Virus record (IMG/VR): IMGVR_UViG_2675903289_000016
Length of the DNA: 4,481 bases
Direction: 5' to 3' (one strand)
From: a virus
Lineage: Duplodnaviria > Heunggongvirae > Uroviricota > Caudoviricetes
The notes below the pieces were generated by a model, which saw nothing but the letters and a program-made list of their open reading frames with translations, ran no database searches and was not told where the DNA came from. How positions within the stretch are numbered: the first letter of the stretch is position 1; each line of letters opens with the position of its first letter. Both the position numbers and the translations under genes were made by a program. This document shows, one piece after another, positions 1 to 4,481 of the stretch.

Positions 1-11
1 CTACTGTCCAT
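1..11 (-). CDS. Probable start of a further minus-strand gene running off the window (only M-D-S visible)
   Basis: On the minus strand, AAGGAG (plus 19-24) lies 7 nt upstream of the ATG at 11..9, in a different frame from ORF 1-198. Same initiation-region pattern as gam (AATAAGGAGAAAGATAATGG vs AATAAGGAAAAACAAAATGG). Confidence 0.3.
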
Positions 12-198
12 TATCTTTCTCCTTATTCAGTCTTCTGCGGCATTCGGCACAGTCATCAGGGCTTTCAAATGTATCCGGCTCGCGATTATGAGCCAGATAT
101 AACCACCGCCCACATATACTGATATTTTCACCTGTTTTAAAAAAATGATGCTTCTTAGCCATCAATGGCCGCGCCCATCCAGCGGGTAGACTATTCAT
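1..198 (-). CDS. Small Cys/His-containing hypothetical protein (65 aa)
   Basis: ATG at 196-198 with a GGAGGA RBS 8 nt upstream, lying inside the 3' end of the preceding gene; stop TAG at 1-3. Has C29, C50, C53 and H17/H18/H37 (HH…C…H…CxxC-like spacing). Confidence 0.5.
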   Translation of the reverse strand: MNSLPAGWARPLMAKKHHFFKTGENISICGRWLYLAHNREPDTFESPDDCAECRRRLNKEKDNGQ

Positions 199-565
199 TA
201 GCTTTATCCTCCATGCTGGACAGAATCATATGTATTAATGTCGGGCGTGGAGATATACGCATTTCATTAAGCGTCTGAAGGGCAGCAACAGCAGCCATTT
301 TATCGGTGCCTCTGGCAATTTCTGCAAGAGAATGCACAATCCATAACGGACTTAACGCTACGGCTGAATCCAGAATCATGTCATCCATAATAATTTCTGG
401 CACATCCCGTTTGTCACATTCTTTATCCATAAAAGAAACGATTTTTTCCGCATCTTCCGGTTTCATACCTCCGGCGATAAGAATTTTACGATATTCATAA
501 GACGTTCTTAATTCAATGCTCATATTCATCTCCTGTAACTCTGACAAGGACGTGATTTTTCTCAT
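191..565 (-). CDS. Hypothetical protein (124 aa; alternative start gives 110 aa)
   Basis: ATG at 563-565 is coupled to the upstream stop. An internal ATG at 521-523 has a stronger AGGAG RBS 6 nt upstream. Stop TAG at 191-193. About 40% GC by hand count. No HTH or catalytic motif recognised. Confidence 0.5.
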   Translation of the reverse strand: MRKITSLSELQEMNMSIELRTSYEYRKILIAGGMKPEDAEKIVSFMDKECDKRDVPEIIMDDMILDSAVALSPLWIVHSLAEIARGTDKMAAVAALQTLNEMRISPRPTLIHMILSSMEDKANE

Positions 566-756
566 TTACGCCTNTTACGCCTCCCGGAAATACGAATGTA
601 TATACCGATGAGAAAATCCATAATAAACAGGAAGAGCGACATCCTGATAAAGAACCAAATGTCAGGCATAATGGACAGGTTTCCTGTAATCGCAAATATA
701 AAACCAGTCCCCCACACTGGAACGATAATTGCGAAAAATACAAGTCTCTTTATCAT
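562..756 (-). CDS. Small membrane protein (64 aa), two predicted transmembrane helices and a polybasic C-terminal tail
   Basis: ATG at 754-756 with a GGGAG RBS. Two hydrophobic stretches (LVFFAIIVPVWGTGFIFAI and IWFFIRMSLFLFIMDFLIGIYI) followed by GRR(K/N)RRK. The ambiguous base at 574 falls in this tail. Stop TGA at 562-564 overlaps the next ATG. Confidence 0.5.
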   Translation of the reverse strand: MIKRLVFFAIIVPVWGTGFIFAITGNLSIMPDIWFFIRMSLFLFIMDFLIGIYIRISGRRXRRK

Positions 757-1304
757 GGCGTTAACTCCCGTAATACAGCGTCCTCGGCGGTCCGTCGACG
801 GTAATAAACAGCGTGAGCAGAATGTTCAGATATGCCAAACTTTTCGCCAATTTCCCGGAATGACAGACGGCGAGGGTAATCGGAATCCCGTAGTGCACGT
901 ATAAGACGAACATCCTCATCAGATATACGTGTGCCGGGGCGTAACTCACCGCACTTTGTTAATCCGGCACCAATCATTCCTGCGCGGCACCTGACAGAGT
1001 CTTTATTACGTCCGAGATAATCCCCCATTTGCTGGCAGGTCATTGTCCGGGCATTTTTTCGGATAAATTTATCTTCATCAGGTGTAAATCGCGGTCGTTT
1101 ATATTTCAGCAACTCCGGGTATGTACTGCGCAATACGCCAGTCCGGTTATATACGGCCCAGACACTTCTTTTTATTCTGGCGGCAATATCCTTAACCGGG
1201 GTGGAGGAATAAAGCGCAATCAGCAGCGCATCTTCTTCAGGTGTCCACGGGCGGACATGAGCAGGTGCACGACCTTTTCGCCCCATGGGTTGTAATTTCA
1301 TCAT
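753..1304 (-). CDS. Putative DNA-binding regulator (183 aa) with three HTH-like repeats; C-terminal repeat resembles the Mor/C activator HTH
   Basis: Starts ATG ATG (1302-1304, 1299-1301) after GGGGGTGA. Three repeats begin WTPEEDALLIALY, FTPDEDKFIRKNA and ISDEDVRLIRALR. The last continues RRLSFREIGEKFGISEHSAHAVYYRRR, which matches the Mu Mor pattern LIRDLR…SELTTRYGVTFNTVYKAIRRMRR as I recall it. Stop TGA at 753-755 overlaps the next ATG. Confidence 0.55.
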   Translation of the reverse strand: MMKLQPMGRKGRAPAHVRPWTPEEDALLIALYSSTPVKDIAARIKRSVWAVYNRTGVLRSTYPELLKYKRPRFTPDEDKFIRKNARTMTCQQMGDYLGRNKDSVRCRAGMIGAGLTKCGELRPGTRISDEDVRLIRALRDSDYPRRLSFREIGEKFGISEHSAHAVYYRRRTAEDAVLRELTP

Positions 1305-1307
1305 GCA

Positions 1308-1823
1308 TCACCCCCTGACTCGCTTTTCAGCAGCATAAAACTCATCAGACAGAATTTCGGTCATTTTCTGTTTTGCGGGTTTTACGCCACACTCAAGGTA
1401 AATCACATCGTCAACGCAGAACCACTTCACAGGGCCAAACAGGATTGCCGAGAAATCAATGCCCAGCCAGAACAACAGGGCATCGGTCCTAGCATACGTG
1501 ACGGGCGAATATTCACGCCACAGACTGTTAAGTTCGTCAGAGGCAGCGCGCAGGGCTTTGGGAATACGAGATGTGCGCGGCGTGCAGCTCCAGCCATTCG
1601 ACGCAGTTGGTTTTCGCCATAAGTCGCGATGAAAAGGATATTTGTCATCCGTAAAACGCAGCCCCTTAAAACAAAAACCACTGATACTGAATTCAAATAC
1701 CGACCGGCACTCAACATTCAGCACGGCCTCAAGGCGTTTTGCCTCATCCTTAACTTTCTGGCAGTCCTGCTGGTATTTTTGCCACGCAGCCAGCGCGGAA
1801 GGGTTTGATGTTTTAAAGAACAT
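1308..1823 (-). CDS. Hypothetical protein (171 aa); sits where GemA lies relative to Mor in Mu, but the sequence is not recognised
   Basis: ATG at 1821-1823 with a strong GGAGGTG RBS 5 nt upstream; stop TGA at 1308-1310, 3 nt before the next start. About 55% GC. Confidence 0.6.
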   Translation of the reverse strand: MFFKTSNPSALAAWQKYQQDCQKVKDEAKRLEAVLNVECRSVFEFSISGFCFKGLRFTDDKYPFHRDLWRKPTASNGWSCTPRTSRIPKALRAASDELNSLWREYSPVTYARTDALLFWLGIDFSAILFGPVKWFCVDDVIYLECGVKPAKQKMTEILSDEFYAAEKRVRG

Positions 1824-2102
1824 TACGCCACCTCCGCAGATATCCCGGCAGGCGCTGCTGTCCGGTCAACAATCAGGTAGCGCAGAACATGTTCAGTGAT
1901 ATTCCAGCCGCTTAAACCGCAGATAATGACGCCCAGGCGTATGTCGATATACGCCATCACAAACTGGGGCACGCCTTCTTTCATGGCCTGCTCATCAACT
2001 TCAGCCACCACATAAACGGTTTCACAGGTCAGAACGCCCTGAGCAAATTCCCACGCCATCGACGGAATATCATGCCCCTCAATCCATGGCAGGGATTTTC
2101 TG
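1823..2102 (-). CDS. 3' part of a hypothetical protein whose 5' end lies inside the N gap
   Basis: The called ORF starts at the ATG at 2057-2059, but the same frame stays open upstream (…EKSLPWIEGHDIPS-MAWEF…) right up to the N boundary at 2102. Stop TAA at 1823-1825 overlaps the next gene's ATG (TAATG). Confidence 0.5.
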
Positions 2103-2594
2103 NNNNNNNNNNNNNNNNNNNNNNNNNNNNNNNNNNNNNNNNNNNNNNNNNNNNNNNNNNNNNNNNNNNNNNNNNNNNNNNNNNNNNNNNNNNNNNNNNN
2201 NNNNNNNNNNNNNNNNNNNNNNNNNNNNNNNNNNNNNNNNNNNNNNNNNNNNNNNNNNNNNNNNNNNNNNNNNNNNNNNNNNNNNNNNNNNNNNNNNNNN
2301 NNNNNNNNNNNNNNNNNNNNNNNNNNNNNNNNNNNNNNNNNNNNNNNNNNNNNNNNNNNNNNNNNNNNNNNNNNNNNNNNNNNNNNNNNNNNNNNNNNNN
2401 NNNNNNNNNNNNNNNNNNNNNNNNNNNNNNNNNNNNNNNNNNNNNNNNNNNNNNNNNNNNNNNNNNNNNNNNNNNNNNNNNNNNNNNNNNNNNNNNNNNN
2501 NNNNNNNNNNNNNNNNNNNNNNNNNNNNNNNNNNNNNNNNNNNNNNNNNNNNNNNNNNNNNNNNNNNNNNNNNNNNNNNNNNNNNNNNNNNNNN
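2103..2594. other. Run of 492 N (assembly gap or masked sequence)
   Basis: Uninterrupted n from 2103 to 2594. The length is a multiple of 3. The six-frame ORFs 2072-2671 and 2086-2643 exist only because N translates to X. Confidence 0.99.
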
Positions 2595-2600
2595 GCGGTG

Positions 2601-3131
2601 TTATTTATTCAGTCCGGCGTCCTGTTCAAAAGGCTCGACATAAAAACTTTCAGCGCCTTTATTCACCTTGATACCGGCAATGCCTTTCACAGCATCCGGC
2701 TCCGCCAGGACGGCTTCCTTGTTCACTTCCTCTTTCGTGCGGATGAAACGCTCAAGCCCCATACGGCGCAGCATTTCAATCACACCTTCCACATCACGGC
2801 TGACGCTGCATGATGGCGTTCCCAGCCGCCATGACACCGTTCCGGTGGTCAGATTGGCTGTTTTGGTTTTGCCGCCGTTCGTCAGCTCATCACGGTTGGT
2901 TTTGCACCAGTCCTGAATCCCTTTAAAAAGCACTTTGATTTGCTTTTTAAGATTTTCAATCTGCGGCGTATAACGGGCGGTGATTTCTGCCACTTCGTCA
3001 TTCATCGCCGTTTCCAGGCGCAGCGCCTCTCGCTGAATATCTCCCAGGGTGCGGATATCACGGCTGACTTCTTCCCGGGTCTGCGGTGCCGCCTCGGCTG
3101 CGGCCTTTAATTTTGTAATGCGTTTAGCCAT
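2601..3131 (-). CDS. gam: Mu-type Gam, host-nuclease inhibitor / dsDNA-end-binding protein (176 aa)
   Basis: ATG at 3129-3131 with an AAGGA RBS about 10 nt upstream; stop TAA at 2601-2603. The translation carries the motifs I recall from phage Mu Gam: N-terminal MAK, NRDELTNGGKxKTANLxTGxVSWR, RFxRTKxExNKEAxLxEP and PFEQxAG near the C-terminus, at the same length (Mu Gam is about 174 aa). Recalled, not searched. Confidence 0.85.
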   Translation of the reverse strand: MAKRITKLKAAAEAAPQTREEVSRDIRTLGDIQREALRLETAMNDEVAEITARYTPQIENLKKQIKVLFKGIQDWCKTNRDELTNGGKTKTANLTTGTVSWRLGTPSCSVSRDVEGVIEMLRRMGLERFIRTKEEVNKEAVLAEPDAVKGIAGIKVNKGAESFYVEPFEQDAGLNK

Positions 3132-3142
3132 TTTGTTTTTCC

Positions 3143-3436
3143 TTATTGCAGTGTGCCTGATGCTTTATGCACGCGGTGGCGTTTAATGATGGCATCCGCT
3201 CCAAAAGACTGTGCAGATGCCTGAAATTCCGCTGAGAGAAACTGAATAATTGCAGGACTGTGATACTGGAGAATACTTGCATAAACGTCACAGAGTGACG
3301 TCGGCCTGTTATCCGTATCACGTTCTGTTTTCACATCCACTCCAATCTTTTCATGCACTTCAACACAGTCATTGCCTGCCAACTTTTCGTCATGCGAAAC
3401 ATGATTAAATTCAAAAATAACGCGTACTTTGCTCAT
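3143..3436 (-). CDS. Small hypothetical protein (97 aa from the MSKV start), paralog B of a tandem pair
   Basis: The longest ORF reaches 3463, but the ATG at 3434-3436 has a GGGG(T) RBS, lies 4 nt after the upstream stop, and gives MSKVRVIFEF, matching paralog A. Stop TAA at 3143-3145. About 44% GC. Confidence 0.6.
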   Translation of the reverse strand: MSKVRVIFEFNHVSHDEKLAGNDCVEVHEKIGVDVKTERDTDNRPTSLCDVYASILQYHSPAIIQFLSAEFQASAQSFGADAIIKRHRVHKASGTLQ

Positions 3437-3440
3437 GGAA

Positions 3441-3713
3441 TTACCCCTGTTGATTAAATTCATTACCGTTAATAACCCCGGAAGCCATGCCTCTGTCTTT
3501 CATGAATGCACTGGCTTTCATTGCCACAAACTCTGCGAAGTTTCTGCTTTCTGCCAGCATAACCACCCCAAAAATCATGGCGGGTCCATTATCTTTCTTC
3601 TTTATTCCGGTTGAACGTATATCCAGACTTACCCCTCTGTGCGTGCTGCCATCAGAGTTTTTGCAGATAACATCTTCCTTGTATTCGAAAATAATGCGTA
3701 CGACTTTACTCAT
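3441..3713 (-). CDS. Small hypothetical protein (90 aa), paralog A of a tandem pair
   Basis: ATG at 3711-3713 preceded by GAGGA; stop TAA at 3441-3443. N-terminus MSKVVRIIFEY and C-terminal AEFVAMKASAF segment match the downstream gene. About 43% GC. Confidence 0.6.
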   Translation of the reverse strand: MSKVVRIIFEYKEDVICKNSDGSTHRGVSLDIRSTGIKKKDNGPAMIFGVVMLAESRNFAEFVAMKASAFMKDRGMASGVINGNEFNQQG

Positions 3714-3991
3714 CCTCTGGTCCTCGTTCTGTTTGGATAACTGACCCGGCGTCTAACCTCACGGCAGAACCGAATCATGGCATTAAAGGCTTCTTCCTCC
3801 GTCACCGCTTCCGGTATCCCCGGAACCAGTAACTGCTCCTGTTCATCACGTCCATGACGCGCCATAACCTCAATCACATGCCGTACCGTGGCAGGCTTTC
3901 CGGCAACTATCGGCAATGCACCTTCCGGCAGGACGTAACCAAACTCAATAAGACCACTCGACCACGCCCATGCAATGAGATTTTTTTTCAC
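3710..3991 (-). CDS. Hypothetical protein (93 aa), GTG start
   Basis: Minus-strand ORF whose first codon is GTG (plus 3989-3991 = cac), preceded by GGGAGGTG. Codons 2-4 form an A8 run (plus T8 at 3981-3988). Stop TGA at 3710-3712 overlaps the next start (ATGA). About 53% GC. Confidence 0.5.
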   Translation of the reverse strand: MKKNLIAWAWSSGLIEFGYVLPEGALPIVAGKPATVRHVIEVMARHGRDEQEQLLVPGIPEAVTEEEAFNAMIRFCREVRRRVSYPNRTRTRG

Positions 3992-3992
3992 C

Positions 3993-4247
3993 TCACACCT
4001 CCCAGTAAACCGTGCAGCCGCTGATGCGGGTGGCCTTCACACGGCGGCGCAGGCCGTTGGTCTGTATGGTGATTTCAATTTCACCGGTTCCCTGCACGTT
4101 GCCTACCGGCGGCGTGGTTTTCAGTGCAAAACGTTGCGGATAGCGCTTACTGCGTTCCAGTACCGCACCGGCAAGTTCGGTCAGACGGCGCGCGCTGTTC
4201 AGGGAGTCGAATAAATTCATTTTGTTACCGCAGGATTGCATATTCAT
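3993..4247 (-). CDS. Hypothetical protein (about 84 aa; the longest ORF reaches 4259)
   Basis: Minus-strand ORF with stop TGA at 3993-3995. A GAGGTG Shine-Dalgarno sits inside the first codons of the longest ORF, so the start is more likely the ATG at 4245-4247 (or 4239-4241) than 4257-4259. About 55% GC. Confidence 0.5.
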   Translation of the reverse strand: MNMQSCGNKMNLFDSLNSARRLTELAGAVLERSKRYPQRFALKTTPPVGNVQGTGEIEITIQTNGLRRRVKATRISGCTVYWEV

Positions 4248-4259
4248 ATAACACCTCAT

Positions 4260-4481
4260 TTAGCTGACTTGTTTCGCACCAACAGAACGGCATATTCCGC
4301 TGTAAACTTCTGTCGCACCTTCGCGATCAAGTCCGGCAGATATCACCATTCGTGTGCGGTCATTAAATTCAAAAAGTAAATCGCCACATTCTTTATTTTC
4401 GGCCAGTGAAATCACCTTCACGTTATCGAAATTAACCAGGTAAAAGCGTCCGTAAATATCAGGAATATTAAATACCGCCAT
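4260..4481 (-). CDS. Hypothetical small protein (73 aa as drawn); ATG lies exactly at the window edge so the true start may be further upstream
   Basis: Minus-strand ORF from ATG at 4479-4481 to TAA at 4260-4262. AT-rich (about 42% GC by hand count) compared with its downstream neighbour. Contains the exact 14-mer attaaattcaaaaa (4362-4375), also present at 3404-3417, encoding FEFN in both genes. Confidence 0.5.
   Translation of the reverse strand: MAVFNIPDIYGRFYLVNFDNVKVISLAENKECGDLLFEFNDRTRMVISAGLDREGATEVYSGICRSVGAKQVS

Follow-up and report, generated by a model that had tools for sequence, protein, structure and literature searches.

Mu-like early regions described previously

It is textbook knowledge that temperate phages are modular mosaics whose accessory early genes are uneven in base composition. 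Both traits have been reported for Mu-like phages specifically: in those of Pseudomonas, a core is accompanied by “regions of genomic plasticity.” These are found mainly in the left arm, consist of short accessory ORFs (34 to 100 codons), match GC valleys in some cases, and show no recognized recombinase target sequence at their borders (PMC4378225). In phage Mu, the semi-essential early region runs from kil to gemA (Mup05-Mup16); early genes there vary between 42 and 55% GC (48.6 ± 3.9%), whereas late genes are uniform at 55.2 ± 1.6%. Sp18, found in E. coli O157:H7 Sakai, has been annotated as a Mu-like prophage (PMC2669165). Morons of the HK97 gp15 type, known from lambdoid phages, have been described as having a GC content unlike that of the neighboring genes (PMC3594210).

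The window analyzed here (the whole stretch of 4,481 nucleotides) is the B-to-gemA “semi-essential early” accessory operon of an Sp18-type Mu-like E. coli prophage. This prophage type has already been described, and its GC swings are ordinary, since most of the AT-rich genes proved to be old, fixed residents rather than recent inserts.

Identity and gene content of the window

The nearest relative of the window was E. coli DLI.5a (identity 100%/99.6%), and the prophage locus was carried by 232 of 5,426 complete E. coli genomes. Read along the minus strand, the window leads from just past transposition gene B toward gemA/mor. In both DLI.5a and Sp18 the flanks are of the Mu type: transposition genes A and B lie upstream (Mu transposase and the AAA ATPase MuB), and gp16 (gemA), Mor, and lysozyme lie downstream. 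Pfam matches to MuB_C and Mu-transpos_C were also found in the Salmonella and Klebsiella loci. Homologs of Mu Gam, gp11, and gp12 are present in the Mu order, as in a Mu-like early operon. Position between B and gemA/mor, orientation, and tight packing are all shared with phage Mu.

All genes are encoded on the minus strand. The first past transposition gene B is gene A (4260 to 4481; 73 amino acids; 41.9% GC, GC3 36.5%; phrog_3375, E=1e-46), followed by the Kil-like gene B (3993 to 4259, annotated start 4247; 55 to 56% GC, GC3 65%; phrog_2679 “Kil protein,” E=8e-46) and gene C (3710 to 3991; 93 amino acids; 52.8% GC), whose family, phrog_1518, bears the name “host nuclease inhibitor,” a putative function. 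Genes D (3441 to 3713; 90 amino acids; 42.9% GC; phrog_4107) and E (3143 to 3436; 97 amino acids; 43 to 44% GC; phrog_2230) are plausibly a tandem pair of distant paralogs. They share the N-terminal pattern MSKV(V)R(V/I)IFE(F/Y); BLASTP aligned them at 22% identity over 76 amino acids (E=6e-4, as a single comparison), and hhalign of shallow family alignments gave a probability of 83% (E=9e-6).

The Mu Gam host-nuclease inhibitor gene, gam (2601 to 3131; 52.4% GC; PF07352, E=5e-42), was present in all loci and encodes a protein 57% identical to Mu Gam by tblastn. Between it and the gp11-like gene lies a masked run of 492 N (2103 to 2594), where DLI.5a has 395 nt and which covers the 5′ half of the gp11-like gene together with the gam-gp11 spacer. 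That spacer is an optional slot: 31 of 43 relatives carry a gene annotated DUF5420 there, of which ECs_4953 of Sp18 is a shorter version; DLI.5a has no counterpart of ECs_4953, and the window itself is masked at that stretch. The unmasked 3′ part of the gp11-like gene (1823 to 2102; 53.6% GC; family L) corresponds to the DLI.5a coding sequence at 30371-30904; the gene was found in 43/43 loci, with 72% nucleotide identity to Mu gp11/gp12. The gp12-like gene follows (1308 to 1823; 49.6% GC; family G; phrog_2314, E=6e-85), its product 55% identical to Mu gp12 by tblastn.

Gene H (753 to 1304; 49.8% GC, GC3 only 42%) encodes a putative Myb/HTH-type regulator, with a match to phrog_323 (“transcriptional regulator, D5-like,” E=2.5e-53) and with Pfam hits to Myb and HTH_AsnC that are weak and fall short of the curated cut-offs. 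It stands after gp12 here, whereas its Mu relative, gp9, stands before gam. The last three genes are I (562 to 756; 39% GC), which encodes a small hydrophobic, membrane-type protein and is the first gene of a hypervariable slot, J (191 to 565, annotated start 523; 40% GC; phrog_1988, E=2e-43), and K (1 to 198; 65 amino acids with Cys pairs; 45% GC; phrog_2358). Gene I also holds a 9-nt duplication with an N at position 574.

Only four genes are clearly common to this operon and phage Mu, namely, gam and gp12 (by tblastn) and gp11 and gemA (by family clustering), and all four are GC-richer. Between B and gam, phage Mu has kil, gp6, gp7, gp8, and gp9 where this operon has A, the Kil-like gene, C, D, and E; the two sets are unrelated save for a weak tblastn match of the Kil-like gene to the C terminus of Mu kil (E=0.003). 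No Mu homolog of A, D, E, I, J, or K was found by tblastn at E≤1e-3, and the GC-rich C and Kil-like genes were likewise without a clear one. GC values also span a somewhat broader range here (39 to 56%) than in phage Mu.

Base composition follows genes

A sequence-only reading had reported, from hand counts, that base composition alternates gene by gene, and computed values reproduced its figures within 1 point: 42.1% GC at 4261-4481 (hand count, 42), 55.2% at 3991-4260 (55), 52.9% at 3711-3990 (53), 43.0% at 3441-3710 (43), 44.0% at 3141-3440 (44), and 40.3% at 191-560 (40), with 50.5% across 753-2060 and 52.4% in gam. Two further AT-rich genes, for which no figure had been given, were at 39% (562-756) and 45% (1-198). 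Heterogeneity among the 12 genes was significant (χ2=39.1, df 11, p=5e-5); base shuffling gave an average of 11, with the 99.9th percentile at 33. Two classes emerged, A, D, E, I, J, and K with a pooled GC of 42.3% and kil, C, gam, gp11, gp12, and H with 51.7%, and each was internally homogeneous (p=0.90 and p=0.53, respectively).

The AT-rich blocks had been said to coincide exactly with gene borders. Composition does fit at the level of genes, but “exactly” was an overstatement: maximum-likelihood change points at 756, 3105, 3740, and 4209 compare with gene borders at 752, 3137, 3711, and 4259, offsets of 4 to 50 nt. Because the support intervals of these change points span tens to hundreds of nucleotides and shifting the gene frame by ±45 nt hardly altered χ2, the fit has no base-level resolution.

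The differences also exceed the normal variance of the prophage backbone, as measured in its complete relative Sp18. There, late genes average 56.7 ± 2.2% GC versus 47.5 ± 5.7% for early genes, and none of 74 late-region chunks of 270 nt was at or below 45% GC versus 50% of those in the early region. Among sampled E. coli chromosomal flanks, 20% of chunks were at or below 45% GC, and the spread of the window is unexceptional by that measure.

The same pattern was found, gene by gene, across about 50 related loci, in which GC by family was 40 to 43% for A, 52 to 59% for kil, 53 to 55% for C, 43 to 46% for both D and E, 49 to 53% for gam, 52 to 54% for gp11, 35 to 39% for I, 40 to 43% for J, and 42 to 46% for K. 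Between the two classes of the window, GC differed by 0.08, 0.08, and 0.13 at codon positions 1, 2, and 3, respectively (third position, p=9e-6), and FYMINK residues made up 32.5% of the AT-rich class versus 23.9% of the GC-rich class.

Conservation of the AT-rich genes

The sequence-only reading took the AT-rich genes for moron-like inserts into a GC-richer backbone and proposed to check whether they are present or absent at the same junctions in relatives, conservation in all related phages being what would speak against it. Conservation of this kind was seen for A, D, and E; I, J, and K were variable. All 233 matching E. coli records contained gene A, with an identity of ≥99% in 206; it was also found in 47/47 loci, partly by ascertainment, as 40 IMG/VR loci had been retrieved with A as the query, whereas the count over 233 records is independent of this. 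Genes D and E occurred in 45/47 (96%) and 46/47 (98%) loci, and the pair matched in 233/233 E. coli records, with ≥80% coverage in 227; since the relatives sampled are nearly all E. coli prophages, many of them near-duplicates, such presence frequencies are not independent. The Kil-like gene was present in 46/47 loci. Gene C, which is GC-rich, was found in only 32/47 (68%), and because loci without it retain a 3′ remnant of about 95 nt, its absence is a deletion.

Although gene A is the most AT-rich gene beside MuB, no gene of the region is better conserved. A search of 50,697 phage genomes found homologs of A in only two, both of them Stx phages with an inserted Mu-like phage; the same two were the only sequenced phages with a homolog of E. 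Directly after MuB, A was also found in Salmonella and Klebsiella oxytoca. Values for MuB/A/Kil were 54/44/57% GC in the Salmonella prophage, where A is 56% identical, and 59/50/59% in K. oxytoca, where the whole series is shifted upward and A has a GC3 of 59%; A is thus 9 to 13 points below its neighbors in both. Recurrence of this high/low/high alternation in two further genera indicates that the pattern is old. Among A alleles, dS reached 0.71 with dN/dS of 0.16, and GC was unchanged, with no drift toward the backbone. Similarly, E falls into two allele classes of about 57% amino acid identity (dS 0.95), both at 43 to 46% GC. Across all genes, dN/dS was 0.06 to 0.34. Uncharacterized, universally kept, under purifying selection, and adjacent to the transposition machinery, A, D, and E may be of functional interest.

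Allele mosaic and the I-J-K slot

That the region is mosaic was confirmed, in the form of gene-sized alleles and cassettes shuffled with joints at gene boundaries. Sp18 has the same gene order and is 89 to 96% identical to the window at the nucleotide level, yet identity jumps between neighbors: 99% for A, B, and C, 86% for D, 96% for E, 77% for H, and 96% for J and K. The D allele, 14% different from that of Sp18, has a sharp onset at both of its borders, and mismatch density steps at the C/D border, at the D/E border, and inside H. H itself has two allele classes (77% and 93 to 100% nucleotide identity) with an intragenic breakpoint near position 1200. Gene order varied as well, with eight different arrangements both in the slot from A to gam and in that from H to gemA.

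Within the window, only I-J-K occupies a currently active swap slot. The block (1 to 756) was complete in 107 of 233 matching E. coli records; I was present in 13/29 loci, J in 19/29 (in several differing contexts), and K in 15/29. An empty H|gemA junction was seen in 0/29 loci, the slot always being filled and I, J, and K being polymorphic as alternative cassettes. The start codon of I overlaps the stop codon of H (ATGA), and an alternative cassette, Q, begins at the identical point. A lambdoid prophage of EDL933 has, in its replication/nin-like region, a gene of 38% GC whose product is 73% identical to K. Across 23 gene families, rarer families tended to be AT-richer (Spearman rho 0.58, p=0.004).

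All genes have a single orientation and neighbors abut or overlap by 1 to 12 nt (spacers, −4 to +12 nt); from this arrangement, the operon is predicted to be polycistronic, with translational coupling of its genes. In a crude consensus scan of the window, promoter-like sites were at chance (6 versus 5.9 expected), terminator-like sites, at 8 versus 4.6 expected, were read as chance level, and no AT-rich gene was bracketed by such sites on the coding strand.

Origin of the compositional pattern

The operon probably consists of small gene families that have separate histories and are reshuffled by recombination, and low GC in it is a stable property rather than a clock of arrival. The alternation would arise because families of differing history are strung together, each keeping its characteristic GC wherever it is found: about 50 to 56% for gam, gp11, gp12, kil, and C and about 37 to 46% for A, D, E, I, J, and K, with the late structural backbone at about 57%. 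The patterns suggest recombination between co-resident prophages as the mechanism; exchange among temperate phages sharing a host would have assembled the operon and would still reshuffle it. With joints at gene borders (start/stop overlaps) or close to them, and occasionally within genes, the outcome would be exchange of alleles as well as of cassettes. Low GC would then be a long-term trait of accessory families, with A, D, and E fixed in the lineage and the GC-rich C dispensable; it may represent an equilibrium that leans toward AT in accessory genes under weak codon selection and wide exchange. Candidate causes of its persistence include AT-biased mutation with weak selection, amino acid content, an origin in lower-GC phages, and a function at the DNA level.

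An alternative that we consider rather unlikely is that the alternation is uninformative on origin and reflects only coding or selection constraints and AT-biased mutation in short, weakly expressed accessory genes. The GC gap at codon positions 1 and 2, the FYMINK excess, the hydrophobic membrane-type product of I, and the stability of low GC over dS of 0.7 to 0.95 all fit this account, as does K. oxytoca, where the offset of A persists at higher overall GC, as a constant selective or mutational offset would give. On the other hand, the gap is widest at the third codon position, and exchange has independent evidence in the shuffled alleles, the swapped cassettes, and the occurrence of K in lambdoid phages. 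As a cause of low GC, constraint is compatible with a reshuffled operon of separate families; the two compete only on whether horizontal exchange occurred at all.

That the AT-rich genes are moron-like and entered a GC-richer Mu backbone relatively recently, from a source of lower GC, is improbable. Their composition is unlike that of flanking genes, as described for morons (PMC3594210), and 10 to 15 points below the late backbone; none has a Mu homolog by tblastn, as gam and gp12 do; the rarer families are AT-richer; and I, J, and K vary in presence among close relatives, with K, like a moron, shared across unrelated phage types. However, the GC-rich Kil-like and C genes also lack a clear Mu homolog, the dispensable gene is the GC-rich C, A is syntenic and lower in GC than its neighbors across three genera, and no drift toward backbone GC accompanied the divergence of A and E. 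Presence or absence between otherwise adjacent genes, a mark of morons, was not seen for A, and D and E were each missing from at most two loci, so that in contrast to lambdoid morons these genes are not “extra” relative to the sampled relatives. Lambdoid morons also differ in that the genes here are co-oriented and apparently coupled; as the consensus scan found no flanking promoter or terminator signals, such as morons have as independent transcription units, the AT-rich genes are not morons in the strict sense. Only I-J-K lies in a slot of truly variable content, and the equation of AT-rich with insert and GC-rich with backbone finds no support. The plasticity regions of Pseudomonas Mu-like phages are similar in their short early-arm ORFs and GC valleys, although the host differs and no sequence relationship exists; low GC was read there as recent acquisition (PMC4378225), whereas here the low-GC A, D, and E belong to the core and are of long standing. 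We therefore caution that low GC alone is a poor clock of phage gene acquisition, as A is stable over a dS of about 0.7 while the GC-rich C comes and goes.

Highly speculative is the idea that the low GC of A, D, and E is maintained at the DNA or RNA level rather than the protein level, for example, as H-NS-type binding or pause/attenuation sites. If so, AT-rich tracts interspersed with kil and gam could bind nucleoid proteins or, as pause or attenuation sites, meter expression of the toxic early genes, which could account for the survival of the high/low/high pattern across genera and near-saturating synonymous divergence. Chance fluctuation or a hand-counting artifact can be dismissed: the segments are short (200 to 550 nt, with a binomial SE of 2 to 3.6 points each) and the change points imprecise, but the heterogeneity is beyond the shuffled null and the same per-family GC recurs in about 50 loci and two other genera.

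Gene content of the early region

The gene content and order of the window identify it as the counterpart of the Mu semi-essential early region, kil to gemA. An ORF scan placed its long open reading frames on the minus strand throughout, tightly packed and transcribed from the 4481 end down to position 1: A (4260-4481), a Kil-like gene (3993-4259), C (3710-3991), D (3441-3713), E (3143-3436), gam (2601-3131; PF07352, E=5e-42), the 3' part of a gp11-like gene (1823-2102), a gp12-like gene (1308-1823), the Myb/HTH-type regulator H (753-1304), I (562-756), J (191-565) and K (1-198). The right part (2595-4481) was 100% and the left part (1-2100) 99.6% identical to E. coli DLI.5a, in which the counterpart borders a Mu-type transposase and an AAA ATPase (MuB) at one end, and gp16 (GemA), Mor and lysozyme at the other. 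Of 5,426 complete E. coli genomes, 232 carry related sequence; one instance is Sp18 of O157:H7 Sakai, annotated in its record as a "Mu-like phage" and described as an apparently intact Mu-like prophage (PMC2669165).

The exact match to the window, the DLI.5a prophage (NZ_CP103972.1 3504197-3521904), is degraded: beyond its lysis and DUF2730 genes it has lost the head and most tail genes, and a truncated tail gene comes next. In the window, 492 masked bases (N, 2103-2594) obscure the spacer between gam and gp11 together with the 5' half of the gp11-like gene; the same slot spans only 395 nt in DLI.5a and holds an optional DUF5420 gene (543-579 nt) in 31 of 43 relatives. Nine nucleotides are tandemly duplicated in the 3' end of gene I (566-582, TTACGCCT-N-TTACGCCT; base 574 is ambiguous). 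This duplication has no counterpart in DLI.5a (2091 versus 2100 nt aligned) and lengthens the protein in frame by three residues.

For A, C, D, E, I, J and K, searches of Pfam, NCBIfam and PADLOC returned nothing and PHROGs only families of unknown function, while an Rfam scan of the window at gathering thresholds gave zero matches. Scanning genome contigs with protein A yielded 191 pattern matches, none of which passed tblastn, so that no locus was confirmed; when A and E were compared by tblastn with 50,697 phage genomes, the only hits were two Stx phages with an inserted Mu-like phage. In the structure predicted for A (pLDDT 76), five strands are combined with a C-terminal helix; the best PDB matches of this model were PH-like and Sso7d-like folds at E>=0.1, and its BFVD matches were small uncharacterised phage proteins. 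Neither these searches nor the model yielded a function for A, D, E, I, J or K. An exact 14-nt repeat, ATTAAATTCAAAAA, occurs in E (3404-3417) and A (4362-4375) and encodes FEFN in both; D has the related IFEY. Homology of A to D and E, considered on the basis of this motif and repeat, found no support in BLASTP, and the repeat may therefore be chance or micro-homology.

Base composition of the early and late genes

GC values counted by hand in the sequence-only reading were reproduced within one point by computation, and the differences are real: the 12 genes were heterogeneous (chi2=39.1, df 11, p=5e-5). Two classes account for the difference, an AT-rich class of A, D, E, I, J and K (pooled 42.3% GC) and a GC-rich class of Kil, C, gam, gp11, gp12 and H (pooled 51.7%), with no heterogeneity inside either (p=0.90 and p=0.53, respectively). 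Because the classes differ at every codon position (+0.08, +0.08 and +0.13), most of all at the third, amino-acid content alone is insufficient to explain it. At synonymous sites, H groups with the low class (GC3 = 42%). The "exact" coincidence of AT-rich blocks with gene borders proved too strong a description: change points lay 4 to 50 nt off, with wide support intervals. Circular shifting of the borders relative to composition told little (p about 0.08), as the AT-rich and GC-rich genes form multi-gene blocks and the segments are short.

Judged against the prophage's own backbone, the GC spread exceeds normal variance. The late genes of Sp18 have 56.7 ± 2.2% GC, and 270-nt chunks at or below 45% GC make up half of its early region versus none of its late region; the same early/late contrast is found in Mu (late genes 55.2 ± 1.6%, early genes 48.6 ± 3.9%). 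The "GC-rich" genes of the window, too, are lower in GC than the late backbone, which indicates that the entire early region is depressed and not the AT-rich genes alone. A description of these genes as "host-like" was rejected, their GC being under the 57% of the prophage's own late genes. Accessory regions of temperate phages are known for such uneven composition, which in itself adds little new: Pseudomonas Mu-like phages have a core and plastic, partly low-GC regions of short ORFs, the same arrangement as in this prophage type (PMC4378225).

Distribution of the gene families and the moron question

Gene families were mapped across 11 annotated E. coli loci plus Mu, and across 40 IMG/VR loci, with presence tabulated by slot. 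GC per family was nearly constant across the mapped loci: 40-43% for A, 52-59% for Kil, 53-55% for C, 43-46% for both D and E, 49-53% for gam, 52-54% for gp11, 35-39% for I, 40-43% for J and 42-46% for K.

The proposal that the AT-rich genes are moron inserts in a GC-rich backbone fails for A, at the window's edge, and for the putative paralogue pair D and E, as these are conserved in related phages. A was present in 47/47 loci and, counted independently of that sample, in 233/233 matching E. coli records (>=99% identity in 206); D was found in 45/47 and E in 46/47 loci, and each of the 233 records had a match to the pair (coverage >=80% in 227). It is the GC-rich gene C that is often absent, occurring in only 32/47 loci; since C-less loci retain about 95 nt of its 3' end, C was deleted there. 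One such remnant was seen at L007 9386-9461. Other decay variants among the relatives were an in-frame A-C fusion with kil removed (L055 7001-7201) and an IS66 element between D and E (L009 3084-5419), each in one locus.

For the I-J-K block, the insert reading holds, if only loosely. The H-to-gemA slot is hypervariable, with eight gene orders among 29 loci and I, K and J present in 13, 15 and 19 of them; the complete block was found in 107 of the 233 E. coli records with this prophage type. P and O, which are also optional, lean towards AT (42-49% GC). Across 23 families, rarer families had lower GC (rho 0.58, p=0.004), which is a tendency and no rule, because the families are not mutually independent.

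A moron forms a separate transcription unit, having a promoter and a terminator of its own; its GC content is unlike that of its neighbors, and it is an addition relative to related phages (PMC3594210). The AT-rich genes resemble morons in composition but not in transcription signals nor, for A, D and E, in distribution: all window genes are co-oriented with spacers of -4 to +12 nt, promoter-like and terminator-like matches in the window occurred at chance level with none bracketing an AT-rich gene, and A, D and E are not extra genes with respect to any of the relatives sampled. The AT-rich genes are thus not morons in the strict sense. In some relatives a cassette on the opposite strand (S or V) immediately precedes gemA, with a GC-rich hairpin followed by a T-run between the convergent genes (L006, about 4962-5033; L012, about 4465-4530); the window has neither cassette, and both resemble morons more closely than any of its genes does.

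Mosaic structure

The other half of the sequence-only interpretation, mosaic acquisition, is supported: gene-to-gene identity jumps and swaps of cassettes and alleles point to a recombinational mosaic. Identity to Sp18 was 99% for A, Kil and C, 86% for D, 96% for E, 95% for gam, 92% for gp12, 77% for H, 89% for I and 96% for J and K, and other relatives showed different per-gene combinations. Mismatch density against Sp18 rose at the C/D border, dropped at the D/E border and shifted also within H, near position 1200. The shuffling includes AT-rich and GC-rich genes alike. Comparison of the window (753-756) with the H/Q junctions of three relatives (L006, L011 and L012) revealed that I and the alternative cassette Q both start on an ATGA start/stop overlap with H and share their first seven bases (ATGATAA); this overlap at the H stop codon is a precise gene-border swap point. 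Two allele classes of E (about 57% protein identity, dS 0.95) are swapped among otherwise near-identical prophages, and H likewise has two (77% and 93-100% nucleotide identity).

A K homologue (73%-identical protein) lies in the replication/nin-like region of an EDL933 lambdoid prophage (L013 4005-4160), where it is AT-rich too (38% GC). Positions 21-180 of K had weak matches (about 71% nucleotide identity) in many more E. coli records, several of them O157:H7; genomic context was examined in EDL933 alone. K is an accessory gene common to Mu-like and lambdoid phages. Its 65-aa protein has Cys pairs.

Age and stability of the low GC content

Comparison of diverged homologues shows low GC to be a long-standing, stable trait. 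Protein A formed only 50 sequence clusters among 5.8 billion, in E. coli, Salmonella enterica and Klebsiella oxytoca. A Salmonella prophage whose A is 56% identical retains the order MuB, A, Kil at 54, 44 and 57% GC; in K. oxytoca, where a further gene (55%) separates A from Kil, the values are 59, 50 and 59%. Among E. coli alleles, A has diverged to dS 0.71 and E to dS 0.95 with GC unchanged, unlike a recent import drifting toward backbone composition. Candidate causes of the persistently low GC would be AT-biased mutation in small accessory genes that experience little codon selection, or origin in a shared phage gene pool; a DNA-level role is possibly another. A paper on xenogeneic silencing gave no H-NS data for the region, Sp18 appearing there only as lost in a mutant. 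All genes are under purifying selection (dN/dS 0.06-0.34).

Follow-up and report, generated by a model that had tools for sequence, protein, structure and literature searches.

A predicted membrane hairpin encoded in the early region of Escherichia coli Mu-like prophages, and a nine-base repeat at a likely scaffold join

Introduction

Does a short reading frame whose last codons appear twice, on either side of an ambiguous base, encode a genuine phage protein, and what might such a protein do in the membrane? The question is raised by an ORF at 562-756 on the minus strand of the window (the whole 4,481-nucleotide stretch of viral DNA analysed here, IMG/VR record IMGVR_UViG_2675903289_000016), given in the ORF listing as an ATG-initiated frame of 64 codons, one of them translated as X. 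The original prediction had read this frame as a small two-helix membrane protein with a polybasic tail encoded by a 9-bp tandem duplication of uncertain or variable copy number, and had noted that the architecture is shared with class II holins and with small membrane-disrupting effectors, leaving the function open.

Results

Genomic setting of the ORF

All sizeable ORFs of the window lie on the minus strand and were matched to the early region of a Mu-like prophage. The genes relevant to this work are, in the direction of transcription:

3993-4247, minus strand: Kil-like protein (phrog_2679)
3710-3991, minus strand: member of a "host nuclease inhibitor" PHROG
2601-3131, minus strand: Gam (Pfam Phage_Mu_Gam, 5e-42)
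1308-1823, minus strand: homologue of Mu gp12
753-1304, minus strand: upstream gene, Myb/HTH-like DNA-binding protein of 183 aa (Pfam and PHROG matches, phrog_323)
562-756, minus strand: gene of the small, predicted two-helix membrane protein (64 codons in the window, 61 in every relative)
191-523, minus strand: downstream gene, phrog_1988 protein of 110 aa (PHROG match 1.9e-43; RefSeq start)
1-198, minus strand: protein of 65 aa

The left 2.1 kb of the window was detected by megablast in 232 of 5,426 complete E. coli genomes, with the best match (99.6%) in E. coli DLI.5a, in which the region is annotated as a Mu-type prophage with a repressor/ner/transposase end and a com/mom end. The membrane-protein gene was present in 109 of the 5,426 genomes, a carriage of ~2% or more that includes many O157:H7 and other STEC strains. 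It sits between gam and gemA, with strand and position kept, in all the examined prophages that have it, among them DLI.5a (locus L001), loci L005 and L010-L014, and RM13322, CI5 and STEC299. Its neighbors are homologues of Mu kil, gam, gp12 and gemA, and it shares operon, strand and position with the semi-essential early genes of Mu (kil, gam, gp11-gp15 and gemA). The Shigella-type loci L010 and L011 lack the 183-aa gene, and in them a gp12 of 209 aa overlaps the start of the membrane-protein gene; L012 and L013, which still carry the membrane-protein gene, have lost most of both gp12 and the 183-aa gene.

The best sigma-70 match in the DLI.5a locus (10/12) is at 27841-27813, upstream of the ner-like gene, and the first strong minus-strand terminator at 19204-19181, just past gemA; scanning this locus from the ner-like gene to gemA detected nothing comparable to either between them. 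Based on synteny with Mu and on these consensus scans, the membrane-protein gene would be carried on the early transcript, by analogy with Mu, and very probably belongs to the early operon of the prophage. A promoter of its own, as expected of a moron, was also considered and rejected, with no minus-strand promoter-like site upstream of the gene and promoter-like counts at chance level.

The gene that follows had been taken in the original prediction as a 124-aa frame at 191-565, which is probably 14 codons too long. The phrog_1988 match (1.9e-43) aligns from residue 15 of that reading, and both RefSeq and the PHROG alignment place the start at M15 (window position 523), with a GGAG 6 nt upstream.

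The duplicated 3' end

The window text reads TTACGCCT-N-TTACGCCT at 566-582. No other 8-mer/1-nt/8-mer repeat occurs in the window, and at any one position such a repeat has a probability of 1.5e-5 of arising by chance; the one found is therefore no chance match. The duplication described in the original prediction is thus present in the window, but its second copy was absent from all relatives, and the feature is best recorded as follows:

566-574, no strand assigned: nine extra positions (TTACGCCT plus N), with the duplicate 8-mer at 575-582; absent from all relatives

All 3,989 determined bases of the window were identical to DLI.5a apart from these nine inserted positions. The left part aligned over 2093/2102 columns, with all 9 differences being gap columns, and the right part was identical over 1887/1887, so that the extra positions appear as a clean 9-column gap against DLI.5a. 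A 112-nt probe with two copies of the repeat matched 110 E. coli records, and among the 60 of these listed, the last two being partial matches (query 55-112), the full-length rows spanned 103 nt, the length expected of one copy. One copy, and no N, was also found in 12/12 IMG/VR contigs carrying the gene. At the protein level, 16/16 clusters ended in GRRK or GKHK, and in a collection of ~15 billion proteins the 61-aa form occurred on 654 contigs, while an exact match to the 64-aa form, whether with K, N or X, was absent. Judged by the sequences compared, the native tail is RISGRRK or RITGKHK, and the predicted ending GRR(K/N)RRK is no property of the family, because the relatives have a single copy and the clusters end in GRRK or GKHK.

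Two features of the window point to how the extra positions arose. The only isolated N falls exactly at the repeat junction, and a run of 492 N stands for 393 bases in DLI.5a; because the length of this gap differs from the true one, the window clearly derives from a scaffolded draft in which gap lengths were estimated. The duplication is likely an assembly artefact of scaffolding, in which two contig ends overlapping by 8 bases would have been abutted with a one-N placeholder and left unmerged. Some scaffolders mark negative gaps by a single N. Negative scaffold gaps have been described, with flanking contigs whose overlap is too short for merging (PMC3158087).

We also weighed the reading that the duplication is real, either as a recent in-frame tandem duplication or as a slippage-prone variable repeat that extends the tail from GRRK to GRRKRRK, with the N as a low-quality or mixed base. 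The reading frame and the stop codon both survive the repeat, the string is obtained exactly, with N as T or C, when TTTACGCCT or TTACGCCTC is duplicated in tandem, and small indels do occur in the family, as allele P0011 carries a different in-frame insertion of three codons (HWF after M46). Against it, no second example was found in the 60 listed of the 110 matching E. coli records, the 12 IMG/VR contigs, the 16 clusters or the ~15 billion proteins, and the lone N stands at the repeat junction in a source that also holds a 492-N estimated gap. Two copies of a 9-mer do not make a slippage-prone array, and Tandem Repeats Finder reported none in the window. A real duplication is thus unlikely. 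Copy-number variation of the 9-mer was sought among the relatives and a single copy was found in all examined; given this and the negative Tandem Repeats Finder result, a variable-copy, contingency-type repeat was rejected. What holds of the uncertain or variable copy number originally suggested is the uncertainty of the assembly and not variability of the repeat. With an assembly artefact as the preferred reading, the 64-aa protein should not spread into annotation.

Translation, conservation and distribution of the membrane-protein gene

The signals for translation of the 61-codon gene could be read directly from the window:

757-769, minus strand: ribosome binding site GGGAG, 8 nt upstream of the ATG (756-754)

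The ATG of the gene overlaps the stop codon of the 183-aa gene (ATGA at 756-753), to which it is translationally coupled. A 61-aa CDS is annotated at the matching place in DLI.5a, FORC_069, RM13322, CI5 and STEC299, and this length is constant across alleles down to 75% identity. Non-synonymous changes were significantly under-represented, with pairwise dN/dS values of 0.15-0.48 (binomial P of 0.0002-0.007 against neutrality), and the gene is clearly under purifying selection. Together, the ribosome binding site and ATGA overlap, the constant 61-aa length and the dN/dS values indicate that the ORF at 562-756 is almost certainly a real gene. Its product in the window is, save for the three extra codons, identical to WP_000595949 ("hypothetical protein", E. 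coli/Shigella), and the gene is therefore one already annotated, of a narrow uncharacterised family. Neither WP_000595949 nor WP_000595947 was named in any paper retrieved by literature searches, which also yielded no study of an early membrane protein in E. coli Mu-like prophages.

Searches with the membrane protein gave no match in Pfam or PHROGs (E-value limit of 0.1), NCBIfam (limit of 10) or PADLOC, and none by PDB sequence profile or by Foldseek against BFVD. A word-indexed search of 5.8 billion proteins returned only E. coli and Shigella proteins with at least 75% identity, plus frameshift variants, and an exhaustive profile search of 1.84 billion representatives returned its own cluster, the frameshifted P0017 and P0018, a low-complexity protein of 89 aa. 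A tblastn search of 50,697 phage records gave a single hit, to a Mu-like insertion within the record of an Stx phage. As far as these sequence searches reach, the family is confined to Mu-like prophages of E. coli and Shigella.

Phage Mu itself has no homologue of the membrane protein. The Mu slot after gp12 is occupied by gp13, a Cys-rich soluble protein, as opposed to the membrane protein found here; gp13 and gp14 were examined as candidate homologues and found unrelated by inspection, and gp19 was discarded with an hhalign probability of 0.05. The only transmembrane proteins of Mu are gp19, gp20, gp23 and gp25, none of them encoded in the early region (PMC9239132).

The mosaic nature of this slot, which in L004 (another Mu-like prophage) and in Mu holds a different cassette with Cys-rich gp13-like and gp14-like genes, is what one would expect if the membrane-protein gene were a dispensable passenger of a variable gp12-gemA cassette, or a mere membrane tether or partner for the 110-aa and 65-aa proteins. 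Frameshifted copies of the gene (P0016, P0017 and L024) would fit a passenger, and wherever the membrane-protein gene was present in the loci examined, the genes of 110 aa and 64/65 aa came next, as a tether would suggest. The passenger reading is countered by the clear purifying selection and by the invariance of helix 2 across alleles, described below. As for the tether, phrog_1988 homologues are also found in SfMu and in Yersinia Mu-like phages, and in SfMu, the only one inspected, no transmembrane ORF of at least 30 aa was called upstream of the homologue, which is instead preceded by a Cys-rich gp13 gene. This argues that the pairing is not obligatory, and a functional pairing with the phrog_1988 gene was rejected on the same SfMu observation. 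We regard both the passenger and the tether as improbable.

Anatomy and predicted topology of the 61-aa protein

The native 61-aa product is MIKRLVFFAIIVPVWGTGFIFAITGNLSIMPDIWFFIRMSLFLFIMDFLIGIYIRISGRRK. Kyte-Doolittle hydropathy in 19-residue windows peaked at 2.38 (centre at residue 14) and at 2.02 (centre at residue 45), both above the membrane threshold of 1.6, and AlphaFold2, supplied with the family alignment, modelled helices at residues 2-27 and 31-59 with a mean pLDDT of 73.7, highest (89) over residues 41-50. These results bear out the small two-helix membrane protein with a basic C-terminus that had been proposed from the window sequence. The predicted segments are:

676-753, minus strand: predicted transmembrane helix 1, residues ~2-27, with core L5-G25 after K3 and R4 (hydropathy and AlphaFold2)
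589-666, minus strand: predicted transmembrane helix 2, residues ~31-56, followed by the basic tail (AlphaFold2 and invariant columns)

The apparent free energy of insertion was -0.41 kcal/mol for L5-I23 of helix 1, and a crude estimate for helix 2, which carries R38 and D47, was +2.1 kcal/mol. Positive charges are found at both ends only (K3 and R4; R55, R59, R60 and K61), with D32 in the loop, and applying the positive-inside rule to this layout would place both ends in the cytoplasm. From hydropathy, charge counting and a model of moderate confidence (pLDDT of 74), the protein is predicted to form an N-in/C-in hairpin in the inner membrane with a periplasmic loop of ~5 residues, and would lie almost wholly within the bilayer with little of it exposed.

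The centre of helix 1 (residues 14-17) varies freely between alleles. The segment W34-M46 of helix 2 is invariant, R38 included, and codons 34-46 are near-invariant at the nucleotide level too. An embedded RNA element was considered as the cause of this codon invariance and rejected, with no Rfam match and a fold z-score of -0.6. Residues of the C-terminal part co-vary as two sets, D47/F48/G51/S57/R59/R60 and N47/L48/D51/T57/K59/H60, so that an acidic residue is kept at either 47 or 51. The native tail has seven residues and a net charge of +3 to +4.

Lysis genes of the prophage and the holin question

The original prediction had recommended a search for lysis genes elsewhere in the prophage, and these were found after Mor in relatives. 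Near-identical relatives of the window, which itself ends before this point, carry a complete, holin-less lysis cassette of Mu type ~2 kb downstream of the membrane-protein gene. It comprises a lysozyme with the motif E-x8-D-x5-T and an N-terminal SAR-like segment (MPKLPAPLRKK-LIALVLAGAGTFTIAT, with RKK preceding the segment), followed by Rz/Rz1-type (spanin) genes and a DUF2730 protein. From the membrane-protein gene to the lysozyme gene the distance is about 1.9 kb and five genes, that of the Mor activator included. The earlier observation that the next gene shows no endolysin motif is correct but irrelevant, as the lysis cassette lies further downstream.

Mu lysis needs no holin and relies on this very set of a SAR lysozyme, spanins and a DUF2730 protein, gp25, the "releasin" (Chamblee et al., PMC9239132). 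According to the same authors, all experimentally confirmed holins are late-transcribed, and the Mu membrane proteins gp19 and gp20, which are not late, were shown not to be holins (PMC9239132). Two transmembrane domains in N-in/C-in orientation, as in class II holins, are found in the 61-aa protein by prediction only, and neither late transcription near an endolysin nor membership in a holin family was found. The early position, the releasin cassette of the relatives, the lack of a dual start (M1 is the only Met before M30), a strongly hydrophobic and not SAR-like helix 1 and the short tail together indicate that this protein is, in all likelihood, not the lysis holin of the phage. The class II holin architecture did not hold as a lead, given the early operon, a lysis cassette located elsewhere and no holin-family match.

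A broader version of the idea, in which the protein oligomerises in the inner membrane as a class II holin or pinholin-like pore former or as a small depolarising toxin, draws on several resemblances. Like the pinholin S68 of phage 21, the protein is small, with two predicted transmembrane helices, both ends probably cytoplasmic and a short basic C-terminus; the polar or charged residues R38, S40, D/N47 and D/G51 of the invariant helix 2 could line a pore, and these prophages encode a SAR-type endolysin, a class that usually has a pinholin as its partner (PMC9239132). Unlike those proteins, it is encoded in an early operon, upstream of the lysozyme gene and separated from it by ~1.9 kb and five genes, Mor among them, in a prophage that has a DUF2730 protein, the releasin that Mu uses in place of a holin, and it lacks a dual start, a SAR-like first helix and a holin-family sequence match, its native charged tail being only seven residues long. 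A collapse of the proton motive force that early would presumably harm phage replication. Taken together, pore formation or depolarisation is quite improbable.

Cleavage of helix 1 as a Sec signal peptide, to leave a mature single-pass protein of ~36-39 residues oriented N-out/C-in, is very improbable: the N-terminus does show an n-region/h-region layout (MIKR followed by LVFFAIIVPVW) and small residues at a possible -1 position (A/S22, G25) with I20 or I23 at -3, but no AXA-type site is conserved, the hydrophobic stretch of ~17-21 residues (L5-G25) exceeds typical signal-peptide h-regions and is typical of a membrane anchor, and AlphaFold2 models a continuous helix over residues 2-27 packed on helix 2.

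Discussion

The explanation that best accounts for these observations jointly, to which we assign a probability of roughly 55%, is that a real 61-aa hairpin encoded in the early operon, extended in the window by an artefactual duplication, has an intramembrane role and is not a holin that times lysis. The eye-catching duplicated polybasic tail is best explained as a scaffold-join artefact and its importance is small as it stands; early regions of prophages encode many small membrane proteins of this uncharacterised sort. What modest value the gene has lies in its carriage, in the purifying selection acting on it, in the lack of an early-region membrane protein in Mu and in a size suited to simple tests.

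Under this explanation, the early promoter (Pe) would transcribe the gene right after induction or infection, the protein would be translated by coupling to the upstream gene, and the invariant helix 2 (W34-M46 with R38, and the acidic residue at 47 or 51) may bind a host inner-membrane protein. Action within the membrane is suggested because the protein is probably early and, as predicted, almost entirely membrane-buried, and because helix 2 is its most constrained part. Binding of a host protein is favored over a pore because the phage would suffer if the membrane potential collapsed early. The outcome could be a block to the entry of superinfecting phage DNA, resembling that of T4 Imm, or some other envelope-takeover function in lytic growth.

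T4 Imm-type proteins are small early inner-membrane superinfection-immunity proteins that block DNA entry. The 61-aa protein is like them in being small, almost entirely membrane-embedded by prediction, probably early, accessory and lineage-specific, and unlike T4 Imm in having no sequence similarity to it by Pfam, PHROG or PDB; homology to Imm or to any Sie protein was likewise not detected in Pfam, PHROGs or an HMM search of the 1.84 billion representatives. Superinfection exclusion specifically is put forward as the favored single role, but only tentatively, by analogy with these proteins. Doubtful, in our view, is the wider proposal that the 61-aa hairpin founds a new family of early intramembrane effectors of transposable phages that bind a host machine through helix 2. 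Were it true, such effectors might exclude superinfecting phages or counter membrane-based defence.

Conservation within the membrane-protein gene

Comparison of eight distinct alleles of the membrane-protein gene delimited one segment almost free of nucleotide variation.

Window 619-657, minus strand: invariant block of 39 nt, codons 34-46 of the membrane-protein gene

Across these alleles the block carries no nucleotide variation except a single R38M change, while 34 variable sites lie elsewhere in the gene. With approximately 6.7 synonymous sites in codons 34-46, about 3.4 changes were expected, which gives a P of approximately 0.01-0.03. The allele of L012, the locus of a relative, is composite: its 5' half belongs to one type and its 3' half to a different one, and the crossover falls inside the block. 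No Rfam match was obtained for these codons, and their RNA fold was not unusual (z = -0.6).

Some database members, namely P0016, P0017 and the copy in locus L024 (around 5708-5806), are frameshifted versions of the membrane-protein gene, exemplified by the middle segment GGWFYICDYRKPVHDARY. Rather than true divergent homologues, they represent sequencing errors or else copies in decay.

Neighboring genes and the gp12-gemA slot

The original prediction read the next gene as 191-565, encoding 124 aa; a 110-aa product starting at M15 (window 191-523) is the more likely form. A GGAG motif lies 6 nt upstream of this start at 523, the PHROG alignment of the 124-aa reading begins only from residue 15, and the RefSeq annotation of this gene is the shorter, 110-aa form. 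The end of the 110-aa gene is overlapped by the start of the following one.

Window 1-198, minus strand: gene for a protein of 65 aa (phrog_2358) that has a Cys at residue 29 and a CxxC motif at residues 51-54

The 65-aa protein may bind metal.

Mu-like prophages of E. coli differ in what they carry between gp12 and gemA, so that this slot is mosaic (L004 3250-4007; L010 875-1504; L012 1380-1496). In one type, genes for a 110-aa protein, a Mu gp13-like and a gp14-like protein replace the membrane-protein cassette; in other types the 183-aa Myb/HTH gene is absent or gp12 is truncated.

The related prophage of E. coli DLI.5a

L001 9082-29136: Mu-like prophage of DLI.5a, inserted in bglJ
L001 16949-18644: Mu-type holin-less lysis cassette, downstream of Mor
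L001 19181-19204, minus strand: strong terminator-like hairpin between gemA and mor

Locus L001 holds the DLI.5a prophage, with bglJ annotated in two parts, one on each side. Window positions 2103-2594 are 492 N, against 393 bases at L001 22094-22486 in this otherwise identical prophage; this disagreement in length indicates a scaffold gap of estimated length. Masked by the N run are the gp11-like gene in its 5' part and the spacer as far as the gam stop.

In the lysis cassette, the lysozyme has a SAR-like N-terminus with RKK ahead of it; the other members are Rz/Rz1-like genes, a TraR/DksA-like gene and a DUF2730 'releasin'. Mor is directly followed by the lysozyme gene, whereas in Mu the C gene and gp18-20, without equivalents in L001, lie between. 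Beyond the DUF2730 gene, the prophage retains no more than tail-fibre fragments, an invertase with a frameshift, and com/mom; because head genes and most tail genes are missing there, the prophage appears defective.

The hairpin has a 9-bp stem, AAATCCCGC...GCGGGATTT, followed by TTATTTT. Given its position between gemA and mor, the early transcript of the L001 lineage may end ahead of mor. The early terminator of Mu, in contrast to this candidate, is located after mor.

Follow-up and report, generated by a model that had tools for sequence, protein, structure and literature searches.

Phage T5 encodes an early-expressed protein, D5 (T5.118, YP_006946.1, 255 aa), which the T5 record annotates as DNA-binding, as necessary for both DNA replication and late transcription, and as taking part in shutoff. 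The title of a 1979 paper (cited in PMC12630848) likewise presents D5 as DNA-binding and as needed for replication and late transcription. According to a 2026 preprint, D5 is a helix-turn-helix (HTH) protein that is mildly toxic alone and triggers retron-Kva2 through msDNA binding. In the part of the DRT4 paper available to us, ORF55 is described as a protector of single-stranded DNA 3' ends, and that text draws no link to D5. D5 has attracted recent interest as a retron trigger, and how it acts in late transcription and replication is poorly understood.

Here we link an uncharacterised prophage gene to the T5 D5 family. Its product is already annotated in generic terms in RefSeq and grouped in PHROGs, and it is an uncharacterised D5-like/Myb-like tandem-HTH phage protein. 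Our analysis corrects both the database name 'AsnC family protein' and an earlier guess that the protein was Mor-like. A search of the literature on Myb-like proteins of Mu-like prophages and on the accession found no experiment on this protein or its close relatives.

The target gene lies in a stretch of viral DNA of 4,481 nucleotides (hereafter the window), which holds a string of co-oriented minus-strand genes. Positions 600–2075 of the window aligned with the E. coli DLI.5a chromosome at 100% identity, and the whole window matched the DLI.5a locus at 99.6–100% identity apart from a masked run of N. The corresponding Mu-like prophage of DLI.5a is inserted in bglJ, and its gene order is repressor, ner-like, MuA, MuB, small ORFs, Kil, small ORFs, Gam, gp11, gp12-like, the target gene, four small ORFs, gp16/GemA, a 140-aa Mor-family gene and lysozyme. 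In phage Mu, early transcription starts at Pe and extends through the semi-essential region. Because the target gene sits in a tight run of co-oriented genes, we assign it by gene order to the early lytic operon. A scan of the window for promoters and terminators found nothing promoter-like or terminator-like above chance, and Rfam gave no match to the window.

Several features of the surrounding prophage were also observed. The DLI.5a prophage (L001, ~1040–20300), which splits bglJ, appears defective; after the lysis genes it carries only a truncated tail gene, a tail-fibre assembly gene, a frameshifted invertase and com/mom, and head genes and most tail genes are absent. Its single 140-aa Mor-family gene (L001 10126–10548, minus strand) directly precedes lysozyme; the order in Mu (L066) is Mor, gp18–20 and C. 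The 171-aa gene upstream of the target (1308–1823, minus strand) had no match in Pfam, NCBIfam or PADLOC and matched only phrog_2314 (unknown function), and RefSeq names some of its copies 'Mu-Gp12 family protein'. The four small minus-strand ORFs on the other side (window 1–756) are swapped for unrelated sequence in three relatives (L021, L025 and L038) whose flanking genes are 85–98% identical. By this comparison, the small ORFs that separate the target from gp16 form a hypervariable accessory segment that borders the target.

The list of open reading frames places a 183-aa ATG-to-stop ORF at 753–1304 of the minus strand; the plus-strand frame over the same interval is riddled with stops. 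RefSeq names the protein 'SANT/Myb-like DNA-binding domain-containing protein' (WP_000977064.1). It has a computed pI of 10.1 and a strong net positive charge. An NCBIfam search with the protein returned nothing useful, and phmmer against PDB sequences gave only matches at E > 0.3. The features of the gene and of its product are as follows.

1311..1316, minus strand: Shine-Dalgarno-like AGGGGG, 6 nt 5' of the ATG (from the sequence)
753..1304, minus strand: coding sequence of the triple-HTH protein, stop codon 753–755 (ORF list, homologs, dN/dS)
1251..1304, minus strand: N-terminal arm, residues 1–18, predicted disordered yet conserved, consensus M-x-L-x-P-M-G-x-P-G-x-C-P-A-H-V-R
1122..1250, minus strand: unit 1 (U1), residues 19–61, Myb/SANT-like three-helix HTH with invariant W20 (Pfam, AlphaFold2, hhalign)
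969..1091, minus strand: unit 2 (U2), residues 72–112, second Myb-like HTH (AlphaFold2 helices, hhalign to U1 and U3)
930..968, minus strand: conserved U2–U3 linker, residues 113–125, consensus S-L-x-K-C-G-D-x-x-P-x-T, with K117 and G119 invariant in family alignment A2
792..929, minus strand: unit 3 (U3), residues 126–171, generic sigma-region-4/GcrA/Tc3-type HTH with a 5-residue insertion after helix 1 and invariant D129
756..791, minus strand: C-terminal helix/tail, residues 172–183, consensus T-A-x-D-A-x-x-R-E-L-L-P, AlphaFold2 helix at 173–181
753..756, minus strand: ATGA overlap of the target stop with the start of the next small membrane ORF (562–756, minus strand; from the sequence, the ORF list and the L001 annotation of the equivalent ORF)

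The stop codon of the upstream gp12-like gene occupies 1308–1310, leaving a gap of 3 nt before the target. The ATGA overlap at the other end suggests translational coupling of the target with the next ORF within the early operon.

An earlier note on this DNA, which named no strand, had described the protein as three HTH-like units, each with an acidic start motif and a basic segment resembling a recognition helix. This description was confirmed: the ORF is real, the repeat exceeds chance, three three-helix units are predicted, and all of the motifs quoted in the note were found in the 183-aa protein. The acidic motifs at the unit starts are WTPEEDALLIALY (residues 20–32), FTPDEDKFIRKNA (73–85) and ISDEDVRLIRALR (127–139), and the basic segments are RIKRSVWAVYNR (43–54), GRNKDSVRCR (98–107) and GISEHSAHAVYYRRR (157–171). 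Unit profiles for U1 (residues 14–66), U2 (67–119) and U3 (120–176) were cut from A2, a family alignment of 28 sequences, and compared by hhalign. The internal repeat was supported for every pair: U1 against U2 gave 98.9% probability (E 4e-17, score 72), U2 against U3 gave 93% (E 3e-7, score 33), and U1 against U3 gave 88% (E 3e-6, score 29). The top score in column-shuffled controls was never above 15, and a shallower alignment, A1, ranked the unit pairs identically (100 shuffles plus reversed controls).

Structure prediction also returned HTH units and not a fold foreign to DNA binding. The AlphaFold2 model (pLDDT 80.8) has three consecutive three-helix units (helices 22–32, 37–44 and 48–61; 75–83, 90–97 and 101–110; 129–140, 149–156 and 160–169) and the C-terminal helix; the mutual placement of the three units is a low-confidence prediction (pTM 0.48), and the input alignments were shallow (11 and 25 sequences for the full-protein and U3 models). 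The codons for TPEED, TPDED and ISDED lie at 912, 1071 and 1230, a spacing of exactly 159 nt or 53 codons. At the DNA level, the units match over just 15 nt at each unit start, and protein identity between them is ~20%; a recent in-situ duplication was rejected on these two grounds. With repeat identity that low, the unit duplication is ancient. U3 is the most diverged of the three, with its 5-residue insertion and with a likeness to U1 that is confined to a 20-column HTH core. We concluded that a pair of closely similar Myb-like units is followed by a third, more distantly related HTH unit.

The first two units resemble Myb/SANT repeats (PF00249/PF13921, e.g. c-Myb R2R3). Both keep the W-T-x-E-E-D ... 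I-A-x-x-L-G-R-T ... R-x-x-x-L pattern, and both are predicted three-helix bundles with an HTH, arranged in tandem ~53 residues apart. In the Myb consensus, three regularly spaced tryptophans or other aromatics form the core. In contrast, the target keeps only the first of the three signature tryptophans (W20), the second and third positions being aliphatic or variable in A2; its helix 1–helix 2 segment is shorter, a third and non-Myb HTH follows, and the setting is bacterial or phage. Pfam Myb_DNA-binding (PF00249) scored 23.6 bits on the target, just below its cutoff of 24.4, and matched 24 of 28 relatives at E ≤ 0.1 (best 1e-7); Sigma70_r4 matched 23 of the 28, and several relatives have precomputed PF00249 matches. 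U2 was also matched by phrog_14101 'transcriptional regulator' (residues 74–108).

With the U3 profile, a search of PDB sequences returned generic HTH proteins only, and the best structural matches of the U3 model in the PDB included many sigma region 4 domains and GcrA. The likeness of the target to the GcrA DNA-binding domain, sigma-70 region 4 and the LuxR/GerE HTH is at the level of the fold only; it lacks sigma region 2, the sigma-interacting domain of GcrA and any receiver domain. When the whole model was compared with the PDB by Foldseek, flexible linkage of the three units made the search uninformative (best E 0.058). Its top matches were nevertheless multi-HTH DNA binders, namely Sulfolobus Cbp1 (2lvs), the Tc3 transposase bipartite domain (1u78) and the SNAPc Myb repeats, in which several HTH units per chain read an extended asymmetric site. 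These similarities are weak (E 0.06–0.24) and analogous rather than demonstrably homologous, and the biological roles differ. In a viral structure library, the model matched many uncharacterised tandem-HTH phage proteins.

Conservation is unevenly distributed along the protein. Column entropy across the family was highest in the third (recognition) helices (2.35–2.74), and the most conserved parts were U3 helices 1–2, the linker and the tail. The N-terminal arm has pLDDT values below 50 for residues 1–15 and is conserved in both A1 and A2 (mean column entropy 1.68). Entropy in the U2–U3 linker is 1.69, below that of most helices, with a lower pLDDT of 69–73. The C-terminal tail is conserved in A2 (entropy 1.52), and it is also helical (58–66) in the separate U3 model. 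The variable recognition helices would be compatible with diversified or weak specificity, so that no target site can be proposed.

PHROGs and profile comparison agreed that the closest CHARACTERISED relative of the target is phage T5 D5. The target matched phrog_323 'transcriptional regulator, D5-like' at E 2.5e-53 over residues 2–182 (profile positions 80–256 of 319); D5 itself matched this family at 1.2e-71, and three other relatives did so at 1e-23 to 8e-37. The hhalign probability of A2 was 97.3% against D5 and 97.5% against a 25-sequence D5 family alignment, A4 (E 7e-12), in the latter case over 168 colinear columns that include all three units. In D5, three units are resolved after an N-terminal extension of ~70 aa, which is itself not clearly an HTH unit. 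The two proteins thus share a PHROG, three colinear HTH units and an early-expressed phage gene. They differ in that the N-terminal ~70 aa of D5 are missing in the target, the alignment beginning at D5 residue 60–71, and in that D5 is acidic to neutral (pI 6.3) whereas the target has a pI of 10.1. Identity is ~25%, much of it at generic HTH positions, and the N-terminal arm, KCGD linker and RELLP tail of the target family have no D5 counterpart. We concluded from these alignments that the target is a distant, N-terminally shorter relative of T5 D5. Whereas D5 is required in the virulent phage T5, the target belongs to temperate Mu-like and P2-like phages, in which it is accessory; since D5 is essential there and the target is dispensable for Mu and P2 lifestyles, the function of D5 may not carry over.

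The 1.5-kb region that contains the gene (window 600–2075) was found in 232 of 5426 complete E. coli genomes (~4%). A word-indexed search recovered relatives from E. coli and Salmonella with identities as low as 41%, under names that include SANT/Myb, AsnC family and winged helix. Exhaustive HMMER searching returned 9816 proteins at E ≤ 1e-3, including ~25 full-length representatives of ~180 aa and also many proteins of 300–1300 aa with 4–10 tandem Myb/HTH units; the full-length homologs range from 97% down to 31% identity. In canonical Mu, tblastn with the target gave no match, and gp12 is there followed by the 60-aa gp13; because canonical Mu is without the gene, we regard the gene as accessory on this comparison. 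Among Mu-like viral contigs at ≥58% identity, the gene slot is conserved. Another 21 loci, at 36–48% identity, are P2-like, with the gene 0.5–2.2 kb upstream of the replication gene gpA; 20 of these 21 also have int and C-repressor matches, and the annotated Citrobacter phage Shae_phiSM has the P2-like layout likewise. In both Mu-like and P2-like prophages, the relatives lie within early lytic operons. A locus search with alignment A1 in species-representative genomes gave no match.

The target is the most diverged gene of its neighbourhood in the Mu-like loci L021, L025 and L038, where its identity is 73–75% vs 84–100% for the other mapped genes, and in some P2-like loci, where it is 56–58% vs 90–99% for the neighbours. 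The dN/dS ratio was 0.23–0.28 and dS was raised (0.52–0.75). Because of this combination, positive selection was rejected as the cause of the high divergence, and the values indicate instead an old allele moved by recombination under purifying selection.

Taken together, these results make it fairly probable that the target is an early-expressed, D5-like binder of duplex DNA with three HTH units that adjusts transcription and/or replication. DNA binding as such is very likely. The protein would be made only once the repressor is lifted, because its gene sits inside the early lytic operon, between gp12 and the gp16/GemA–Mor genes. A single polypeptide, which is probably monomeric, would then insert the recognition helix of each of its three units into one major groove after another along duplex DNA, and the resulting footprint would be long and asymmetric, as for Myb R2R3, the Tc3 bipartite domain and Cbp1. 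Occupancy of the DNA could in turn adjust phage or host transcription and/or the timing of replication early in lytic growth, in line with the annotation of D5 in T5. A specific role as a temporal regulator, drawn by analogy with D5, is a tentative suggestion. A small, non-essential relative from a temperate phage would be an easier system in which to study D5-type function and the reading of DNA by a triple HTH; beyond that, the target is an ordinary accessory gene for a probable DNA-binding protein.

Two other family assignments had to be considered. The earlier note read the C-terminal unit as Mor/C-like and proposed a middle-gene activator or a different kind of regulator. Our results support the second half of that proposal; a Mor/C-family activator of middle or late genes, acting with a triplicated HTH on a Mor-type promoter, is very improbable. 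Mor and C (PF08765) are, like the target, small HTH regulators encoded by Mu-type phages, and U3 does align with Mu Mor residues 78–112 in the correct HTH register, as the note had stated, but the score of 15.1 (1% probability) is at control level. In the viral fold search, a BFVD entry named 'Mor transcription activator' stood at rank 18 (E 1.5e-3, TM ~0.3), and the DLI.5a prophage has one annotated Mor/C-family gene vs two in Mu, so that a second activator function could in principle come from another protein. Nonetheless, Mor/C membership was tested five ways and rejected, there being no significant match in sequence, profile or structure. In Pfam, the target had only sub-threshold matches to Myb_DNA-binding and HTH_AsnC-type, and the Mor model gave no match to it at E ≤ 1; nor was Mor among the top 25 of the 73 Pfam families matched across 28 relatives. 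The U3 profile gave hhalign probabilities of 1% with Mu Mor, 1.8% with Mu C and 0.15% with the Mor-family protein of the prophage, BLASTP of the target against the latter found no match, and PDB searches with U3 by sequence and by structure returned no Mor and no likeness to the Mor structure 1RR7. Mor/C proteins form dimers, and each chain of ~130–140 aa has a single HTH besides its N-terminal dimerisation domain, whereas the target has 183 aa, three HTH units and no other domain. In addition, the Mor slot of the prophage is occupied by its own Mor-family gene, 1.6 kb downstream of the target. We concluded that the resemblance of U3 to Mor is generic HTH similarity. Membership in the AsnC/Lrp family of feast/famine regulators can practically be dismissed. 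It is prompted by NCBI names of relatives such as 'AsnC family protein' and by the Pfam HTH_AsnC-type match, which covers residues 131–164 with 19.7 bits and falls below the curated cutoff of 27. A ligand-binding RAM (AsnC_trans_reg) domain is found neither in the target nor among the top Pfam families of its 28 relatives, and the rest of the protein consists of two more HTH units; the AsnC/Lrp identity is refuted by this domain content, and the name reflects a generic HTH match.

Two further readings concern what the units bind. Protein contacts can be made by SANT domains and by folds resembling sigma region 4, and the target could be an appropriator or an anti-sigma-like early takeover factor whose units attach to a host protein such as RNA polymerase or a sigma factor. 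The sigma region 4 domains among the best structural matches of U3, together with GcrA, a sigma-70 binder, point this way, and the disordered but conserved N-terminal arm and the C-terminal LLP tail resemble interaction peptides. We consider this reading improbable, however, given the strong net positive charge, the basic residues within and ahead of each third helix, the retention in U1 and U2 of the Myb-type signature that marks DNA-binding repeats (W-T-x-E-E-D ... G-R-T ... R ... L), and the fact that D5, the closest characterised relative, is a DNA-binding protein. Alternatively, the protein might bind structured DNA, for instance the msDNA of retrons or further nucleic acids of defence systems, as a counter-defence or defence-interacting factor in an arms race with the host. 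The reported binding of T5 D5 to retron-Kva2 msDNA, which triggers that system, is a reason to entertain it; the divergence of the target relative to its neighbours and its position beside a replaced accessory segment are others. But the dN/dS values fit an old recombined allele and not positive selection, PADLOC matched neither the target nor three neighbours, and recognition by a retron is no function of the phage protein itself, all of which leaves a defence role quite unlikely. A broader proposal, which we hold to be rather unlikely, is that the temperate-phage D5-like branch is a distinct mobile early-gene cassette, with its own arm, KCGD linker and RELLP tail, that passes between Mu-like and P2-like prophages as diverged alleles. 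The single-chain array of three HTH units would recognise long sites that differ by allele, or else structured DNA of defence systems, thereby reprogramming host or phage transcription or interacting with retron-type defences. If this were true, the protein would belong to a new class of factors acting in phage takeover or at the interface with defence, beyond a mere D5 homolog. Our preferred reading remains that of the early-expressed duplex-DNA binder.

The wider set of matches contained proteins of other architectures. Hundreds of long proteins (300–1300 aa; e.g. P0023, P0026 and P0029) carry 4–10 tandem copies of the Myb/HTH unit. In P0023, seven units are fused to an SF2 helicase, resembling the T5.108 'replication origin binding' protein (L067; annotated with SANT and helicase domains). 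In mycobacteriophages (H9–H18), the U1–U2 pair alone matched stretches under genes annotated as HNH endonuclease or DNA methylase. In Vibrio phages (H6–H8, H17 and H19), most matches span U2–U3 alone, and H19 covers residues 36–140. From their distribution among these proteins, the HTH units appear to travel as separable modules.

Comparison with DLI.5a also clarified two irregularities in the window. The run of N at 2103–2594 (492 nt) stands for 393 nt of DLI.5a, so that the masked stretch is 99 nt too long; behind it lie the 5' half of gp11, the Gam–gp11 intergenic region and a few bases past the Gam stop. The single N at 574 falls within a 9-nt stretch of the small membrane ORF (562–756) that is extra relative to DLI.5a.

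Follow-up and report, generated by a model that had tools for sequence, protein, structure and literature searches.

We have traced the run of 492 N that interrupts a Mu-like early region, at positions 2103-2594 of the 4,481-nt stretch of DNA analysed here (the window), to an over-long scaffolding gap in a fragmented draft assembly carrying a Mu-like prophage. The real sequence is most likely 393 nt long, as in all contigs with identical flanks, and would comprise 139 of the 145 nt of the spacer between gam and gene 11 followed by the first 85 codons of a 177-aa orthologue of Mu gp11. We give this reading, whose content is deduced from relatives with identical flanks, a probability of about 0.9. 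The 78-aa open reading frame at 1823-2059 would accordingly represent the tail of gp11 read from an incidental internal methionine, and the hidden gene is an ordinary member of the already known Mu gp11 family behind an assembly artefact.

All convincing genes of the window lie on the minus strand and belong to the early semi-essential region of a Mu-like prophage (Table 1). The order gam, gp11, gp12 is that of phages Mu and D108, which share the one-base overlap of gp11 and gp12; relative to Mu, the record lacks 255 nt at the 5´ end of gp11 through the assembly gap. For gp12, the family PF26885 (Phage_Mu_Gp12) is listed in a precomputed table and was missed by our Pfam scan, and its identity was therefore shown by BLASTP against Mu gp12. 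Just upstream of gam, two small minus-strand genes (3441-3713, 90 aa, and 3143-3436, 97 aa) both start with MSKV-R-IFE and share a weak similarity (22% identity, E 6e-4); judged from sequence, they are probably tandem paralogues. Positions 1-3 of the window are the stop codon of a minus-strand ORF (1-198) and positions 4479-4481 the start codon of another (4260-4481), and the window was thus cut at gene boundaries.

Table 1. Features of the window and of the loci compared with it (window positions unless a locus is named)
Feature	Position	Strand	Details
Second scaffolder join	566..582	.	single n (574) between two ttacgcct copies; one copy in L001 and L003
SANT/Myb-like protein	753-1304	-	profile matches
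gp12 homologue, 171 aa	1308..1823	-	55% identity to Mu gp12, E 7e-69 (BLASTP); phrog_2314
gp11 homologue, visible 3´ part	1823..2102	-	last base of codon 85, codons 86-177, stop TAA 1823-1825
Internal ATG	2057..2059	-	residue Met100 of 177; Gp11_C profile position 11
Scaffolding gap	2103..2594	.	492 N; expected content 393 nt (139 nt of spacer and 254 nt coding gp11 residues 1-85)
gam-gp11 spacer start	2595..2600	-	first 6 nt, CACCGC; remaining 139 nt expected inside the gap; alignment with L001, L002, Mu and D108
gam (host-nuclease inhibitor), 176 aa	2601..3131	-	PF07352 Phage_Mu_Gam, E 5e-42, 143.8 bits; identical protein in L001 and L003
Conserved element/spacer	L001 5348-5492; L002 5894-5990; L024 (Mu) 2327-2424; window ~2357-2600		hidden in the window
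14-codon ORF MKYVYIVINNVVGK	L001 5351-5395	-	position and ATG context of the cargo gene
180-aa phrog_2260 cargo gene	L002 5351-5893	-	also in Sakai prophage Sp18; distant DUF5420 relative; 891-nt form
192-aa DUF5420 cargo gene	L038 2038-2616	-	extra gene in the gam-gp11 slot

N runs of the draft contig

In reverse complement, the window occurs letter for letter in a 15,395-bp draft contig, CXCF01000088.1 (GCA_001251775.1; L032), which contains seven N runs within 9.7 kb (288, 917, 492, 1, 421, 1032 and 131 nt). This locus emerged from a look-up of the exact 78-aa product and has the unusual gene pattern of the window, the 64-aa neighbour included. The non-N segments of this contig are all 100% identical to two other assemblies, E. 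coli DLI.5a (NZ_CP103972; L001) and GCA_023527005.1 (L003), and the true gap lengths were read from the latter. When the 288 N, the following 7 bases and the 917 N are counted together as 1212, this interval corresponds to 1023 nt, and the runs of 492, 421, 1032 and 131 correspond to 393, 390, 855 and 114 nt, respectively. The five multi-base gap intervals (six N runs) are all 8-25% longer than the true length, and the single N stands for a length of -8, that is, an 8-bp overlap of contig ends. The Ns are thus the scaffolder's size estimates rather than 1:1 masking. Deliberate 1:1 masking was also considered and rejected, as the copy in the public record has the same N runs and their lengths differ from those in identical relatives everywhere. 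The initial annotation had assumed 492 nt to be 164 codons, which is at odds with the 393 nt found where the flanks are 100% identical.

The lone n at position 574 is the same kind of assembly artefact as the gap and holds no biology. The duplication of ttacgcct around it arises because, in L003, the two joined contig ends share 8 nt; the join adds 9 nt and turns ORF 562-756 into a 64-aa product with an X, as compared with 61 aa in identical relatives. A pattern scan of viral contigs for this n-containing duplicated join gave 0 matches. Two plus-strand "ORFs" (2072-2671, 199 aa, and 2086-2643, 185 aa) are likewise artefacts that are open only by running through Ns. Further along the draft contig, in the lysis region, the last non-N segment (L032 9575-9745) maps to L003 in two parts, 10105-10188 and 10397-10483, skipping 208 nt, which is either a deletion or a misjoin of the draft assembly.

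The assembly broke at the gap for some reason, and local heterogeneity is possible, for example from a second related prophage in the genome. Elsewhere, independent draft contigs (L034-L037) begin exactly at the internal ATG of gp11, and in several other draft assemblies (L028-L031) the gene is divided into products of 108 and 78 aa. These cases suggest that assemblies repeatedly break about midway through gp11, perhaps owing to co-resident Mu-like prophages that have the 3´ half of the gene in common.

The gam-gp11 junction among relatives

In both relatives, L001 (5094-5486) and L003, the equivalent of the gap is made up of 139 nt of the 145-nt spacer and 254 nt encoding residues 1-85 of gp11. 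The same arrangement of gam, 145-nt spacer, 177-aa Gp11_C protein and gp12 was read in 24 of 24 contigs with an identical Gam and in 24 of 24 contigs with an identical Gp12. Among 17 loci and 60 complete E. coli genomes, the latter sampled evenly from 233 with a match, the stretch occurs only in forms of 393, 891 and 914/915 nt, and a scan of viral contigs with the right gap edge retrieved 18 loci with the 393- and 891-nt forms only. Scanned against the genome contigs, this edge gave 0 matches, so the source does not belong to the species-representative genomes.

The longer forms reflect an extra gene between the gam spacer and gp11, which is found in 57 of the 60 sampled genomes. Two versions were compared, of 180 and 192 aa, which are distantly homologous and collinear (23% identity, E 1e-8) and have the C-terminus IKHSEY/F-A-TEE in common, and a gene of this size requires a gap stretch of 891-915 nt. 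Prophage Sp18 of E. coli O157:H7 Sakai and its relatives have the early-region gene order of the window and flanks that are 94-98% identical, but carry the extra 180-aa gene that the window's lineage lacks; in Mu and D108 the slot holds nothing. The spacer after gam measures 98 nt in these two phages and 145 nt in the window's lineage, where it includes a 14-codon ORF, MKYVYIVINNVVGK, that looks like a deletion scar of the cargo gene.

As a first alternative, the gap could hide an 891-915-nt form, with the gp11 N-terminus preceded by a complete DUF5420-like gene of 180-192 aa, given that this is the commonest form in the sampled complete E. coli genomes, that the extra gene occupies exactly this slot, and that scaffold-gap sizes are estimates only. 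We consider this very unlikely. The flanks of the window, the gp11 residues WIEGHD among them, match the 393-nt form with 100% identity, as against only 95.9-97.8% for L002, the nearest locus of the 891-nt form, and lower values for the others; all 48 contig reads with an identical Gam or Gp12 show the 393-nt form and lack a DUF5420-like gene; and whereas the other N runs all overestimate, 891 nt would require an underestimate of 45%. The suggestion of the initial annotation that a small gene might share the gap with the gp11 N-terminus thus describes a real arrangement of a sister E. coli Mu-like lineage, but one that is absent from the contigs with identical proteins.

Marginally less probable again is a third form of 492 nt that escaped sampling, in which masking would be 1:1 and the spacer would have 99 additional nt, e.g. 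what is left of a cargo gene after partial deletion, or a short ORF of some 47 codons. In favour of it, the excess of 99 nt is a whole number of codons (33), and the 14-codon ORF at the cargo position suggests that deletion scars of various sizes could exist; such a form is, however, absent from the 17 loci, the 60 sampled genomes and the 48 contig reads, and the other N runs of the contig are demonstrably not 1:1.

gp11 and its internal methionine

On the minus strand, the frame of ORF 1823-2059 continues upstream of its Met and stays open from 2060 to the gap edge at 2102, as the initial annotation had stated; translation gives RKSLPWIEGHDIPS, with R (codon AGA at the gap edge) as the first visible residue instead of the E then reported (EKSLPW...). 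By themselves, 14 open codons are not informative, the chance of such a stretch being about 0.5 when estimated as (61/64)^14. Beyond the gap, and provided that its length is divisible by three, the same frame meets a TGA at 2609-2611, and ATG, GTG and TTG are absent from 2595-2608. This observation had been made on the assumption of 164 masked codons, and the argument from it is still valid since 393 is also divisible by three.

The visible 92-aa fragment matches the whole 78-position profile of the Pfam family PF25754 (Gp11_C) with 141.5 bits (E 1e-41; cut-off 27), placing the window's own sequence well above the gathering threshold, and its alignment with Mu gp11 (64% identity, E 2e-43) spans residues 86-176 of the latter. 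The true start accordingly lies within the N run, as had been proposed. The gene also has the expected synteny, being directly downstream of gam with its stop overlapping the gp12 start. In L001, the full-length 177-aa ORF (4814-5347) begins MIDAKVLEGVKNWL, matches phrog_1949 end to end and is 67.8% identical over 177 aa to Mu gp11 (Mup11, NP_050615; also D108 gp11), which has 176 aa. At least 120 homologues were found, of 145-183 aa and nearly all of 174-183 aa; PF25754 is present in all those listed, and where a source is named, it is E. coli, Salmonella or another member of the Enterobacterales. An N-terminal domain of the pattern MIDAKxLxGV...YFLRDAVDAGxLTECNGFYD is present in all identical-flank relatives, each with 177 aa, and in 37 aligned homologues. 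The protein of up to about 257 aa that was first envisaged is not borne out by these lengths.

Sequence comparison shows the ATG at 2057-2059 to be internal and not a start codon, because the Gp11_C match already begins at profile position 1, ten residues before this Met, because the alignment with Mu gp11 extends across it, and because the residue is Leu in 35 of 37 aligned homologues. Translated from the Met, the 78-aa ORF covers only profile positions 11-78 (117.6 bits). The sole purine-rich run in the vicinity, GAGGGG, ends 15 nt upstream of the ATG, too far for a Shine-Dalgarno sequence. A genuine stand-alone Gp11_C-only gene starting at this ATG might be argued from phrog_24761, whose 81-aa proteins match residues 100-177, and from the exact 78-aa product being recorded in 88 blocks of a public collection, but its likelihood is negligible: it would sacrifice ten residues of the Pfam domain, begin at a position that is almost always Leu and have no Shine-Dalgarno sequence at a usable distance, and the longest contig is below 5 kb in 79 of the 88 blocks, while the ten places shown comprise four in which gp11 is cut by the contig end, four longer contigs in which it is split, broken or uncalled upstream (some with other broken genes), one rearranged short contig and the N-gapped source contig. 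Nothing in these 78-aa records points to a short form of gp11 that occurs naturally.

The initial annotation had proposed that the completed protein be searched against Pfam and defence models. The former gave the Gp11_C match described above; in PADLOC-DB, neither the gp11 homologue nor the 180-aa cargo protein or gp12 had a match at E <= 0.01. Sequence searches of NCBIfam, PADLOC and the PDB likewise returned no matches for gp11, the cargo protein and gp12.

Early expression and predicted role of gp11

The stop codon TAA of gp11 overlaps the ATG of gp12 as TAATG at 1823, as it does in Mu. gp11 would be expressed from the early transcript in translational coupling with gp12. The proposal that all of the masked sequence belongs to one coupled operon holds as regards the early transcription unit of gam and the coupling to gp12; it does not extend to gam and gp11, which are not translationally coupled, since 145 nt of non-coding spacer separate them.

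Immediately after the gam stop, the spacer contains a conserved element of about 75 nt, TTTTAATTATGGCGC..GTCAGGGGAYTGC..GCGCCTGAAA, that is present in Mu, D108 and all E. coli prophage forms. It is hairpin-like and has no T-run; an invariant GGCGC/GCGCC stem encloses an inner one. In the consensus fold the stems are invariant and covariation is absent, so that an RNA structure is neither supported nor contradicted. Rfam gave no match at the gathering threshold for the window and L001, and a scan for promoters and terminators around the spacer yielded counts at or below shuffled expectation.

The structure of gp11 was considered on the AlphaFold model of a homologue with 76% identity (P0002), which is of moderate quality (mean pLDDT 64.7, pTM 0.48). 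The model has an N-terminal domain of three helices (residues 4-17, 22-28 and 33-45; pLDDT 66-85), a disordered linker of variable sequence (residues 51-89), and a C-terminal alpha/beta domain that corresponds to Gp11_C (pLDDT 75-89). In the model, the three-helix bundle together with a beta wing superposes on solved winged-helix domains, and we lean towards a winged helix as the fold of the N-terminal domain. Among PDB structures, Foldseek gave nothing at E <= 0.001; as regards the Lrp/AsnC family, with its C-terminal RAM (alpha/beta sandwich) effector domain, the full-length matches were not significant (E 0.026-0.1, TM 0.26-0.34). Among curated helix-turn-helix families, the best score for the N-terminal 85 aa was HTH_10 with E 0.059 and 13.6 bits, below the cut-off of 23.1. 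The likeness to Lrp/AsnC-type and MarR/ArsR-type winged-helix regulators is without sequence-level membership, and gp11 differs from them in that its linker is long and disordered and its DNA binding predicted only.

From this domain layout, gp11 would be a small two-domain early protein consisting of a winged helix hidden by the gap, a variable linker and the visible Gp11_C domain, and the masked part would thus encode a predicted nucleic-acid-binding domain and the linker. On the strength of the model, gp11 would most likely act as an accessory factor of the semi-essential early region of Mu that binds nucleic acid, either DNA or RNA. An experimental function of Mu gp11 was not found in the literature searched, which also held nothing relevant on DUF5420. 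One speculative and rather doubtful idea is that the gam-gp11 junction serves as a cargo slot of enterobacterial Mu-like prophages, in which DUF5420-like genes with roles in host interaction (e.g. anti-defence or superinfection exclusion) would be expressed early beside Gam, and that the hairpin element upstream might control their expression.

In conclusion, the main value of the finding is one of quality control. Reading the length of an N run as real sequence length is misleading, and scaffolding of a draft assembly produced both artefacts, the 78-aa "gene" and its apparent lack of a start. The biological point is a modest one, namely that related prophages differ at the gam-gp11 junction and that a winged helix is predicted at the N-terminus of gp11.

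Follow-up and report, generated by a model that had tools for sequence, protein, structure and literature searches.

The window, i.e., the whole 4,481-nucleotide stretch of phage DNA that was analysed, is filled by a string of small genes. All of its substantial open reading frames (ORFs) lie on the minus strand, head to tail, with overlaps or gaps of a few bases. This agrees with the earlier note on this DNA, which had read every gene as running the same way. The GC content varies between 40 and 54%, with no break in composition. At 2601-3131 lies gam, whose predicted product is a host-nuclease inhibitor of the Mu Gam family that would bind double-stranded DNA ends, an assignment made from PF07352, phrog_491 and the alignment with Mu Gam. 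The gene runs on the minus strand from an ATG at 3131 to a TAA at 2601 and encodes 176 aa. A Shine-Dalgarno sequence, AAGGA, is found 9 nt 5' of this ATG. It shares bases with the stop codon of the ORF before it, as is typical of translationally coupled genes in phage operons.

The minus-strand ORFs that precede gam begin with one of 73 aa (4260-4481; phrog_3375, E 1.2e-46), whose start codon, ATG, forms the very end of the window. It is the first early ORF after B, lying directly downstream of the MuB-like gene in loci of identical sequence. It is followed by a Kil-like small protein (3993-4259; phrog_2679 'Kil protein for bacterial septation inhibition', E 7.8e-46). The longest form of this ORF has 88 aa and the annotated form 84 aa from 4247; PF26843 (Kil_protein) is assigned to the identical product, and similarity to Mu Kil is weak (33% over 39 aa). 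The order after B is thus the 73-aa ORF and then the Kil-like gene, whereas in Mu kil directly follows B. A 93-aa early protein comes next (3710-3991; phrog_1518, E 3.8e-43), which both PHROG 1518 and the Sakai record (ECs_4949) label 'host nuclease inhibitor'. It was considered as a second Gam-like protein and rejected, having no Gam similarity, no Pfam match and no relative in the PDB, and the label seems unsupported. The remaining ORFs before gam encode a 90-aa early protein (3441-3713; phrog_4107, E 1.7e-54; no Pfam match) and, just upstream of gam, an early protein at 3143-3463 (phrog_2230, E 2.5e-38), of 106 aa in its longest form and annotated as 97 aa from 3436.

Beyond the gam stop codon the window is interrupted by a run of 492 N (2103-2594), an assembly gap or mask that corresponds to 393 bases in the sequence-identical loci. 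It hides a 145-nt spacer between gam and gp11 together with the N-terminal ~60% of gp11. The same position is the site of an indel of ~490 bp among relatives, some of which carry an extra 180-aa ORF here, so the assembly may have broken down at this point in a genome that holds two variants of the prophage. The spacer, as seen in the sequence-identical locus L001 (22348-22492), contains a GC-rich hairpin, GGCGC...GCGCC, with no T-tract and no Rfam match, and scans for promoters and terminators did not rise above chance there. The visible C-terminal part of the Mu gp11 homologue occupies 1823-2102 on the minus strand (PF25754 Gp11_C, E 3.1e-34; 64% identity to Mu gp11), and the full-length protein in the identical loci has 177 aa (L001 21814-22347). 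It is followed by a 171-aa homologue of Mu gp12 (1308-1823, minus strand; phrog_2314), which is 55% identical to Mu gp12 over 168 aa and whose identical product is assigned to PF26885 (Phage_Mu_Gp12).

The next gene (753-1304, minus strand) encodes a 183-aa putative DNA-binding protein of the SANT/Myb-like helix-turn-helix (HTH) type. Its Pfam matches, to Myb/SANT and AsnC-type HTH families, are all sub-threshold; it matches phrog_323 'transcriptional regulator, D5-like' at E 2.5e-53, and it appears to contain two or three HTH-like segments. This is probably the protein that the earlier note had described as a Mor-like HTH protein downstream of gam, a description that does not hold. No ORF in the window matched PF08765 (Mor) in the Pfam scan, the 183-aa protein aligned with Mu Mor at E 0.30 and with the lineage's own Mor at E 3.5, and the true Mor lies outside the window. 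The 183-aa gene sits at the place of Mu gp13-gp15 and has no counterpart in Mu.

Three further minus-strand ORFs complete the window. The small hydrophobic ORF at 562-756, for which no family match was found, encodes 61 aa in the identical loci and is lengthened here by a 9-base insertion, NTTACGCCT, at 574-582. The insertion consists of a single N at 574 followed by a repeat of the preceding 8 bases, adds three codons (one of them X) and looks like a scaffold-join artefact. An early protein of 124 aa (annotated as 110 aa) is encoded at 191-565 (phrog_1988, E 1.9e-43) and one of 65 aa at 1-198 (phrog_2358, E 4.7e-34), after which a 98-aa ORF, GemA and Mor follow outside the window. Promoter-like and terminator-like sites in the region occurred at chance level in our scan and no Rfam match was found in the early region, which would fit a single long transcript of the early genes like that of Mu.

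The identification of gam rests on several concordant comparisons. A search of the product against Pfam, a check proposed in the earlier note, gave a match to PF07352 (Phage_Mu_Gam) far beyond chance (E 5.1e-42), covering the whole profile (1-149/149) at 143.8 bits, where the curated cut-off of the family is 28.3 bits. The match to PHROG 491 'Mu Gam-like end protection' reached E 5e-70. In BLASTP the product was 57% identical to Mu Gam (Mu_10) over 175 columns with 2 gapped positions (E 4e-72), and the alignment is colinear from end to end, the two proteins having 176 and 174 aa, respectively. Three motifs that the earlier note had named as those of phage Mu Gam are present at aligned positions in both proteins, as NRDELTNGGKTKTANLTTGTVSWR, RFIRTKEEVNKEAVLAEP and PFEQDAG in the window and as NRDELTNGGKVKTANLVTGDVSWR, RFIRTKQEINKEAILLEP and PFEQEAG in Mu. 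What they have in common is NRDELTNGGK.KTANL.TG.VSWR, RFIRTK.E.NKEA.L.EP and PFEQ.AG. In an alignment of 53 diverse homologues the three motifs are invariant or nearly so and hold most of the 24 invariant residues. PF07352 was recovered in all 275 of the database homologues found, and every named one is described as a Gam host-nuclease inhibitor. Judged on these alignments, the product of 2601-3131 is a genuine relative of Mu Gam, as the earlier note had proposed. The gene has been annotated as Gam in Sp18-type prophages for many years.

The gene is also under purifying selection. Among 16 gam alleles synonymous codon changes far outnumber non-synonymous ones, by about 6:1 (e.g., 21:3), none contains an internal stop and none is disrupted. 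On the structural side, the sequence of the window Gam matched PDB entry 2p2u ('Host-nuclease inhibitor protein Gam, putative'), a distant relative, at E 5.6e-12 over residues 28-168. This entry was not retrieved by fold searches with a predicted monomer model of the protein. Neither the PDB sequence search nor the fold searches with the monomer model gave a match to Ku, and no NCBIfam model matched any window protein.

The genomic context was taken from loci that carry the exact Gam sequence, which represent at least four chromosomal contexts. Apart from the 9-base insertion, the resolved parts of the window (1-2102 and 2595-4481) show no mismatch to any of these loci. Their gene order starts with a divergent CI-type repressor, a Ner-like HTH protein, a transposase with a Mu-transposase C domain (PF09299, E 1.4e-17) and a MuB-like AAA+ ATPase. 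It continues with the genes of the window, i.e., the 73-aa ORF, the Kil-like gene, the ORFs of 93, 90 and 97 aa, gam, gp11, gp12, the 183-aa HTH gene and the ORFs of 61, 110-124 and 65 aa, and ends with the 98-aa ORF, GemA, Mor and a lysozyme. Mu-type packaging and head genes (Gp27, portal_Mu, Mu F) come next in three of the four identical contexts. The stop codon of the MuB-like gene lies 3 bases beyond window position 4481 in all identical loci, and a sharp boundary between prophage and host, the left end, is reached 4,503 bp beyond 4481. On the other side, GemA is found 283-792 bp and Mor 863-1,285 bp beyond window position 1. In L001 coordinates, Mor spans 18716-19138, B 24376-25308 and the transposase 25385-27427.

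This gene context supports the reading, advanced in the earlier note, of a Mu-like prophage early region with the transposase genes and the left end beyond 4481, both of which are seen in the sequence-identical loci. What the earlier note said on the place of gam in Mu likewise agrees with the annotated map of Mu, in which gam lies between B/kil and gemA-mor. The window is a piece of a long unidirectional early operon, the counterpart of the semi-essential early region of Mu between B and gemA-mor.

A megablast search found the window in 232 of 5,426 complete Escherichia coli genomes, at ~274 places in all and in most cases with 90-95% identity. An exact 45-mer search for the source contig of the window gave no match in genome_contigs and 26 IMG/VR contigs, of which none has the N-run or agrees exactly with the window from end to end. 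Among the complete genomes strain DLI.5a matched best (99.8%); here the prophage is inserted in bglJ, measures about 19.2-19.4 kb (L001 9504-28876), lacks the head genes and most tail genes and has a frameshifted invertase. Although this copy is deleted, its early region does not differ from the one in intact copies, and 86-nt inverted repeats at 14640-14725 and 15887-15972 mark an invertible tail-fibre segment. Two complete copies (L011 and L015) carry Mor/C-type activators, a Mu portal, Mu F, a myovirus tail, an invertible fibre segment and com/mom. Copies of the Mu-like element were repeatedly encountered inside other prophages, e.g., in a lambdoid tape-measure gene and in Stx1a/Stx2c-converting phages (L003, L007/L013, GenBank LC727881 and LC727895), and some E. 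coli genomes carry the element in up to four places.

In the best explanation of these data, 2601-3131 represents gam in a Mu-like transposable prophage of the Sp18 type from E. coli, and the gene product, by homology to Mu Gam, would act as a Ku-like dimer capping double-stranded DNA ends and blocking RecBCD. We put the probability of this reading at roughly 0.93. One rival reading would see gam as a relic within an immobile, defective remnant of a prophage, retained as neutral cargo or for some benefit to the host. The state of the DLI.5a prophage, only ~19 kb long with most head and tail genes missing and a frameshifted invertase, speaks for such a remnant, as does the origin of the window sequence in a gapped draft assembly. 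However, base for base the same DNA continues into intact Gp27, portal_Mu and Mu F genes in three other contexts, gam is under purifying selection with 0 of 16 alleles disrupted, and the prophage family occupies many different sites, which implies recent transposition. We therefore regard a remnant as unlikely, and even so the identity of the gene would be unchanged, its product still being a Gam.

The setting and the mode of action can be questioned as well. A Gam-family gene might belong to a non-transposable prophage, e.g., a lambdoid one, so that there would be no Mu-like context, an outcome that the earlier note had named as one that would overturn its reading. The identical locus L003 does lie among lambdoid genes (P22 Cro-like, YdaT, DUF977), and further copies are found inside Stx phages and in the lambdoid tape-measure gene. 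Yet such copies are discrete Mu-like insertions that bring c, ner, A and B genes of their own and share the sharp TGTAACC... boundary, and the GenBank records describe a 'region of the inserted Bacteriophage Mu-like phage'. A non-transposable context is refuted for all sequence-identical loci, every one of which has the transposase and B, and we consider this alternative highly improbable. A shared name raises the other question, namely whether the window protein could act like lambda Gam, a DNA mimic that binds RecBCD directly without capping ends, as the annotation 'host-nuclease inhibitor Gam' is given to both proteins and either one neutralises RecBCD (PMC3809393). Lambda Gam and Mu Gam are, however, unrelated and differ in their mode of action (PMC3809393, PMC12407980), the window protein is 57% identical to Mu Gam, and in the Pfam scan it matched PF07352 only, with no other family reaching E 0.01. 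A lambda-type action has next to no chance of being correct.

For the preferred reading, a gam of a Mu-like transposable prophage, the mechanism is drawn from homology to Mu Gam. Mu Gam binds double-stranded DNA ends specifically, blocks RecBCD and, when expressed, phenocopies recB (PMC3809393). Both PMC3809393 and PMC12407980 cite d'Adda di Fagagna et al. (2003) for the description of Mu Gam as an orthologue of Ku whose dimer binds DNA ends; unlike Ku, Gam itself performs no repair reactions (PMC3809393). GamMu dimers block RecBCD loading and license the Gabija defence, which is also licensed by a Pseudomonas Gam homologue with 61% identity (PMC12407980). The Ku-like end-capping mechanism of Mu Gam is presumably the same for the window Gam. 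By this analogy, a dimer of the window Gam would bind double-stranded DNA ends non-specifically, and linear phage DNA would thereby be shielded from exonucleases, RecBCD among them. The DNA protected in this way may be the genome that enters at infection, to which host flanks are attached, as well as any ends that arise in transposition. Blocked repair of double-strand breaks in the host would be a side effect, and in hosts that possess Gabija the capping of ends may license that defence. Gam-type end-capping proteins are of interest as they disable RecBCD, a central nuclease of repair and anti-phage defence. The window gene is a routine, already annotated example of them. Its identification explains the unidirectional string of small ORFs and shows annotators where the transposition genes and the ends are to be found.

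Among known prophages, Sp18 of E. coli O157:H7 Sakai, annotated 'prophage Sp18, Mu-like phage', is a complete reference copy of 38.8 kb. Its ECs_4952, a 'host-nuclease inhibitor protein', is identical to the window Gam at 173 of 176 residues, and gam has the same neighbours and occupies the same place among the early genes of the operon. The DLI.5a protein, annotated in RefSeq as 'host-nuclease inhibitor Gam family protein' (e.g., WP_112384460.1), is identical to the window Gam. O157 copies share ~93-94% DNA identity with the window. Sp18 and most E. coli copies differ from the window lineage in having an extra 180-aa ORF (phrog_2260, no Pfam match) between gam and gp11, e.g., at L015 6766-7308 and L011 11131-11673; the window lineage lacks it and has the 145-nt spacer in its place. 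Sp18 has been predicted to be intact, with Mu-like behaviour and no circular form detected (PMC2669165), and its integration site differs between strains (PMC2669165, PMC7430833). A 2026 sRNA paper that names Sp18 proved unrelated to the region of the window.

The relationship to Mu itself is one of shared order with limited shared sequence. The gam (gp10, Mu_10)-gp11-gp12 block of Mu is syntenic with the window at 57, 64 and 55% identity, whereas six of the twelve window ORFs have no detectable counterpart in Mu. The 73-aa ORF matches Mu once, weakly and at a locus that is not equivalent, and the small ORFs in the B-gam and gp12-gemA intervals of the window lineage show no relationship to those that Mu has there. 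Megablast found no match to the window in the Mu, D108 and SfMu records. The Gams of Pseudomonas D3112/B3-like siphophages (JBD30 gp13, JBD93, JBD5), at 55-58% identity, are as close to the window Gam as that of Mu is, although these phages have another host and another virion type and share no DNA with the window. Genetic evidence identifies the JBD30 homologue as an end-binding RecBCD antagonist (PMC12407980).

Similar differences are seen outside the window. The lineage B protein is 48% identical to MuB and the lineage transposase 24% identical to MuA (E 2e-9), the latter being closer to the transposase of Mannheimia phage 3927AP2 (44%) and to those of D3112/B3-like Pseudomonas phages (~30%). 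The transposition and early module is mosaic in this respect, with B, Gam, gp11 and gp12 at 48-64% identity to their Mu counterparts and the transposase at 24% to MuA. By sequence comparison the element is Mu-like in architecture and is not a Muvirus.

The ends of the prophage, which lie outside the window, were located from insertions in bglJ, phnM, sorM, hsdR, a fimbrial usher gene, the lambdoid tape-measure gene and elsewhere, all with breakpoints TGTAACC.../...GCGCTATA. The element starts with 5'-TGTAACCAGGTGAATCATTTGATACC... and ends with ...TCGGTATCAAAAAAATCGCCGCGCTATA-3', and the flanks of different insertions diverge at exactly these bases. The end positions examined were 9504 and 28876 in L001, 4782 and 44079 in L011, and 471 and 39225 in L015, together with those of L007/L013, L009/L014 and L010/L012. 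The right terminus was ...GCGCTATA-3', i.e., TA and not CA, in all copies examined, and the left terminus was TG, with TA in two copies. The earlier note had suggested that the sequence beyond 4481 be inspected for transposase A and AAA+ B genes and Mu-type terminal repeats. The transposase, the MuB-like AAA+ gene and inward-facing end repeats are indeed present, but the TA right terminus and a 4-bp target duplication depart from what Mu would lead one to expect.

A duplication of 4 bp was found in all six insertions checked, as GTAC in bglJ, TCCT in phnM, CCCG in the tape-measure gene, CTAA in the fimbrial usher gene, GGTA in hsdR and TAAA in sorM of Sakai. Parsing the six junctions by hand for a 5-bp or 6-bp duplication gave no fit, because the T(G/A) and TA beside the 4-mers are invariant bases of the element. 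When the empty phnM and bglJ sites were rebuilt with one copy of the 4-mer, they matched the uninterrupted genes of thousands of genomes at 156/156 positions. Mu, with TG...CA termini and a 5-bp duplication, differs from the Sp18-type arrangement of TG (or TA)...TA and 4 bp. According to a 2021 paper, TG-CA ends are a conserved trait of every Mu and B3-like phage reported up to then, with a target duplication of 5 bp in Mu and 6 bp in B3 (PMC8705779). The searchable literature, whose coverage is incomplete, yielded no mention of Sp18-type phages duplicating 4 bp of their target. Sp18-type prophages could represent a mechanistically distinct variant of the transposable phages, with a divergent transposase, a TA 3' terminus (always on the right, sometimes on the left) and a 4-bp stagger, a proposal that we make tentatively and with rather more doubt than conviction, and of which the searchable literature gave no account. 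If confirmed experimentally, the TA termini and 4-bp duplication would widen the known range of Mu-type transpososome geometry. This incidental observation, made on a very common E. coli prophage family, is the only part of the present analysis with research value.

Within the ends, inward-facing repeats of the form TTTGATAC(C/T) lie 19, 114 and 166 nt from the left end and 19, 41 and 76 nt from the right end. With three repeats per end they resemble the L1-L3/R1-R3 layout of Mu, and they would be the binding sites of the transposase. The 7-mer TTTGATAC occurs 11 times in 38,755 bp.

Follow-up and report, generated by a model that had tools for sequence, protein, structure and literature searches.

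The two adjacent small genes ORF A and ORF B, found in the window (the whole 4,481-nucleotide stretch of viral DNA analysed here), are best read as tandem copies of gene 7 of the phages Mu and D108. They occupy a swappable slot in the early operon, and their products may bind a variable partner in the host or its defences. The argument for a variable partner draws on the accessory position of the genes beside kil and gam in the early region, the absence of co-variation with neighbouring phage genes, the sharply bounded exchange of alleles, and the duplication itself. Mu has long served as a model phage, yet the majority of its semi-essential early genes are still functionally unassigned.

Genomic setting of ORF A and ORF B

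The window represents the early ('semi-essential') region of a Mu-like transposable prophage of E. coli, and every gene in it lies on the minus strand; its synteny with Mu was compared against AF083977. A segment of 661 bp (3100-3760), which contains A, B and their flanks, is 100% identical to the prophage of E. coli DLI.5a, where the matching region is situated downstream of the genes for a Mu-type repressor, a ner-like product, the transposase and an AAA-ATPase (MuB). The same region is carried by 232 of 5426 complete E. coli genomes and by two Stx-phage records, whose annotation treats it as a Mu-like phage insertion.

In transcription order, the window starts with a 73-aa gene (4260-4481, minus strand), followed by the Kil-like gene (kil; 3993-4259, minus strand; phrog_2679) and a 93-aa gene (3710-3991, minus strand; phrog_1518), whose label 'host nuclease inhibitor' comes from annotation only. 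Some related prophages have this 93-aa gene upstream of A, and others lack it. ORF A (3441-3713, minus strand) encodes 90 aa (MSKVVRIIFEY...NEFNQQG) and corresponds to phrog_4107 (E 1.7e-54) and WP_000049428.1, while ORF B (3143-3436, minus strand) encodes 97 aa (MSKVRVIFEF...ASGTLQ) and corresponds to phrog_2230 (E 1.8e-38) and WP_000049310.1. The program-made open reading frame of B begins upstream, at 3463; the ATG at 3436 was favoured on the basis of the RefSeq annotation and the family alignment. Next comes gam (2601-3131, minus strand), encoding a Mu Gam-like DNA-end-binding host-nuclease inhibitor (PF07352, E 5.1e-42, 143.8 bits against a cut-off of 28.3) that shares 57% identity with Mu Gam. 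Neither A nor B resembles Gam. Downstream of gam, a masked stretch is followed by gp11-C, gp12-like and Myb-like genes, as assigned with Pfam and PHROG.

The first-pass annotation had described two adjacent ORFs with these N-termini in a phage early region. Both are indeed present on the minus strand at 3143-3713, in an accessory early region adjoining kil and gam. It had also presented the pair as AT-rich, which is correct relative to the neighbours: A has a GC content of 42.9% and B one of 43.5%, compared with 52.4% for gam, 52.8% for the 93-aa gene and 55.1% for kil. The pair is not alone in this, since the 73-aa, 124-aa and 64-aa genes of the window have a GC content of only 39-42%.

Organisation of the two genes for expression

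A and B are internal, co-transcribed cistrons of the Pe early operon. An ATGA sequence (3710-3713, minus strand) combines the start of A with the stop of the 93-aa gene, and a GAGG run precedes it, ending 8 nt before the ATG of A. At the A-B junction (3437-3443, minus strand), as read from the sequence, a 4-nt spacer separates the TAA of A (3441-3443) from the ATG of B. Translation of B is probably coupled to that of A, given this short spacer and a GGGG Shine-Dalgarno-like run within the 3' end of A. The stop codon of B is separated from the gam start codon by 11 nt. A promoter and terminator scan of the minus strand at 2950-4050 yielded no promoter-like or terminator-like site, and an Rfam scan gave no match. 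The early Pe transcript spans the semi-essential genes, the function of which is mostly unassigned (PMC3820752; PMC4553209).

In Mu lysogens, low-level Pe transcription over the semi-essential genes has been described and a possible host benefit suggested (PMC3820752). A and B could accordingly be viewed as 'moron' genes of the lysogen, weakly expressed from Pe and benefiting the host or excluding superinfection by protecting it against other phages. Their higher AT content than that of the immediate neighbours and their cassette-like variation would suit such a role. We nevertheless regard it as highly improbable, given that the coding strand provides the genes with no separate promoter, that they are embedded, probably with translational coupling, in a lytic early operon, and that neither a PADLOC match nor membrane or signal features were found for them.

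Relationship between A and B

The comparisons support A and B as genuine, distantly related tandem paralogues, as the first-pass annotation had proposed. BLASTP aligned the two products across 76 residues with 22% identity (E 6e-4). Their Smith-Waterman score of 50 compares with a shuffle mean of 23.9 (sd 4.3; z=6.1), and only 1 of 5000 shuffles reached it, so that the pair does align better than shuffled controls, mostly through the N-terminus. When the family profiles were compared with hhalign, 78 colinear columns were obtained with an E of 3.3e-5 and a probability of 72%; the corresponding reversed control gave an E of 0.65, and all reversed-sequence controls remained at E>=0.1.

The strongest likeness resides in the conserved 5' heads, at 3681-3713 in A (minus strand, encoding MSKVVRIIFEY) and at 3407-3436 in B (minus strand, encoding MSKVRVIFEF), the latter forming the left junction of a variable cassette described below. 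Two 19-mers, at 3683-3701 within the head of A and at 3409-3427 in B, share 17 of 19 bases, exactly as had been pointed out earlier. In the codon alignment of A and B, the first 10 codons show 83% nucleotide identity, which falls to 28-43%, the background level, elsewhere. After removal of the first ~11 residues, the similarity of the products is marginal, with 228 of 5000 shuffles scoring as well (p ~0.05). The pairwise signal thus leans heavily on the N-terminus, and the profile link is a moderate one (probability 72-74%).

From these figures it might be argued that A and B share nothing beyond a 5' patch of ~30 nt (10 codons), acquired through gene conversion or recombination at a cassette junction, or arising convergently from constraints on the translation-initiation region and on the first beta-strand. 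In agreement with this, the first hhalign run covered residues 1-45 only, and the left recombination junction of the cassette lies at the conserved head. Such an origin is distinctly improbable, however, in view of the fuller family alignments, which give 74-78 colinear columns at an E of about 3e-5. Furthermore, in an all-versus-all comparison of 15 small early-gene families of Mu-like phages (105 pairs), full-length alignments were obtained only within the group formed by A, B, D108 gene 7 and Mu gene 7, while the alignments of unrelated pairs extended over at most ~30 columns. The two products also fall into the same length class and display the same order of predicted hairpin and helices in low-confidence models, with the DNGP/DNRP turn and the C-terminal Gly aligned.

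Concerning the individual motifs that the first-pass annotation had listed as shared, the DN(G/R)P element is aligned by every method. The C-terminal AEF segment did not fare as well: it lies about 5 residues outside the register of the profile alignment, which pairs F62 of A with F66 of B and G75 of A with G79 of B, and the AEF match is therefore probably coincidental, although the helices align. A natural A::B protein (P0030) was considered as an in-register recombinant and rejected. It joins residue 49 of A to residue 80 of B, out of register, and is therefore an illegitimate deletion.

Membership of the gene-7 (E6) family

For the family analysis, 103 gam-anchored loci were gathered from species-representative genomes and IMG/VR, and all of their ORFs were searched locally. 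The first hmmsearch pass with the B profile retrieved 89-aa ORFs of Mu-proper-type prophages (E 1.6e-5 over 3356 ORFs), and this 89-aa family proved to be 100% identical to D108 gene 7. Once the search had converged, Mu gp7 and A were the sole named families among the hits just short of threshold. In hhalign, B matched the clean D108-gp7 family with a probability of 97.7% and an E of 1.6e-12 over 74 columns, and D108 gp7 matched Mu gp7 with a probability of 69% and an E of 4.3e-5 over 87 columns. When B and D108 gp7 were combined, the match to Mu gp7 had a probability of 93% and an E of 3e-7, again over 87 columns. The phrog_2230 family, to which B belongs, likewise matched Mu gp7 over its full length (E 0.009). 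Mu gp7 gave no significant match to A or B alone (hhalign E 0.1-0.2; no BLASTP match), and its link to the genes of the window is seen only through the D108-type intermediates.

For A, the best comparison was that with the merged alignment of B, D108 gp7 and Mu gp7 (E 2.8e-5, probability 74%, 74 columns). The match to the D108 family alone was weak (E 0.0096, 19 columns); that to Mu gp7 had an hhalign E of 0.2, and the HMMER E-values ranged from 0.04 to 1.

In the multiple alignment, the members have in common their M-[A/S]-K-V-...-I-x-E head, a G-P turn in the centre, an S/A-P-x-I-I helix and, close to the C-terminus, a conserved Gly. A and B both fit the family size of ~85-97 aa and its M-[A/S]-K-V-(x)-[IV]-[IF]-E head. 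Their place in the early operon of a Mu-like phage, downstream of MuB and kil and upstream of gam, also matches the family position. Based on the profile matches and the common alignment features, B is placed in the Mu/D108 gene-7 (E6) family. We consider it very likely that B is a genuine coding gene of the gene-7 superfamily and a homologue of D108 gene 7, and likely that A, also a genuine coding gene, represents a remoter branch of this superfamily restricted to E. coli.

The first-pass annotation had recognised no known family for the pair, and this has to be revised: B corresponds to D108 gene 7 and, remotely, to Mu gene 7 (E6). The Mu/D108 gene-7 family is already known and catalogued; B is a further member of it, and A is probably one as well. 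What is new is the proposed joining of three separately catalogued entries, phrog_4107 (A), phrog_2230 (B and D108 gp7) and phrog_10252 (Mu gp7, E6), into one superfamily.

Distribution and copy pattern

An exhaustive HMMER search with the A profile against 1.84e9 representative proteins returned only A-family proteins and fragments from E. coli, along with spurious repeat proteins; B was not reached at library-wide significance. The B/D108 branch is found in Enterobacterales only, namely in E. coli, Salmonella, Yersinia, Cronobacter, Citrobacter and Kluyvera.

The copy pattern was counted over 108 gam-anchored loci. The A-B tandem occurs in 41 of them, a D108-type gene only is present in 28, a Mu-type gene only in 14 and B only in 2, and 22 have no family member, with the reservation that these loci are highly redundant (many are near-identical E. 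coli prophages) and the counts do not represent independent events. A without B was never encountered among the 108 loci, and one locus (L070) contains frameshifted fragments of both genes. The four loci named among those with no family member belong to Rodentibacter, Kluyvera and two Orbaceae. Apart from the one Kluyvera locus listed as having none, no enterobacterial Mu-like phage in the sample lacks the family altogether. Among the sampled Mu-like prophages of Gilliamella, Orbaceae, Rodentibacter and Pseudomonas, the gene-7 family is absent while gam is present.

Allele exchange in the gene-7 slot

Among prophages whose Gam is 93-100% identical to that of the window, B falls into two classes, with 93-100% and 57-60% amino acid identity to the B of the window, respectively. 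In the same prophages, A forms classes of roughly 100%, 90% and 80% identity, and the classes of A and of B assort independently. At the DNA level, the variable body of B (3151-3420, minus strand) shows 40-83% identity between allele classes and that of A (3481-3690, minus strand) 70-97%. The boundaries of this variation are sharp. In 30-bp blocks across the head of A, identity between A classes drops from 97-100% at 3720-3691 to 77-93% at 3690-3661, and in four full-length comparisons both the block at the head of B (3450-3421) and the block spanning the B stop and the gam start (3150-3121) are 97-100% identical. Sliding DNA identity confirms that the divergence is confined to the gene bodies, with flanks at least 97% identical.

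Substitution rates were calculated by the Nei-Gojobori method. The dN/dS values of 0.13-0.31 for A and 0.26-0.39 for B indicate purifying selection and hence real coding genes; gam has a dN/dS of 0.06-0.09. Between classes, the dS of B amounts to 0.9-1.2, compared with 0.11-0.19 for gam and 0-0.03 for kil and the 93-aa gene, for which dN/dS is not meaningful. The contrast between B and its flanks (0-0.19) implies that deeply diverged alleles have been swapped in by recombination at the gene boundaries. The first-pass annotation had called the genes fast-diverging. According to the rates calculated here, the variation in A and B is instead that of old alleles, with saturated synonymous sites, imported by recombination, and not that of rapid evolution in place.

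A similar pattern is observed in the Mu lineage. When Mu was compared with a prophage carrying a gene 7 identical to that of D108, kil, gene 6, gene 8, gene 9 and gam mostly showed 95-100% DNA identity, whereas the body of gene 7 was 30-42% identical and its first ~30 nt 82% identical. This agrees with the report that ORF7 of SfMu is identical to that of Mu and <50% identical to that of D108 (PMC4406740). At least 6-8 allele groups are present among the gene-7 sequences collected. Judged by these alignments, the gene-7 slot is an exchangeable cassette and a sharply bounded hotspot of allele exchange in two separate phage lineages.

The same data bear on whether gene 7 might serve the phage itself, in replication, transposition or regulation, for instance as a modulator of MuA, MuB or Gam or through a semi-essential function such as arm. 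Such a partner within the phage would be expected to co-vary with gene 7, and none was seen to do so: MuB, kil, gam and other neighbours are 93-100% identical in prophages where the B alleles are only 57-60% identical, and gene 7 of Mu and that of D108 cannot be aligned at the DNA level. The lack of the family in the gam-bearing Gilliamella, Orbaceae, Rodentibacter and Pseudomonas prophages points in the same direction. Taking this together with the retention of one or more copies within the operon of kil and gam throughout the enterobacterial Mu-like phages sampled, with the close spacing of B and gam, which is similar for the Kluyvera homologue, and with the replication, immunity and regulatory functions reported for the semi-essential early region (PMC4553209), all three of which would favour a phage-internal role, we consider that role unlikely.

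Searches for function and structure

Searches of A and B against Pfam, NCBIfam and PADLOC gave no match, and neither did PDB sequence searches, including profile searches. The AlphaFold (AF2) models, built on shallow alignments, are of low confidence (pLDDT 51 for A and 57 for B) and show an N-terminal beta-hairpin followed by helices in both cases. Fold searches with these models returned nothing informative. No catalytic, DNA-binding, membrane or signal features were detected in the sequences of A and B, and the products are predicted to be small, soluble cytoplasmic proteins of ~90 aa. Their pI values differ (9.3 for A and 6.3 for B, with 4.8 for D108 gp7 and 5.6 for Mu gp7). Literature searches on Mu gp7/E6 and related proteins turned up no functional work.

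One candidate identity came from the Pfam searches of the wider family. RraB (PF06877) is a regulator that binds RNase E, and 7 of 22 family members, each belonging to the closely related D108-gp7 type, matched it weakly (E 0.005-0.05, 15-17 bits), which would suggest A and B as RraB-like regulators of RNase E. These scores lie under the gathering cut-off of 23.3 bits, and the likeness is limited to one helix-turn segment of the D108-type members; A, B and Mu gp7 gave no match. When compared with six RraB orthologues in hhalign, the family reached a probability of 1.5% over 24 columns, equivalent to one helix, and no RraB-like chain appeared in the PDB-sequence profile searches. Based on the hhalign and PDB profile results, the sub-threshold hits were rejected, and an RraB-like identity is hardly credible.

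Proposed role of the gene-7 products

In the mechanism that we propose, the gene-7 products would bind and modulate a variable partner, such as a host factor or a component of host defence, early in lytic growth. Exchange of alleles and duplication into A and B would then widen or shift the target specificity, with old alleles taking the place of the gene body between a head of ~10 codons and flanking genes that hardly change. That the products of A and B have a host or defence target is a tentative proposal, to which we give slightly less than even weight. Our best guess, a binder acting in host takeover or anti-defence, is inferred from the genomic context and the cassette behaviour.

A more far-reaching version is conceivable, though rather unlikely. 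The gene-7 slot might be a dedicated hypervariable locus for counter-defence or host specificity, an early-operon analogue of the anti-CRISPR loci of Pseudomonas Mu-like phages, in which inhibitor alleles would be swapped at junctions formed by the ~30-nt 5' head and the gene end, and A and B would be inhibitors of different targets, stacked by duplication.

Gene 7 is singled out here because its members probably form one superfamily, are kept in every enterobacterial Mu-like phage sampled and occupy a bounded hotspot. Gene 7 and the A/B pair therefore offer a concrete and cheap candidate for host-takeover or anti-defence activity in Mu-like phages. Otherwise, A and B would be ordinary accessory phage genes.

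Comparison with known systems

The Pseudomonas Mu-like phages of the JBD/DMS3 group carry small genes (~50-150 aa) that look unrelated to one another and are swapped as cassettes in a fixed slot between conserved genes, the phages being nearly identical elsewhere. The anti-CRISPR loci of this group are located in the late (head) region and not in the early operon, and their inhibitory activity has been demonstrated experimentally. No sequence relationship was found between A or B and the JBD/DMS3 anti-CRISPR genes; the likeness is an analogy of slot behaviour.

The closest known counterpart of B is the gene 7 product of D108 (89 aa, annotated as 'hypothetical protein'). The two are homologous over their full length, and both genes are situated between kil and gam in the early operon. 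They share the M[A/S]KV(R)VIFEFN head, the G-P-x-D turn, the S/A-P-x-I-I helix and the C-terminal Gly. In contrast, their identity is only 20-28%, and D108 carries a single copy. The arrangement next to gam also differs, in that genes 8 and 9 lie between gene 7 and gam in both D108 and Mu, whereas B abuts gam. Apart from gene 7, Mu and D108 are almost isogenic. Mu gp7 (E6, 87 aa), which begins with a MAKVIIEI head, takes the slot of D108 gene 7 in surroundings that are otherwise 95-100% identical.

Variable genes upstream of ORFs A and B

Directly after MuB, on the minus strand, lies a gene for a 73-aa protein (phrog_3375, 4260-4481), which is AT-rich too, with a GC content of 41.9%. In prophages whose kil and gam are almost the same, this gene falls into discrete allele classes (74-100% identity). 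The combination of such classes with nearly invariant neighbours suggests that this position may be a second cassette-like slot, besides the one occupied by the diverged tandem pair of ORFs A and B.

Upstream of ORF A, the gene for a 93-aa protein (phrog_1518, 3710-3991, minus strand) varies by presence or absence: prophages that are otherwise nearly the same may have it or not, and 13 of about 45 close relatives do not carry it. Both E. coli CI5 and the gam-anchored locus L038 lack this gene together with ORF A. Its label, 'host nuclease inhibitor', derives from annotation only, and a Pfam search returned no match for it.

Rearranged and broken copies of A and B

A natural A::B chimera was found in E. 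coli (P0030, 67 aa), in which residues 1-49 of A are fused to residues 80-97 of B at an 'FG' common to both proteins. Since the fusion point does not keep the register of the A-B alignment, the chimera looks like the product of an illegitimate deletion. Assemblies also contain several A and B variants with frameshifts or truncations, with the proteins P0067 and P0068 and locus L070 listed alongside P0030.

The matching prophage and the masked interval

The window matches, with 100% identity across 3100-3760, a prophage of E. coli DLI.5a (L001; NZ_CP103972, 3500065-3518725) inserted in bglJ, beside yjjQ. Its late side looks degraded: only about 3 kb past the lysis genes lie a tail-protein gene reduced to a truncated pseudogene and a recombinase carrying a frameshift. 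In this prophage, the equivalent of the window's run of N at 2103-2594 (8004-8495 in L001) takes in an AT-rich intergenic region of 145 bp between gam and gp11, together with the section of the gp11-like CDS that encodes the N-terminal part of its product. Related prophages L003 (1362-1904) and L004 (862-1404) carry an additional ORF of about 180 aa between gam and the gp11-like gene, which is absent from the window. A single ambiguous base (n) is present at position 574, within the region of overlapping 64-aa and 124-aa ORFs.

Small early proteins of phage Mu

Comparison of gp6 with gp13 of phage Mu by hhalign gave a probability of 67% over 21 columns. As this match is centred on the CxxC pairs of both sequences, these two small early proteins may both be zinc-ribbon proteins.
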